NCBI GenBank assembly: GCA_003165595.1
Contig: PLWQ01000025.1
Location: forward strand, 39,093 to 103,092
Reading direction: 5' to 3'
Origin: Fibrobacterota bacterium
GTDB taxonomy: Bacteria > Fibrobacterota > Chitinivibrionia > Chitinivibrionales > FEN-1185
Length of the DNA stretch: 64,000 nucleotides
The notes under the pieces are model-generated. The model worked only from the letters and a program-made list of their open reading frames with translations, had not been told where the DNA came from and searched no databases. The position numbers were made by a program, and so were the translations under genes. Of this stretch, positions 1 to 64,000 are shown one piece after another; the first letter of the stretch is position 1, and each line of letters starts with the position of its first letter.

Positions 1-511
1 GGCTAATCGTTTCCGAAACAGCGCTGATCACCAGCCAGTATTCTTCATCAATAATATTTTTTTGGACGCCTGCGAATTGCTCAAGCATTCGACATATGCT
101 CTGCGCTGTCTTCAGAATTTCTCTTTCAACATCTTCTTGAAATTGTCGAGTTGCTTCGGCGCCATGTTGAATCTTTTTTGCCACCTCTTCAGACAATGCC
201 GACACCTGCGCGAGTGAGGGTTTAATCGCATCTCCATACACTTTGCCAAGATAATTGTCCAGATATGAACGCTTGAGTACACCAAAAGCAATTTGTCCAG
301 GTACGTCCCAGAGGTTTTTTCTAAGGCCTATCGGCAAAAGCCGATATACGGCAAAGGGCAAGGGGCCGCAATGGCCGGACTGGATATGCATGTGTGCGTC
401 AATAGCCGCGACATACAAAGGTTTTTGAAATACATGCGGCGTTCCGGTCTTGCCGTCGGATTTGACATCAGCCTGGCTTTGCGACTGACCGTTAGTCTGT
501 GGATCGGGCAT
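1..511 (-). CDS. amidohydrolase-superfamily-like hydrolase, N-terminal part (CDS continues past the left window edge)
   Basis: Absent from the ORF track because it has no in-window stop. Reading the minus strand from ATG (509-511, GAGGAA about 7 nt upstream) gives an open frame to position 1: MPDPQTNGQSQSQADVKSDG...PLYVAAIDAHMHIQSGHCGPLP... The N-terminal D-x-H-x-H is the amidohydrolase metal-binding signature. Confidence 0.5.
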   Translation of the reverse strand, partial: MPDPQTNGQSQSQADVKSDGKTGTPHVFQKPLYVAAIDAHMHIQSGHCGPLPFAVYRLLPIGLRKNLWDVPGQIAFGVLKRSYLDNYLGKVYGDAIKPSLAQVSALSEEVAKKIQHGAEATRQFQEDVEREILKTAQSICRMLEQFAGVQKNIIDEEYWLVISAVSETIS

Positions 512-562
512 CCTGTTCCTCTTTAATCAACGAAATACAAAGAAATTATTCAAAGTTCATTG

Positions 563-1453
563 TTAAGAATTGTTATCATTATTCTCAAAATATTCAACGG
601 CAAATTTGCCTGCGACCGTATTGTCCAAACTGGCTGTTCCATCTGCAGACAAATTGCCATTCAAGGTGCTTCCATCCGCCAACGTGACTTTATATTTCAC
701 ATTTTGTACAGGCGTACCGTCAAATTCGGTGTATTTTAATTCAATCATATCCCTAAACCTCACCTTCCCGCTCTCCTGCCCTTCCCCTACTCTCACCCCG
801 TCAACAACAACCAGAAAGAAGAATTCCACCGGCACATAATGCTTCTGATACTTCTGTCTTTCCGTCTCGATTGGAATCTGCGAAGTATCGTTCTTATAAA
901 TGAACTCCCACTTGACCTCTATCTTATCATTCTCAATTTCCACGGGAAAGGCGCAGTACTTTTCGTGATGACCGTCCGGATCGAATTCGTAAATAATTAT
1001 CTGCGCCTGGGCGCCGGGCAGGGGATTGACAAATTGCGTGGTAAGGGTGACAATATCTCCGCGATGCACTTCTGCTTTGTCCCAGCACATTTTGGAAACC
1101 TGAATTGCCGGCGTTGCGGGGATGGTAAACTGGCAGTCCTGTTTGAGGCCGTGTTTGGGAAGTTTTGCTTCAAACCCGATTTGCGCGCCAAGCTCGACTT
1201 TTTCGGGAATCGGCAGTTCGCCGGTAAATTCGTTGTTGTAAATTTCTCCTTTTATTGTACCGGGCGCTTTGCCCTTTGAACTGAAACCCTTTATTTCGAT
1301 GGAAGAGCCTTCGGCGACAGCGTAGGTTGTCACCTTGAGCGCGGCACTGGTGCCGCCATGAGCCGCGCCGCAGAGCCATGTTGCTTCCACGATATCGGAA
1401 TCGAGCTTGATCTTCTCTTTTTTGTCTGTTTGAACCTGATATTCACCGTTCAT
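563..1453 (-). CDS. hypothetical protein with tandem beta-sandwich-like repeats and a carboxypeptidase-regulatory-like C-terminal module
   Basis: Start trimmed from the 352-aa track ORF to the internal ATG at 1453, which is preceded by GGAGGA (1457-1462, minus strand); this gives 296 aa. Two similar modules are visible (IVEATWLCGAAHGG...IEIKGF / VSKMCWDKAEVHRG...IIIYEF). The C-terminus reads DGTPVQNVKYKVTLADGSTLNGNLSADGTASLDNTVAGKFAVEY. No family recognised. Confidence 0.6.
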   Translation of the reverse strand: MNGEYQVQTDKKEKIKLDSDIVEATWLCGAAHGGTSAALKVTTYAVAEGSSIEIKGFSSKGKAPGTIKGEIYNNEFTGELPIPEKVELGAQIGFEAKLPKHGLKQDCQFTIPATPAIQVSKMCWDKAEVHRGDIVTLTTQFVNPLPGAQAQIIIYEFDPDGHHEKYCAFPVEIENDKIEVKWEFIYKNDTSQIPIETERQKYQKHYVPVEFFFLVVVDGVRVGEGQESGKVRFRDMIELKYTEFDGTPVQNVKYKVTLADGSTLNGNLSADGTASLDNTVAGKFAVEYFENNDNNS

Positions 1454-1766
1454 GCATCCTCCAACTGTCTGCCCGCAAGCACACAATACAAAATACGATG
1501 TGACGAGGTAATGCGGTGTGACAGGCGTCACAGGCAGGTCAATCATACGACAAAGGTAGGTGACAACACTTTGGTGAAAAATGCGGGTCGGGAGATTTCG
1601 TGCGAAGCTGCAGTTGCGCAAGGGAAGTGAGAGAAGAAATGAAGGGTCATCGGAGAATTGTGTGGCACCCTCGCTATGGGATTCGCCCTACAAGGGCCGA
1701 AAGGGGCGCACCCTGGCAAGACCCACACAAGTCATCGAAGCGCCAAAATGAAAATCAATAAGCTGA

Positions 1767-2747
1767 TTAAATTTTCCGGTCTATCAATTTACGCACTATC
1801 TCGTTTGCTCCCAGGCCCTCGGTTTCGGCGTGGAACGACCGTACGATCCTGTGACGGAGCACGCAGGGCGCGGCAGCCTTCACGTCGTTTACATCCGGTG
1901 ACGGCCTGGCGTCGAGCGCGGCATATGCCTTTGCGGCCAGAACGAGATATTGCGATGCGCGCGGACCCGCGCCCCAGGTAATGTACTGCCGCATTTCGGC
2001 GGGACATTCCGGGCTTTCGGGCCGCGTGGACCTTGCAAGTTTCACCGCATACCCTATCACCGAGTCGGCCACGGGCACCCGCCGCACAAGATCCCGGAAC
2101 TGCTCAAGGTGCGGGCCGTCGAGCACCGGCGAAATGGGAAGAGGCTGGGCCATGGTGGTTGTGCGCGCAATCTCCACCTCTTCGGCAAGGGTGGGATACC
2201 CGATCTCCACGGAGAACATGAACCGGTCCTGCTGAGCCTCGGGGAGCGGATAAGTGCCTTCCTGTTCGATGGGGTTCTGCGTGGCGAGCACCCAGAACGG
2301 GGACGGCAGTTCGAACGTGACTCCCGAGGACGTCACCTCCCGTTCCTGCATCGCCTGCAACAGCGCAGATTGCGTTTTGGGCGGGGTGCGGTTGATCTCG
2401 TCGGCAAGAAGGATGTTGGAAAACACCGGTCCCTTAACAAATCTGAATTCCCGCACGCCGCTGGCCCTGTCTTCGTACAGGATCTCGGAGCCGGTGATGT
2501 CGGACGGCATGAGGTCGGGCGTAAATTGAATGCGGTTGAATTTGAGGGAGAGGCACTCGCCGATGCACCGGATGAGCGTGGTCTTGGCAAGGCCGGGCAC
2601 GCCGATAAGAAGACAGTGGCCGCCGGCGAGGAGGCAGGCCAGAAGATCGTGCACGACGCCGGCCTGGCCGATAATCCTCTTGGACAGCTCGGTTGTGATG
2701 GCCCTCGTTGCGCTTTGTAAATCTATCAGCAGGTCCTTGTCATTCAT
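1767..2747 (-). CDS. MoxR-family AAA+ ATPase
   Basis: 326 aa. Walker A GVPGLAKT and FNRIQFTPDLMPSDITG, then DEINRTPPKTQSALLQAMQE, which is typical of MoxR/AAA_3. Confidence 0.9.
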   Translation of the reverse strand: MNDKDLLIDLQSATRAITTELSKRIIGQAGVVHDLLACLLAGGHCLLIGVPGLAKTTLIRCIGECLSLKFNRIQFTPDLMPSDITGSEILYEDRASGVREFRFVKGPVFSNILLADEINRTPPKTQSALLQAMQEREVTSSGVTFELPSPFWVLATQNPIEQEGTYPLPEAQQDRFMFSVEIGYPTLAEEVEIARTTTMAQPLPISPVLDGPHLEQFRDLVRRVPVADSVIGYAVKLARSTRPESPECPAEMRQYITWGAGPRASQYLVLAAKAYAALDARPSPDVNDVKAAAPCVLRHRIVRSFHAETEGLGANEIVRKLIDRKI

Positions 2748-3783
2748 GGGCGCCCTGATCCTCTTTTTCGATTTTCTTTTCCGCTTCCGAAATGTCCTTG
2801 AACGTGACGTTGAGCTTGAAAAAATAATACAGTCCCAGCGCCGTGATCGTGATGTAGGGAACCGCGTGATACAGAATGGTGATGGCCTGCGCCTTGTCCC
2901 GGCCTACGCCGCAGAGCGCAAGGCCTTCGAGCATAAACGCGTGGAGCGTGCCCACATACCCCGGAGCAAGCGGGATGGCAGCGCCGAGAGCGGCGAACGC
3001 CTGGGCAAACAGGGCCTGCAAGATTCCAAAATTCTTCTCTTGTATCAAGGCAAGCACCGAGAGCGCATAGCAAGCGAGAATGCCTGCCGAAAGCGCGGCC
3101 ACGACAACTACTTTCTTCCAGGAAAACAACCAGTCAAGAGTTGAAGCCACATCCCTGCCAACACGTTCGATTTTGGGCCGGATCGACTCCGGCACAATCG
3201 TAAGCGCCCGTCCGAACATCGTTCCAACGGCCCTGGGGAAAACCGAATAGGCTGCAATGAGTCCGATGCCGCAGGCGGCCAGAACGGCGAGAAGAATTGC
3301 GGCCGTATGAAGGGTTACGGCCGTGTATATGGACGATCGGTCGCCGGAGCCCATGCCGGGCATGAGGAACACCGGCGCGAAAAAGCAGGCGCTGAGTGCA
3401 AGCACATCGATGCCGCGCTCCAAAATGAGCGAGCCGATGCTCACCGCGGCGCTGTATTTGTTCCTGCGCCACAACAGTACGGCCCGGGCCGCCTCGCCCA
3501 TGCGGGCGGGCAGGATGTTGTTGATCATGAAGGCAATCATCACGAGCGGAAATAGCTGTTTCTTATGCGACAAGGGCGGCTCGGGCAGCATGACCTTCCA
3601 GCGGATCGCCCTGAGCCAAATCGACATCACCGCAAGCCCGGCGCATGCGGCAATGCCCCACGGGCTTGCATGGGAGAGCTGCAAAACGAGCCTGTGCGGG
3701 TCGACGCTGCGGAAAAAGATGAGGAGCCCTGCTGCGGCAAGACAGGTTCCGAGCAACCACTGGACAAAGCGGGAAAGTTTCAC
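2740..3783 (-). CDS. UPF0104 / lysylphosphatidylglycerol-synthase-TM-region-like (flippase-like) integral membrane protein
   Basis: 347 aa and polytopic. The N-terminus (LLIFFRSVDPHRLVLQL...IWLRAIRWKVML) matches the flippase-like domain pattern. Overlaps moxR by 8 nt. Confidence 0.7.
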   Translation of the reverse strand: MKLSRFVQWLLGTCLAAAGLLIFFRSVDPHRLVLQLSHASPWGIAACAGLAVMSIWLRAIRWKVMLPEPPLSHKKQLFPLVMIAFMINNILPARMGEAARAVLLWRRNKYSAAVSIGSLILERGIDVLALSACFFAPVFLMPGMGSGDRSSIYTAVTLHTAAILLAVLAACGIGLIAAYSVFPRAVGTMFGRALTIVPESIRPKIERVGRDVASTLDWLFSWKKVVVVAALSAGILACYALSVLALIQEKNFGILQALFAQAFAALGAAIPLAPGYVGTLHAFMLEGLALCGVGRDKAQAITILYHAVPYITITALGLYYFFKLNVTFKDISEAEKKIEKEDQGAHE

Positions 3784-5087
3784 TCATTCTCCAGCCTGTT
3801 AAAGACAAGGCCCGAGAAGAATTTTGGAAAGAAGTTCGTCGATTTCTGCGGCATGCGCTCGCCGCCCGAAACGACTGCATTTACCGTTGCGATGTCCAGC
3901 GGCCGGATAAAGAACACGCCGCGGTACGAGCCCGGAGAGCCCAGTGCGGCATCGTAGGCTGCGTCCGGATCGTTGACGTAGTCGATGAGGTCGTGCAGGA
4001 CGACGCCGTCGAGCGGCAGCGACAGAAGTTTGTTGACAACAATGGAATTTATCTTCGACACATCGAGCCGGTTCCACAACCGCGACATGCCGCGCGGGGT
4101 GCCGGTGAGATAGGCGTCTCCCGCCGCGTTGAGCGTGAGGCCGTACAGGCGTTTGTCGGAGGAATCGAGCAACACCATCTCGCAGCCGGCGCCGTTGTCC
4201 AGAAACGCCCGGACCGTTGCACGTGAGGCATCCCCGAGGTCTTTGACATCAAAGAATTGGGCAAGAGCACTGTGCAGCGGTGCCGAAAGCGTTCCCGGTG
4301 TCGTGCGAACCAGGCGGTGAAACGGCCGGATCACCAGTCCGGGATCGGCCATGGAAACAAGCGCCATCAGCACATAGGCGTGCTCAGGGTTCTTTGTATC
4401 GCGATAGAAAGAAAGCGCGGTTTCGTACCGGTGATGGCCGTCGGCGATGAGCACCTTCTTGCCGGAAAGAGCCTTCGTGAGGTTTTCGATGGAGCGGGCA
4501 TTGGACGCGCGAAACAGCGAGTGCCGCACTCCGCCCTCAGATTCAAAGACGCCGTCCGGAGGGCCTTGGATGCACGACATAATCTCTGCGTGCAGCGTGC
4601 CGTCGTCGGGAACAAGACCAAAGATGAGCTCCGAATGCGTCCGCGTCGCGCTCAGGAGCTCATAGCGGTCGATCTTGGGCCCGGACAGCGTGTATTCGTG
4701 CGGGAGAACGAGCCCCTGATCGTAATCGACGAGTTTGACAAGAGCGATAACCGCGGTGCGTTGATGCACAACCTCCGCGCCCCCCTGCCTTACCGGGAAG
4801 TCGTGCCGGTACACGTACAGCGAGGGCTGGGGGTCTTTGGCAAGCACGCCCGACGAAATCCATGTGTTGAGGAACGACGCCGCGCGGTGGTGGCGGTCGC
4901 GGTTCTCGGTATCGGACTGCTCCTTCCTGTTCTGTATGATCCGGACCACGTTCACCGGATCGGTGTCGTACAAACGGGAAACGGCTGCCGTATCGATCAT
5001 GTCGTACGGCGGGGCGACAAACCGTCCGAGATCTTCGGGCTTCTCCAGCGCGTACCGGTAACCGGCAAAGGGACGGATATCTGCCAT
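3780..5087 (-). CDS. DUF1015 family protein
   Basis: 435 aa. The N-terminus MADIRPFAGYRY...FVAPPYDMID is the hallmark DUF1015 start. 4-nt overlap with the downstream gene. Confidence 0.85.
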   Translation of the reverse strand: MADIRPFAGYRYALEKPEDLGRFVAPPYDMIDTAAVSRLYDTDPVNVVRIIQNRKEQSDTENRDRHHRAASFLNTWISSGVLAKDPQPSLYVYRHDFPVRQGGAEVVHQRTAVIALVKLVDYDQGLVLPHEYTLSGPKIDRYELLSATRTHSELIFGLVPDDGTLHAEIMSCIQGPPDGVFESEGGVRHSLFRASNARSIENLTKALSGKKVLIADGHHRYETALSFYRDTKNPEHAYVLMALVSMADPGLVIRPFHRLVRTTPGTLSAPLHSALAQFFDVKDLGDASRATVRAFLDNGAGCEMVLLDSSDKRLYGLTLNAAGDAYLTGTPRGMSRLWNRLDVSKINSIVVNKLLSLPLDGVVLHDLIDYVNDPDAAYDAALGSPGSYRGVFFIRPLDIATVNAVVSGGERMPQKSTNFFPKFFSGLVFNRLENE

Positions 5088-5096
5088 TGCGGACTC

Positions 5097-5459
5097 CTAT
5101 CGTTGCGAGCCTTCCTGCCCGGACCGCCACTCCTCCTCCGAATTGTAAATTTCGGCAAGCCGGTCGATGCCGAGCAGGGCAAGCCAGGAGAAGACCTCGG
5201 CGTTTGCCACGAGCACGCTCACCCGGCCGGTGCCGGACATGCGAATGGTTTGGACAATCATGGTGATAAGCGAACTGTCGATCGTGTCAAGCGCCATCAG
5301 GTCGAACAGGATCCCGGCGCCCGGCCCTTCCGAAAGCGCCAGCTTGACGCGCTCAAGCGCGCTGTCGAGCTGTGGAAAAAAGGTGGACGGGGTCCAGCTC
5401 TGCTTTTCGAGAACGGCAAAGCGATGCCACCGGCCTTCCCGGGTAATGCGAAGGTTCAT
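5097..5459 (-). CDS. STAS-domain protein (anti-sigma-factor antagonist-like)
   Basis: 120 aa. ILFDLMALDTIDSSLITMIVQ...VSVLVANAEVFSWLALLGIDRL fits a STAS/SpoIIAA-like fold. Confidence 0.7.
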   Translation of the reverse strand: MNLRITREGRWHRFAVLEKQSWTPSTFFPQLDSALERVKLALSEGPGAGILFDLMALDTIDSSLITMIVQTIRMSGTGRVSVLVANAEVFSWLALLGIDRLAEIYNSEEEWRSGQEGSQR

Positions 5460-6139
5460 GCAATTTCCTCATGCGGCTGCGCGGACACGCACGCCTGTGT
5501 CAGGTCCATTTCGGTTTGCCCGAGCAAATGCGCGCAGAAGCTCCTGCGGTGGAAGCGGCACAGCCCGAGATTTCGTATTCTGTCTATATGATACGCGGTC
5601 CCGTATCCTTTGTGAAGTCCAAAGCCGTATCCGGGACATTCGGCGTCGTAGGCGGCCATCATCCGGTCGCGGGCGACCTTGGCAAGTATCGACGCGGCCG
5701 CGATGGAGGCGCTCGCGGCGTCTCCCTTTACCACCGTGCGCTGGACGCCCGCGGCAAGTCCCGGCATGGGCTGGTTTCCGTCCACAAGGGCAAGCGCCCA
5801 GGGAACCTGCATTTTGTCAAGAGCGCGACGCATTGCAAGCAGGCTCGCCTGCAGGATGTTGCGCTCTTCGATCTCCTCAACCGACGCCTGGCCCAGAGCC
5901 CATGAAGCTGCTTCGCCGGTGATGCGAACGTACAGCGCTTCGCGCCTCTTTGCCGGCACTTGTTTGGAGTCGAAAATGCCGTCTATGGGCCGCGCAGGAT
6001 CGAGCACAACCGCGGCCGCGACCACCGGACCGGCCAAAGGCCCGCGGCCGGCTTCGTCGAGTCCCACGATGCGCCCGCCCATCGCCTGCTCGATGCGCGC
6101 GTCGAATTCGTACAGTTCCCGGGTGTCAAACCGCGCCAT
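5456..6139 (-). CDS. rnhB: ribonuclease HII
   Basis: 227 aa. GLDEAGRGPLAGPVVAAAVVL, DSK, LVDGN, ASILAKVARD and GYGFGLHKGYGT are RNase HII motifs. Confidence 0.9.
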   Translation of the reverse strand: MARFDTRELYEFDARIEQAMGGRIVGLDEAGRGPLAGPVVAAAVVLDPARPIDGIFDSKQVPAKRREALYVRITGEAASWALGQASVEEIEERNILQASLLAMRRALDKMQVPWALALVDGNQPMPGLAAGVQRTVVKGDAASASIAAASILAKVARDRMMAAYDAECPGYGFGLHKGYGTAYHIDRIRNLGLCRFHRRSFCAHLLGQTEMDLTQACVSAQPHEEIA

Positions 6140-6743
6140 AGGCTTTGCGGCCTTTCACCGTGATGCGGCCCTGTGCGATGGCCTCAATCACTCTCCAGTA
6201 GCTCGCATGTTCGAGTGAGAGAACCCGGCTTGCGAGCGCGTGCGCGTCGTCGGTGTCGAGCACGGGCACCGTGGCCTGAAAAATGATCGGCCCGTGATCG
6301 TACTCTTCGTCGACGAAATGGATGGAGATGCCGGAGATCTTTGCCCCGTAATCGAGCACCGCCTGGTGCACTTTTTCGCCGTAAAGTCCCTTGCCGCCGA
6401 ACGCGGGAAGAAGCCCGGGGTGAATATTGACGATCCGGTTCTCAAACGCCTTGATGACCGATACCGGGATTTTCTTCATATAGCCGGCAAGGGCGATAAG
6501 CCCCGTGTCGTGGCGGCGGAGCTCGGCAAGCAGGGCTTCTTCGTAGGCAGTGGCGCTTGCGAAATGCGACGGCGCCATGTGACACACCGGGATACCGTGC
6601 TTTTTCGCGCGTTCAAAGGCAAAAGCCGAACTGTTGTTACCGACGCACACGGCCAGAGTGCAGTGCAATTCGTTTGAGGCAACCCTGTCGATGAGCGCCT
6701 GAAAATTGCTTCCGCCGCCGGACGCGAAAACCGCAACGTTCAT
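6126..6743 (-). CDS. purN: phosphoribosylglycinamide formyltransferase
   Basis: 205 aa. VFASGGGSNFQALID, LAGYMK, NIHPGLLPAFGG and HFVDEEYDHGPII are PurN motifs. Confidence 0.9.
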   Translation of the reverse strand: MNVAVFASGGGSNFQALIDRVASNELHCTLAVCVGNNSSAFAFERAKKHGIPVCHMAPSHFASATAYEEALLAELRRHDTGLIALAGYMKKIPVSVIKAFENRIVNIHPGLLPAFGGKGLYGEKVHQAVLDYGAKISGISIHFVDEEYDHGPIIFQATVPVLDTDDAHALASRVLSLEHASYWRVIEAIAQGRITVKGRKAYGAV

Positions 6744-6809
6744 GCTGACCTTGATTCCCTGGATAAGAACATGATCACCCTGATTGGGCGTCTGAACAGC
6801 GTTCGGTTT

Positions 6810-8024
6810 CTAGAGCCGCTCCAGACCGGTTACTTTTCCGGTGAAGGACAAGTGGTATCGGATGCCGCTCCAGACAATCGTGCGCTTGAATGCCGTCCTG
6901 ATACAGCTGAGAAGAAACACGCAGAGAGCCGCCGGCTGAAGCATCACGAAAGAACCCAGCCGGGGCATGGCGCCCAGCGCCGGGTACATCAGGTCGGCCG
7001 CGAGTTTTCCGACAAGCAGGAAAAGCGAAGCGCCTCCGCCCATGGCGAAAAACGATACGGGGGTAAAGAGCCCCACCACAATAGCCACAGGCAACCACAG
7101 GATCGTAAGAAAAGTTACGGCGATTATAGGCATGGCAACAACCCACAGGGTCCGCTGGTACAGCTTGAGAAACATCATCTGCCGCTCGAACCAGCGAGTG
7201 GCGTCCCGCACGCTGTCGATGAGATCGTCGGTGTGGGTGATGCATGTCGGCACCAGGATCGATCTTCTCTTTTGATTCTTGATGATCTGCGAAAGGCTGC
7301 TGTCGTCCACGACGGTTTCGCTCCACCGCGCGGCTACGCCCAGTGCTTCGAAATCCTTTCTGCGCATGGCCATGGAGCCGCCCCACAACCCGACGCTTCC
7401 CATGAACGACGCGGTGCTGTAGATTGTATACAAAAAAGAATTCATGTAAAAATGAGCTTGCTGACCGAGCGTCCCGCGTTCGGCATGGAGCCAGCGGAAC
7501 CCCGTTGTTACCGCAATGGCCGGGTCGGAAAGCGGCAGGATTATCTCGGAGAGCCATTCGGGGCGCGGCGAGATATCCACGTCGGCGAACACGTATACGT
7601 CCGGATCGTTCGCCTTCTTGACTGCTGCAAGCTGATTGAAGTTTTTTTGCCCGCAGACGGTGGCCAGGCCCGCAATCACGAGCGAGGCCCTGGGATTGCC
7701 GGCGATAACGTCTCTGATCCGGGCAACCGCTCCGTCGGATTCGCTCTCCACCGTGTAAATGACCTGGTAGTTGTCGTACGAGAACCTCAGGAACGATTTC
7801 AGGTTCTCTTCGAAGTTCTTGGTTGCGCCGCCCTTGCACGGGACGATAACGGTGCAGCTCGGGCGAAACGACGGATCGAACCTGGGCCGGAACACCTTTT
7901 TGTACAGCACCCGCTGATACAGCACCGTAAAAAAGGTGCTTAGAAACACTCCGGCGACCACGAGGCCGCAGAACGCGAGAAGCAAGCGCGTCCACAAATA
8001 GGGACCGGCAAAGGCACAAAGCAT
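6810..8024 (-). CDS. GT-A glycosyltransferase, family 2/21-like (ceramide-glucosyltransferase/HpnI-like) membrane protein
   Basis: Start moved to ATG 8024 (GAGGAG 7 nt upstream); the track start at 8039 is a TTG. VIVPCKG...YQVIYTVES...VYVFADVDISPRPEWL plus C-terminal TM helices. Confidence 0.75.
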   Translation of the reverse strand: MLCAFAGPYLWTRLLLAFCGLVVAGVFLSTFFTVLYQRVLYKKVFRPRFDPSFRPSCTVIVPCKGGATKNFEENLKSFLRFSYDNYQVIYTVESESDGAVARIRDVIAGNPRASLVIAGLATVCGQKNFNQLAAVKKANDPDVYVFADVDISPRPEWLSEIILPLSDPAIAVTTGFRWLHAERGTLGQQAHFYMNSFLYTIYSTASFMGSVGLWGGSMAMRRKDFEALGVAARWSETVVDDSSLSQIIKNQKRRSILVPTCITHTDDLIDSVRDATRWFERQMMFLKLYQRTLWVVAMPIIAVTFLTILWLPVAIVVGLFTPVSFFAMGGGASLFLLVGKLAADLMYPALGAMPRLGSFVMLQPAALCVFLLSCIRTAFKRTIVWSGIRYHLSFTGKVTGLERL

Positions 8025-8225
8025 CGACTGTCTCCTCAAAAAATATCTCTTAAAATACGTTTCTGCGGGAGTCCATCAAAGCGCGAATCATGGCTATTTT
8101 CGGGGGTGAAGCGGAGCTGCCGGAGCCCCGGGGGAGTAAAGAAGCAGGGCTATAGGCCGTGGCTTTGATTCGGGGTAGAACCCCTAACACCCGGACTCGT
8201 TCACGCCGCGCAAAATGAGGGTATT

Positions 8226-9482
8226 CTACTTCTTCTTTATTTGCCATTGAGAGGTCTTGGCGGTCCTCACCTGGTTGCGACCCTCTTTCTTTGCCTTGTA
8301 CAGCGCTTTGTCGGCCGCGTGAATAACGTCCATGACGCTCTGCGATACGTCTTCCCGGGAAGACACGCCGCACGAGACCTTTACCGCAAGAGTCTTGTTG
8401 CGGGTCCTTACCTTCATGGCCTCAATCGATGCGCGCACTTTTTCCACGATCGGCTCCGCATCGCGGATCGCCATTTGCGGAAAGAAGATCACCATTTCTT
8501 CGCCTCCGTAGCGGCACACCGTGCCGTCCGGCACTACTTCCCGCTGGATGGCCTGGGCCACCGCATACAGAACCTGGTCGCCCGCCTGGTGGCCATAGGT
8601 GTCGTTGACGTTCTTGAAATGATCGATGTCCACCATCGCAACGGCAAACGACGGCGAGGTATCCATGTTGCTTTGCTCCGATATAATCTTGCTGCAGTAA
8701 TCCCTGTTGTAAATGTGCAGGAGCGGATCGTAGGAAATACGATGGTCCATGCGCATAAACCATTGGACAATGACGCAAACCGTGAGATACACGGGCATCG
8801 CGGCGAATTCGGCTAGTTCCAAAGGATACACGCCGTGGCCCCACACCCGAGAGACCCAGGCAGGCGCGAAGAAGAACGCCCAGCCCGCAAGCAGTCCGCC
8901 CAGGTAGAAGTCTTTCTTGACAATCAAAGCGCTCAGGATCGCAATGCCGCCGAACAGGAGCGCGCCCGCAAAGAACCGCGCGTCCCACACCTGCGGCGCA
9001 TCAAGCGTCCGGGCCCAGCGCGTGGCATGCGGGGAAAATCGGACGATAAGCACCGCCACGCTCTCCACGGTAACCACGGCAAGGGTCATTTGCCGCACCA
9101 CCCGGTACTTGAATTCCGAGGAGAGAAACAGAATTCCGGTGCAGTTGACAAACATGAGTGCGTAAAGCACCACGGGATAACCCTCGCCCGTCCTGGGAAC
9201 CGGCGGTCCCCAGACAAACCGGAACAGCAGGAAATACGCTATGCCGAAAAGGCAGGTGAGATAGCCGGCAAGATAGACCCGCACATTGTGGACCCTCGGG
9301 TAGGAAAAATGGCCGGCGAAAAATGCGGTCAGCGAGAACGCAATACCGATCCACGGCAGGATCGTGGTGTACAGGATTCTGTTGTCGGCATACGGGTATC
9401 GAACGACGACATAGACGGCGAATCCCGCCAGCACGACTGCGCTTAAGAAGAAGCCGAGTCCCCACTCATTCTTTTTGTTCAT
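8226..9482 (-). CDS. membrane-anchored diguanylate cyclase (GGDEF domain, GGEEM variant)
   Basis: Multi-TM N-terminus. DIDHFKNVNDTYGHQAGDQVL ... RYGGEEMVIFF. ATG at 9482 is used; the track start 9524 is a TTG and remains possible. No RxxD I-site is visible upstream of GGEEM. Confidence 0.85.
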   Translation of the reverse strand: MNKKNEWGLGFFLSAVVLAGFAVYVVVRYPYADNRILYTTILPWIGIAFSLTAFFAGHFSYPRVHNVRVYLAGYLTCLFGIAYFLLFRFVWGPPVPRTGEGYPVVLYALMFVNCTGILFLSSEFKYRVVRQMTLAVVTVESVAVLIVRFSPHATRWARTLDAPQVWDARFFAGALLFGGIAILSALIVKKDFYLGGLLAGWAFFFAPAWVSRVWGHGVYPLELAEFAAMPVYLTVCVIVQWFMRMDHRISYDPLLHIYNRDYCSKIISEQSNMDTSPSFAVAMVDIDHFKNVNDTYGHQAGDQVLYAVAQAIQREVVPDGTVCRYGGEEMVIFFPQMAIRDAEPIVEKVRASIEAMKVRTRNKTLAVKVSCGVSSREDVSQSVMDVIHAADKALYKAKKEGRNQVRTAKTSQWQIKKK

Positions 9483-9586
9483 GATCCAGTGCAGATTATC
9501 GATGTCAGATTTGTTATATAGCAACTCGGCCGGACAGCCCGGCCGTTTTATTTAATGATACGTTGCCGCACTCACTATTTCCACGG

Positions 9587-10075
9587 TTACCGCGCGGCCG
9601 CAACCCTGGCGCCGTCCTTTTCGACGAATTTGTCGGCAACGCCGAAACAGTTGACCGAATGCACGCGCGTCAGGAATTCCCCCTCGGTGAGTATCTCGTG
9701 CACGGTGCCCGGAAAGACAAGAAGCTCGTCACCTGCGTCAAGCACGCAGATCCTGCCGCGCCCGACCCGCGCCTTCATGCGGCCCGCCAGGACCGTGTAA
9801 CATTCCGTTCCGCGCGCATGTTTGTGCCTGTCCTGCCGGGCGGTGTGGGTAAACGTGGATACTTCGATGCCGCCCATTCCCGTTTCGACGACCGGCGTCT
9901 TGCGCGCGGGGTGCGCGCTTTTCCAGCAGGTGGCCGTTGCCCGCGTTTCGCTCTCCGGGCGCAGGGCAATTGCCGTTACCTTCCGGCCGTTGTTGCCCGG
10001 ACGCCGCACCTTGTCGTCGGACGCGGCATCCTTCAACCGTACGATAAGATAGGGCGATGCGTGTGCTTTTCTCAT
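9587..10075 (-). CDS. cupin-domain protein
   Basis: Start trimmed to the ATG at 10075, which forms an ATGA overlap with the stop of the upstream gene (10072); this gives 162 aa. The C-terminal half (HKHARGTECYTVLAGRM...VFPGTVHEI) is cupin-like. Confidence 0.6.
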   Translation of the reverse strand: MRKAHASPYLIVRLKDAASDDKVRRPGNNGRKVTAIALRPESETRATATCWKSAHPARKTPVVETGMGGIEVSTFTHTARQDRHKHARGTECYTVLAGRMKARVGRGRICVLDAGDELLVFPGTVHEILTEGEFLTRVHSVNCFGVADKFVEKDGARVAAAR

Positions 10076-11145
10076 AACGCGCCAAACCTTTCCGGTGCGG
10101 AGAAAAGCCCTGCGCTCACCTGTCCGTCTCTCCCCGCCGCCACCACGAGCACCGAGGACGCGGGGCCCTTTGCTTGCGGTTCGAACAGCGGGGCGATCTC
10201 CGGGTGGATCGGAAACGCCGGATAGCGCGCGCCGTTGGCCACCATGTCGCATGCGACTAGGCAGGACAGCATAGCGCCGAGGCCGAAGGTCTCGCCAAAC
10301 AGGGGCTTTGTAAACAGAATCGCCGGTTTTTCGCCTCCTGCGGTCGCAATGCGATGCAGGGCCGCAAGTTCGTATCCGTCATGCGGCCCGGCTGAGGCGC
10401 AGGAGATCACCGCATCCGCGCCGCCCCGGTATTCATCGAGGTCGACCGGCGCAAACAGGCACAGGGGTTTCTTGTCCGTAAAGGTTGAAAGGGGCTCCAA
10501 CACAAAGAATGCACTGCCCTCGCTGACGCCCAGGCCGGTTCCCTGGCCGGGATGCGGCCAGGGCAAGTGGCCGGGTGCCGCACTGCCGAGCCAGCCGCAA
10601 GCCTTGTATGCATCGTGCACTACAGGCGCATATTCTTCCGACGATCCGGCAAGGCACGCTTCGTAGTGCGAAGCACTAATCGCCCGGGCACAATACGAAA
10701 GCACGTTGCACCCGTTGTTCTCATACCCCATAATAGTTGTGCCGCCGTACGTCATCTTGAGCAGTGCCGAAATCGAGGACAGCGGTGCGTTGGTGACGCC
10801 GTTGGAAAAACTGTTCGGCGACGCCATGTCGGGACCATAATCGAACAGGAAGTCGTGAAATTCGACCATGTGCGTGGTCGGCCCGTGCGTAAGGCCGACA
10901 AACAAACCTGTACGGTCCGAATAGCGGTTGGCGGCAGCCATGGCCCGGCGCGCCGCGAACAGGGAGAACTTGGTGAGCTTTGACATGCGCCGCATGTCGT
11001 TTTTCGCAACGCCCTCTACGGGCGGCACGGTATCCACCAGGTTCACCGAGCCCGGAAGGGGCCGGCGGATCGTTCGAAGAGACGAGAGCTCGGTTCCCCA
11101 CGGCCCGATAAGGCCCACTCCCGAAATGCCCACGGTTTCGTTCAT
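10072..11145 (-). CDS. beta-ketoacyl-synthase-like protein, apparently non-catalytic partner (CLF-like)
   Basis: 357 aa with thiolase-fold KS similarity. Where the adjacent KS has HGTAT and GHTLGGAG, this protein reads SCASAGP and GETFGLGA, so both catalytic His appear lost. 4-nt overlaps on both sides. Confidence 0.7.
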   Translation of the reverse strand: MNETVGISGVGLIGPWGTELSSLRTIRRPLPGSVNLVDTVPPVEGVAKNDMRRMSKLTKFSLFAARRAMAAANRYSDRTGLFVGLTHGPTTHMVEFHDFLFDYGPDMASPNSFSNGVTNAPLSSISALLKMTYGGTTIMGYENNGCNVLSYCARAISASHYEACLAGSSEEYAPVVHDAYKACGWLGSAAPGHLPWPHPGQGTGLGVSEGSAFFVLEPLSTFTDKKPLCLFAPVDLDEYRGGADAVISCASAGPHDGYELAALHRIATAGGEKPAILFTKPLFGETFGLGAMLSCLVACDMVANGARYPAFPIHPEIAPLFEPQAKGPASSVLVVAAGRDGQVSAGLFSAPERFGAL

Positions 11146-12338
11146 AGCGGGGCCTTCTCAAACAGCAAGCAGGCGACTTCTCCCCCGAATCCCAGTGACG
11201 TGGTCGCCGCGCGGGCAATACGGCGCGCGCGCGGCGTGGCGGAAATGGACAGTTCCGCAAACTGCGGGTCCAGGGTCTGGTGATTCAGCGTTGGCGGCAC
11301 GATGCCGGCCGAAAGCGACAGAACGGCAAACACCGCGCTTATGGCGCCCGCGCCGCCAAGCGTGTGGCCGGTCATTGATTTTGTGGAACAAACCGGAAGG
11401 TCGGCGAGACGTGAGCCGAACACGGCCTTCACGGCGTTGTATTCCGAGAGATCGTTGAACACCGTGGCCGTGCCGTGCAGGTGCACGTGGTCCAGCGAGT
11501 TGGCCGGCCACGAGGCGCTATCGATTGCCTTCAGGAGCGCCGCCGAGATGCCGCTTCCGTCGGGGTTCGACTTCGTGTGGTGAAAAGCTTCGAGCGCTTC
11601 GCCGAACCCATTGACATATGCAAGCGTCTTTGCACCCCGGACCCGGGCGCTCTCGGCGTTCTCCAGAACGAGCGCGGCAGCTCCCTCGCCGAGATTGAGC
11701 CCGTCGCGGGCGGCGTCGAACGGCTTGCACGGGTTTCTCGACAGCAGGCGAAGCGAGTTGAATCCGGCCGCAAGGAAGGGGCACAGCGCTTCCGCGCCGC
11801 CCGCGCATATCATTGACGACCTGCCGTCCTGAATCATTCTGAAGGCGTGACCGATGGCGGTGGTTCCCGAGGCACACGCCGACGACAGGGTAAGGCGCCG
11901 CCCGGTAAGGCGGTTCTCGGAAGCCGCGAAATCGGCAACTGCGCTCGGCAGGAACCCGGCGACAAGGTTGCGATCGGGCGTCCCGCCGGATCTTTTCTGT
12001 TTGTAAAAGAGGGTGCCGCCGTGGAAGTTGCCGGCCGTGGTGCCGACAATCACGTCCGCCCCGCAGCCGCCCCGTATGCCTGCCTGGCCAAGCGCTTCCT
12101 TGCACGCCATGTCGAACAGCAGACTTGCCCTGTTGGCGGCGGTTTCCTCAATGGTGTGCGGGAGAACGTCGTGCGGCACCATGCCGCAGATGAATTCCCT
12201 TTTGTCCTTTTCCTCAAAGAGCATTTGCGGCGCAAGGCCGGAACGCGCATTTACAAGAGCGTCAAGATGGGCCCGGACCCCCGCTCCCAGAGCGGAGACA
12301 ATTCCCATGCCGGTGATACAAACGTCATTGTTATTCAT
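11142..12338 (-). CDS. beta-ketoacyl-ACP synthase II-like (FabF-type elongating ketosynthase)
   Basis: 398 aa. Complete Cys-His-His set: LSSACASGTTAIGHA, HLHGTATVFND, STKSMTGHTLGGAG. Confidence 0.9.
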   Translation of the reverse strand: MNNNDVCITGMGIVSALGAGVRAHLDALVNARSGLAPQMLFEEKDKREFICGMVPHDVLPHTIEETAANRASLLFDMACKEALGQAGIRGGCGADVIVGTTAGNFHGGTLFYKQKRSGGTPDRNLVAGFLPSAVADFAASENRLTGRRLTLSSACASGTTAIGHAFRMIQDGRSSMICAGGAEALCPFLAAGFNSLRLLSRNPCKPFDAARDGLNLGEGAAALVLENAESARVRGAKTLAYVNGFGEALEAFHHTKSNPDGSGISAALLKAIDSASWPANSLDHVHLHGTATVFNDLSEYNAVKAVFGSRLADLPVCSTKSMTGHTLGGAGAISAVFAVLSLSAGIVPPTLNHQTLDPQFAELSISATPRARRIARAATTSLGFGGEVACLLFEKAPL

Positions 12339-12369
12339 TCATTTGCTTTATTGATACGAAATGGGCGTT

Positions 12370-12413
12370 CCCCCTTTGCAGGGACGCGTTGCACTGCGCC
12401 CCTGCAAAGGGGG
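12370..12413. repeat. perfect 14-bp stem / 16-nt loop GC-rich hairpin (CCCCCTTTGCAGGG ... CCCTGCAAAGGGGG)
   Basis: Arms at 12370-12383 and 12400-12413 are exact reverse complements. It lies in the 411-nt gap between the radical SAM gene and the KS gene. Confidence 0.6.
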
Positions 12414-12621
12414 CGGCCGTCCTTCCGGTCTCGGCCGTTGGCCTCGGGCCGCCTCGGCCCTATGCCGCTGACGCGGCGGGTCCGGGCAGCACCCCGCTCT
12501 CGCGTGGCCTCCAGTCCTGCCCAACGCGCGGCAGTGGGAATTCATTCGGTCAGATTGCATTTTTGCGCCAGCGGGAATCTCAAAGCAATCCATCATCTTT
12601 CCTGGTTTTTACTTTTCAGGA

Positions 12622-12647
12622 GATTGCTTCGCTACCCTCGCAATGAC
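12622..12647. repeat. GATTGCTTCGC...CTCGCAATGAC repeat unit (same family as 46548-46573)
   Basis: The 26-mer differs at 3 positions from the reverse complement of 46548-46573. Confidence 0.5.
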
Positions 12648-12749
12648 GCTTTCCCGTCTTCAACCCGCAATCCGCAATCATCAGTCCACAATTCTCCGTG
12701 GGTGCCCCCCAACGGGCGGATGGATCTTGCAATTGTTTCCTCAAGGGGG

Positions 12750-14021
12750 CTACCCATGAGGGGGTAGCGGAAGACCGGCGTTTTCGCCGGGCTGGAGCGA
12801 GGGGGAAACTTCCCCCGCCATATTTGCATCTTTTCTCTCCATTATCCTTTTTAGCAGCTTATACATCTTATAACGTTGCGGCTCGCGCTTGTAAAACGTA
12901 TTCCACGCATACTCGTACAGTTCCTGCAGCTTGTCGGGCGACATGTGCTTCGGTTTGAACACCACCTCGCCCGCGGTGTAGCGTGAGAGATCACCGGACA
13001 GGATGCGGCCTTCGCTTTCGAGCTGCTGGCGGATCGGGGTGTGCGCAAACGGCGTGAGCACGGTAAATTCCGCAAGGTCAAGGTCGATCTCCATGAGAAA
13101 GTCCACGAGACGCTTGATAAAGTCTTCGGTGTGGTCGTCGGTGCCGAGGATAATGGTGCCTTCCACGCCGATGCCGAAATTCTTGTAGCGGGCGATTCGT
13201 TTGCGGATGAAATCCGATGTGTCGAAAACCGCCTGATACACGTACCATGCGCCTGCCTGCGCCGCCTTTTCGAGCACCTCAATATCGTCCTCAATCGGAT
13301 GGCAGCACCAATGTTTCTTGAACGGAATCATTGCCGTGAACAAGTCGAGCTCCCATTGCTTGTTTTGGGCCAGGGAGTTGTCCACGACAAAGAGGCGGTC
13401 GTTGTCTATGGTCGCCAGCTCTTCAACCACTTTGTCAATAGGCCGGGGACGGAAGTTTCGCCCGCCGAGATAGGGCGTGCAGCAGGGAAAACAGTTGAAC
13501 CTGCACCCGCGTGACGCGTGAAACAGGTCCACCATGCGGGTGCCCTTGTACTCGTATTTTTCGTGTTTGAGTATGGATCGCCGGGCCGGACCAACCAGTT
13601 TGATATCGGGAAAGTTCTGGAGATAGTCGTATTCGGGCTTGAGCGCGTTATTCTTGATATCGAGGAAGACCTGTTCCAGCCGCCCCTCGGCCTCGCCGAG
13701 AAACACGCTGTCGGCATGGCGTTTGACGTCTTCGGCATGCAGCATGGTTGCGATCCCGCCGAAAATAACGGGAATGCTTTGGGCGCGGAACTCCCGCGCA
13801 ATTTCAAACGCGCGCGGCAATTGACACGTGAGCATTGTGGAAAGGCCTACCGCGTCCCAGGACCCGTGAAACGGGATACTGTCGACGTTTTCGTCGGCAA
13901 ACGTCACGGTAACCCACGAAGGAATCGCCGCGGCCATCACAACCGGCCCGTGCGGCGGCAAATGGAATTCGGTCTGGAATTGAAGTTTTGGCCAGGCAGG
14001 ATAGACAAGAAGGAAGTTCAC
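12750..14021 (-). CDS. B12-binding-domain (class B) radical SAM protein
   Basis: 423 aa. N-terminal Rossmann-like region (LLVYPAW...VGLSTMLTCQ...IPVIFGGI) followed by the CxxxCxxC cluster motif RGCRFNCFPC. Confidence 0.85.
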   Translation of the reverse strand: MNFLLVYPAWPKLQFQTEFHLPPHGPVVMAAAIPSWVTVTFADENVDSIPFHGSWDAVGLSTMLTCQLPRAFEIAREFRAQSIPVIFGGIATMLHAEDVKRHADSVFLGEAEGRLEQVFLDIKNNALKPEYDYLQNFPDIKLVGPARRSILKHEKYEYKGTRMVDLFHASRGCRFNCFPCCTPYLGGRNFRPRPIDKVVEELATIDNDRLFVVDNSLAQNKQWELDLFTAMIPFKKHWCCHPIEDDIEVLEKAAQAGAWYVYQAVFDTSDFIRKRIARYKNFGIGVEGTIILGTDDHTEDFIKRLVDFLMEIDLDLAEFTVLTPFAHTPIRQQLESEGRILSGDLSRYTAGEVVFKPKHMSPDKLQELYEYAWNTFYKREPQRYKMYKLLKRIMERKDANMAGEVSPSLQPGENAGLPLPPHG

Positions 14022-14039
14022 TCTTGAGCCTTTCGTGCA

Positions 14040-17000
14040 CTAGAAACCGACGGAGAAGTTGACTCCGACGTTGTTTCTGAGGATGTCCCAGGATGCCGTT
14101 GCCGACAGCAGCCGTGAAAATTCGTACGATTTGTAGAATCCGAGACGTGCCCCCACCGACAGCACATGCGAAACATAGACATGGTTTTGAACGGCCGGAT
14201 CGTCAACGCTGTCGCTGGTGAATGCCTTCCGGTAGTTGTCGTTTGCAAAGCCGGTCCTGTTGGTGTAGAACGAAAGGTTATACCCGATTTGGCCATACAG
14301 GGCGTCTGCGTAGGCGGGGCCGGCGTTGATTTGTCGCCATAGCGGGAACACGAAGGTTCCACCCGCGCTCAGGTTGACAAATTCCGACGAAAGTCCCTTG
14401 AGAAGGCCGCGCGGATCGGTAAAATTGTTGCCGGACAGCTTTGTATAATAGTCGTCCGTGCTGAGGATAAACGACGAGTGCGTGGTAAGCGGAAACCCAT
14501 GGAGGGCCTGCAGCTCAACGGTTGTTGCCGTGGACCTCGGATATTGTGTGTTTGCCGTGTCGACCGAATCGACGCTTCCGAAGAAATCGGGGGTCACGGA
14601 CAATTCGGCCTGCGTCACACCCGACATATTGTACGATATGTCCACGTTTACGTAGTTGTAGGTGAACCAGATCGCGTACAAGGGAATCTTTACTTCGGAG
14701 AGCGGAAATGACATGGTATAGACATCGATCTGGGGCGCAATGCCGAAAGACCAGTCTCTGGCCGCCTGCCAGGACGCTTCGCCGGCCACCGACAGGGTGG
14801 CGGGTATCATGTACGCCACGGCCATCTGGGCGTCCAGTGTGAATGTCACCGGGGTCATGCTGTTCTGAATACCCAGAGACGGGTAGAGTACCGGCACCCA
14901 ATCGATGCTCGGCCCGGACGACGAGGAAGATGAAGAGTCCGCCTGCGTCGAGGCCCTTTTCAAAAGCGAGGTTCCGCGCATCATGCTGAGCATATGTTCG
15001 GCCAGCCCGGCGTCATGAGCCAAAGGAGCGCCGGAAAGTTCACGCAGCTTTCGATCTGTAAATGAGGTAAACTCGTCACGCTGCGACAGATTCGGGCTGC
15101 GCATCGCCCTGCGCATGGCAACCGTGTCGGGCCTCGTGCTGTCGGCGACAGCGGTTCCCTGGTGAATAATGCCGGCCATCACGCCCATCGCCATCTCCTT
15201 TTTATCAAGAGCATCCGTGCGACTCATTTGGATGCCGGTCCCGAAGATAATGGGCGCCGTGTCGCTCCATGCGGCAAAACGGTTGTTGCGGATGGCGTCA
15301 AGAACCGTGCCTGTCTGGTCGGTAACCGACAGGAAGCTCTGCAGCTCCCATATCGGGCGCAAGAGCCTTGCCTCGTAGCGCCGGTTTTTTATGGTGACTT
15401 CGCCCCTGGGCCTGGGATCGTCCGAAAACGAGCAGGCGTACGATTGCGGCACCGCATACGGCGCTCCCGCGCCGGGGTCGCAGGTGACAATGGAAAATGA
15501 CTGTCGGTTGAACCGTGCGCACAGGAGCTTTCCGCTGTTGTCAAGGAACGGCTCGAACATCCCGCCGGCCGTGCTGGTGTGCCGCCGCAGGTCGCTGCCG
15601 TCGGGACGCATCGAGTAGATGTTGAAGACGTTGTCGAAATCCGCATCAAAGTAAATGCGCCCGTCTTTTCCCCAGCGGGGAGATTCCTGCTGCCCGAAAT
15701 CCGGGCCAATCATCCTGATGGTTTTGCTTGTGAGTCCGATGATGCAGATGCGGCCCCTGCCGTTTATGAGCCTGCTCGTTACAATCTTGTATTCCGGCTG
15801 TTCTGCCGGCGGTGCAACCGCGGGTTGCCGGGCAACGGCAAGCGAATCCTTTTTCGCCGTGTCCGCCTGAGCGGAATCGGCCGAAAGGGGCTTGGCTGCG
15901 GTATCTTTTGCCGGCGCGGCCGGAGAAAGCGATATCTTCTCGGGCGAAAACGAAAGTCCCGCAAACGGCTGACCCACGCTGCCGGCCGCCAGCGGCGCGA
16001 GGTCCCTTCCGTCAAGGCCGGCGGTCTCCAGGGAAAAAACGCCGTTTGCGAATCGCACGCAGGCGATCCCGCGGTTGTCGGGCGATACCGCCACATCATA
16101 GAATCGTGCATTGCGGGTGAGGCGGCGCTGACCGCCGGTGGCCAGGTCCAGGCTGTACAGGTCGTTGTATTGCGATCCGTTATCGGCCAAATCCCTTGAC
16201 TTAAGGAAATACGCTCGCCTTGAATCGGGCGTAAAATCCCACGACGTGAGGGCCCATTGCGCCACGAACGCAGGCTCCCGCTTTCCATAGGGCGCGATCA
16301 CCAGGTCGGTGCGGTCGGATTCGTCATTCGCGCTGGTGAGCCATCCCCACCATTTCCCGTCGGCCGAGGCCTTCGGCAGGTGGTTGTATATGCCCTTGTC
16401 CCACACAGGAACGGTTTGCGTGGGACTGGCCGGAACGCGCGCGCGCGCGGCAGTTGTGACGCTGTCGAGCCACACCTGGTACAAATCTTCCAGGCGTTGG
16501 CCGGTCTGCTCGGCAAAGTAGGAGCGGAAGTTCCTCATGAACAGCGACGAGCCTCGCGCGTCGTTCCAGATCCGGACCATGGCCGGCGTTCCGATCCTCG
16601 ACTCGATGAACTTGAGGAACGAAAATCCTTGATTGTAAACGAGTTCGTCGCCGAGGCTCGTATGGTTGAAATATCCCATTTCATCAAGGCTGAACTGCCG
16701 CCCGCACAGCACCGCGTCGGTGAGGAGCATGTCGCGCCGCGAGTCCCAGCAATCGTTTCCGCGGCGGGCAGACTCGAGCTGTGCCGCGCCCTCGGCCAGC
16801 CAGTTGGGCCAGAACCTGGTGGTGGCGAACGGCTCGGCAAGCGACACGCCGACCGACGGCGACTGGTAGTCGACCTCGAATGTCCAGTCGAACAGTTGCA
16901 TCTTCGATTTCTTTTCGAGTGTAACGATATGCGACAGTTCGTGAGTTATCACGTTGCGCAGCCAGGTGTTGTTGCCGCGCAGGTCGAACCGCGCGTCGGT

Positions 17001-17297
17001 GACCCAGATGATGATGCTCCCGTTTGTCCAGTCGGTGGAGCCGTTCGAATAGTCGTCGTAGTCGGCGAGCGCAATGTTGATCTTCTCGCGTTCGTTGTAG
17101 TCGTACAATTCAGACAGCGCAGCGTACGATTCTTCGGCGATCTTCCAGGTTGCGTAGACCGCGGGTTCGGTACGGTCGTAATAGTGAATAATGAAATGAG
17201 ACGTGGTGACGCTTTGCCACTTTATTTCCGGATGGTTGAACGCGCACACGAGACTCGGCAGCAGGAGCGCAAACGCCAGGGATACTCTTGTCTTCAT
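14040..17297 (-). CDS. secreted multidomain outer-membrane protein: HExxH metallopeptidase-like head, PD40/TolB-like beta-propeller repeats, C-terminal beta-barrel-like region
   Basis: 1085 aa. Signal peptide MKTRVSLAFALLLPSLVCA, then ITHELSH. PD40-like repeats (DLYSLDLATGGQRRLT, VSPDNRGIACV, NIYSMRPDGSDLRRHT). Ser-rich linker, alternating-hydrophobic C-terminal third ending ...GVNFSVGF (terminal Phe). Confidence 0.7.
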   Translation of the reverse strand: MKTRVSLAFALLLPSLVCAFNHPEIKWQSVTTSHFIIHYYDRTEPAVYATWKIAEESYAALSELYDYNEREKINIALADYDDYSNGSTDWTNGSIIIWVTDARFDLRGNNTWLRNVITHELSHIVTLEKKSKMQLFDWTFEVDYQSPSVGVSLAEPFATTRFWPNWLAEGAAQLESARRGNDCWDSRRDMLLTDAVLCGRQFSLDEMGYFNHTSLGDELVYNQGFSFLKFIESRIGTPAMVRIWNDARGSSLFMRNFRSYFAEQTGQRLEDLYQVWLDSVTTAARARVPASPTQTVPVWDKGIYNHLPKASADGKWWGWLTSANDESDRTDLVIAPYGKREPAFVAQWALTSWDFTPDSRRAYFLKSRDLADNGSQYNDLYSLDLATGGQRRLTRNARFYDVAVSPDNRGIACVRFANGVFSLETAGLDGRDLAPLAAGSVGQPFAGLSFSPEKISLSPAAPAKDTAAKPLSADSAQADTAKKDSLAVARQPAVAPPAEQPEYKIVTSRLINGRGRICIIGLTSKTIRMIGPDFGQQESPRWGKDGRIYFDADFDNVFNIYSMRPDGSDLRRHTSTAGGMFEPFLDNSGKLLCARFNRQSFSIVTCDPGAGAPYAVPQSYACSFSDDPRPRGEVTIKNRRYEARLLRPIWELQSFLSVTDQTGTVLDAIRNNRFAAWSDTAPIIFGTGIQMSRTDALDKKEMAMGVMAGIIHQGTAVADSTRPDTVAMRRAMRSPNLSQRDEFTSFTDRKLRELSGAPLAHDAGLAEHMLSMMRGTSLLKRASTQADSSSSSSSGPSIDWVPVLYPSLGIQNSMTPVTFTLDAQMAVAYMIPATLSVAGEASWQAARDWSFGIAPQIDVYTMSFPLSEVKIPLYAIWFTYNYVNVDISYNMSGVTQAELSVTPDFFGSVDSVDTANTQYPRSTATTVELQALHGFPLTTHSSFILSTDDYYTKLSGNNFTDPRGLLKGLSSEFVNLSAGGTFVFPLWRQINAGPAYADALYGQIGYNLSFYTNRTGFANDNYRKAFTSDSVDDPAVQNHVYVSHVLSVGARLGFYKSYEFSRLLSATASWDILRNNVGVNFSVGF

Positions 17298-18027
17298 CGG
17301 CTTCTCGCTTTCAAAGTGAAGAACCTCGCAGCATCACGACTACGACTGCATACAGCACCACAGGAGTAGACGCGACTGTGAACCTGCCGGGTTAGCAAAC
17401 TTTGGGATTGACGGCCGCCTTACTTCCGTATATGCAAGCAGGGATTTCTCCCATGAGACTTGCGCAATAACAACGGACCCTTGAAGATACAAGAGGGGCG
17501 GGGGAAATGCAAAATCCTGGTGATGCAAAGGGTGGGATACGAAATAGTGTATCTGGGTTTGGACTATGATTTGGGTGGGGGAAGTTGAGGTTGTCTCGTA
17601 ACCTCCTTAAATCTGGGCGCCTGCCTTGCGGCACCGGTTCTTTGTTCATGCTTCGCGTCCGGCTCAGCACCCTTCGGGCGCACTTCGTGCGTGGTCTCCG
17701 CACATCCTGTGCTCCGGCTCTTCAGGCACGGCTAATCGCCTCGGTGCCGGTCCGCCCTATGCCGGGAGACGCAGCACGCTACGTCCTCTACCGGCCGGGC
17801 CGGCCGGCACTGTGCCTTGGCACACCTTCCGTCGCCCCTGGCGCAAGATACTCCCCCGTCCTCTCTCATGTAAACTGTAACAACCCGTGTCTTCCTGACG
17901 CCGTAGAATGCGGAAACTTTGCCCAAGATTTCTCTTCTAGCAATTCTCCGTATATTGCTGCAAAAAACGAAAAATCAATTTGTTAGCAATCGCCAAGATA
18001 TAGATATGAAAAAAATCAATAAAAGTA

Positions 18028-18056
18028 TTGACAAAGTTAATAATTATTGGTATATT
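18028..18056 (+). promoter_or_regulatory. sigma-70-type promoter candidate (TTGACA-17 nt-TATATT)
   Basis: TTGACA at 18028-18033, a 17-nt spacer, TATATT at 18051-18056. It sits about 30 nt upstream of the DUF2089 gene in an AT-rich tract. Confidence 0.5.
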
Positions 18057-18086
18057 TTATTAAGAAAATCAATTTGGAGGTTAGGA

Positions 18087-18449
18087 ATGGCATCTGCATG
18101 GTACGAATTGACGGCACTTACAGGCCAAAAGGAATTTTCGGTCACATCCATCAGAATGAAAGATACTGGCATCGCCATCGAAGGAGAATTCGATCTTCCG
18201 GCTTTGGCCAAACTTTCGGACGAAGATCAGGTTTTCGTGGGGCATTTTATTCGCACTCACGGATCTATAAAGGAAATGGAACAGGCGTTCGGCGTGAGCT
18301 ACCCCACCATCAAAGCCAGGCTCAACAGGATTTGCAGCCAGCTCAAGTTCGTTGAAGTTGTGCCCGCCTCAAAGCGGGAGGGAATCCTGGCAAAGCTCGA
18401 ACTCGGGGAGATCACGGCGAAAGAAGCCGCGGAACAACTGAGGAGTTAA
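18087..18449 (+). CDS. DUF2089-family protein (HTH-containing)
   Basis: Start trimmed to ATG 18087 (GGAGG at 18076-18080); 120 aa. FVGHFIRTHGSIKEMEQAFGVSYPTIKARLNRI is the DUF2089 C-terminal HTH-like signature. Confidence 0.75.
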   Translation: MASAWYELTALTGQKEFSVTSIRMKDTGIAIEGEFDLPALAKLSDEDQVFVGHFIRTHGSIKEMEQAFGVSYPTIKARLNRICSQLKFVEVVPASKREGILAKLELGEITAKEAAEQLRS

Positions 18450-18451
18450 CC

Positions 18452-18733
18452 ATGGTACCAAGCATCATGAACCTGCGCATAGAGGACGGCAACAAATTCA
18501 GGCTCAGGCTGTGGTTGCCCCTGTTCCTGGTGTGGCCGGTAGTACTTGTTTTGTTTTTGATTCTGCTGCCGTTTCTCGTGGTTGCCGAAGTGGTCCTGAG
18601 ATTGACGAATGTGCAAATTTACCTTTTTCGGTTGCTCGGTGGCGTGTTCTCGCTCCTCTCGGCCCTGCGCGGCCTCACGGTCCGCGTAAAAAGCGTCCGT
18701 TCTTCTTCAATCGTAGACGTTGTCATACGCTAA
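18452..18733 (+). CDS. small hypothetical membrane protein
   Basis: 93 aa. Starts 2 nt after the DUF2089 stop. Two hydrophobic helices (LWLPLFLVWPVVLVLFLILLPFLVV; LFRLLGGVFSLLSAL). Confidence 0.55.
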   Translation: MVPSIMNLRIEDGNKFRLRLWLPLFLVWPVVLVLFLILLPFLVVAEVVLRLTNVQIYLFRLLGGVFSLLSALRGLTVRVKSVRSSSIVDVVIR

Positions 18734-18747
18734 CAATGGAGGTGCAT

Positions 18748-19176
18748 ATGAATGATGAGAGAAAACGCATCCTGTCGATGCTGGGCGAGGGCAAGATTTC
18801 GGCCAGCGAAGCCGAGGATCTGCTCGATGCCCTTGGAAAAAACGGCGACTCGCAGCAGGCTGCCGGAACGTCCGCCACGCCGGCAGTTCCCCGCAACATC
18901 AAGTACATGTATGTCAAGGTGCTCAGTTCGGAGCAGGACAATGTTGACGTACGCGTGCCGCTCGGGCTTATCCGGGCAGGCATGCGGTTCACTTCGCTTA
19001 TTCCGCCCATGGCAATGGCGACCATCAACAGCTCGCTCAAGGAAAAGGGCATGAATTTCGACCTGGGCAACATTAAGCCGGAAGACATCGAGGAGCTCAT
19101 AAAGAACCTTGCGGACATGGAAGTGAATGTTAAGTCGAAGAACGGGGACATTGTAAAGGTATATTGCGGGGAATAG
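18748..19176 (+). CDS. SHOCT-like / YvlB-LiaX-N-terminal-like domain protein
   Basis: Start trimmed to ATG 18748 (GGAGG at 18738-18742); 142 aa. RILSMLGEGKISASEAEDLLDAL is the SHOCT-like helix commonly found next to DUF2089 genes. Confidence 0.7.
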   Translation: MNDERKRILSMLGEGKISASEAEDLLDALGKNGDSQQAAGTSATPAVPRNIKYMYVKVLSSEQDNVDVRVPLGLIRAGMRFTSLIPPMAMATINSSLKEKGMNFDLGNIKPEDIEELIKNLADMEVNVKSKNGDIVKVYCGE

Positions 19177-19195
19177 ACAGGAAAGAATTGAAAGA

Positions 19196-19224
19196 CCTCG
19201 CAGCAAGCTGCGAGGAATCTTTCC
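19196..19224 (+). terminator. hairpin, possible intrinsic terminator of the DUF2089 cassette
   Basis: CCTCGCAGC-AA-GCTGCGAGG (19196-19215) followed by AATCTTTCC. The T-tract is weak. Confidence 0.4.
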
Positions 19225-19268
19225 ATCCCTATGGAACGAAAACATACTTGTAGTCGCTCGCTATGGGA

Positions 19269-19306
<38 letters not shown>

Positions 19307-19392
19307 CTTGAAGTTGAAACAAGAAAACAGCAATCAATTCCATCCGTATTCTTGACTTTGTCACTTTGCTACTCTTCCCGAAAGGAGAAACC

Positions 19393-19560
19393 ATGGGTCC
19401 GGCGGAAATAATGCGGGAACATATAGAGTTCTGGACGAGCAACGAATGCCCGCCGCTGTCGCGGGAGGATGTTGAACTGGTAAAAAGGCTTGCCGAGGTC
19501 TCCGGGGTGGCACTGCCGAAGTTCTGGGGACCGAAGCGGGCGGAGAACAAGGCGGCTTAA
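19393..19560 (+). CDS. small hypothetical protein (55 aa)
   Basis: ATG 19393 is preceded by AAGGAG (19382-19387). No motif recognised; it could be non-coding. Confidence 0.3.
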   Translation: MGPAEIMREHIEFWTSNECPPLSREDVELVKRLAEVSGVALPKFWGPKRAENKAA

Positions 19561-19836
19561 GTATTTCTTGACCCCGGAATTCCATTTGTGACTTCACAAT
19601 TGCGCATTTCTCATCTGCCGCGCGCCAGGGCGGACTGGAAGGCGCGCTGGAGCGCGTTGCCGGCCGACCCCGCCGTCAGGCACAGGGCGGACCGGCAACG
19701 AGGCCAGCAGCCGACGACCCTTGGAAGCACCCGGCGGGGTGGCCTGGAAGGAGGCCCGCCGCCGCGTCGCGGCGGGGCGCCCAATATTCTTTTAGTGTGT
19801 GGAATGCTCGCCTGAAAAAATACTGCCCCAGGTATT

Positions 19837-20943
19837 TTATTCAATCGTCGAATTCACAATCGTCCGCTTCGTATCATCAAACATCGAAATCCCGGGCAGC
19901 ACGTACCACGACCCGCCGATGTTGTTTCTGATCACCGAGTTTTGGATGACAATGTTCCCGCTGTGGTCGTCGGTGACGAAGAAAATGGCCGAGCCGAAGG
20001 CGTTCACCTGGTTCGAATCAATGAGGCACCCGCACAGGGAAAGCGTCATGGTGTTGCCGTCGTTGTAGATTGCGCCTCCGCTGCCGCCGCCGGGCGTGCC
20101 CGATTGCGCCGGATTTCCGCCGCTGCCGATCGCCCTGTTATGGGAGAACAGGCAGTTGATGAGCGTCCACGATACGTCGATGCTGCTGATCCCTCCCCCG
20201 TTTGCGCCCGCGTTGCCGTATCCGTCGGCGCCGCCGAACGTGGTGTTCACCACGTACACTGGCTGGTTGTTGTGCTGGCTAAAGACCCGGATTGCCGCGC
20301 CGCCCACGTCCGGACCGCTGTCCGCGCAGACATTGTTGAAGAACCGGCAATTGACCACCTTGAATCTGCCGCCCCTTACCCATATCGCGCCGCCACCGTC
20401 ATACACGGTTTCGTTTTTGGAATTCCCGTTTATAAATGTGAGGTTCTGTACCGTCAGATGCGGGCTGTCCTGGTTCTGGCAATGCGACGTTGTCCAGTGC
20501 TGGTTCGAATCGCAGGTGTTCATGTACAAAATGCGCGTGCTGTTCCCGCCGGAGAGCGTGACCAGCCCGCCGCCGTCAATCACGATGTTGGCGTTGGAAT
20601 CGTTGAAAATCTTGGCCGGCCTGGTGAGCGTGATGGTAAAAGGCTGGCTGCCGCCGTTAAAAACGATCTTCCCGCCTGATGCCACTGCATTGATAACCGC
20701 GTCCGGCGTGCAGCTTTCCGGCGTGCCGGTACCTATCACATGGTCCGGATTGGAAACATCCTCCGGCCCGGCCTCGGCAGGGATCTGGCATGTACCGGTG
20801 GGATTTCCGGCCGGCGGTCCGGATTGCGGATTGGCAAGAGGATTCGTTACGGTGATATAGTTTACGGACTTGTTGGGAGCCTGGCAAGCGGAGAAGACGG
20901 CAACCGATGCGAGGAAGATTCTAGTGACACGGCGCAGATGCAT
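19837..20943 (-). CDS. parallel beta-helix repeat lipoprotein (Pmp-type GGAI/FxxN repeats, pectin-lyase fold)
   Basis: 368 aa. Signal peptide plus lipobox-like VFSAC. Repeated GGAIWV / GGAAIRV / GGGISS / GGAIYN alternate with FINGN / FFNN / FSHN. Confidence 0.75.
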   Translation of the reverse strand: MHLRRVTRIFLASVAVFSACQAPNKSVNYITVTNPLANPQSGPPAGNPTGTCQIPAEAGPEDVSNPDHVIGTGTPESCTPDAVINAVASGGKIVFNGGSQPFTITLTRPAKIFNDSNANIVIDGGGLVTLSGGNSTRILYMNTCDSNQHWTTSHCQNQDSPHLTVQNLTFINGNSKNETVYDGGGAIWVRGGRFKVVNCRFFNNVCADSGPDVGGAAIRVFSQHNNQPVYVVNTTFGGADGYGNAGANGGGISSIDVSWTLINCLFSHNRAIGSGGNPAQSGTPGGGSGGAIYNDGNTMTLSLCGCLIDSNQVNAFGSAIFFVTDDHSGNIVIQNSVIRNNIGGSWYVLPGISMFDDTKRTIVNSTIE

Positions 20944-20949
20944 GGAGAG

Positions 20950-22041
20950 CTACCCGCCTACCCGCTCGTAGAACGTCCGCAGGTCCGTTACCACGTGTTC
21001 CATGGACTGGTACCGCTCGCGTATGCCACCCATGCATTTCACGATGATTTCGCCGAGTTCTTCGAAGCCCCGGGGCGGCGTCTTGACAATCGGCTTTTCC
21101 CGCGCAAGCTTGAGCAGGACGTTGGTGGTGTTCTTGTTGATGCTTTTCGGGTGCGATCCGAACAGGAGTTCGAAGCAGACCACGCCGAAAGAATAAATGT
21201 CGGTGCGCTGGTCCAGGTTCTCCGGGTTGTAAATCTGCTCGGGCGACATGTAGAACTGCGATCCGATGATGACGCCGTCGTACTTTGAGGTGTACGATTT
21301 TACCCACCGCACCGTGCCGAAATCGGCCAGCTTCACGTCTATCTTCCGCGACCTCGCCGGCCGCCACCCGTCCACGTCGCCCTGATGCGGCGGAACGAAG
21401 CTCCGCGGGAACAGGATGTTTTCCGGCTTGATGTCGCGGTGAAAGATGCCCTCGGTGTGGACGTTGCTTATCATTTCGGCAATGGTAAGCATAAGCTTGG
21501 CCTTGAACAGGAGCATGTCCGGCGAATCGATCATGTATTTCTTGTCTCCAAGAAGACTCCTGAGCGTGGCGCCCATCTGTTCCATCAGAATGAACCGGAA
21601 ATTGTTCTTATGGTCGAATTCGCCGAAATCGAACACCTTCACAACGCTGCGCGACACGGTATCGGAGAGACTCTTTGAAAGGTCCCATTGCACGTAGGAC
21701 TCGTTTGTAAACCGCTTCTTCATTTCCTTGACGCGCATTTCCTCTTCAAAAGGATCGCCGTTGGGCCCTTTGCGGATCGTGAGCAGGTCGCTGCGAAGAA
21801 TCTTGATGGCGAAATCGGTGACGCCGTCGTAGTTCGACGACGCCTTGAACACGTCGGCGAACCCGCCGCTGCCGATGTGATCTCCGATAACGATGGACGG
21901 CGTGTGCTTTCGAAACGTTGAGCGGATCCGGTCGAAATGCCTGCTAAGCGCGGTACCGTTTGACGGACGCGAAAACGCCTGCATGGTGAGACGTATCGGA
22001 ATTCGGCCGATTCGTTCGACAATGGAGTCCATGGGGGGCAT
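20950..22041 (-). CDS. Hanks-type serine/threonine protein kinase (cytoplasmic)
   Basis: 363 aa. GSGGFADVFKA, AIKILR, HRDIKPENILF, DFGTVRW, MSPEQ. Confidence 0.9.
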   Translation of the reverse strand: MPPMDSIVERIGRIPIRLTMQAFSRPSNGTALSRHFDRIRSTFRKHTPSIVIGDHIGSGGFADVFKASSNYDGVTDFAIKILRSDLLTIRKGPNGDPFEEEMRVKEMKKRFTNESYVQWDLSKSLSDTVSRSVVKVFDFGEFDHKNNFRFILMEQMGATLRSLLGDKKYMIDSPDMLLFKAKLMLTIAEMISNVHTEGIFHRDIKPENILFPRSFVPPHQGDVDGWRPARSRKIDVKLADFGTVRWVKSYTSKYDGVIIGSQFYMSPEQIYNPENLDQRTDIYSFGVVCFELLFGSHPKSINKNTTNVLLKLAREKPIVKTPPRGFEELGEIIVKCMGGIRERYQSMEHVVTDLRTFYERVGG

Positions 22042-22192
22042 GCTCCTTTTAAGCCGTCGAATTTTCTATGGAGTGCGGCAACGCCGCCGGAAGATTTGCA
22101 CTCGACGCCCGGTCCTGGTATCAAACCGCCGAGGGTCTGCTAGAGAAATACTTATTGCATTGTGATAAAGCAACAGCGGACCGGGGTGCCGC

Positions 22193-23503
22193 CTACAATT
22201 CGGCCGTGAGCTGCCTCAGCTTGGTCTCGGCGGCCTTGAGATTGTATTCGATGTTTATGAGGCGCGTGCGAGAGTCTTGATAGCTCTCCTGCGCCTGGCG
22301 CAGTTCCAGCGAGGTGGATTGGCCGAGCCGCAAGCGCGCCATAGAGATATCGAGGTTCTCCTTTGCGAGCGTATCGTTGCCTTTTTCGATCTGCAACAGG
22401 GACCGCTGGATTTCGAATTCGTCGAGCGCATTCAGGAGCTGGCTCGCCACGTCAAGCTTGGTGTTTTTCAAATTGTATTCCGTTGACGAGAGCGATAGTT
22501 TTGCCGCGGCGATCTGCCGGGAGACGCTTCCGGCCTGGTACAGCGGAATGGTAATGCCCCCGTCCACCAGCGGGCCATAGGTGCGGTTCAGGTAGAACGA
22601 GCTCTGAGGGTTGTCCATTTGCGACGCGGCATACCCGCCGCTTACAGTTATCCTGGGCAGGGCGAGAGCCCGTGCCTCATGCAAGCTGAGCCTGGCCACC
22701 TCCACTTGCTTCTGCACCGACCGAATGTCCATGTTGCTTGAGTAGAGCTTCCGCACCATTTGCGTCGTATCGGGCTCGTAGGTAAGCGGGATGGAATCCG
22801 AAACGTCGAATTGCTCGTTTGCGTCTCGGCACAAAATCAGGTTGAGGTTCCTCTTGGCCATAGTGATAACGACTTCCTGCGCAAGCGCATTTTCCCGGAA
22901 TACATTGAGGTCGATCTGCGCCTGCAGGAGCGTTGTCTTGGGCGAAAGCCCCGCGCCGAAGCTTGTTTGCAGTATGGTCACCTGCTCTTGATTATAGGTA
23001 ATGACGTCCCGGATGGAGGCAAGCTGCTGCTTCTGTCGAACCACATCGTAATACGCGGTGATCACGTCATAGGCGGTCTGGAGCACCTTGGTCTTGAATT
23101 GCAGCATGCCAAGCGATTCCAATTCGCCGAGTTTCTTCTTGGTGACAAACATCTTGCCGCCGTCAAACAGGGTCCAGTTGAGAAGCGCGTTTGCGGCAAA
23201 GACGTTGGATCCGACGTAATTGTACGTTATTTGCGCAGGAGGCGGAGTCACCAGCTTCTCTAAGCCGCTGTTGAGCGAGTAGTTGTCGGAACCAGAAATG
23301 GAAACCGTCGGCAACATTCCCGCATTTCCGGGCGTGTTATTGACTTTCGCTATTTCCGCATCGTTGTGCGCCACAAGAATGTCGTAATTGTTCTTGAGCG
23401 CGATACTCACGGCCTCGTCGGCGGTGAGCAGGTGCTGTGCGCAAGCGGCGGCCATGCAAGTGAGGCAAAGGAGAAGTGGATGATACAAGCGCGCGCGAGT
23501 CAT
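22193..23503 (-). CDS. TolC-family outer membrane efflux protein
   Basis: Start trimmed to ATG 23503, after the stop of the RND gene at 23511; 436 aa. Signal peptide MTRARLYHPLLLCLTCMAAACA, then two OEP-type repeats. Confidence 0.85.
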   Translation of the reverse strand: MTRARLYHPLLLCLTCMAAACAQHLLTADEAVSIALKNNYDILVAHNDAEIAKVNNTPGNAGMLPTVSISGSDNYSLNSGLEKLVTPPPAQITYNYVGSNVFAANALLNWTLFDGGKMFVTKKKLGELESLGMLQFKTKVLQTAYDVITAYYDVVRQKQQLASIRDVITYNQEQVTILQTSFGAGLSPKTTLLQAQIDLNVFRENALAQEVVITMAKRNLNLILCRDANEQFDVSDSIPLTYEPDTTQMVRKLYSSNMDIRSVQKQVEVARLSLHEARALALPRITVSGGYAASQMDNPQSSFYLNRTYGPLVDGGITIPLYQAGSVSRQIAAAKLSLSSTEYNLKNTKLDVASQLLNALDEFEIQRSLLQIEKGNDTLAKENLDISMARLRLGQSTSLELRQAQESYQDSRTRLINIEYNLKAAETKLRQLTAEL

Positions 23504-23510
23504 TGCCGTC

Positions 23511-26500
23511 CTATTTGTGAGGGTCGGAAGTCGCCATGGTCGGCACCGGTTTCCGGTCTTTGGCCATGAGCGTATACATAACAGGAATGACAAACAGCGT
23601 AAGGATGAGCGCGAACAAGAGGCCGCCGTCCACCACAACACCGAGCGGCATGCGGCTTTCGGCGCCGGCACCCAGCCCTAGCGTGATCGGCAGCGCGCCG
23701 AACACGGTTGCGAGTGACGTCATGAGAATGGGACGAAGCCTTGCAGCTGCCGCTTCGAACGCGGCCTCTTTCTTCTCAAGACCGGCTTTTCTTTTCTGAT
23801 TTGCAAACTCGACGATGAGGATGCCGTTCTTGGTGACGAGGCCGATAAGCATGATCATGCCGATTTCGGAGAAGATATTCATGGTCATGTGGCACAGCCA
23901 GAGGGACAGCATGGCCCCCGCGATTGCGAGCGGCACGGTGAGCATGATGATAAACGGTTCACGGAAACTCTCGAACTGGAAGGCCAGAATGAGATAGATA
24001 AACAGAAGCGCCAGAACAAGCGCGAATGAGGTGTTGGAGCTGCTTTCTGCGAAATCCCTCGACGGGCCGGAAAGCTCGGTGTGAAACGTTCCATCCAGAA
24101 CTTTCTTGGCAATTTTCCGCATTGCCGCGATTCCCTCGCCGAGAGTCCTGCCCTGCGCAAGCGTCGCACCTACCGTGGCCGATTTGAACCGGTTATAGTG
24201 GTACAAGGTAGGCGGGCTGCTGTTTTCGGTCATGGTGACAAGGTTGTCTAGCTGGATGAGATTGCCCGCGTTGTTCCGGACATACAACGCCGTGATGTCG
24301 GCAGGCTTATTGCGCTCCGTCCGGTCCACCTGTCCGATCACCATATACTGTTTCCCGTTTCGCAAATAGTATTCGTACAAGCGTCCGCTCAGGGCGAAAT
24401 CGAGCGTGGTGGAAACATCGACCACATTGACGCCGAGATCGGTTGCCTTAAGCCTGTTGACCGTAAGATCGACTTCCGGCTTGTTAAACTTCAGGTCCAC
24501 GTCAATAGTGCCGAACACCGGGTCGCTACGCGCCTCGTCAAGGAATTTCGGCAGGGCATCCTGCAGCTTGCCGAAGTCGAGATTCTGCACCACGAATTGC
24601 ACCGGCAGCTGGCGGCCCGCGGAAAGCGACGTGGTAATCGTCTGCTCCTGGATCGGCACCACGCGGGCGGCCGGAAACCGTTTGTACATCCTGGACAGCC
24701 TGTCGAAAACCTGTTGCTGGGTCGCGACGCGCTCGTTGGGCTCAAGGAGAAATGTCTGGACAACCCCCGAGTTCGTCCCGTTGGAACCAAGGCCGGCGCC
24801 TGCGAAAATCAATCGCGCCTCAGAAATGCTGTCCATTTCCAATTGGGCAATGCGGTCCACCAGGCTCTGCGTGTAGTCAAACGCCGTACCTTCGGGAAGC
24901 GTGATGTTGGCCCGAACGAGGCTGTGGTCCTCCAGCGGCGCCAATTCGGATTTCAGTGTTTTCCCGAAAACAACGATGAGCACGAGGCAAGTCCCGAGAA
25001 TCACAAACGACAGCCATCTGCGCTTCATGAACGCGGCGAGGATTCTCCGGTACGTTGTTTCCAAGCCGACGAAGAACGGCTCCGTTGACTTATAGAAACG
25101 CGAATGCTGCGCATTGATTTTTCCGAGCTTGAGATTGAGCACCGGCGTCAGGGTAAGCGACACGAACGCGGAAACGAGCACCGCGCCCGCCAGAACAATC
25201 CCGAACTCCCGGAACAGTCTTCCGGTGAAACCCTGCAGGAAGATGACGGGGATAAAAACGACGGCGAGCGTCATTGAGGTGGCGATGACCACAAAGAAGA
25301 CTTCGCGCGTCCCCAAAATGCACGCGTCCCAGATTCCCATGCCCCGCTCAATCTTCTTGTAAATATTTTCCGTAACCACAATGCCGTCGTCGACCACGAG
25401 GCCTGTGGCGAGCACGATGGCGAGCAGCGTGAGCACGTTGATTGAGAACCCGAAGACATACATGATGAAAAACGCGCTGATGAGCGAGACAGGGATGTCC
25501 AGGAGCGGGCGCAAAGCCAGCACCCAGTTCCTGAAGAACAGGTACACGATCAGGATCACAAGGAACAGGGCGATGCCGATCGTCATTCGGACGTCGCTCA
25601 CCGAGGCCCGAACAAATTTCGATTTGTCGTATCCGATATACAAGTCAAGACCGGGCGGGAGGGTCTTCTTTATCTCGGCGAATCTCTTGTAGAATTCGTC
25701 GGCGATCTGGATGGTGTTGGCTCCCGGCAGGGGCAAAAGCGCCAGTGAAATTCCGTCCGCGCCGTTCAGCTTCACCCCGGTCTCGGGATTCTCCGGTCCC
25801 AACACGGCTTCGCCGATGTCTTTAAGCCTGACTACCTGGTCGTTTGTCTGCCGGATGATGAGATTGTTGAAATCCTCTTCGGTGACGAGCAGGCCGAAGG
25901 TCTTGACAATCAGCTCCGTGGATTTGCCGGTGAGTTTTCCGCTGGGAAGTTCGACATTCTCCTTTGCCAATACCGCGTTGACATCCTGGGGAGTGATGTT
26001 GTACGCCGCCATTTTGTCGGGGTTGAGCCACAGCCGCATGGCGGGCCGCTTCTGGCCAAAGAGCGCCACGGAACTTACGCCCGGAATGGTCTGCAGCTTT
26101 TCCTGCAGGATATTTTCGGCGTAATCACTCAATTCGAGCGCGTTCATGGTGGTGCTCTGCACCGAGACCGTAATGATCGGGTCACTGTTGGCATCGGCCT
26201 TGGTTACCACGGGCGGCGCGTCGATATCAACCGGCAGATTGCGCGCCGCCTGCGATACCTTGTCGCGCACGTCGTTTGCCGCTTTTTCCAGATCGGCGCC
26301 GACATTGAATTCAACGGTGATGTTAGAGCTGCCCGTCGCAGAAGATGAGGAAATCGACTTGATTCCTTCGATGCCGTTGATCGCTTTTTCGAGAGGCTCG
26401 CTTATCTGAGCTTCTATGATGTCGGCATTCGCGCCCGTATATTTTGTTTGAACGTTGATGGTGGGGGGATCGATAGCCGGATAAAGCCGTATGCCCAGGA

Positions 26501-26591
26501 AATTGAATCCGACGGCGCCGAGCAGCACAATCACCAGGCTCATAACGATGGAGGCAACGGGACGATGCAGGGAGAATTCTGAAAGTGTCAT
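23511..26591 (-). CDS. RND (AcrB/HAE1-type) efflux transporter permease
   Basis: 1026 aa. 12-TM architecture with two large periplasmic loops; N-terminus MTLSEFSLHRPVASIVMSLVIVLLG. Confidence 0.95.
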   Translation of the reverse strand: MTLSEFSLHRPVASIVMSLVIVLLGAVGFNFLGIRLYPAIDPPTINVQTKYTGANADIIEAQISEPLEKAINGIEGIKSISSSSATGSSNITVEFNVGADLEKAANDVRDKVSQAARNLPVDIDAPPVVTKADANSDPIITVSVQSTTMNALELSDYAENILQEKLQTIPGVSSVALFGQKRPAMRLWLNPDKMAAYNITPQDVNAVLAKENVELPSGKLTGKSTELIVKTFGLLVTEEDFNNLIIRQTNDQVVRLKDIGEAVLGPENPETGVKLNGADGISLALLPLPGANTIQIADEFYKRFAEIKKTLPPGLDLYIGYDKSKFVRASVSDVRMTIGIALFLVILIVYLFFRNWVLALRPLLDIPVSLISAFFIMYVFGFSINVLTLLAIVLATGLVVDDGIVVTENIYKKIERGMGIWDACILGTREVFFVVIATSMTLAVVFIPVIFLQGFTGRLFREFGIVLAGAVLVSAFVSLTLTPVLNLKLGKINAQHSRFYKSTEPFFVGLETTYRRILAAFMKRRWLSFVILGTCLVLIVVFGKTLKSELAPLEDHSLVRANITLPEGTAFDYTQSLVDRIAQLEMDSISEARLIFAGAGLGSNGTNSGVVQTFLLEPNERVATQQQVFDRLSRMYKRFPAARVVPIQEQTITTSLSAGRQLPVQFVVQNLDFGKLQDALPKFLDEARSDPVFGTIDVDLKFNKPEVDLTVNRLKATDLGVNVVDVSTTLDFALSGRLYEYYLRNGKQYMVIGQVDRTERNKPADITALYVRNNAGNLIQLDNLVTMTENSSPPTLYHYNRFKSATVGATLAQGRTLGEGIAAMRKIAKKVLDGTFHTELSGPSRDFAESSSNTSFALVLALLFIYLILAFQFESFREPFIIMLTVPLAIAGAMLSLWLCHMTMNIFSEIGMIMLIGLVTKNGILIVEFANQKRKAGLEKKEAAFEAAAARLRPILMTSLATVFGALPITLGLGAGAESRMPLGVVVDGGLLFALILTLFVIPVMYTLMAKDRKPVPTMATSDPHK

Positions 26592-26597
26592 AGTGTG

Positions 26598-27647
26598 CTA
26601 CTGAACTACCTTTGAGAATTTCAGGTCCGTACCCGGTTTCAGAAAGAGCAGGCCGGTTGTGACGATCGTATCTCCCGCAGAGATGCCGTCGAGCACTTCA
26701 ACCGTGGACGCCTGGCGCACGCCCGTTGTGACGGTGACGAATTTCGCTTTGCCGTTCTTCGCAATTATCAATTGTTTGTTCCGCTCCTGGGGAATAACGG
26801 CCTGCGTGGGAACCATGAGGGCGCTCGTGTTGTGGCCCAGCTCCAATTCAACATTTGCAAATGCGCCGGGCTTCAAGGCGGCGTCCTTGTTCTTTACTAC
26901 GGCCCGCGCCTTGAGGTTGCGTGTCGTTACGTCGATTCCCTCTTCGGTTGCCATGACGGTTGCGTCGTGCGGGGCGTCATCGCCCTGCACGGTGAATTTC
27001 ACCTTGGTTCCGGGCTTCACGGCGCTGCTGTATTTCTCCGGCACGCTAAAATCCAGCTTCAACTGCTGGGTGGAGCGGATCGTGGCAAGCGGGGTTCCCG
27101 GCGTCACTTCCGCGCCCACGCTCACGCTGCGCAGGCCGATCACGCCGTCGAACGGCGCCCGCACTTCGGTCTTGCGTATCTGTACCTTGAGTATGTCGAT
27201 ATCCGCGTTTATCGAATTCACCTGCAACACCGCCTGATCGTAATCCGACTGACTGATACCGCTCACCTTTATCAGTTCATTCTGCCGCTTCTGGGTTTGC
27301 ACCGCAATGTCCAATTGCGTCTGCGATTTTTTCAGGCTTGCCTGCAGATCGTCGTCGAACAACTTTACAAGCAGCGTTCCCTGTTTGACAAGCCTGCCTT
27401 CCGGGAGGTTGAGCGCTATCACCCGACCGGTCACTTCGGGCATGAGTACGGTCTCTTCAAAGGGAATAAGCGTACCCGAAATCGAAATGGCTTGCGTGAT
27501 TTCGATCGGTTTCACCACAAACCCTTCGACCATCGGTGTTACGTTGAACTTGTTTCCCGTGGCCGGGGCAGGAGCTGCGGGCTTGTTCGAGCATTGCATA
27601 CCGGCGATGAATGCGAAGAAGGCAAGGAGAAGAACGGTCTTTTTCAT
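26598..27647 (-). CDS. RND efflux periplasmic adaptor (membrane fusion protein)
   Basis: Start trimmed to ATG 27647 (MKKTVLLLAFFAFIAGMQC); 349 aa. Has the HlyD_D23 / biotinyl-lipoyl-like layout. Confidence 0.9.
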   Translation of the reverse strand: MKKTVLLLAFFAFIAGMQCSNKPAAPAPATGNKFNVTPMVEGFVVKPIEITQAISISGTLIPFEETVLMPEVTGRVIALNLPEGRLVKQGTLLVKLFDDDLQASLKKSQTQLDIAVQTQKRQNELIKVSGISQSDYDQAVLQVNSINADIDILKVQIRKTEVRAPFDGVIGLRSVSVGAEVTPGTPLATIRSTQQLKLDFSVPEKYSSAVKPGTKVKFTVQGDDAPHDATVMATEEGIDVTTRNLKARAVVKNKDAALKPGAFANVELELGHNTSALMVPTQAVIPQERNKQLIIAKNGKAKFVTVTTGVRQASTVEVLDGISAGDTIVTTGLLFLKPGTDLKFSKVVQ

Positions 27648-27891
27648 AATGATTGACGGCTCGCTTGGAAGTATGTGAATGTGAAGCACGGCGCTTCTGA
27701 AAATACCTCGTATCGCTTTGTGGCTTCGGGCAAACCCTAAAATTACTTCCTGTTTGTTAGAATCACGTTATTTCTCGGCAAATTAGTTGGACTGCCTGTA
27801 CGAGACATGTGTTACACGCTTGCACAGGCATTCCCACATTGCAAAAAATCAATCACCTCCCGTAGATTCCATGGTCTCGGGCACAACTGTG

Positions 27892-29250
27892 CTATTTGGC
27901 TCCGGCGTCGGCCCATTTCACAAAATCGAATCCCGCTACCTGCATCAAGGCGTACCTGCTGAGCGTATAGCGGAACTCGCTTTGCACTCTGGCGAATTTA
28001 GCCTGTGTGTACTTGTTCTCGGCATCGAGCAAGTCGAGATTGGGGATGACCCCCGCCTCGTACTGCAACGTCGCTATGCGTCTTGATTCGCCGGCGAGCC
28101 GGATGTTGGTCGCGGCTTCGAAAAGGTTTTCGCGCGCGCTCTTGACATCCGCAATCGCCTTGAGCACATCTGTGCGAACCGTACGCTTGAGATCATCGAG
28201 GATCGTGCGAAGGCTGTCGAGGTGCGCTTCCAGTTCTTTTATGTGATAGTGGGTTTTGCGACCGTCGAATATGGGTACCGATATTTGCGCTGCTGCGACC
28301 GTGTTGAATTGCAGCTGATCGAGGTTGGGAATATATCCGTTTTTCTCTCCGGCAGAAACGTGCGCCACAAGCGCAGGGGTCATCTCCAAGCGAGCCAGGG
28401 AAAGCTGGGCTTGTCCTGCCTTAAGCGCAACGTTCATCAGGTCGATTTCGGTTCTTTGTTTGAGCGCAGCCTCGATCAGTGAATCTTTTGCAGGTTCGTG
28501 ATAACTCGAATCGAACGCGCCCATGCAATTTGCCGGCGCAGATTCATCGAGTCCCAGGAGCTGCCTGAAGCCGATCTGCTGCTTCGCAAGGTCGTTGTTG
28601 AGATTCGTGAGTTCGGTTTGCGCATTGGTGAGATCCACCTCGGATCGCAACACATCGAATTCCGTTGAGCTTCCCGTCGCCAGCTTCTTCTTGACAAAAT
28701 CGAGATGCTGGCTGAGGTTGGCGACGTTCTCCTGTTTGGCGGCTATCATCTGGGCGCTGCTGAGCAGCGACTCGAACGAGACTATCGCCTGGTAGCTCAC
28801 GAATTTGGCGGCCATGCCGGTCCCGGTCTGAAGCGCCTGTTCGCCTATGGTTGAAAGGTTGATTGCTTTCTGGCGTTTGCCGAAATCGAAGAGCAAATAG
28901 TCGGCACCGACGTGAAAATCCCAGTTGTTGGCAGGATAGAGTTGAAAGACCTTTCCGCCGAATGGAATTGTCTCAAGCGGGTAAAGGTACGAATATGAGC
29001 CTGTTCCGGAAATATCTGGCAGCCACGCGGTTTTCGCCTGGCTCGTTCTCGCCTGGGCGGCGGCAAGTCCCTGCTTCGCGGCGTTGAGCGCTGCGCTGTT
29101 CTTTACGGCCATTTTTATTGCAGAAGGCAAGGTGATTGAATCGGGTGTCTCGCACAACGCGGTTGCAACCGCAAGCCCACAAAAGAGCGCTGCGAGCGCA
29201 TAAATTTTACTGCTTGATCTTGTCATGGTCTTCCTTATGTTTACAGACAT
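27892..29250 (-). CDS. TolC-family outer membrane efflux protein
   Basis: 452 aa, signal peptide, OEP repeats. It is the last gene of the TetR-HlyD-MFS string. Confidence 0.85.
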   Translation of the reverse strand: MSVNIRKTMTRSSSKIYALAALFCGLAVATALCETPDSITLPSAIKMAVKNSAALNAAKQGLAAAQARTSQAKTAWLPDISGTGSYSYLYPLETIPFGGKVFQLYPANNWDFHVGADYLLFDFGKRQKAINLSTIGEQALQTGTGMAAKFVSYQAIVSFESLLSSAQMIAAKQENVANLSQHLDFVKKKLATGSSTEFDVLRSEVDLTNAQTELTNLNNDLAKQQIGFRQLLGLDESAPANCMGAFDSSYHEPAKDSLIEAALKQRTEIDLMNVALKAGQAQLSLARLEMTPALVAHVSAGEKNGYIPNLDQLQFNTVAAAQISVPIFDGRKTHYHIKELEAHLDSLRTILDDLKRTVRTDVLKAIADVKSARENLFEAATNIRLAGESRRIATLQYEAGVIPNLDLLDAENKYTQAKFARVQSEFRYTLSRYALMQVAGFDFVKWADAGAK

Positions 29251-29277
29251 GCCGCTATCGCTACGTCGACCATTGTC

Positions 29278-30873
29278 TCACCGCCGCAAGACCGGCGCGG
29301 CCAGGGTGGTCTTTCGTGTTTTCAATATCACAATGGGAATGACGCAGGCCGCCGTGCACAACGCGGAAATGAGAAAATCATCGTTGATGCCCCAGACAAA
29401 CATCTGTTGAGAGAAGTGGGATACCAAAAGCATCGAGCTTTGAGCAGCCGCATTCTGGACCGTTGAGCCGGCATCGTGCACGGCATGCGCCTGAATCATC
29501 TGGAGACTGTGGCTGAAAACCGGCGACGAACGGTTAAGCAGGGCGCCGGAAACAGCCGTATGGAAAACGATGCGTTGGGTCAGGAGCGTTTGCAAAATGG
29601 CCACGCCGAAACTGCCGCCAACCTGGCGAATAACGTTCATCAATCCGGACGCCTGGGCCATTTCGGTCCTGGAGATTTCGGTGAGAGCCAGTGCGGACAG
29701 CGGCGAAAAAAGCAAGCCCATGGCGACCCCGCGCAAGTACATGGGAAACATAATCTGGGAATGTTCGGAAAAAATGGAAAGCTTTGAATTGAGATAAAAG
29801 CTGAACGTAAACAGGATGATCCCGGTTATGATAGGAATCTTCGGGTTTACCTTGTCGGAAAAGTATCCGGCGATGGGCCCGGTGACCGCCTGGATGATCC
29901 CTATCGGCAGCAGCACCATGCCGGATTCCAATGCCGTGTAGCCCAGGATGTTCTGCAGATAGACGGGAATCAGAAACACGCTGCCGAACATGCCCACGCC
30001 GAACATGAACATTACGATATTGGTGAGCCCGAAGTTGTATTTGACAAGAAGTCGCAATTGGACCAACGGGTTCTCGACGTTGAACTCGGTCACGAGGAAC
30101 ACCACGAATCCCGCGGCCGCCAGCGCGAAGCACAGCATCATGATATCGGACGTCCACCCGCCCGTGTTCCACTGCGCGTTGCCGCTGGCCAGGGCAAAGA
30201 GCAGGAAGCCCAGGAATACCGACAACGAGAAGAAGCCGCTGAAGTCAAACGATCGCGCCTGCTGCGTCTTGTATTCACGCTGGATCACCCAGGTTGCGAA
30301 AAAGCAGATGATTCCCACGGGAACATTGATATTGAAAATGAGATGCCAATCGAAATTATCCGCAATGTATCCGCCGAACAGCGGCCCCAGGGAGACCGAG
30401 GCGGCGGCGGAAATGGACCAGAACCCCATGGCGAGGCCGCGTTTTTCCGGTGGGAATTCCCGCATGATGATCGCCATGCCGAGAGGCTGCAACAGGCCGC
30501 CGCCCAGGCCTTGACCGATGCGCATGGCGATAAGGGAGTGCTCGTTCCACGATATGCCGCAGAGAAACGAAAACAGGGTGAAAATGGCCAGGCCCACGGC
30601 GTAGGTACGCTTGTAGCCGAAGCGGTCGGCGATCCATCCCGAGCAGGGCAGCATCACCGCGAAGGCGAGCATATAGCCGGTAAGTATCCACTGCGCCACG
30701 TCGACCGAAATGCCGAACGACGCCATGATCTTGGGAAGCGCCGTATTCACGATGGTTGAATCGAGCACCACCATGAACCCGCTGATCATGATGTTGGCGA
30801 GCACCCACCACTTGTACGAGTCGTGCTCGTGGTGGAGCGACGGAACGTTATTGATAAATCGCTGGCGGAGCAT
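29278..30873 (-). CDS. MFS transporter, DHA2 (EmrB/QacA-like, 14-TMS) family
   Basis: 531 aa. LDSTIVNTALPKI and GWIADRFGYKR motifs; 14 hydrophobic segments. Confidence 0.9.
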   Translation of the reverse strand: MLRQRFINNVPSLHHEHDSYKWWVLANIMISGFMVVLDSTIVNTALPKIMASFGISVDVAQWILTGYMLAFAVMLPCSGWIADRFGYKRTYAVGLAIFTLFSFLCGISWNEHSLIAMRIGQGLGGGLLQPLGMAIIMREFPPEKRGLAMGFWSISAAASVSLGPLFGGYIADNFDWHLIFNINVPVGIICFFATWVIQREYKTQQARSFDFSGFFSLSVFLGFLLFALASGNAQWNTGGWTSDIMMLCFALAAAGFVVFLVTEFNVENPLVQLRLLVKYNFGLTNIVMFMFGVGMFGSVFLIPVYLQNILGYTALESGMVLLPIGIIQAVTGPIAGYFSDKVNPKIPIITGIILFTFSFYLNSKLSIFSEHSQIMFPMYLRGVAMGLLFSPLSALALTEISRTEMAQASGLMNVIRQVGGSFGVAILQTLLTQRIVFHTAVSGALLNRSSPVFSHSLQMIQAHAVHDAGSTVQNAAAQSSMLLVSHFSQQMFVWGINDDFLISALCTAACVIPIVILKTRKTTLAAPVLRR

Positions 30874-30879
30874 GGAAGC

Positions 30880-31884
30880 CTATTTTGAAAAAATTCGTGT
30901 ATAGGCCGACAGGCCGGGCAGCAGCGACACCGCTGCCGGGCTTGACTCAATGGCGATCTTTACCGGCACGCGCTGGGTTACCTTGGTGAAATTGCCGGAC
31001 GCGTTGCTTGCCGGGATGAGGGAGAACTCCGAGCCCGTGGACCGGCCGATGCTTTCCACCTTGCCGAAAATCCGCTGCCCGGGAAACGCGTCTATGGAAA
31101 TCTCCGCGCGCATGCCGGGGCGTATGGAGCGGAGCTTGGTCTCTTCGTAGTTTGCCGCGACCCACACGTGCTTGTTATCGAACATGGAATAGATGGCCTG
31201 GCCGGGCGACACCACGTCGCCCGACAGCACCCACCGCCTCGCGATAAGGCCGGAGAAAGGGGCGACAATCACGGTGTTGGCAAGCTGGGTATTGACAATC
31301 GCAAGATCGGCCTTGGCTCCCGCGACCTGCGCCTCGTCCCGGTCTATCTGCGCCTCGGCGAGTTTGCGGGCGTTTTCGGCGTGGCTGTACTGCTCCTGCG
31401 ATACGATCTGGCTCTTGAATTGTTTTTCTATGCGATCGTAGTCGTCGAGGGCCTTGGCCTTATTGACCGACGAGATCTCCACGCTGCGGGTGATGATCCG
31501 GAGCGATGCCTGGGCTTTTGCAAGCTGTGCGCGCAGGTCCGCGTCATCGAGCTTGACAATCGTGTCGCCGGCGCTCACCGTATCTCCCTCGTCGTATTTG
31601 AGCATGGTGATTCGCCCGGAAATTTTTGAGGCTATGGTGGCTCGATACGCTTCAACGAATGCGTCGTCGGTGGCTATGGAGCTGAAACGGGCGACATACC
31701 AGAAGAAAACAGCCACGGTAAGGCCTACAACAAGAAGAAACAGCGGGATGATGACGCGTTTGCGCTTGAACATCGGCACATCATCGATGGGCTCGTCGCC
31801 GTTTGCGGCACCATTACCCGCGTTTGGCGGCTGTTGCGGCAAATCGGCCCGCGGAGGCTGCTGAGAGGATGCTGGTGTGTTCAT
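30880..31884 (-). CDS. HlyD/EmrA-type secretion adaptor protein
   Basis: 334 aa. Single N-terminal TM, coiled-coil middle, barrel C-terminus (ISIDAFPGQRIFGKVESIG). Confidence 0.9.
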   Translation of the reverse strand: MNTPASSQQPPRADLPQQPPNAGNGAANGDEPIDDVPMFKRKRVIIPLFLLVVGLTVAVFFWYVARFSSIATDDAFVEAYRATIASKISGRITMLKYDEGDTVSAGDTIVKLDDADLRAQLAKAQASLRIITRSVEISSVNKAKALDDYDRIEKQFKSQIVSQEQYSHAENARKLAEAQIDRDEAQVAGAKADLAIVNTQLANTVIVAPFSGLIARRWVLSGDVVSPGQAIYSMFDNKHVWVAANYEETKLRSIRPGMRAEISIDAFPGQRIFGKVESIGRSTGSEFSLIPASNASGNFTKVTQRVPVKIAIESSPAAVSLLPGLSAYTRIFSK

Positions 31885-32501
31885 ATTTTCTTGACTCCAT
31901 TGCGTGAGTGTGAAATTCCAATGAGAAGAATGTCGAGAAAGCGCAGCACTTCGTCCCGATAGGCTTTGATATCGGCGCTCCTGAGTTCGCCGGGCGTCAT
32001 CGTCTTGAAAAACCGGATTCGCAGGCCCTGGAGCACGTGCTGAATGAGCTGCGCCGTTTGTTCGGAAGAATCGACGGCAAATTCGCTGCGGCGCTTGCCT
32101 TCGCTCAAAATGGCCGTAAGAAATCCCGTCTCTGTCGCGCTGAATTCGCGGAACAGATCCCGCATGATCGGCTTGATCGAATCTCCTGCTCGTCCAAGGT
32201 CAAGCAGCGTGCCCAAAAGGGCAAGGTGTTGCTTGAAATACTCCCGGAGCTTTCCGGGCGCCTCGGAATCACCTTCGATGATTGCCTCGATGCGCTTTGC
32301 AAAATCCTGCTGTTCGGCGGCAACCACATTACGGAAAACATCTTCCTTTGCCGGGAAATAATAGTACAATGCCGCTTTGCTTATGCCGAGGTCGGCCGCG
32401 ATTTCGTCCATGGTGACCTTGGCAAGGCCGAAGCGGGCGAAACGCCGGTGGGCCGCTTCGAGGATGTCCGCGCGCTTGTCGTGGCTGTGCTGGTGGTTCA
32501 T
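31881..32501 (-). CDS. TetR/AcrR-family transcriptional regulator
   Basis: ATG 32501 is used; the track start 32513 is a TTG. ILEAAHRRFARFGLAKVTMDEIAADLGISKAALYYYF is a TetR HTH. 4-nt overlap with the HlyD gene. Confidence 0.9.
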   Translation of the reverse strand: MNHQHSHDKRADILEAAHRRFARFGLAKVTMDEIAADLGISKAALYYYFPAKEDVFRNVVAAEQQDFAKRIEAIIEGDSEAPGKLREYFKQHLALLGTLLDLGRAGDSIKPIMRDLFREFSATETGFLTAILSEGKRRSEFAVDSSEQTAQLIQHVLQGLRIRFFKTMTPGELRSADIKAYRDEVLRFLDILLIGISHSRNGVKKI

Positions 32502-32517
32502 GCCGAAACCCAATCCT

Positions 32518-32554
32518 GACTATTTTACCAAAAAAGTCGGACGTTAAAATAGTC
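32518..32554. promoter_or_regulatory. candidate TetR operator: 12-bp inverted repeat (11/12 match) with 13-nt spacer
   Basis: GACTATTTTACC (32518-32529) and GTTAAAATAGTC (32543-32554). It starts 17 nt upstream of the TetR ATG. Confidence 0.45.
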
Positions 32555-32592
32555 CCTGCATCGTGGTCGTGCAAGCTGTTTGAGTGAAACGG

Positions 32593-33420
32593 TCAATCGC
32601 TGCGGGAAAAGCTGAGTGCGGCAAGCCCTACGAAGACAAGTCCCGCCAGCGCGATAAAAGCCACCTCATGGCCGGCAGTGACGGGGATGCCCAGCACCGA
32701 AAGATCAAGGCCCATGGCCTTGCGAAGCAGCGGGTCCATGCCGCCGCTCGGCAGAAGGATCTTCTTGAAAAGGTCTACGGCATATGTCAACGGGTTAATC
32801 TTGACCAGAATGTTGAGCCACGGCGGCATGCCGCTGAGCGGGAAGAACACGCCGGACAAGAACAGCATCGGGAAGATGATCACCTGGACAACCACCTGGA
32901 AGCCCTCAGAGGTCTTGAGCAGGCTGGCGATGATGAGGCCCAGAGACGACAGCGTGAACGCCACGAGAAACATGGCCGGCACGAGCTGCGCGACAATAAG
33001 CGGCGTGAGTTTCGCACCCGCAAACGGCGCAAACACGAGCATGAGAAGCCCCTGGATCACCGCCACCGTGGACCCGCCGAGGATTTTGCCAACGGCTATT
33101 GAAACGCGCGATACGGGCGACACCAGGATCTCCCTGAGATAGCCGAACTCCCGGTCCTGCACCACCGACAGCGCGGAAAACAGCGACGTGGTGAACACGG
33201 TCATGCCGATGATGCCGGGAAACATGAACCCGGCAAAGTTGAACTGGCCAAGTGGTCCCGCCGTGCGCGAGGCGCTCATAAGAGACCGGATTGCACCGCC
33301 CATACCGGTGCCGAAAACCACAAGAAACATGAAGGGCATTGCGAACGACCCGAACAGGCGGCCCTTATTGCGCGCGAACCGCAGGATGTCGCGGTACCAC
33401 AGTGCGAATATTGCTTCCAT
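32593..33420 (-). CDS. ABC-2-type transporter permease
   Basis: 275 aa, six TM segments, ABC-2 membrane family pattern. Confidence 0.85.
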   Translation of the reverse strand: MEAIFALWYRDILRFARNKGRLFGSFAMPFMFLVVFGTGMGGAIRSLMSASRTAGPLGQFNFAGFMFPGIIGMTVFTTSLFSALSVVQDREFGYLREILVSPVSRVSIAVGKILGGSTVAVIQGLLMLVFAPFAGAKLTPLIVAQLVPAMFLVAFTLSSLGLIIASLLKTSEGFQVVVQVIIFPMLFLSGVFFPLSGMPPWLNILVKINPLTYAVDLFKKILLPSGGMDPLLRKAMGLDLSVLGIPVTAGHEVAFIALAGLVFVGLAALSFSRSD

Positions 33421-33518
33421 TCCTTCTCCGTTTTAACGAACATCTATAAAAGATCGGATTCCTTTTCTTCATCTCCTGCCCGGCCCCACTCCTTCGGGGA
33501 ACGCGCAAACTTTGGGAT

Positions 33519-34496
33519 TCAATGAAATCCTCGCCTCATCCGACCATGCCTGCCCGCGTTTTTCGGCGCTTCTTCCTCTCTGATTTGCCGCCCTGTCAAG
33601 GCGAGAAAAGCATCGTTGAGCGTTGGGCGGCGCAGGTTGACGTTCGTGATCGGCACGGTGAGCTCCTTAACCAACCGGACAAGGAATTCGCCTCCCCCGG
33701 CCGTCTTGAGCGACAGCACATTGCCCGAAAGCGACGGATCGATTCCGAAGCGGGTCGCAATCTCGGCGCGCGCCGCCACGTTGTCTGTTGTGGAAAGCTC
33801 CACGATGTCGCCGCCGACGCCCGCCTTGAGCGCGGCAGGCGTGTCCAGCGCCACGAGCGCGCCGTTGTCCATTACCGCGATCCGGTCGCAGATTTCGGCT
33901 TCCTCCATATAATGCGTGGTGAGAAAGATCGTGATACCCGCCGTCTTCCGAAGCCCGGTCACATAGTCCCAGATGTGGGCCCGCGTTTGCGGGTCGAGCC
34001 CGATAGTGGGCTCGTCGAGAAACAGCACTTTGGGGTAGTGCAACAACCCGCGCGCTATCTCGAGCCGCCGCTTCATGCCGCCGGAGAATGTCTCGACGAT
34101 GTGTTTTCGCTTATCGCCAAGCTCCACAATGTCAAGCACCTCGGCAATGCGGCTTTTCCTCTCCGAGGCGGCAACGCCGTAGAGCCTGCAATGAAGCATG
34201 AGGTTTTCGTAGGCGGTAAGTTTGTGGTCGAGCGTGGTGTCTTGAAACACGATGCCGATGCTGTGTCGCACCCGGTCTTTCTGCCGCACGATGTCGAAGC
34301 CGTTGAGCGTGGCGGTTCCCGAACTCGGCTTGAGCATGGTGCACAGCATGCTGATCGTGGTGGTTTTCCCCGCGCCGTTTGGGCCGAGGAATCCAAACAC
34401 TTCGCCTTCGGCAACGGAGAAACTGACGCCCTTTACCGCGTCAACCTTCTTGAAGGAGCGTTTGAGGTTATCAACGTGAATGATCGATTGAGTCAT
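33519..34496 (-). CDS. ABC transporter ATP-binding protein (DrrA-like)
   Basis: ATG 34496 (GGAGAGG upstream) is used; the track start 34514 is a TTG. GPNGAGKTT, LSGGMKRRL-type FSGGMKRRLE, LFLDEPT. Confidence 0.9.
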   Translation of the reverse strand: MTQSIIHVDNLKRSFKKVDAVKGVSFSVAEGEVFGFLGPNGAGKTTTISMLCTMLKPSSGTATLNGFDIVRQKDRVRHSIGIVFQDTTLDHKLTAYENLMLHCRLYGVAASERKSRIAEVLDIVELGDKRKHIVETFSGGMKRRLEIARGLLHYPKVLFLDEPTIGLDPQTRAHIWDYVTGLRKTAGITIFLTTHYMEEAEICDRIAVMDNGALVALDTPAALKAGVGGDIVELSTTDNVAARAEIATRFGIDPSLSGNVLSLKTAGGGEFLVRLVKELTVPITNVNLRRPTLNDAFLALTGRQIREEEAPKNAGRHGRMRRGFH

Positions 34497-35856
34497 TGGT
34501 ATCGGCCTCTCCAATCTCTTTTGCTTTCCTGGCCGTCTTCAGGAATTTCGCGTCCACCATTTCCGATAGTATCCCCGTAAACAGGAATACGAGCCAGAGG
34601 CCAAGCCGTTTCATGCCTGCCCCGAACCCGTAAATCCGCATGATGGTAAACGACTTCCTGAAGGAATAAAAACGCCGCAGCGCGTTGTAGAATTCCTTTT
34701 GCAGTTCCGTGACGCTCATCTTTTTCGGATGAAACGTGGCGTGCATGAGGTCGAAATACTGCCAGTCGCTCACGGCCATGCGCCGTTCCTCGGTATACTG
34801 TTTGTAAATCGGTGTCTCGGGAAACGGGGTAAGCACAGCGGGCTGCAGGGTAAAGGCGTTGATGTCGCGGCAGAACTTGATGGCCTTGCGAATGTCTTCG
34901 ACGCCGTCGGTGTCGAGCCCGAGAACCAGGCTTGCCAGCAGTTTGATCTTGTACTTGCCGAGATTGGATATGCTGCCCAGGAGGGGTTCGAGCTTTATCT
35001 TCTTGCCAATGTACTCCAGAGTGGCCGGGTTGAGGCTCTCGATGCCGATCAACACGCTCCGCAGATGGGCCCGGGAAAGCAGCGACAAAAGCTCCTCGTC
35101 GAGCACCATGTCGGCCCGGCCGAAGAAGAACACGTCGCGAAACACCAGGCCTTTCTCGATCATGGCCGTAAGCAGGTCCTTGGCTCGCTTTCGGTTGCCC
35201 GTAAAATTGTCGTCTTGGAAATTGACATACTTGAAACCATGTTTCTTGTAGTGCTCGAGCTCCGCGATAACGCTGTCCACGCTCCGTTCGCGGTATGGCG
35301 AAAACATGCGAGAGGTGGAACAATAATTGCAACTGTAGTGGCAGCCGCGCGTGGTCATGATGTTGGCCTCGCGGCACGGTGTTTTGAGCAGCGAATAGTC
35401 GGGAAAGGTTATTGCGTTAAGGTCGGCGGGGTGGCCGGCGTTTACCACCCCGCCTCCCGTCCGGCTCTCCATAACGTCGGCGATGACGCCTTCGGCCTCA
35501 CCCGTCACCACGGTATCGCAATGCGCAAGCGTTTCCTGCGGCGCAACGGTGGCATGCATGCCGCCGATCACCACTCGTTTGCCGCGGCTGCGAAAAAAGT
35601 CGGCCAGTTCAAAAGCCCGGGGCGCGGTGGAGGTCATGGTGGAAATGCCGATCACATCGGCCGCGCAGAGCTTCTCGGCATCGACCCGGGCATACAGTTC
35701 TTCGTATACCGATACCTCATGGCCGCGATCGCGCAGCATGGTGGCCAGGATAAGCGGCCCCGTGATCGCGTTGGGCCGTGTGTAAATGTTGTTGCCGATC
35801 CGCACGGGAAGGGTTTTCCGCATGTCGGAGGCGGGCGTAACGAATGCTATTTTCAT
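34471..35856 (-). CDS. B12-binding-domain (class B) radical SAM protein
   Basis: 461 aa. N-terminal Rossmann-like region (VIGISTMTSTA...VVIGGMH), then the CxxxCxxC motif RGCHYSCNYC. Its 3' end overlaps the ABC ATPase start by 26 nt. Confidence 0.85.
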   Translation of the reverse strand: MKIAFVTPASDMRKTLPVRIGNNIYTRPNAITGPLILATMLRDRGHEVSVYEELYARVDAEKLCAADVIGISTMTSTAPRAFELADFFRSRGKRVVIGGMHATVAPQETLAHCDTVVTGEAEGVIADVMESRTGGGVVNAGHPADLNAITFPDYSLLKTPCREANIMTTRGCHYSCNYCSTSRMFSPYRERSVDSVIAELEHYKKHGFKYVNFQDDNFTGNRKRAKDLLTAMIEKGLVFRDVFFFGRADMVLDEELLSLLSRAHLRSVLIGIESLNPATLEYIGKKIKLEPLLGSISNLGKYKIKLLASLVLGLDTDGVEDIRKAIKFCRDINAFTLQPAVLTPFPETPIYKQYTEERRMAVSDWQYFDLMHATFHPKKMSVTELQKEFYNALRRFYSFRKSFTIMRIYGFGAGMKRLGLWLVFLFTGILSEMVDAKFLKTARKAKEIGEADTNDSIDHSR

Positions 35857-35875
35857 TTCGACAAATCCTTTACTT

Positions 35876-37146
35876 TCAGGTGAATTGTTTGGCGGCCATC
35901 ACCAGCATCTGCAGCCGGTTTTCGAGATTGGCCATGCTCACATCGTAGTCGTAGTCGAGAGCCAGAATGTTGATATGGGGGAATCTTTCCTTGAGCGGCT
36001 TGATGATGCCGCGGCCCGTTATCTGGTTGGGCAGGCATCCGAACGGCTGGATGATCACAAACGAGGTGACTCCCTTCCTGGCGTAGTGCATTATCTCGGC
36101 CGGGATGAGCCACCCTTCGCCCGCCATGATGGCTGTGTCGACAAATCCGGCGACGGAGGCCGCAAGTTCCGAAACGGCGGGCCGCGGCTCGTAGAAGCGG
36201 AAATGCTTGTATATCAATTCTACTTTGCCAACTACATGACGGTATGCGCCGTCCAGCGCCTCCGCTACCATGCGCTTTGTAACGGGCCGCCTGGCCAGTC
36301 CGCGCCGCGCCATGTCTTTGTCGACAATCACCTGGCGCCGGAAAAAGGTAACTATGTCCGGGAGCAGCACTTCCATCCCGTTCTTTTCCAGGTACCTCAC
36401 GAGCTGGCGGTTGGCGGTCTCGTGGTAGTTCATGAGAATCTCGCCTGTCACGAGCACGCGCGGCCGCTTGCGTGAACGGTCGGCCGGTACGTCGTTAAAT
36501 GCCCTGACGGCATCACCGAGCGCGGCACAGGCCTTCTTTGCGCCGTGTTCAAGCGCCCGTGAGATTTTGTCAAGGTGCTCTTCGTATGCCAGATCCGCGC
36601 AGCCGGGCGTCAGCTCGTAGGGCCGCGTCGCGCGTACCATGGCGTCAAGGGCGTCGGTGACGGCCATGCCCCACAGCATCCTCAGCTGATACCGGAGGCC
36701 CGAGGAAAATCCGGGGTGGATGTGCTTTCTGTCGGCGCCTGTTGTGAGAATGGCTACCTCGGGATAGCCCGCGTCGTCCAGCGCCTTTCGCGCGAGCGCA
36801 AAATACTGGCCTGCGCGGCAATCCTCGCAGTTTTTGGCAAGCGCCAGCGCCACCTCGCCCGGCGCCGCCGCGCCGGTGGAAAGGAACCGCAGGCACTCTC
36901 CGATGTTTATCTGCGCGGGAAAACAGGCGTCGTTGTGCACGAACCGTTTGCCCAGATGCTGGGCCTGCTGGTCGGCAAGGGGGAGCGGCACCGAACGATA
37001 GCCCAGGCTCCGAAACACCGCACTTGCCATTGTGGAGAACGAGCGCGACAAGTTGGGAACCAGGACAACGCGCCGTTTCTTGTCGGAACGGGAAAATAAC
37101 CGCGAATACGGCCGGGGAAGCGCAGCCGCCGCGCGCGCGGCAGATT

Positions 37147-37150
<4 letters not shown>
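35876..37150 (-). CDS. plsR: PlsR-like protein (HgdA/B-like component of the benzoyl-CoA reductase / 2-hydroxyacyl-CoA dehydratase family)
   Basis: 424 aa. VHNDACFPAQINIGE and IIQPFGCLPNQITG are typical of the dehydratase-like D-component. 4-nt overlap with the upstream activase-containing gene. The symbol is assigned from architecture only. Confidence 0.55.
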
Positions 37151-40371
<3,221 letters not shown>

Positions 40372-40551
40372 AGTTTCAGCTTATGTGGCTTGGCAGAAGA
40401 GGAAGAGATGGCCCCTAACACAACACCATATCTTTCAAATGGTTGTTGCAGCATCGGCTCTCCTGTCCTGGAGGCGCCCGCCTGTTTTGGGGCACCCGAT
40501 GCCGAAGACGAGAAAATGCAAGTTGGACAGAGGAAAAAGCAATGCTTTTGA

Positions 40552-41829
40552 TTATCTTGGTTCCAGCAGCACCAAGACTTCGAGGCTGGGCGTTCCCGGA
40601 AACATGTCGAGCGGGACGATCTTGGAGGTATGATAGCCCACGCGCTTCCATTGCTCCAACTCTTCCGGTATGATATCGATATTGCAAAAAATATGCAGGA
40701 CTTTCTCGGGCGCTCGGTTGGCGACGGCTCCGATAACGCCGATTTCCGTGCCCCGCCGCGGAGGATCGAGCACGACCATCTCGGGCCTGTCCCCGGGCGT
40801 GGGCAGAAGCTCTTCGAGGGACCGGCTTGTTACCTGGCCGGCAAAAAACCGTATCTTTGTCGATGGGGGAATGTCTTTGCTATGGGCCGCCGTGTCCCGC
40901 GCGCGCCTGATTGACGCCGCTTCGCAGTCTATTCCCCATGCTTCGCCGAAATGCTTCGCGAGATGCAGCGTGAACAGTCCGTAGCCGCAGTACAGGTCGA
41001 CAAGCCGCGCCTGCGCGCAGCCGCCGCCGGCCACGTCGAGCAACAGCGCGGCTTTCTTGAGCATCAGCGGGGCCATCGACTGATTGACTTGAGAGAACGA
41101 CACCGCGTCGTACAGATAGGTGCGGCCGGCGGCTTCCTGCCGAAGCGTGTCGGGCCCAAACAGCTTCTTGACCGCAAAACGGCTTTCCGTCTCCCTTTTA
41201 TCAAGGTAGTACTTGGAGCGCGACGGGTCGAGCACCACAAAGGCCGAGATCACGTTTGTGCCGGTCTTCGCAACCTGCCCGGCCAGGATCTTGAGCTTGC
41301 GAACCGTGGGGCCGTCGAGTTTGTGCATGTTGAAGATGACGCAGAATTCCTTATACGAGCCGCGTACAATCAGGTAGTTGCACCGCCGCGCCACAATGGC
41401 GAACAGGGGCTCGTTGAGTTTAGCCAGCAAAAACTCGTACAGCGCCGTGTGCTGCCTCGGTTCGAGCCTCGCCTCGTCGCGGACCTCGACGGACCGCTCC
41501 TTTGACCCTTCTCCCATGGCAAGCAGGAACTTTTTGAACGCGAAAATAACCCTGCGTTTGGTGGTGGTTCTATACAAACGCGAGAACGGCGACGGCGAGA
41601 GCGGTTCCCAGTCGCCTTCCAGGCGCATCTTTCTGAAGAACTCCGTTATTGTTTTCTGCTTGAGGGCCATTTCGTCGCCGTAAGGGAGGGATACCAGCGG
41701 TGCCGCCCCCGTGATGGGAAGGCCGGTCCCGGCAATGGACTGCATGGTCTGCACAAAGGGAGACAGCTGGAGCGGGCGGGGGTCGGTGTGGTGGTCCATT
41801 GGGTATATCCGGTTCGAAGTGGTGGTCAT
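40552..41829 (-). CDS. class I SAM-dependent RNA (uracil-5)-methyltransferase-like (RlmD/TrmA family)
   Basis: 425 aa. VDLYCGYGLFTLHLA (SAM motif I), VVLDPPRRG, and C-terminal KIVPLDMFPGTPSLEVLVLL. Confidence 0.75.
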   Translation of the reverse strand: MTTTSNRIYPMDHHTDPRPLQLSPFVQTMQSIAGTGLPITGAAPLVSLPYGDEMALKQKTITEFFRKMRLEGDWEPLSPSPFSRLYRTTTKRRVIFAFKKFLLAMGEGSKERSVEVRDEARLEPRQHTALYEFLLAKLNEPLFAIVARRCNYLIVRGSYKEFCVIFNMHKLDGPTVRKLKILAGQVAKTGTNVISAFVVLDPSRSKYYLDKRETESRFAVKKLFGPDTLRQEAAGRTYLYDAVSFSQVNQSMAPLMLKKAALLLDVAGGGCAQARLVDLYCGYGLFTLHLAKHFGEAWGIDCEAASIRRARDTAAHSKDIPPSTKIRFFAGQVTSRSLEELLPTPGDRPEMVVLDPPRRGTEIGVIGAVANRAPEKVLHIFCNIDIIPEELEQWKRVGYHTSKIVPLDMFPGTPSLEVLVLLEPR

Positions 41830-41869
41830 TGGTTGCAGTCTAGTTGACGCCGTTTCAAACGAGACCGGG

Positions 41870-42064
41870 TCATGCGCTCACGCACGCCTCAATAATGTTC
41901 TGCTTTCCTGAACGCGCTGCCTGTGCCATTTGGTCTGTCATTCTGCGGTCCTGGCCATAGAAGCGCCTGCAAAAATACACCGTAGCGTTATACACTATCA
42001 GCGCTTTCTTGAAGGATAGCAGATTATTGTAGCCGCCATGGGGAGGGATAATACCATCGGTCAT
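41870..42064 (-). pseudogene. truncated remnant of a four-helix-bundle (suffix-domain type) protein
   Basis: 64 aa: PPHGGYNNLLSFKKALIVYNATVYFCRRF...DQMAQAARSGKQNIIEA. This matches the N-terminal part of a family that I recall being several-fold longer. Only about 40 nt remain before the next gene. Confidence 0.45.
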
Positions 42065-42114
42065 GTTGGGAGCCTCTATGATAAAGATAGATTATTGGGC
42101 GAGCGTGGCCTTGT

Positions 42115-43338
42115 CTATAACAGCGGATTTACAACCCGCCCCATAAACAAAATGCTGCCGGTGGTGTTGTCACGGATCAGGAACAGGAAGGGGTGGTCGG
42201 CGCGGAAGAGATGTGGTTTATAATAATATACTCGGGCGCACCGCAGTCCCACCACGACGGCGGTAGCCGCCGCGGCTTCGGTGCCTTCTTCGTTCACATC
42301 GACAAATGCCTTGTGAATGACCTCGGAAATCTTGAGGTCTTTGTTACTACTCATGCCGGAAAAATCCGCTGACTCCTCGCTAAAAGCATCGGTTATTCCC
42401 ATTTTCTGAAGAACCTTCTTGAGCACACATTCGCGCCTGGTCGTGAATTTCGGAAGATAGACTACAACCTTTTCCTGACGCATGCCGGAACATAATGAAT
42501 CCAACAATTCGGCGCGAATTTCCTTTTCGAAATCACCAAGCCCTGTTTTCGTCCTCGGCAAAATCACAATCATGGACAATTCCCTTCCCGCATAAGGCAT
42601 ATCGAGGATTTGAACCGACTTGTTTTCACCGTACCCGAATTCCTTTTCGCCCGTGTTCATCATATTCAACTTTACCGAATCTCTTGCACTCACCCAGAAC
42701 GGCATCTCCTTAGTCTTCGCCGTATCAAACTTTGTCGCCCACGCCCCCTTGAAGTAAATCGCATTTGCAAGAACCATTCGTGTTGAGGCATCCAAGACTC
42801 CCGGCCGAATCAATTCCTTGATCTTGTCGTTCGTCCTCCTCTCAACCCACGTATTTATCTTTGCCCTAGCCTTTTCTGCTTCATTTTTGTAGTCCGCGTA
42901 GTTAAGCTCCGCCCCATAATTCTTCCCCGTCATTTCAAGAAACTCAGCCAAGAATTTGTAATCCTTCTGCATCCACAAACTGTTCGCCACACTCAGTTTC
43001 ACGTTCCCTTGCCTCTGCGCCTCGTTGATCCCGGCCTGGAGTTTCCCGAATCCTTCGTGAAATGCCGTCTCATTCTTCCCGAAATGCAGCACCCGCATCA
43101 TCTGTTTCCCGGTATTTCCCCGCGCACCGGCATAGGTCATTGCAAGAGCCGTGGATATGCTGTACGGCGAGAAAAAGATATTGCCTTCGGCAGATTTCAG
43201 CTGGGCATACAGATCGAACGCAAACGCGTTGTTGCCGGCGACAATGGCGGATAGACCTGCCTCCTGCTGGCCAAGAGCCAGGCATGCCGGCAACAAACAA
43301 AGGACCACCGCATTTGACAGTATTCCGCGCTTTTTCAC
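42115..43338 (-). CDS. serpin-family serine protease inhibitor (secreted)
   Basis: Start set to GTG 43338 (GGGAGG 6 nt upstream), giving 407 aa with signal peptide MKKRGILSNAVVLCLLPACLA. NIFFSPYSISTALAMTYAGARG, FKGAWATKF, and the hinge/RCL GTEAAAATAVV. Confidence 0.85.
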   Translation of the reverse strand: MKKRGILSNAVVLCLLPACLALGQQEAGLSAIVAGNNAFAFDLYAQLKSAEGNIFFSPYSISTALAMTYAGARGNTGKQMMRVLHFGKNETAFHEGFGKLQAGINEAQRQGNVKLSVANSLWMQKDYKFLAEFLEMTGKNYGAELNYADYKNEAEKARAKINTWVERRTNDKIKELIRPGVLDASTRMVLANAIYFKGAWATKFDTAKTKEMPFWVSARDSVKLNMMNTGEKEFGYGENKSVQILDMPYAGRELSMIVILPRTKTGLGDFEKEIRAELLDSLCSGMRQEKVVVYLPKFTTRRECVLKKVLQKMGITDAFSEESADFSGMSSNKDLKISEVIHKAFVDVNEEGTEAAAATAVVVGLRCARVYYYKPHLFRADHPFLFLIRDNTTGSILFMGRVVNPLL

Positions 43339-43527
43339 GGTGAACCTCCCTTGTTGCCTCAAGTCCTTTATGTCCACCTGTAAATATCGATCGCTCGCTT
43401 GCCCAAAGCAAATTTCATCTACCTTCTTCCCAAACAATCCTTCGCCATTGTAGAATATAGAATGGGTAACAGCGGTTTTGGAAACCCCGGAATGCGTTGT
43501 TTTCTTCCTCATTGCAAAGCTGCTATC

Positions 43528-45522
43528 ATGCCGAAAGAAAAAATCATCATCCGCCCGCAGGACACAAAGACCGTCCAGCTTCCCGGCACCGTGGCCCTGC
43601 CGGACGGCAAGCGGCCCGTTAAGCTCGGGTCCGGCACCATAACCTCGCTCATCAGCGCCGGCGGCATGGCTATAGTTTATGAGATCTGGAACCAGGAACT
43701 TGAGGTGAAGCGGGCGGTGAAGCTTCTGAAGCCCGATCACTCACTCGAATCCGAAGAGCGGTTCCATACCGAGATGAAGATCACGGCCAAGCTGCACCAC
43801 CCGAACATCGTTGAGATTTACACCGTAGGAACCTGGAGCGACCTGCCGTACATAGAAATGGAGCTCATCGACGGAATCACGCTCGAAGAGCTCGTTGAAG
43901 AAGCGGGCGGGCTGCCGCCGGAGGTGTGCACGTCCATCGGCATCATGGTGGGCCGTGCGCTCAACTATGCGCATAACCAGAACTACGTTTTGTACGGCAA
44001 GCGATACCAGGGCGTTATCCACCGCGACCTGAAGCCGGGAAATATCATGGTGGCGCGCGACGGTATTGCAAAACTCATGGATTTCGGCATTGCCAAGCCC
44101 ATGACGGCCAGCATTCACACCATGGAAGGCATGGTAATGGGTACCATGCAATACCTTGCGCCCGAACAGCTCGACGGCAAAGAGGTTGACGTGCGCGCCG
44201 ACCTCTACTCCCTGGGCACCGTGCTGTACGAAATGCTCACTGGCGTGCGCGCCTTTCCGGAAGAGAAACTGGGCAAGCTCGTGACGGACAAGCTGGCCAA
44301 CAACTGCACGCCGCTCACGGATTTCTCGGTCAGAATACCTCCTTCACTTGTCGGTCTGGTCCACCACTGCATCAGGTACGAAAAGGAAAAGCGCATCCAG
44401 AATTCCCTGGAATTTTTGCGCGCCATCTGCCGGATTCACAAGACGCTCACGCTCAAAGCTCCCGAGCAGGTCCTCGAACAGTACCTTGCAACGAGGACGC
44501 GGGAAAAGCGTGTGGTGCGAATCCGCAGGAGGAGCATTTTTGTTCCGGCCATCCTGTGGAGCGTCACCGGCCTTGCGCTGGCGGCAGTCGCGACGCTGGT
44601 GGCGCTGCACTTTAGAGACCCGGCAATGGCCCGCAAAACGGTTGCGGAAATCAACGCCCGTTTGCAGCCGCTGATTGCAAGAATTGTTTCCGTGCGCGAG
44701 GCTGCCAATGCCCCGATCACGGGGTCCGAAGGGGCATCCGTTGATTCACTGCTTGCCTTGCAGATGCCCGCGCGGGCCAAGGACGTTGTTTCACAGATGC
44801 AGAAGATCGACGGCGCGGAAACGGACAGTCTTGTTGACACACTGCAAAAGAAGCGGCGGCTTTCCCCTGCCAACAGTCCCGGTCCGGATGCGCGCAGGCC
44901 TGCGGCCGCTTTTCCGAGGGCGGTTTTTCGCACGCCCGCAGCGGCAGCGAAGCCTGCGTTCGGCGCCGCGTCCCAGCCGCTCATGGACAGGCTTAAGCAG
45001 CAATTGCACACGTCGGATGTAATGACCCTGTTTGCGTCGGAAGTGGAGGCGGGACATTTTGCCAACGGCATTGCTCTTTACAAAATGCTTCCCGCCGGCC
45101 TGGCGGATTCGAAGAAGGCGCTCCTGTACAAGCTGCGGTCCCAGCGGGGCGTGGGCGACAACGAAGGCGTGAAGTACTTCCTGATTGCCAACGACGTCAA
45201 GGACGGAGAATTCTATCTGGAAAAGGCCCGCTGGTATTACACCTCAAAAGACTATGCCCAGGCCTACCAGTATGTCCAGCGGGCCGCCGTATCGCCGGCC
45301 CAGTTTCTGGATTCCCGCGCCTTCCGGGAGACTTTGCTGTATTCCAAGGCCCTCTGCACCAGTGCCCTGTACGATGCCGCACCCGGTGCCGATACTAAGA
45401 AAGAGGCGATGGAGGCCTGGTTCGATGTGAAATCGCTTTTCAAGACGGCTCCCGAGCACCGGTATTACGTAAAGGCGGATTCGGAAATCAGGAGGATCAG
45501 CGCAAGCGTGGCGGCCAGGTAA
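43528..45522 (+). CDS. membrane-anchored Hanks-type serine/threonine kinase with extracytoplasmic helical-repeat domain
   Basis: Start trimmed to ATG 43528; 664 aa. AVKLLKP, HRDLKPGNIMV, DFGIAKP, YLAPEQ. One TM helix (IFVPAILWSVTGLALAAVATLVAL). The C-terminal part is TPR-like. Confidence 0.85.
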   Translation: MPKEKIIIRPQDTKTVQLPGTVALPDGKRPVKLGSGTITSLISAGGMAIVYEIWNQELEVKRAVKLLKPDHSLESEERFHTEMKITAKLHHPNIVEIYTVGTWSDLPYIEMELIDGITLEELVEEAGGLPPEVCTSIGIMVGRALNYAHNQNYVLYGKRYQGVIHRDLKPGNIMVARDGIAKLMDFGIAKPMTASIHTMEGMVMGTMQYLAPEQLDGKEVDVRADLYSLGTVLYEMLTGVRAFPEEKLGKLVTDKLANNCTPLTDFSVRIPPSLVGLVHHCIRYEKEKRIQNSLEFLRAICRIHKTLTLKAPEQVLEQYLATRTREKRVVRIRRRSIFVPAILWSVTGLALAAVATLVALHFRDPAMARKTVAEINARLQPLIARIVSVREAANAPITGSEGASVDSLLALQMPARAKDVVSQMQKIDGAETDSLVDTLQKKRRLSPANSPGPDARRPAAAFPRAVFRTPAAAAKPAFGAASQPLMDRLKQQLHTSDVMTLFASEVEAGHFANGIALYKMLPAGLADSKKALLYKLRSQRGVGDNEGVKYFLIANDVKDGEFYLEKARWYYTSKDYAQAYQYVQRAAVSPAQFLDSRAFRETLLYSKALCTSALYDAAPGADTKKEAMEAWFDVKSLFKTAPEHRYYVKADSEIRRISASVAAR

Positions 45523-45572
45523 GCCTGCGGTTCGCCGCACCCACAAACAAAAAAGGGGCAGGCGCTACATTC

Positions 45573-46460
45573 GTGAAACCCTTCTTGGCATTGATTCTCG
45601 CTCTCGCGGCAACCGCCAGCTTTTCCCAGACCGCGCCCCCTGCTCCGGCTGCCTTACCCGACTCGGCGGCGTTCGATACTATTGCGGGCGATCTGCCGTC
45701 TCTCGTGGCGCCAAAGAAACATGCTTACTTCGTTGCCGGAGACATTTACGTGCCGCAGGGAAAGACGGTTGAAATCGCCGCAGGGACAGTGCTCTGTTTC
45801 AAGAATTTCACCGGGTTGCACGTGCAGGGCACGCTCATTGCCAAAGGCGTCAAGAACACGCCGGTTGTCTTTACTTCCGAGCACGACAAGGACTACAACA
45901 AGCGCAGCACGGTGGACGCGGCTCCCTACGACTGGAACGGCATTTACATCCACGAAGACGCGATCGGCACAGAGCTCTCCTATTGTGCGGTGATGTATTC
46001 CGTTGACGGTATCAATTCCCTCACCAGGTTCTTCAAGCTCACCCCCTGCGTTTTTCTGCATAACGGAAGGGCCAGCCTCACAATCCTGGGCGCGCAGTAC
46101 CAGGTGACGGAAGAGCCGTACGAGTATTCGCTCACGCTCAAAGACGCGGCAGTCGCAAGCCCGCCCATCACCGTGCTCAAGGACCCTCTTGCGGCCACGC
46201 GAAACACGCTCCGGTACAGCGGCGCGGCGTACGCGGCGGGCGGCTTTTTTGCCGCGGTCGTGACCGCCACCCAGCTTGTTTCGTCGCAACGCGGCTTCTC
46301 CGCGGTGTCAAGTATGAGCAAAGATAATCTTACCCGGAATTCGGGCGCGGCCTGGGAAACGGCGAGGAACAAGAGGAACAACGATCTGGCGAATCTTATA
46401 GTGAGCTGCGGCGTGATGGGAATAGGGGTGGTGGGGATTTTCTGGTCAATGAGATTCTAG
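45573..46460 (+). CDS. hypothetical secreted protein with C-terminal membrane anchor
   Basis: 295 aa, GTG start. Signal peptide MKPFLALILALAATASFSQ and C-terminal TM (IVSCGVMGIGVVGIFW). No family recognised. Confidence 0.55.
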   Translation: MKPFLALILALAATASFSQTAPPAPAALPDSAAFDTIAGDLPSLVAPKKHAYFVAGDIYVPQGKTVEIAAGTVLCFKNFTGLHVQGTLIAKGVKNTPVVFTSEHDKDYNKRSTVDAAPYDWNGIYIHEDAIGTELSYCAVMYSVDGINSLTRFFKLTPCVFLHNGRASLTILGAQYQVTEEPYEYSLTLKDAAVASPPITVLKDPLAATRNTLRYSGAAYAAGGFFAAVVTATQLVSSQRGFSAVSSMSKDNLTRNSGAAWETARNKRNNDLANLIVSCGVMGIGVVGIFWSMRF

Positions 46461-46515
46461 GGTCGTTCTTTGTTGTTTATTTGAATTTTGTTAGTTTGTG
46501 AAGAAATCAAAATTA

Positions 46516-46657
46516 GGGGGACCTCTAAATATTCAAAAACGCGTTTTGTCATTGCGAGCAAAGCGAAGCAATCCCGCGTTTTTGCAAAGAATTACGGGAG
46601 ATTGCCACGTCGCTACGCTCCTCGCAATGACATCGTGACAATTTTTAGAGGTTCCCT
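46516..46657. repeat. composite palindromic (REP/MITE-like) element
   Basis: Outer arms GGACCTCTAAA (46519-46529) / TTTAGAGGTTCC (46644-46655). Inner arms GTCATTGCGAG (46548-46558) / CTCGCAATGAC (46621-46631). AAAACGCGTTTT palindrome at 46535-46546. Confidence 0.6.
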
Positions 46658-46790
46658 TAAGAGCTGGAAAGGGCTCCGCCCTTTAGATCCCGTAGGGAAA
46701 GGGCAAGCGACATAATGGAAGGTGCGAAGCACCACTACTTTACCCTTACGAAATGAAATGAAAAAATGCCTATTGTGTCGCCCCTCCAAA

Positions 46791-46814
46791 CCTCCCCTCG
46801 CGGGGAGGCTTTTT
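46791..46814 (+). terminator. intrinsic-terminator-like hairpin (CCTCCCC-TCGC-GGGGAGG + CTTTTT)
   Basis: 7-bp GC stem, 4-nt loop, T5 tail, plus strand only. It lies 38 nt upstream of the 46853 start codon. Confidence 0.45.
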
Positions 46815-46852
46815 ACGGTGGAGATGTGAGCTGGTGACTTTTCGATTTACTA

Positions 46853-49621
46853 ATGACTTCCGCACCAGGTCCCGTTGATATGAGCCGAACAATGTCATCA
46901 TCAAGAATCATTTCAACACGGCTTTTCGTCCTGCTGTCCCTATTGATTGCCTTTGTATTCTGTTCCCGCGAATACAACCCCTTCTCCGATTATGCAAACG
47001 CGGGCTTGTACATCGTTCATCAAAGCATTCACGACCGCGATACGCTGCAGATCTTTTCCACCGAAAGCCTTCAGGTGCGCGTGACCGTCAAGGAGCTTGT
47101 GGATTTGTTTTCCGTTTCGGCAAGCGCAAACCGTCTGTGGCCGGGCGCCGAATCGACCATTGTCGCGTCGCAGTTTCCCCAGGAGCCGTTCACGTTCTTC
47201 GTGTCGTTCTACGATACCGGATGGCAGTCGATTGTTACCACCGTGCACAGGACCGACGCCCGCACCGTTTCGGACACGCTCCACGTGTACCTGAAATCGC
47301 CGCTGCGTCAGGACAGCGTTGTCGCATTCGTTCGGGATACGGTTCGGCTGCGCACCCCGCGCGTGAAAGACCGGGACGTGACCTACTACTGGTCTTTTGG
47401 TCCGAGCACCAGCTTTGCGTCGCCGGTGTGCAGCACTGCGGTGGCCGCGACATCCGCCTTCTACTTTGGAACAGGCAGCGTGTGGGTGTGGGACGGCAGG
47501 CACCTGTCGCCGGCCGACAGTTTTGTCTACTATCTGCGCGACACGGTAAAGCCCTCCATAGTGTGCGTCAACGAGGAAATCGCGCGCAACGACACCATTT
47601 TCACGAGCGATTCGATTTTTACTCTCAGGGTCCGCATAACGGACGACCTCGGTCTGGGCGTTGACTCTGCATCCGTCAACGGGGTTGCGTTCGACGGTTC
47701 CTCGGGCGGCGTCTACTACAAACTGTTCGACAAAACCTACCTGCATCCTGCGGCGAATGCGCTTGCTTTCCAGGTTTTCGCACTCGACAATTTCCGCAGC
47801 GCCAATATCGCGCAAAAGACATACTGGCTCGCTTTTTCCGCAGCACTACCCCATGTCAAGAAGGTATCTATCGTGGTGGTGTCGCCGGCGGCCGACACCA
47901 TAACCGTCAACACGACCCTGTATCCCGTGTCGGGCACGGTGGTCAACAACTCCCTGGATTCGCTCGATCTCTCGGTGTATCTGTCGGCCAACGGAAGCAT
48001 CAACCCGCAGGTGCTCCAAATCACCGATGCGTCGCCCGCATGGGAATGGCCCGTTTCGCTCAAGCAAGGTCAAAATCCGCTGCGCATTGTCGCCATGGAC
48101 AACCGCACCGGCACCACGCTCGACGAAAAGGACCTCCTGCTTGTCTACGCCCCCAACGCCCCGGACTCGGTTCCGCCTCGCATCCTGAGTGTGTTGGCGA
48201 ACGGCGAGCCTGCCCAGGGCGCGTTCACCAACCTCCCTTCTGCGGCGCTGGCAATCGAGGCAATCGACGACGGCACCGGTATCGACACGCTCTTTGTGAA
48301 CGGCGCAGCCGTTGCCGCGAGCGGCTTCTGGTACTACGACACGGTGCCGCTTGCGCATGTCCCGTCGGGCAACCAGGTGGCGATCAGGGCTGTTGACAAA
48401 AGGCAAAATACGGTGCGCGAAGCCGCGGTGATTTTCCGGAACAACGCGCCGATTATTCAACGGTTCCCGGCTTCCGCGTTTGTGCATGCAGACAGCACGT
48501 GCCACGACACGATCCGGGCCATTGACCCGGACAACGACACCCTGCTTTTTCAGCGAACCGCCGGTCCGGCCGGTCTTGCGGTTGACCATAGCGGCGCAAT
48601 CGCATGGACGCCGTCGGTGGCGGATACCGGCGTGCATTCCATAACGATCCGCGTATTCGACGGGTATCAGCCGGTGTTTGCAACCTATACCTTATATGTT
48701 ACGCTGCCGGGCCAGGCTCCGCCAAAACCCGTTCTGTTCGCGACCCGCGCCGAGGATTTTCCCCTGTATCTTGTGGCGGGCAGGGATTCGGTTCACACAA
48801 TCCTCAAGGTTGCCCAGGGAACCGGCATTCGGCCGTTCCTGTTCTCGGCGCGCATCGTCGGCAAGAAGGGACTGCTTCTCGACAATACGACCGACTCCGC
48901 CCTTTCCTGGACGCCCGCGCTCAGCGACACGGGCTACAACCAGATAATTGCAATTGTCAAGGACCAGTTCCCGAGCACCGACACCTTGTATCCCCGCATT
49001 CTGGTGGTACCGCCCCAGAGGCCGTGCTCGATCTCGGTGTCGTACGACGCCGACACGGTGCAAAACGGCGCGGTACAGCTGAGCGAGACGCGACAGCCGT
49101 TTACCATGGTGTTCCATGTGAAGGATCCGGACAATCCGCTCGTTGGCCGCCACAGGGTGACGCTCTTTGAATCCATTTCGCACACGGCAACCAACTTCGA
49201 TTCGGCGCTCGTCGATACCTTTGTGTACACCGTTGACCCGGCTATTTTCACCGGCTACGATACGATCGTGGCCACAGTAAGCGACGGCGTGAGCGCCGAC
49301 ACGATCCGGGTGAGGCTGTATTTCGGCCTGCCGCCCGACACGCCGGCGGCGGGCTTTCCCCTCAACTTCGCTGTTGTCAATTCGTTCAATCCGACAATTG
49401 TGTTCTCCGGCGGCGATCCCGACAACGATTCGCTCGCCTACGACCTTTATTTCGGCAACAACCCGCTGTCGCTTTCCCTTATCGCTACCACGCCGGATAC
49501 CGCCGCAACCGTGAACGGGCTTGCCGCAAGCACAACCTACTTCTGGAAGGTGGTGGCCCGCAATTGGAAATCGCAGACCGCGAGCCAGGTTTGGCAATTT
49601 ACGACAGGGAAGCTAGATTGA
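46853..49621 (+). CDS. large surface protein with cadherin-like/He_PIG-type Ig domains and a C-terminal FN3-like domain
   Basis: 922 aa. N-terminal hydrophobic segment with a possible lipobox (AFVFC). IRAIDPDNDTLLFQRTAGPAGLAVDHSGAIAWTP...ITIRVFDG is a putative Ig domain. C-terminal GGDPDNDSLAYDLYFG...TTYFWKVVA. The start could instead be 46880 or 46892. Confidence 0.7.
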   Translation: MTSAPGPVDMSRTMSSSRIISTRLFVLLSLLIAFVFCSREYNPFSDYANAGLYIVHQSIHDRDTLQIFSTESLQVRVTVKELVDLFSVSASANRLWPGAESTIVASQFPQEPFTFFVSFYDTGWQSIVTTVHRTDARTVSDTLHVYLKSPLRQDSVVAFVRDTVRLRTPRVKDRDVTYYWSFGPSTSFASPVCSTAVAATSAFYFGTGSVWVWDGRHLSPADSFVYYLRDTVKPSIVCVNEEIARNDTIFTSDSIFTLRVRITDDLGLGVDSASVNGVAFDGSSGGVYYKLFDKTYLHPAANALAFQVFALDNFRSANIAQKTYWLAFSAALPHVKKVSIVVVSPAADTITVNTTLYPVSGTVVNNSLDSLDLSVYLSANGSINPQVLQITDASPAWEWPVSLKQGQNPLRIVAMDNRTGTTLDEKDLLLVYAPNAPDSVPPRILSVLANGEPAQGAFTNLPSAALAIEAIDDGTGIDTLFVNGAAVAASGFWYYDTVPLAHVPSGNQVAIRAVDKRQNTVREAAVIFRNNAPIIQRFPASAFVHADSTCHDTIRAIDPDNDTLLFQRTAGPAGLAVDHSGAIAWTPSVADTGVHSITIRVFDGYQPVFATYTLYVTLPGQAPPKPVLFATRAEDFPLYLVAGRDSVHTILKVAQGTGIRPFLFSARIVGKKGLLLDNTTDSALSWTPALSDTGYNQIIAIVKDQFPSTDTLYPRILVVPPQRPCSISVSYDADTVQNGAVQLSETRQPFTMVFHVKDPDNPLVGRHRVTLFESISHTATNFDSALVDTFVYTVDPAIFTGYDTIVATVSDGVSADTIRVRLYFGLPPDTPAAGFPLNFAVVNSFNPTIVFSGGDPDNDSLAYDLYFGNNPLSLSLIATTPDTAATVNGLAASTTYFWKVVARNWKSQTASQVWQFTTGKLD

Positions 49622-49706
49622 CCGGCAGTGCGGCAATTGCGTTTTTGCAGGATTAGTGCTATCTTTAAGCTGGTTGCGTGTTCTAGACAACAAGAGGCGT
49701 TTTGGA

Positions 49707-50984
49707 ATGATTGTGCTCGTTTCAGGTATACTCGCCGCCAGCCTCACGGCTTGCGGCTGGCTCTTCTTTGTGTACAGAAAGGAAAAGAACAAGGCCGGCT
49801 ATTTTGAACGAGCGCTTGATGCAAAGAACCAGCGCCACGACACCACGATAACCGAAAAGATAACGCTGAGCAAGAAGCAACTCGAAACTGCATTCGACGC
49901 CATAACCGATCTCATTTGCGCGCTGGATTCCGACCTTCGCATCACCAGGGTAAACAAGAGCTACGCCGCGTTCGTCGGCGTGCCGATTCCCAAGCTTTTG
50001 GGCAGGCATTGCTGGGAGGCGTTCTGGAGCCGGGCCGAGCCGTGCGACCACTGCCCCGCGCAAATGACCTTTGCAACGGGGAAGCCCGTGCTCAAACACC
50101 AGATCAAAATGCCCGACAAAGACCGCCCGCGGTATTTTACCGTTGCGACATACCCGGTGCTCGACGCCGCGGGCAAGCCGCAGAATGTCATTGAACATAT
50201 TCGCGACAGCACCGACGAAAAAGTGATCCTCGAACAACTCATTCGCTCGGAAAAGCTTGCCTCCATCGGCACCATGACCGCAGGCATTGCGCACGAGATG
50301 ATCAATCCGCTGTCCGGCATATCCGGCACTGCGGGCAACATGCTGCAGATGCCCGGCAAGTACGGGCTTAACGAAAAGGGCGTTGCCCGCGTTACCGCGA
50401 TCCTGGACGCTTCCTCGCGCGCAAGCGCCATTGTAAAGGACTTGCTTCACCTGTCCCGCAAGGAGGACGGCACATCGATGCTCACGGATGTCAATAGTCT
50501 GGTACTCAAGGCCGTGGAGGCGGTGCGGCTCAAGGGTTTCCCGTCCCTGGAACACAAGATCAACCTTGACACTGCGCTTGCCCGGGTGCTCTGCGACCCG
50601 ACCAAAATCCAGCAGGTTATCATTAACCTCGTGACCAATGCGGTGCAATCGGTGCTCGAAAAGAAGTCGAATCTCGCGCGCGAACACCGCTCATTTTCCG
50701 GGCTTATTCTTATATCGACGCAAACCGAGGACGACAAGGTCCGCGTCGACATTTCCGACAACGGCACCGGCGTTGCCGACGACATAAAAGGGAAGATCTT
50801 CGACCCGTTCTTTACGACACGGCCCCCGGGCGAGGGCACAGGGCTTGGGCTTTCCATCTGCCAGAAGATCGTCGACGAGCATCAGGGACGTATTTTCTTT
50901 GAAAGCACCGAATCGCTCACCACGTTTTCACTCTTGCTTCCCGCCTATCGCCCGCGTCCGGAGAGCACACAGGAGCCCGCCTGA
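49707..50984 (+). CDS. PAS-domain sensor histidine kinase
   Basis: ATG 49707 is used. One TM, a PAS region, H-box GIAHEMINPLSG, N-box LVTNAVQS, G-boxes DNGTGV and GTGLGLSI. Confidence 0.85.
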   Translation: MIVLVSGILAASLTACGWLFFVYRKEKNKAGYFERALDAKNQRHDTTITEKITLSKKQLETAFDAITDLICALDSDLRITRVNKSYAAFVGVPIPKLLGRHCWEAFWSRAEPCDHCPAQMTFATGKPVLKHQIKMPDKDRPRYFTVATYPVLDAAGKPQNVIEHIRDSTDEKVILEQLIRSEKLASIGTMTAGIAHEMINPLSGISGTAGNMLQMPGKYGLNEKGVARVTAILDASSRASAIVKDLLHLSRKEDGTSMLTDVNSLVLKAVEAVRLKGFPSLEHKINLDTALARVLCDPTKIQQVIINLVTNAVQSVLEKKSNLAREHRSFSGLILISTQTEDDKVRVDISDNGTGVADDIKGKIFDPFFTTRPPGEGTGLGLSICQKIVDEHQGRIFFESTESLTTFSLLLPAYRPRPESTQEPA

Positions 50985-51883
50985 TGTACAGCATCCTCAT
51001 CGTCGATGACGAAGTGTCGATTCGCACCATGCTGCTCGATTATCTCGAAGGAACGTACGAGGTGATCACGGCGGAAAACGGCGAAGCAGCGCTTGCTTTG
51101 TGCGAGCAGCGGCCGTTCGATATGGTGATATCCGACATCAACATGCCGGGCATCAAAGGCCCGCAGCTCCTGGCGGAAATCAGGCGGTTGTATCCGGCGA
51201 CCCACACGGTGCTTATCACCGCGTATAACGTGGACGATTATGTCCGGCTGGCGCGCAGAAGCGGAGTTTCGAATATCATTCCCAAAACATCGCCCTTCAA
51301 TTTCGGCGAGCTCGACGCGCTGGTGAGCGGTCTGCTCAGCGGCAATATTTTCGGCCTTGCCCGGTACATGCAGCCCCAGCACTACACGCTTCTTGGAACG
51401 TTTGAAATCCGGTCGTCCCACGACGCAAAGGACGTGCGGGAGGCGGCCGTGGAGCTGCTCACCGAAAAGCTCGGCGCGGCGGGCGACATGCGCCTGATAC
51501 TCGACGAGATTGTGACTAATGCCGTGTACCACGCGCCGGCATTTCCGGACGGTACCGAGAAATACGAGGAGTTTTCCGACGTCACGCTCGCGCCCGGCGA
51601 ATACATACACCTGGAGTGCGGCCACGACGGGGAAAAATACGGGATTTCCATTGCGGACGATATGGGCAGGTTAACAAAGGAGACCGTTTTGTTCAAGATA
51701 GAACGGCAGATGTCCGGCGAGGGCGTGCTCGACGATTCGGGCAGGGGGCTGCACATGAGCCGGCTTTTTTCCGACCGGATGATCATCAACATTGCCCCAA
51801 AAAAGAGGACCGAAGTGATTCTCATCAATTATTTTTCGCACAAGTACCGTGGCTACAAGCCGCTGTACATCAACGAACTGTGA
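50984..51883 (+). CDS. response regulator: REC domain fused to an RsbW/SpoIIAB-like HATPase domain
   Basis: 299 aa. ILIVDDE...DMVISDINMPG...LITAY (REC), then ILDEIVTNAVYHA ... ISIADDMG ... SGRGLHM (GHKL ATPase-like). Its start overlaps the HK stop by 1 nt. Confidence 0.75.
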   Translation: MYSILIVDDEVSIRTMLLDYLEGTYEVITAENGEAALALCEQRPFDMVISDINMPGIKGPQLLAEIRRLYPATHTVLITAYNVDDYVRLARRSGVSNIIPKTSPFNFGELDALVSGLLSGNIFGLARYMQPQHYTLLGTFEIRSSHDAKDVREAAVELLTEKLGAAGDMRLILDEIVTNAVYHAPAFPDGTEKYEEFSDVTLAPGEYIHLECGHDGEKYGISIADDMGRLTKETVLFKIERQMSGEGVLDDSGRGLHMSRLFSDRMIINIAPKKRTEVILINYFSHKYRGYKPLYINEL

Positions 51884-51891
51884 GGCAAGAC

Positions 51892-51990
<99 letters not shown>

Positions 51991-52009
51991 TTTATAGGGG
52001 GTTGACTCA

Positions 52010-52792
52010 ATGATAAACCGGTGCCGCGGCAGGAAGATCAAGCTGCAGGGCTTCAACAGTCTCACCAAGTCTCTCAGTTTCAACATTTACGACATCTGCT
52101 ATGCCCGGTCGAAAGCGTCGCAGAACGACTACCTTGCCCACATCGACGAAGTGTACAATTCGAAGAAGATCCGCACAATCCTCGAAGAAGTCACCAGGAT
52201 CATTGAGGCGAACATCATCAACATGTCGAGCCAGGACTACGAACCGCGCGGTGCGTCGGTGACCGTTCTCATCAACGAGGGGCACCTGTCGGTGCCGCAG
52301 GAGACCGTTGCGCATCTTGACAAGAGCCATATTTCGGCCCACACCTACCCCGAAACCAACCCGGTAACGGGCATAAGCACCTTTCGCGTGGACATCGACG
52401 TCACCACGTGCGGCACGATTTCGCCCCTGCGGGCCCTCGATTTTCTTATTGACAATTTCGATTCCGACATCGTGTTGATGGACTACAAGGTGCGCGGATT
52501 CACGCGCGACGTTCACGGCCGCAAGATTTACATGGACCACGATATCACCTCGATTCAGGATTACATTTCCGACGAGATTCTGGACATCTACAGCGCCTAT
52601 GACATCAATATCGTGTCGGATAATATTTTTCACACCAAGATGATGCAGCGCAAGTTCAATCTCGAGAACTACCTGTTCGGACCCGAAAGCCAGTCGCTCA
52701 CGGGGTCGGCCCGCTCCAAAATCTCAAGCCTCCTGCGCAGGGAGATGCTTGAGATTTTCCAATGCAAGAACATCTATACCTACGACGCATAA
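52010..52792 (+). CDS. speD: S-adenosylmethionine decarboxylase proenzyme (E. coli-type, class 1B)
   Basis: 260 aa. Collinear with E. coli SpeD as I recall it: KLQGFNSLTKSLSFNIYDICY, the self-cleavage site region LDKSHISAHTYPE, and DYKVRGFTRD. Confidence 0.9.
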   Translation: MINRCRGRKIKLQGFNSLTKSLSFNIYDICYARSKASQNDYLAHIDEVYNSKKIRTILEEVTRIIEANIINMSSQDYEPRGASVTVLINEGHLSVPQETVAHLDKSHISAHTYPETNPVTGISTFRVDIDVTTCGTISPLRALDFLIDNFDSDIVLMDYKVRGFTRDVHGRKIYMDHDITSIQDYISDEILDIYSAYDINIVSDNIFHTKMMQRKFNLENYLFGPESQSLTGSARSKISSLLRREMLEIFQCKNIYTYDA

Positions 52793-52793
52793 C

Positions 52794-53735
52794 ATGAATT
52801 CTTCCGGATTCCTCCGCTCCCGCAGGGCCACGCAGCACACCGAGTGGCTCAACAATAATACCGGGTTCTTCTACACGATCAAGCGGCGCCTGCAATTCGG
52901 CGCCACGAAGTATCAGACACTCGAACTCGTTGACACAAACGAATTCGGCCGCGTGCTGATCCTCGACGGCATCACGCAGGCCGCGCAGAAGGGCGAGTGC
53001 TACTATCACGAGCCCATGGTGCACCCGGCCATGTGCACGCATACCTGCCCGCGAAGGGTCCTCGTTATCGGGGCCGGAGACGGCGGCATCATCCGCGAGG
53101 TGCTCAAGTATCCGTGCGTGAAATCCGTTGACCTTGCCGAACTCGACGACGGCGTTATCGCGTTTTCGAGGAAATACCTGCCGTCCGTGCACCAGGGCGC
53201 GTTCGACGATCCCCGGGTCCGGATTCACATTACGGACGGCCGCGAGTTTGTGGAAAGGAACCCGTTGAGCTTCGACATGGTGATCATGGACATGACCGAC
53301 CCGTTCGGGCCTGCAAAATATCTGTACACCAAGGATTTCTTTCTGTTGGTAAAAAAATCGTTTATCGACCGCCGCGGCGTTTTTGCCATGCACACCGAAT
53401 CGCCGGTAGCGCGGCCGCGCACCTTTGCCTGCATCCAGAGCACGCTTCGGTCGGTGTTTCGCCACGTTCGGCCGCTGTATTCCTATATCCACATGTATGC
53501 GACGCTGTGGTCGATAACCGTGTCGTCGGATGTATCTGACATGACCGCCGTTTCCCGGGCCCGGGTCGACAAGAAGCTGTTGCGCTACGGCATCAAGGAC
53601 CTCCGGTTTTACACGGGCCGCATCCACGAATCCAGCCAGGCGTCGTGGCCGTTGCTTGAGGAATTGCTCGAGAAACCCGCCCGAATCCTTACCGACCGGC
53701 GCCCGGACATACCCGACGAAATCGCCCACGAGTGA
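52794..53735 (+). CDS. spermidine-synthase-family aminopropyltransferase, divergent paralog
   Basis: ATG 52794, 1 nt after the speD stop; 313 aa. VLVIGAGDGGIIREVLKY and VIMDMTDPFGP are present. The usual TERDE(F/Y)IYHE reads AAQKGECYYHE. Confidence 0.8.
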   Translation: MNSSGFLRSRRATQHTEWLNNNTGFFYTIKRRLQFGATKYQTLELVDTNEFGRVLILDGITQAAQKGECYYHEPMVHPAMCTHTCPRRVLVIGAGDGGIIREVLKYPCVKSVDLAELDDGVIAFSRKYLPSVHQGAFDDPRVRIHITDGREFVERNPLSFDMVIMDMTDPFGPAKYLYTKDFFLLVKKSFIDRRGVFAMHTESPVARPRTFACIQSTLRSVFRHVRPLYSYIHMYATLWSITVSSDVSDMTAVSRARVDKKLLRYGIKDLRFYTGRIHESSQASWPLLEELLEKPARILTDRRPDIPDEIAHE

Positions 53736-53843
53736 TGTTGTGAGAATGTGGTTAAGGCGTGTTGTGCCGCCCCTACGTAACGTATATTTGATATCCTTTT
53801 TACGTTCCCCTTTCAGAAAGGCGCGCGGCAGAGCTTCTGCCCT

Positions 53844-54944
53844 ATGGATTTTGCAAAACTGAACAAACTCGTTTCGGTCCACGGCACGCCGTCTCTTTTT
53901 CTATCGCAAAGCAGGCTTCGCGAGAGCTATCGGTCTCTGGCCTATGCTTTGCCGGGCGTGGAGCTTTTTTATGCCGTCAAGTCCAATGCCCAGCCGGAGA
54001 TCATCGATATCCTCCAGCAGGAGGGCAGCCTGTTCGACATCTGCACCAACGGCGAGATCGATATCGTCAAGCAATGCGGCGTGCCTGCGGAAAAGTGCAT
54101 GCACACGCACCCCATCAAACGCGATTCGGACATCCGCTATGCGCTCGATTTCGGCGTGACGCTCTTTGTCGTGGACAACGAATTCGAACTCTCGAAATTT
54201 CTCCTGTACAAGGACCGCGCCAGGCTCCTGGTCCGCATGAGCGTCCAGAACCCCTCTTGCATGGTAAACCTGTCGCACAAGTTCGGATGCGCTCCCACCC
54301 AGACATTCTCGCTTATCGAAAAGGCGCACGGCATGGGCCTTTCCGTTGCCGGCATCAGCTTCCATGCCGGTTCACAAAACGAGAATCCCCTTAAATACAT
54401 CGAGGCGCTTGATTTCTGCAGGGACATCTGCCGCAAGGCCGCGCTCAACGGCATAATCCTGAACACCATCGACATCGGCGGCGGATTTCCCATTAACTAC
54501 CTGAATCCCGTGCTGCCCATTCAGCGGTTCTGCCAGCCCATCAACGAATATCTCGAGCGGTACTTTTCCAACTATCGCATTATTGCCGAGCCGGGCAGGG
54601 TGCTGTCCGGGCCATGCATGGTGCTTGCCGCGCGGGTGATGGGCAAGTCCTTGCGCAGCGGCGTGTGGTGGTATTACCTTGACGAAGGATTGTACGGTTC
54701 GTTTTCGGGCAAAATGTTCGACCATGCCGACTACCCGCTTCTTGTACCACGGTCGGGCGAGACGTTCAATTCGGTCCTGGCCGGGCCGACCTGCGACTCG
54801 ATAGACGTGCTGTACGAGAACATCGCGCTTCCGCAGCTTGAGATCGGCGACGTGCTGCTGTTTGATTCCATGGGCGCCTACACCACCGCGAGCGCGACCA
54901 CGTTCAACGGATTTCCAAAAGCGAAAATTGTCGTTATTGACTGA
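53844..54944 (+). CDS. fold-type III PLP-dependent decarboxylase (ornithine/lysine/arginine decarboxylase-like)
   Basis: 366 aa. FYAVKSN (PLP lysine), HAGSQ, IGGGFP, AEPGR, GPTCDSID. Confidence 0.85.
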   Translation: MDFAKLNKLVSVHGTPSLFLSQSRLRESYRSLAYALPGVELFYAVKSNAQPEIIDILQQEGSLFDICTNGEIDIVKQCGVPAEKCMHTHPIKRDSDIRYALDFGVTLFVVDNEFELSKFLLYKDRARLLVRMSVQNPSCMVNLSHKFGCAPTQTFSLIEKAHGMGLSVAGISFHAGSQNENPLKYIEALDFCRDICRKAALNGIILNTIDIGGGFPINYLNPVLPIQRFCQPINEYLERYFSNYRIIAEPGRVLSGPCMVLAARVMGKSLRSGVWWYYLDEGLYGSFSGKMFDHADYPLLVPRSGETFNSVLAGPTCDSIDVLYENIALPQLEIGDVLLFDSMGAYTTASATTFNGFPKAKIVVID

Positions 54945-54962
54945 TAGAAATATAACAAAGAT

Positions 54963-55101
54963 TCACCACAGAGGCACAGAGACACAGAGAGCGCGGAGAT
55001 GAAGAAGTTACAAATTAGAGATTCAAGATTAAAAATTTCTAATCTTTAATTTTCAATCTTTAATCCGTTTTTTCTCGGTGTCCTCTGTGTCTCTGTGGTG
55101 A
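54963..55101. repeat. inverted pair of diverged TCACCACAGAG... repeats flanking an AT-rich core (long hairpin)
   Basis: Plus-strand arm TCACCACAGAGGCACAGAGACACAGAGAGCGCGGAG... starts at 54963. The minus-strand arm reads TCACCACAGAGACACAGAGGACACCGAGAAAAAACGG (55101 down to 55066). It lies entirely in the 185-nt gap between the decarboxylase gene and speE. Confidence 0.8.
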
Positions 55102-55129
55102 GAATTTCTTCTACCTGAAGGAATCTCTT

Positions 55130-56002
55130 ATGGAAACAACTCCTCGGTACGAAACCGGAACCAATGCCTCTTTGTGGCTGGAGAACCTCGTTAACGGCCT
55201 CGCCGGCATTTCCATCCGCGCAAAGCACGCCCTGTACTACGGCGCCAGCCCCTTCCAGAAGATCGAAGTGTTCCACACCTACGCGTTCGGCAAGGTACTT
55301 GTGCTCGCCGACAACATAGTGCTTACCGAGCGCGACGAATACATCTACCACGAGTCGATCGCGCACCCGGCCATGAACATGCACCACGATCCGCGCCGTG
55401 TGTGCGTCATCGGCGGCGGGGACGGCGGGGTGCTGCGGGAGGTGCTCAAGTACAAGGACGTGGACACCGCCCTCGTGGTCGAAATTGACAAAATGGTCAA
55501 AGAGGCGGTCGTGGCCCATTTCCCCGCGCTCGCAAAATCGTTCGCCGACAAGCGGAGCCGTGCCGAATTCGCCGAAGGCTGCTCGTACCTGACGAAATCG
55601 AAGGAACTGTTCGACGTGATCCTCGTTGATTCCTATGATCCGGGCGGGCCGGTGCAGTCTCTGGAAACCACCGATTTTTACAAACTCGTGTACGACCGGC
55701 TCGACAAAGGCGGCATCGCGGTGTTCCAGACCGATTCACCCACTATCCGGGGCGAGTACCTGCGTTCAACGGTGGCCACAATATCGTCGCTTTTTAGCGC
55801 ATTCAAGTTGTATACCTGTACCATGCCCTCGTTCCCCGAGGGCATGTGCAGCTTCGTGATTTGCGCCAAAGACGGTGCTGATCTTGATAAATTCAACGAC
55901 AAACGGTATTCGTCCGTTGCCAAGCGCTGCCATTATTACAATGCAGACATTCACCGCGGCGCGTTTCTGCTGCCGGAATATATCAAGAAAATAATCGCCT
56001 AA
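55130..56002 (+). CDS. speE: spermidine synthase (canonical aminopropyltransferase)
   Basis: 290 aa. LTERDEYIYHESIAHP, VCVIGGGDGGVLREVLKY, ILVDSYDPGGP, and C-terminal YYNADIHRGAFLLP. Confidence 0.9.
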   Translation: METTPRYETGTNASLWLENLVNGLAGISIRAKHALYYGASPFQKIEVFHTYAFGKVLVLADNIVLTERDEYIYHESIAHPAMNMHHDPRRVCVIGGGDGGVLREVLKYKDVDTALVVEIDKMVKEAVVAHFPALAKSFADKRSRAEFAEGCSYLTKSKELFDVILVDSYDPGGPVQSLETTDFYKLVYDRLDKGGIAVFQTDSPTIRGEYLRSTVATISSLFSAFKLYTCTMPSFPEGMCSFVICAKDGADLDKFNDKRYSSVAKRCHYYNADIHRGAFLLPEYIKKIIA

Positions 56003-56008
56003 GTCCAG

Positions 56009-56102
56009 CACCTCACCCTATCACCCCGCCCTTCGGGCACCCCTCTTCCCCTCTCCTTGCCAAGGAGAGGGGAAGAGGGGCTGGGGGAGAAGGGGTGAGG
56101 TG
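56009..56102. repeat. nested GC-rich inverted repeat (17-bp perfect inner stem)
   Basis: Inner stem CCCCTCTTCCCCTCTCC (56040-56056), loop TTGCCAA, GGAGAGGGGAAGAGGGG (56064-56080). Outer arms CACCTCACCC (56009-56018) / GGGTGAGGTG (56093-56102). No T-tract follows. Confidence 0.7.
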
Positions 56103-56124
56103 TGAGACGGAAGAAAGATCCTCC

Positions 56125-56718
56125 ATGCCCAACCCTGCAAAGACCGACTTCGAAATACACCCTCTCCTGAAGAATCGCTACAGCCCGCGTGCATTTCTCG
56201 ACAAGCCGATCGAATCTGCCGTGCTCCGGCGGATTTTCGAGGCAGCCCGATGGTCTGCCTCGTGCCGCAACGACCAGGAATGGTTCTACGTTGCGGGGAT
56301 AAGGAACCAGGGCCCTGCATTTGAGCGAATATGCTCCGTTCTCACCCCGAAGAACCAGGAATGGGCCGCGCACGCGGCCATTCTCGCGATTCTGTGCGGA
56401 CGCGTGACCTTTGCCGACGGCACGACGCCCAACAAGTGGCATGCCTACGATTGCGGCCAGTCCGCGGCCCACCTTACCTTTCAGGCCGCGGCCGAGGGAG
56501 TTTCCGTGCATCAGATGGGCGGATTCGACGCGCAGAAAGCGATAGCCGAGCTTTCTGTTCCAGGCGGATTTCTGCCCCTTGCGGCTATCGCCATGGGCTA
56601 TGCCGGCGATCCCGCTTCGCTTCCGGAACAACTTTCCAAATGGGAAGTTGCGCCGCGAACACGGCGGCCGCAGGCTGAGTTTGTGTTTGACGGCGCCTGG
56701 GGCAAGGCGCTGGAGTGA
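56125..56718 (+). CDS. nitroreductase-family protein
   Basis: ATG 56125; 197 aa. LLKNRYSPRAF...ILEAARWSASCRNDQEW is the nitroreductase N-terminal pattern. Confidence 0.8.
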   Translation: MPNPAKTDFEIHPLLKNRYSPRAFLDKPIESAVLRRIFEAARWSASCRNDQEWFYVAGIRNQGPAFERICSVLTPKNQEWAAHAAILAILCGRVTFADGTTPNKWHAYDCGQSAAHLTFQAAAEGVSVHQMGGFDAQKAIAELSVPGGFLPLAAIAMGYAGDPASLPEQLSKWEVAPRTRRPQAEFVFDGAWGKALE

Positions 56719-57138
56719 TATGGGCGGTTCGAGCATATGAGCACCTTCAACAAATCAAGTTTTTACGACTCCTTCCCTGCATTCCGCGCCATCCCATCCT
56801 TAGCATTATAACCGCACCTGCGCGCAGATCTGACACCAAAGGCCGCCGGCAAACCTAAAAAAAAAGGCTTTTCTGGTCTTTAGGGGAACCACAAGATGTG
56901 GTGTCGCATCAGTCAAGTTGCGCTCGCCGCGGCTTTGCCTCTGTCCCCGATGATTTACAAGGCATAAGCACGATCTCCGTAGTATTGACGATTAGACCCA
57001 ATTCACGTAACGCATTGCTTTATATAGAGTTTGATGTCGGCGACAGGTCCGGCGAGCGTCAAACTACAATAGGTTGCGCTCTTCCGGCAAAAACGCGCTG
57101 CTGAAAAAATAGTATTATGAATATGTTTTATTTTTCTA

Positions 57139-57167
57139 TTGACATTCTTTCAAGTTGGCCATATAAT
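57139..57167 (+). promoter_or_regulatory. consensus sigma-70-type promoter (TTGACA-17 nt-TATAAT)
   Basis: TTGACA at 57139-57144, a 17-nt spacer, TATAAT at 57162-57167. It sits about 205 nt upstream of the first fimbrial subunit ATG. The 10-bp palindrome TAAGCGCTTA lies at 57178-57187. Confidence 0.55.
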
Positions 57168-57373
57168 TACATTTGCTTAAGCGCTTAGATTGAAGTACTA
57201 GAAACGCGCAGCCTAAGAAAAAGTCACCGAACGCATGAAATCAACCAAAAGATATTCGGGGAAGCCCATCAAAGAAGGGGGTGAACGGTAGCAACAAAAA
57301 CACACAGCAGTGCGCAATCGCGCGAGAATGATCAGAGGTCTTGTTTTTGACATTTCACCCAAAGGAGAGACTC

Positions 57374-57953
57374 ATGAATACGCTCAAAAAAATGGCAATC
57401 GCCCTTTCAGTCGTCGCAGTAGTGGGAGCCCCGATAATGGCCGGACAGTATGGAGGTTGGAGGTAACATTCCTCTCGTGAGCACGATTGTCGGCGTCGGC
57501 GTGCTGTCCCTGGACCTTAGCAGCCCGGGCAACATGGTGAATATCGCCGCATTCATTGTAAACGAGAATGATGCAAGTTTCACCGTGAACTGGACTCTTG
57601 GAAATCAGGGCGTTTTTAAGACTTCCGGCGGGCAATCAATCGCAATGTCCGATGCGTCAATCGTGGAAGGCCTGGCAACCGGTACCGGCAGCTATGTTGC
57701 TGGAACCGCCCTTGCCCGCAAGTTTATCAAAGGCACACCGGAGAAAGTCCTCACCGCCGCAGAGATTACCGCTGATGCTGATGGAACACTTACAGGCGAT
57801 CTGAATGCAGTTGCCGGCCTCACCTGGACCGACAACCAGACAGCTGCGACCATCGATGATGAAATCTTCTTGAATGCGTCCTGGGCTACCAACAAGACCG
57901 CGTTGTACGGGCTGTATCTGGAAACAATTACCTACACTATTGTTGCGAACTAA
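57374..57953 (+). pseudogene. fimbrial (chaperone-usher-type) subunit, frameshifted by a 7-bp tandem duplication
   Basis: ATG 57374 (AAGGAG upstream) encodes a signal peptide, MNTLKKMAIALSVVAVVGAPIMAGQYGGWR, and stops at 57464-57466. The 167-aa body ORF (57450-57953) is in the +1 frame. TGGAGGT occurs twice in tandem (57451-57457 and 57458-57464). Deleting one copy fuses the two frames (…AGQYGGNIPLVSTIVG…). Confidence 0.6.
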
Positions 57954-57984
57954 ACCGTTCAGCCTAGTCCAACTTTCAGTAAAA

Positions 57985-58010
57985 AGAGGGCATCATGCCC
58001 TCTTTTTTTT
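57985..58010 (+). terminator. Rho-independent terminator after the first subunit gene
   Basis: AGAGGGCA-TCA-TGCCCTCT (57985-58003) followed by T7 (58004-58010). It starts 32 nt after the stop codon. Confidence 0.65.
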
Positions 58011-58016
58011 ATGCTC

Positions 58017-58046
58017 TTGTAAGTTCGCTGTCCGCATTTATATAAT
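58017..58046 (+). promoter_or_regulatory. possible internal promoter (TTGTAA-18 nt-TATAAT)
   Basis: TTGTAA at 58017-58022 and TATAAT at 58041-58046. It lies just after the terminator and 138 nt before the second subunit gene. Confidence 0.35.
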
Positions 58047-58183
58047 TGATATGTTGTTAAATGACGCGGGGCTCACCCCGGTCTTGGCCCAGGGTTTGTT
58101 GAACTCACGCATCTTCCGGGCGGGCGTGTTCGCGTGCGCCCCAAGCCCTTTGAAGCTGCGGAACAATCTTCGGAAACTGAAGC

Positions 58184-58708
58184 ATGCGCAGGGATTCTCT
58201 TGCCTTTTGCATACTGCTAGCGATTGTCTCGTCCGCATATCCGGCCGATACCCTATATCATCATCAGGACCCCGGATTCCTGAATGACCTGGAATGGCAG
58301 TCAAACACGACCCTTGATTTCACCGGCCCAGGCTCCGATCAGCCCATTGCAACGTTTGTCGTCAACAGCAATGCCGCGGCGGGATTCCAGATAACCTTTC
58401 AATTTACAAACGGTGGAATATTCAGCAGCGGCACGGGAAGCGGGATTCCCATGGCATCACTCACGCTTCACTATGTAAGCGGCACCTTGGGTAGCCAGCT
58501 CACTCAGTTTGACCAGGGCTACAACATCCTTCAGGTCGTCACTCAGCCCGACGCCCAATACGTCTGGAACCCGGCCCAGAGCGCCAAACCGCAAACAAAG
58601 ACGGTGAATTATATCTTTCAGTTGAGGGCGAGTTGGAACACTCCCGTAAGAATGCTCAAGGGCATATATTTGGAACGGATAAAAGCAACCATTGATACGA
58701 CACAATAG
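58184..58708 (+). CDS. fimbrial subunit paralog (secreted)
   Basis: 174 aa with signal peptide MRRDSLAFCILLAIVSSAYPA. Shares (A/T)F(I/V)VN.N.A..F.(V/I)..........G(V/I)F and the C-terminal G(L/I)YLE.I...I strand with the 57450-57953 body. Confidence 0.55.
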   Translation: MRRDSLAFCILLAIVSSAYPADTLYHHQDPGFLNDLEWQSNTTLDFTGPGSDQPIATFVVNSNAAAGFQITFQFTNGGIFSSGTGSGIPMASLTLHYVSGTLGSQLTQFDQGYNILQVVTQPDAQYVWNPAQSAKPQTKTVNYIFQLRASWNTPVRMLKGIYLERIKATIDTTQ

Positions 58709-58735
58709 TGGCGAACCATAGGGAAAAGGGGCAAA

Positions 58736-59545
58736 ATGAGAACGCGAAAAATCACGGGGATCGGGGCATTGGCGGTTCTACCAAGTCTATTTCTGTCTAG
58801 TCCGGTTTTTGCGGGGTATTCCATGGCGCCCCTGGTGACGATCCTGGACCCTTCGGCCAACAACACAAGCGCGGAAGTCGTTATAAAATCCGAGAAGGGC
58901 GATGCCAAAATTCCTCTGGCCATAGAACTAAAAGTTAAAGGCCGGGAAGTGTCGCTTGACGGCTCGACGGTCCTGTATCACGACGACAAATCCGCGAGTA
59001 ATTTTCTGGTATATCCTTCTCAGATCGTGCTCATGCCTGGTGAAAGCCATCGGGTCCAGATAAAGTGGGTCGGCGACGCCATTCCCAAGAAGGAATTTTC
59101 GTACGGTCTCATCGCGGAACAGGCGCCTGTCAAGCTTGGCGACGAGGACAAGCCTCGCACAAGGGCCGAAGGCAGGCTCATCATTCTCGCGAGGTACGAG
59201 GGCATTATCCTGGTGCAGTGCAAAGGCTGCAAACCCAACGTTGTGGTTGATTCGGCGGGGCCCATGCCGGATTCATCGGGCAAAACGCGTTTATCGGTCC
59301 TGCTCAACAATACCGGCAGCGCCAGGCAGATGTTGGCGGGAATAAAGCTGCAAGTCACACCTGTTGACAAAGACGGAAAGATCCTCATCAATCAGGCCGT
59401 TGTGTACAGGCCCGTGATTCCTGATGTTCAGACGCGGCAGAAACTCTATGCCGGGTTTCGCCGCCGGCTCGTCATTCCCTGGCCCGAAAATGTTCCCGTG
59501 GGGCCGGTGAAGGTGACCGTGATGTTCGAGCAGGAGAAGGAATGA
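58736..59545 (+). CDS. periplasmic fimbrial chaperone (PapD-like)
   Basis: 269 aa with a signal peptide. Two Ig-like halves. SNFLVYPSQIVLMPGESHRVQIKWVG resembles the PapD_N F-strand region. Confidence 0.65.
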   Translation: MRTRKITGIGALAVLPSLFLSSPVFAGYSMAPLVTILDPSANNTSAEVVIKSEKGDAKIPLAIELKVKGREVSLDGSTVLYHDDKSASNFLVYPSQIVLMPGESHRVQIKWVGDAIPKKEFSYGLIAEQAPVKLGDEDKPRTRAEGRLIILARYEGIILVQCKGCKPNVVVDSAGPMPDSSGKTRLSVLLNNTGSARQMLAGIKLQVTPVDKDGKILINQAVVYRPVIPDVQTRQKLYAGFRRRLVIPWPENVPVGPVKVTVMFEQEKE

Positions 59546-62496
59546 CCGCCCGTGTCCCTGGCGCTCGTTCTTGCCGAATCTGCCGGGGGCCGACGGCATC
59601 CCTTGTCCTTCGCGCATTCCTGCTCGCTGTCCTCACGGCAGTCCCTCTTTCGGTTTTCGCGCAGAAAAACCCGCAATCATCGCCCGCCGCCGCGAAGGAC
59701 AGCGTAGGCGGGGCATCTCAGCTGTCCCACGGCAAAGACACGAGCGTGCAGGCCGCTTCTCCCCCTGCTGTGGAATCGGACAAGCGCCGCATGGAAGAGA
59801 TATTTACAAATAAGAGCCGCGAACAGCTCTACCAGGAGTATTTTCACACCGCCCCGCCCAAACAACCCAAGCAAATTCAGGCAACGCTCGTTGTCAACGA
59901 AGTGACCGACGGCCTCATAGACCTGGTCTATTCCGAAGACCGGCTTGATTTCTCAATGCCCGCGGCTCCGATTGTCAAGACGATGGCCGAAATAGTGAAA
60001 CCTGATTACCTGGATGAGGTGAAGGAAGGCATCGATTCCAGCGAAAGAATCACCCGGAAGTTTCTCATGGCCAATCTGGGGATTCAGGTGACCTACGACA
60101 ATCAAGCTTCTCAGGTAACGATCGTTGTTCCGGCTGCGTTCCTCAAGAAACAGATCAATGAAATCAACGGTACGTACCGGGAAAATCCCTATTCGGTGGA
60201 AACCACAAAACCGGACTTCGTTTCCGGGTTCCTTAATATTCAGGCCGACCAGAAACTGAGGTTCTATCAGGTTCTTTCAAAGGATACTGCCGGTTTGCTG
60301 AGCAGCATGACCCATGAACCCGTCCGCCAGCCGGTGTATTCAAATTTCGACGGCGCCATCAATGTCGAGCACGGCGTCCTGGAGGGCACTGCCCTGTTTC
60401 AGGAGGACAACAAGCCGGTTTTTGAGCGCCAGGACATGCGCCTCGTTTATGATTTTCCCAGGCAAAGCATACGGCTTTCCGCAGGGGACCTCCAGTACTT
60501 AACGTTTGGGTATATGTCAAGCGTTCGCATGGCGGGTCTGGGCATTGCCAAGGATTTTTCCCTCCAGCCTTACGTCCTCACGTATCCCGTGGGTGAGTAT
60601 CAGTTTTATCTTACCGAGGCGTCGCAGGCCGAGATATGGGTGAACGACGTCATGGTAAGCAAAATTATTCTTCAAGCCGGAACCCACGATGTGCGGGGTT
60701 TTCCGTTCTCCACCGGCAACAACAGGGTCAAAATCATTTTGACCGACTTTTCCGGACGCACGCAGACGATTGAGTTCAATTTCCTGTATCAACAGGCCCT
60801 GCTTGCAAAAGGGCTTGCCGAGTATTCCTTCAATGCCGGCTTTCCCCAGACCACACAGGAGCATTATTCCTATTATTTCGACGAGCCATCATTATCGTGC
60901 GCCTATCGACAGGGACTTACCAACAGACTCACCTTGGGAGCGTTCGCCCAGGCGTTCTCCCAGGGAGTCGCCGCGGGAACATTTTCGCACGGCATCGGGT
61001 CCGCAACATTTGTCCAGGACAGCAGTCTGGAACCTTCGATACGGTGCGCCGTTTTAGGAGGCGACGCACTGTACGCCATTCCCGTGGGTACAATTGAGCT
61101 GGGCGCGGCAGGAAGCTACGGGAAAGGCCAGGGGCCCGATGCCGCGGCTCGCCTCACCTTTAACTACATGTCGGACCTTTTCAACAATCGTACCGGTACA
61201 AACAAGAAGAACGCGCTTAGGCTCAGCGCGCCGATTACCTGGACGACTCAAGTGGAATACCTCGGCCCTAAATTCTTCAATGATCCGCGGAATTCTCGGT
61301 ACACACTGGACCGCGAAGGTTTGGACCTTTCTTCCAGTATCAACCTGTCGTTGGCCGACCAACTTAATATCAGCGCCGGCGGCAGATTCTACTTCCGGCG
61401 CGACACTACCAATTTCTTCGATTTGACCCTGACCGCCAACAAGACTTGGCTCAGGAATTTGCGGGTCAGCGCGTCGTTGGGACTTGCCTCGGAAGTGTAT
61501 TCGACACGCGCCAATCCCTATGCCATGCTCAGCCTTTCGTATACCTTCCGTAATGGAAACAATGATTTCTTCGCCAACGACGCAATCACAAAGCAGCCGT
61601 TGCCGACCGCGGCGCAATTATCGCAGACCGGTACGTCCGCCACCCAGGCCGAGTGGGGAAACCATGCGGGCCTGAGCTGGAATTACGATGACCCTACGCC
61701 GAGGCCGGAAAAGCCCACCGCTTCGGTAAGCACCGATTTTGATCAGGATTTGAACGACTACAACGCAAGTTTGGGATATACATGCAACCAGGGAACGGTT
61801 CAGATCCAGCACGACGTTAACGAACCCCTGAACTCGGGCGCCGATTACCTGCGCCATCAGACCGACATAACCCTCAAGACTGCATTGGTTTGCACAGACA
61901 AGGCAGTCTGCCTTTCCAGGCCGATTTACGGCGGCGGATTTGTTCTTGCCAAGGGCGTTAAAAGCCTGAGCGACGACAAGATCATGATCAATCCCAACCC
62001 GCAGGGGTATGATGCCACCACCACTATTTTGGGGCCGGCCGTGCTGCCGCTCTTTGAGTCGTACGATTTGAAACGAATAAGGGTTGAGCCACAGAACCCG
62101 TCGCTGGGCTCCGTGACCGAAAAGAATGCATTTACCTTGTTCCCTCAGTACAAGAGCGGGTTTTCAATCGCGGTCGGCTCGGACAAGAAGATCCTTGTCA
62201 CGGGACAACTGCTTGATTATGACGACAGCTCCTTTGCGTATCAGGCCATAACGATAATAAGGGTTGGAGCCAAGAAGCCCGATTCCGTCAGTACCTTCAC
62301 CAACGGCGCCGGTCGTTTCCAATGCCTCGGCGTCGTGGCCGGTACCTACGAAATTCTGGCTTCAGACAGCACAAACCGCGAACCGATCACTTTTAAGGTT
62401 CCCAAGACCTCCAAAGAATTCTGCAGCATCGGGCAACTCAAGTTCTCTACGGAAGAAGGCGGCGCGGCTCCCGACAGGAAGGGTGCACACCAGTAG
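59542..62496 (+). CDS. outer-membrane fimbrial usher-like protein
   Basis: 984 aa; ATGA overlap with the chaperone gene; signal peptide ...LSVFAQ. IRLSAGDLQYLTFGYMSSVRMAGLGIAKDFSLQP resembles the conserved usher plug/barrel-entry segment. The body is long and beta-rich. Confidence 0.65.
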   Translation: MTARVPGARSCRICRGPTASLVLRAFLLAVLTAVPLSVFAQKNPQSSPAAAKDSVGGASQLSHGKDTSVQAASPPAVESDKRRMEEIFTNKSREQLYQEYFHTAPPKQPKQIQATLVVNEVTDGLIDLVYSEDRLDFSMPAAPIVKTMAEIVKPDYLDEVKEGIDSSERITRKFLMANLGIQVTYDNQASQVTIVVPAAFLKKQINEINGTYRENPYSVETTKPDFVSGFLNIQADQKLRFYQVLSKDTAGLLSSMTHEPVRQPVYSNFDGAINVEHGVLEGTALFQEDNKPVFERQDMRLVYDFPRQSIRLSAGDLQYLTFGYMSSVRMAGLGIAKDFSLQPYVLTYPVGEYQFYLTEASQAEIWVNDVMVSKIILQAGTHDVRGFPFSTGNNRVKIILTDFSGRTQTIEFNFLYQQALLAKGLAEYSFNAGFPQTTQEHYSYYFDEPSLSCAYRQGLTNRLTLGAFAQAFSQGVAAGTFSHGIGSATFVQDSSLEPSIRCAVLGGDALYAIPVGTIELGAAGSYGKGQGPDAAARLTFNYMSDLFNNRTGTNKKNALRLSAPITWTTQVEYLGPKFFNDPRNSRYTLDREGLDLSSSINLSLADQLNISAGGRFYFRRDTTNFFDLTLTANKTWLRNLRVSASLGLASEVYSTRANPYAMLSLSYTFRNGNNDFFANDAITKQPLPTAAQLSQTGTSATQAEWGNHAGLSWNYDDPTPRPEKPTASVSTDFDQDLNDYNASLGYTCNQGTVQIQHDVNEPLNSGADYLRHQTDITLKTALVCTDKAVCLSRPIYGGGFVLAKGVKSLSDDKIMINPNPQGYDATTTILGPAVLPLFESYDLKRIRVEPQNPSLGSVTEKNAFTLFPQYKSGFSIAVGSDKKILVTGQLLDYDDSSFAYQAITIIRVGAKKPDSVSTFTNGAGRFQCLGVVAGTYEILASDSTNREPITFKVPKTSKEFCSIGQLKFSTEEGGAAPDRKGAHQ

Positions 62497-62681
62497 ACAG
62501 CGCAATCGCATGGGCCAAGCATCGCGCCGGAATTCTTACCTTTGCACAAGCGGACAGCTCGTCTGGCGCCGTCAAGCCCCGGGCCGCCGAGCCGGACACG
62601 TCCGAACCGGGCATCACGATACCGGACACCACAAAATCCGGCGACACGAAAAAGAGCCTTGACATAAAGTAAGGTCGGTGA

Positions 62682-63647
62682 ATGAAAAGCGAAGGGAAGG
62701 CACCTGAGGCTTTCAGGGGTGAGGCTCTTGCCGATCAGGTGACTGTTGTTCCTCGGTTGGCCTCCGTCATCCGGGGCAAACACGTACGCATCCTCGTCAC
62801 CGGCGTCACGTCCATCCACGGCTGGCCGATTTTCAAGAAGCTGAAGTCCCTCGTGCCCGCGGATCGCCTGTTCGGCATCCGCCCCCCGCAGACGAGGATT
62901 CCCCCCGACGTCAACGTGACTTCGGTGTGCATGACCGATGCCGCCGCGCTCGCCGAAATACGCGATGCGTTTTGCCCCACGCACATAATCCACGCGGCCG
63001 GCGTATGCGACCTTGATATATGCGAGCAGCGTCCCAAATACGCGCACGACATCAACGTTGGCGGCGCGAGGAACATCGTGAACGTCTTCTCGGAAACGTG
63101 CGCCATACTGTATCTGAGCGCCGACCTCGTTTTCTCTGGCCACAACCCGCCGCCTGCCGGCTATGGCGAAACAGACGACCCCGACCCCGTGAGCGTCGTG
63201 GGCGTCACCTACCTTCTTGCGGAACAGGAAATCCGCCGCGCGCCGCGCTGGTGCATCGTGCGGCTGGGGCTGCCCATGGGCGACTCGATTAAGGGTGAAA
63301 AAGGCGCCGTTGATTTTATAGAAGGCAGGCTCAGGCGCGGACTCCCCATGTCGCTGTTTCACGACGAATGGAGAAGCTGCATCGATTGCGACGAGCTGGC
63401 CGATGCCGTTCTCGCCCTACTTGACAAAGGCGCAAGCGGCCGGTATCACCTTGGCGGACCCCGGGCCGTGAGCCTGTACGAGATCGGCGAGCGGATTCTG
63501 CGCAAGGGAAATTACCGTGCCGAGGCGCTTAAGAAATGGTCACGCCATGACGACGTTAACGGACCGCCGAGGATAGGGAACGTGCATCTGAATTCAGCGA
63601 AGACGGAAAAGGAAATCGGGAGAAAGATCAGGGAGTGGGTGCTGTAA
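62682..63647 (+). CDS. NAD(P)-dependent sugar-nucleotide reductase/epimerase-like (RmlD substrate-binding family)
   Basis: 321 aa. RILVTGVTSIHG Rossmann start, IIHAAGVCDLD, LSADLVFSG. Confidence 0.65.
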   Translation: MKSEGKAPEAFRGEALADQVTVVPRLASVIRGKHVRILVTGVTSIHGWPIFKKLKSLVPADRLFGIRPPQTRIPPDVNVTSVCMTDAAALAEIRDAFCPTHIIHAAGVCDLDICEQRPKYAHDINVGGARNIVNVFSETCAILYLSADLVFSGHNPPPAGYGETDDPDPVSVVGVTYLLAEQEIRRAPRWCIVRLGLPMGDSIKGEKGAVDFIEGRLRRGLPMSLFHDEWRSCIDCDELADAVLALLDKGASGRYHLGGPRAVSLYEIGERILRKGNYRAEALKKWSRHDDVNGPPRIGNVHLNSAKTEKEIGRKIREWVL

Positions 63648-63770
63648 CCCCGCTGGAGATCAAAGCACCCGCACAGTCATTGCAAGAAAATGGCACAAAT
63701 TCTACCGGAGAGTACCGTGATTTCACGGTACTCTCCGGTCACACGCGCAATCTGCTTTGTTCAAATACCG

Positions 63771-64000
63771 TTAGAAACCGGTATTGCTGAAATCCCCGTT
63801 TGCATAATGCCAGTAAATTGTATGTTGATTTGAGAAGTGATATATCCCGTTAGCATACGCATAGGTGTATTTGTTGGCCCCATGGGTTGAAAAATCACTT
63901 GCCACGCTGGCAGAAACAGCCAGGGAAAGGTACTTTACCGGGTGCGTTATCATGTAGTCGATAAAATATGCTGTTAAAGTAAACATGGGGTACCACGTGT
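63771..64000 (-). CDS. C-terminal part of a possible outer-membrane beta-barrel protein (may extend past the right window edge)
   Basis: The 71-aa track ORF ends ...YANGDFSNTGF (aromatic-rich, terminal Phe). The frame stays open upstream of the Met at 63986 to the window edge. AT-rich region. Confidence 0.3.
   Translation of the reverse strand, partial: TWYPMFTLTAYFIDYMITHPVKYLSLAVSASVASDFSTHGANKYTYAYANGIYHFSNQHTIYWHYANGDFSNTGF

What the first reader, a model, noticed from the sequence alone, without database searches (positions are those of the whole stretch)
57374..57953. Perfect 7-bp tandem duplication separates the first fimbrial subunit from its signal peptide
Seen in the sequence:
- ATG 57374, with a good AAGGAG site, encodes a textbook signal peptide (MNTLKKMAIALSVVAVVGAPIMA-GQ...) and stops after 30 codons at 57464-57466.
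- The 167-aa subunit body starts in the +1 frame at 57450. It has no signal peptide and no ribosome-binding site.
- The heptamer TGGAGGT is present twice in direct tandem at the junction (57451-57457 and 57458-57464).
- Removing one copy gives a continuous ORF, ...IMAGQYGGNIPLVSTIVGVGVLSLDL... Its mature N-terminus has the alternating hydrophobic pattern expected of a donor strand.

Inference: the interruption is a 7-bp duplication. It could be an inactivating mutation, a population variant captured by the assembly, or a slipped-strand ON/OFF switch for the major subunit.
Basis: seen in the sequence. Interest (0 to 1): 0.65.

Follow-up and report, generated by a model that had tools for sequence, protein, structure and literature searches.

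The report
One-base insertion splits a pilin gene
The first pilus-subunit gene of an uncultivated peat bacterium is broken by a single extra T (window 57449), not by the 7-bp repeat next to it, and an otherwise identical strain without that T, with the gene intact, lives in the same kind of habitat, so this is an ordinary loss-of-function variant.

Summary
The inferred cause is wrong.

- **Homologues.** Three homologous genes have the window's length minus one base between the signal peptide and the GGN motif. Twelve more family proteins have the same five-residue spacing there (14 proteins in all). The two heptamers are ordinary coding sequence (GAG GTT GGA GGT = EVGG).
- **Intact allele.** Contig L018, from another public run, matches the window over 6,495 bp with no mismatch. 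It differs by two one-base gaps: T57449 and one T of the terminator T-run. It encodes an intact 192-aa pilin precursor.
- **Other runs.** The T-less allele, always with both heptamers, appears in contigs of three runs labelled DNA and four metatranscriptomes. A fourth DNA run holds an intact variant. The T allele is in seven DNA runs (several independent assemblers) and one RNA run. No one-copy heptamer allele was seen.
- **Site.** T57449 lies in no repeat, so slipped-strand switching is not supported.
- **Operon.** The genes are subunit, subunit, chaperone, usher. The chaperone model is CsuC/CfaA/FimC-like and the usher passes Pfam's threshold. The operon is conserved in Fibrobacterota MAGs.

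Verdict: a recent one-base frameshift allele of the major pilin, segregating in peat populations. Low to moderate interest.

The parts
57139..57167 (+). Sigma-70-type promoter-like site, TTGACA-17-TATAAT, upstream of the pilin gene
   Evidence: 12 of 12 consensus matches. The RNA contig of run X8 begins at 57191, just downstream. Function is inferred.
57362..57367 (+). Ribosome-binding site AAGGAG, six bases before ATG 57374
   Evidence: Read directly from the sequence.
57374..57953 (+). Major pilin (first subunit) gene, frameshifted allele. Without T57449 it is one 192-aa ORF.
   Evidence: The repaired product equals P0099, encoded by L018. It is 56-58% identical over its full length to P0002 and P0003. 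The family has 63 representative clusters.
57374..57466 (+). ORF1: signal peptide (23 aa, ...PIMA|GQ) plus 7 residues, then stop TAA 57464-57466
57449..57449 (+). The lesion: one inserted T (CAG T ATG). It is absent from intact alleles and from homologues.
   Evidence: '57449 left out, 1' in contigs of X8 and X12, X11 and X13, X15 and X20. X17 has a clipped end GCCGGACAG abutting 57450. L018 is identical over 6,495 bp except for this T and one T at 58003-58010. The homologue DNA alignment agrees.
57451..57464 (+). TGGAGGT TGGAGGT: native coding sequence (GAG GTT GGA GGT = E V G G), not a duplication event
   Evidence: Kept in all intact alleles. The second G is invariant and the first nearly invariant in the 37-sequence family alignment. 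One haplotype has 57464 T>C, so the repeat is imperfect there.
57450..57953 (+). ORF2: pilin body (167 aa) in the +1 frame, without signal peptide or RBS
   Evidence: AF2 model pLDDT 81.7, a beta-sandwich. Weak fold matches, mostly to donor-strand pilins.
57981..58010 (+). Intrinsic terminator (12-bp stem, T-run) after the pilin gene. The T-run is T8 here and T7 in L018.
   Evidence: RNA contigs stop at about 57970 and none covers 58012-58800.
58184..58708 (+). Second subunit (174 aa, own signal peptide), a paralogue of the first
   Evidence: 26% identical to subunit 1 with shared motifs. Conserved at the same position in related loci.
58736..59545 (+). Periplasmic pilus chaperone (269 aa)
   Evidence: No Pfam or PDB sequence hit. 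AF2 model pLDDT 84. Foldseek top hits are CsuC, CfaA, EcpB, Caf1M, FaeE, FimC and PapD, E down to 1.7e-11.
59542..62496 (+). Outer-membrane usher (984 aa)
   Evidence: PF00577 Usher, 35.5 bits against a gathering score of 27.1, E 6.8e-9. It is 36-53% identical to the ushers of related loci.

Best explanation
The window carries a loss-of-function allele of the major subunit gene of a divergent chaperone-usher-type pilus operon (subunit 1, terminator, subunit 2, chaperone, usher). The organism is an uncultivated peat bacterium; its nearest relatives by the chaperone are Chitinivibrionales/Fibrobacterota MAGs.

A single T inserted at 57449, between codon CAG (Gln, +2 of the mature protein) and codon ATG (Met, +3), shifts the frame. 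Translation from the good start at 57374 then yields only the signal peptide plus GQYGGWR and stops at 57464. The body ORF has no export signal and no ribosome-binding site. A cell with this allele therefore cannot export this subunit or build a fibre from it (inferred).

The adjacent TGGAGGT-TGGAGGT is unaltered ancestral coding sequence for Glu-Val-Gly-Gly. The insertion is recent. An intact allele survives on a background identical over 6.5 kb, and more distant haplotypes are also intact. The intact alleles are transcribed in peat metatranscriptomes.

The site is not a repeat tract. The two states are best read as an ordinary mutation segregating in the population, not a programmed switch.
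For: 1. DNA alignment at the junction. L001 reads CAG TTG CAA ACT GGT GGT AAC. L002 reads CAG ATG CAA ACT GGT GGT AAC. A co-occurring strain reads GAG ATG GAA ACC GGC GGT AAC. The window reads CAG T ATG GAG GTT GGA GGT AAC, exactly one base longer.
2. Protein level. All 14 family members examined have five residues between the signal-peptide -1 residue and the GGN motif. The minus-T repair gives five (GQMEV). The minus-7 repair gives three and needs a gap.
3. L018 (8,953-nt contig of another run) equals window 56051-62545 with 0 mismatches and two one-base gaps, T57449 and one T of the T-run at 58003-58010. It encodes the intact 192-aa protein. That protein is on record as P0099.
4. '57449 left out' with both heptamers kept appears in runs labelled DNA (X11, X13, and X17 by a clipped end) and in RNA runs (X8, X12; X15, X20). 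The X24 variant reads AGQLEVGG in frame.
5. The T allele is real. It stands identically in contigs of X1-X6 and X9 and in JGI, ENA and Logan assemblies L003-L007 and L017, at word depths of 2.8-29. It is also in an RNA contig of X10.
6. Operon identity. The usher passes Pfam's threshold. The chaperone fold matches chaperone-usher chaperones. The four-gene order is conserved in eight Fibrobacterota-type MAG loci and in L001.
7. Gene 1 has a 12/12 consensus promoter and a strong terminator, and RNA contigs cover only gene 1. This fits a highly expressed major subunit.
Against: - All older runs are available only as assembled contigs. Within-sample allele frequencies and rare variants, including a rare one-copy heptamer allele, cannot be seen.
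- The run type 'DNA?' is the tool's guess.
- That subunit 1 is the major, fibre-forming pilin is inferred from gene order, the terminator and RNA coverage. The subunit's fold match to donor-strand pilins is weak (best E 3e-3, none at or below 1e-3).
- Loss of function is inferred, not measured. Low-level frameshifting or re-initiation cannot be excluded.
Confidence: 0.9

Rival explanations
1. One reading: a 7-bp tandem duplication of TGGAGGT interrupted the gene, and the ancestral sequence had one copy (...AGQYGGNIPL...).
For: The duplication is exact and sits inside the 29-base stretch where a repair restores the frame. About 0.004 such tandems are expected there by chance. Removing one copy does restore an ORF.
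Against: Every intact allele and homologue keeps both units or their equivalent six codons, and lacks only T57449. The one-copy product would be two residues shorter than all 14 relatives examined. No 7-base deletion appeared in any run. In one haplotype the second unit is TGGAGGC.
Confidence: 0.02
2. A reversible ON/OFF (phase-variation) switch: the T is gained and lost at high frequency, or a heptamer copy is lost as a frame-restoring second-site change, so the population toggles pilus expression.
For: Both states occur on an otherwise identical 6.5-kb background. The T allele also appears on a contig with four downstream SNPs (X9). Pilin genes are classic targets of phase variation (established knowledge).
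Against: T57449 lies in CAG[T]ATG, with no homopolymer or short repeat, so no slippage-prone substrate exists. Heptamer copy number never varies (all read-laying runs). No run's contigs showed both states on the window-identical background. The X9 pattern is as easily recombination or a chimeric low-depth contig (word depth 2.8).
Confidence: 0.05
3. The frameshift is bypassed. One route is +1 ribosomal frameshifting in the overlap, where GGAGGU-UGG-AGG-UAA-C has the prfB-like geometry of an SD-like element, three bases, a P-site codon and a stop. Another is correction in the RNA. Either would make full-length pilin from the T allele.
For: The geometry is visible in the sequence. It resembles the prfB site AGGGGG-UAU-CUU-UGA-C (established knowledge). 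A +1 shift anywhere in 57449-57466 gives a product of normal length. T-less sequence was first seen in RNA runs.
Against: The T is a recent, lineage-specific insertion, and orthologues have a plain ORF, so nothing has been selected for recoding. AGG to GGU re-pairing is poor. The product would replace the conserved Gly-Gly of GGN with Trp-Arg (the second Gly is invariant, the first nearly so). The T-less form stands in DNA-labelled runs and in an 8.9-kb contig spanning intergenic DNA. RNA contigs of X8 and X12 also carry two SNPs, so they are another strain. An RNA contig of X10 retains the T.
Confidence: 0.03
4. Sequencing or assembly artefact: the extra T does not exist in the organism.
For: Single-base indels are a common assembly error class. 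L018's other difference is a homopolymer length (T7 against T8), typical of such errors.
Against: The T allele was recovered identically by JGI, ENA (MEGAHIT-style k141 contigs) and Logan assemblies from at least seven runs of several studies, at depths up to 29. The site is not a homopolymer.
Confidence: 0.01

Closest known systems
Archaic (sigma) chaperone-usher pili, e.g. Acinetobacter baumannii Csu (CsuA/B-CsuC-CsuD)
   Same: - The operon holds small secreted subunits, a two-domain Ig-like periplasmic chaperone and an outer-membrane usher.
- The best structural matches of the chaperone model are CsuC chains, E 1.7e-11.
- The subunit model weakly matches CsuA/B among other donor-strand pilins.
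   Different: - There is no sequence-level match. The subunits have no SCPU or any other Pfam domain, and the chaperone has no PapD-family Pfam hit and no PDB sequence hit.
- The usher matches only positions 290-523 of the Pfam profile.
- The phylum is different (Fibrobacterota-type MAGs).
- The subunit family is small, 63 clusters at 50% identity among 1.84 billion representatives.
Frameshift-inactivated fimbrial subunit genes in host-adapted or laboratory enterobacteria (fimbrial pseudogenes of Salmonella Typhi, cryptic E. coli K-12 chaperone-usher operons); from established knowledge
   Same: A single small indel in a pilin gene silences the fibre while the rest of the operon stays intact. 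Intact alleles exist in close relatives.
   Different: Here the intact and broken alleles co-exist in environmental peat populations on an identical background. The organism is uncultivated, and neither the consequence nor any selective cause has been tested.
Slipped-strand phase variation of pilus and adhesin genes (Neisseria pilC poly-G, Haemophilus hif TA repeats, Bordetella fim poly-C); from established knowledge
   Same: The ON and OFF states of a pilus gene differ by a small indel.
   Different: Those systems have a repeat tract whose copy number varies. Here the variable base lies in no repeat, and the nearby 2 x 7-bp repeat never varies.
prfB-type programmed +1 frameshifting; from established knowledge
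   Same: An SD-like GGAGGU lies three bases before the last sense codon ahead of an in-frame stop, and the continuation is in the +1 frame.
   Different: There is no slippery P-site codon. The frameshift is not conserved, since orthologues are in frame. The insertion is recent.

Membership tests
Chaperone-usher pilus system (general) | Outer-membrane usher (Pfam PF00577) | tested here: met
   35.5 bits against a gathering score of 27.1, E 6.8e-9. Two stretches, the best at residues 583-852 on profile positions 290-523. No PDB sequence hit.
Chaperone-usher pilus system (general) | Periplasmic two-domain Ig-like (PapD-like) chaperone | tested here: met
   Met by fold only. AF2 gives pLDDT 84.1 and pTM 0.73, with two beta-sandwich domains. 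Foldseek finds 136 PDB hits at E<=1e-3, and all 50 listed are chaperone-usher chaperones (CsuC, CfaA, EcpB, Caf1M, FaeE, FimC, PapD). By sequence it fails: no Pfam, NCBIfam or PDB hit.
Chaperone-usher pilus system (general) | Subunits with an incomplete Ig-like fold and an N-terminal donor strand | tested here: inconclusive
   AF2 gives pLDDT 81.7 and an all-beta model. Foldseek's best E is 3e-3, with none at or below 1e-3. Most of the top hits are donor-strand subunits (Caf1, SafA, CfaB, CsuA/B, PsaA, archaeal TLP/CanA) at TM 0.3-0.5. The conserved N-terminal GGN-PL-N---G-G---LD segment fits a donor strand, but that is an inference.
Chaperone-usher pilus system (general) | Sec signal peptides on the subunits and the chaperone | tested here: met
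   Read from the sequences: subunit 1 (intact allele), subunit 2 and the chaperone have N-terminal hydrophobic leaders. No dedicated predictor was run.
Archaic (sigma) chaperone-usher clade, Csu/SCPU type | Subunits carry the SCPU (spore coat protein U) domain | tested here: not met
   No Pfam family at E<=1 for either subunit and none in NCBIfam. Only the chaperone's best structural neighbour is CsuC. Not filed as a member.
Slipped-strand contingency (phase-variable) locus | A repeat tract whose copy number differs between ON and OFF alleles | tested here: not met
   The alleles differ by T57449 in the non-repetitive CAG[T]ATG. The heptamer count is 2 in every allele seen.
Programmed +1 ribosomal frameshift (prfB-like) | Frameshift site conserved in orthologues, with a slippery P-site codon | tested here: not met
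   Orthologues and the sister allele have one continuous ORF. AGG to GGU re-pairing is poor (from the sequence). Only the geometry of SD-like element, three bases and a stop is present.

The most novel reading that the evidence does not exclude
The T57449 allele may be an adaptive loss-of-pilus variant rather than a neutral accident. One possible cause is escape from a phage or predator that uses this highly expressed, fast-evolving fibre. Under this reading it rose to dominance in the clone assembled from many peat samples over several years, while the intact allele persists and is expressed elsewhere through balancing or frequency-dependent selection. A weaker variant is that the prfB-like GGAGGU-UGG-AGG-UAA context allows leaky +1 read-through, so the allele is a knock-down and not a knock-out.
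Probability: 0.12. Interest if true: 0.45.

Novelty: new member of a known kind. Interest (0 to 1): 0.25.

Why it matters
- **For annotation.** The gene should be recorded as a frameshifted pilin gene caused by one extra base at 57449, not as two ORFs and not as a duplication-based switch. Public gene calls currently give 167-aa or 158-aa fragments.
- **For method.** A perfect tandem repeat at a frame break is not proof of cause. Any indel of 3n+1 bases restores the frame, and only comparison with relatives tells which one is real.
- **For biology.** The locus is a clean natural pair of pilus-ON and pilus-OFF genotypes on an identical background, in an uncultivated Fibrobacterota-type lineage of peat and permafrost soils.
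  - The pilin mRNA is visible in metatranscriptomes.
  - The operon belongs to a small chaperone-usher-like family that current domain libraries do not recognise at the subunit or chaperone level.
  - No paper in the searched library discusses chaperone-usher pili of Fibrobacter-type bacteria; the two that hold both search terms are reviews on other subjects.

Tried and rejected
- **Metagenome pattern scan.** GCCGGACAGN{0,1}ATGGAGGTN{0,7}AACATTCCTCT was built to catch all four allele combinations. It found nothing, not even the window's own allele, so it is uninformative.
- **Species-representative genomes, subunit profile.** No relative found. The chaperone profile then gave eight loci.
- **Sequence searches for subunits and chaperone.** Pfam, NCBIfam and PDB gave no meaningful hit. 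Structure prediction was needed.
- **7-bp duplication.** Rejected on the homologue alignment and the intact alleles.
- **RNA-level correction.** Considered because T-less contigs first appeared in RNA runs. Rejected after T-less contigs were found in DNA-labelled runs and in the 8.9-kb contig L018.
- **Assembly artefact.** Rejected because independent assemblies agree.
- **X23.** The contig alignment starts at 57450 with five unaligned leading bases. This suggests the T-less allele, but the bases are not shown, so it was not counted.
- **Literature.** Only two review papers on other subjects hold both 'chaperone-usher' and 'Fibrobacter'.

Full report
**1. The observation**

- ATG 57374, six bases after AAGGAG (57362-57367), opens a 30-codon ORF. 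It encodes a typical signal peptide (MNTLKKMAIALSVVAVVGAPIMA|GQ...) and ends at TAA 57464-57466.
- ATG 57450 opens a 167-aa ORF in the +1 frame, ending at 57953.
- TGGAGGT stands at 57451-57457 and again at 57458-57464. The period-7 match is exactly 14 bases.
- Removing one copy gives a 190-aa ORF.

Exact 7-bp tandems are not rare in general: the window has 7, and about 4 are expected by chance. A frame repair can succeed only within 29 bases (57438-57466), and about 0.004 such tandems are expected there. Any deletion of 3n+1 bases restores the frame.

**2. What relatives show**

A search with the repaired protein found two full-length homologues, P0002 (195 aa, 58% identical) and P0003 (189 aa, 56%). 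I fetched their DNA as L002 and L001. The junction sequences are below.

| Source | Sequence at the junction |
|---|---|
| L001 | CAG TTG CAA ACT GGT GGT AAC |
| L002 | CAG ATG CAA ACT GGT GGT AAC |
| Co-occurring divergent strain (X3, X4) | GAG ATG GAA ACC GGC GGT AAC |
| Window | CAG T ATG GAG GTT GGA GGT AAC |

- The window is one base longer than all three. Its +1 frame (M-E-V-G-G-N) is the homologous reading.
- The protein alignment needs no gap for the minus-one-base repair (AGQMEVGGNIPL). It needs a two-residue gap for the minus-seven repair (AGQY--GGNIPL).
- A profile search of 1.84 billion representatives found 63 family members.
- All 14 members I examined (P0002, P0003 and 12 more) have exactly five residues between the signal-peptide -1 position and the GGN motif. 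In the 37-sequence alignment the second Gly is invariant and the first nearly invariant.
- The heptamer pair is therefore ordinary coding sequence: GAG GTT GGA GGT.

**3. The intact allele exists**

I laid the contigs of public runs on the locus.

| State at 57449 | Source | Runs or loci |
|---|---|---|
| T present | Runs labelled DNA | X1-X6, X9 |
| T present | JGI, ENA and Logan assemblies | L003-L007, L017 |
| T present | RNA contig | X10 |
| T absent, both heptamers kept | Metatranscriptome contigs | X8, X12 (only two other differences, 57627 and 57628) |
| T absent, both heptamers kept | Metatranscriptome contigs | X15, X20 (a haplotype about 96% identical) |
| T absent, both heptamers kept | Runs labelled DNA | X11, X13 |
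| T absent, both heptamers kept | Run labelled DNA | X17 (contig exact from 57450, preceded by GCCGGACAG) |
| In frame, both heptamers kept | Run labelled DNA | X24 variant, ...GGC CAG CTG GAG GTT GGA GGT (AGQLEVGG) |

The decisive case is L018, an 8,953-nt contig of run ERR11593882, found through the identical chaperone protein.
- It equals window 56051-62545 with no mismatch and two one-base gaps: T57449 and one T of the terminator T-run 58003-58010.
- It encodes MNTLKK...IMAGQMEVGGNIPLV..., 192 aa. This is exactly the minus-T repair, and that protein is on record as P0099.
- No run showed a 7-base deletion.
- In the X11, X15 and X20 haplotype the second heptamer is TGGAGGC.

**4. What the gene is**

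- **Operon.** It runs subunit 1 (57374-57953), a strong terminator (57981-58010), subunit 2 (58184-58708, a 26%-identical paralogue), chaperone (58736-59545) and usher (59542-62496).
- **Usher.** It passes Pfam's Usher threshold (35.5 against 27.1 bits).
- **Chaperone.** It has no sequence-level hit anywhere. Its AlphaFold model (pLDDT 84) matches only chaperone-usher chaperones, with CsuC, CfaA and EcpB first, then Caf1M, FaeE, FimC and PapD (E down to 1.7e-11).
- **Subunit.** The model (pLDDT 81.7) is a beta-sandwich. Its best matches are weak and are mostly donor-strand-exchange subunits (Caf1, SafA, CfaB, CsuA/B, PsaA, archaeal TLP/CanA; best E 3e-3).
- **Conservation.** The same gene order occurs in L001 and in MAGs labelled Chitinivibrionales, Fibrobacterota, Fibrobacter and Candidatus Raymondbacteria.
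- **Expression signals.** A 12/12 consensus promoter lies at 57139-57167. RNA contigs run from 57191 to about 57970, and none covers the downstream genes. This fits a strongly expressed major subunit whose transcript mostly ends at the terminator.
- **Status of the claim.** That it is the major fibre subunit is an inference.

**5. Mechanism**

- **Shown.** One extra T separates the signal peptide from the body. The allele is real. An intact sister allele exists on an identical background. Contigs with either state stand in RNA runs.
- **Inferred.** The T allele yields only a 30-residue peptide. The body ORF has no RBS or export signal and gives no exported subunit. Cells with this allele therefore lack this fibre. 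The downstream genes are intact and are preceded by their own promoter-like site at 58017-58046.
- **Switching.** The base lies in CAG[T]ATG, not in a repeat, so slipped-strand switching has no substrate.
- **Recoding.** The overlap does resemble the prfB site (GGAGGU, three bases, AGG, UAA). However, the insertion is recent, the P-site codon is not slippery, and a shifted product would lose the conserved Gly-Gly. I rate recoding at about 3%.

**6. Comparison and novelty**

- The system works like a chaperone-usher pilus. Structurally it is closest to the archaic Csu type, but it fails the sequence-level membership test for that clade because no SCPU domain is found. I do not file it there.
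- The frameshift is of a well-known kind: a pilin pseudogene or null allele with intact alleles in sister strains.
- What is specific here is a natural ON/OFF pair on an identical 6.5-kb background in peat populations, in a small, undescribed subunit family.
- The library holds only two papers with both 'chaperone-usher' and 'Fibrobacter', both reviews on other subjects.

**7. Verdict**

The gene is interrupted and this is a population variant, but the cause is one base, not seven, and there is no evidence for a repeat-based switch.
- Confidence in the one-base insertion explanation is about 0.9.
- Interest is 0.25.
- The main limit is that only assembled contigs were available, not raw reads, so within-sample allele frequencies are unknown.

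Noticed in passing
window 58003-58010: The T-run of the terminator after the pilin gene is T8 in the window and T7 in L018. It is the only other difference in 6,495 bp. It may be a real homopolymer length variant linked to the intact allele, or an error in one assembly.
   Followed up: partly
window 57343-57444 and onward; contigs of X3, X4, X20: A co-occurring strain is about 91% identical over the RBS and signal-peptide region. It then diverges beyond alignment after 57444 (...MAGEMETGGNVPL...). L016 is about 93% identical again from 57810 onward. The pilin body appears to evolve much faster than its flanks and faster than the chaperone (56-58% against 70% identity to L001).
   Followed up: partly
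window 59542-62496: The usher is 984 aa. Ushers at related loci are 1,014-1,280 aa. Three of them (L010, L011, L014) show further matches to the C-terminal CarboxypepD_reg-like domain and have longer N-termini. The 984-aa form is shared by all contigs of this strain, so it is not a local truncation. Its meaning is open.
   Followed up: partly
window 57371-57700 (X9 contig): One low-depth contig combines the window's 5' part, including T57449, with four SNPs typical of the T-less 96% haplotype (57512, 57518, 57560, 57569). This is either recombination between strains or a chimeric contig.
   Followed up: no
window 42115-43740 (-): A 541-aa ORF with a full-length, very strong Serpin domain (PF00079, 431 bits) lies next to a Ser/Thr protein kinase gene at 43462-45522. 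The two ORF calls overlap, so one start is probably further in. Bacterial serpins are uncommon.
   Followed up: no
window 52010-56002: A polyamine cluster lies directly upstream of the pilus operon: AdoMet decarboxylase-like, ornithine/arginine decarboxylase and spermidine synthase, followed by a nitroreductase at 56095-56718.
   Followed up: no
window 12665, 13508, 20820, 36405, 51926, 63234: Six other exact 7-bp tandem duplications occur in the window. I did not inspect them for any effect on reading frames.
   Followed up: no
L001 1-1681 and 8127-10703: In the 56%-identical homologous locus, the operon is flanked upstream by an ScmC-like gene and a weak Peptidase_S24 match. Downstream lie polysaccharide export genes (Poly_export, GNVR). 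The neighbourhood differs from that of the window.
   Followed up: no
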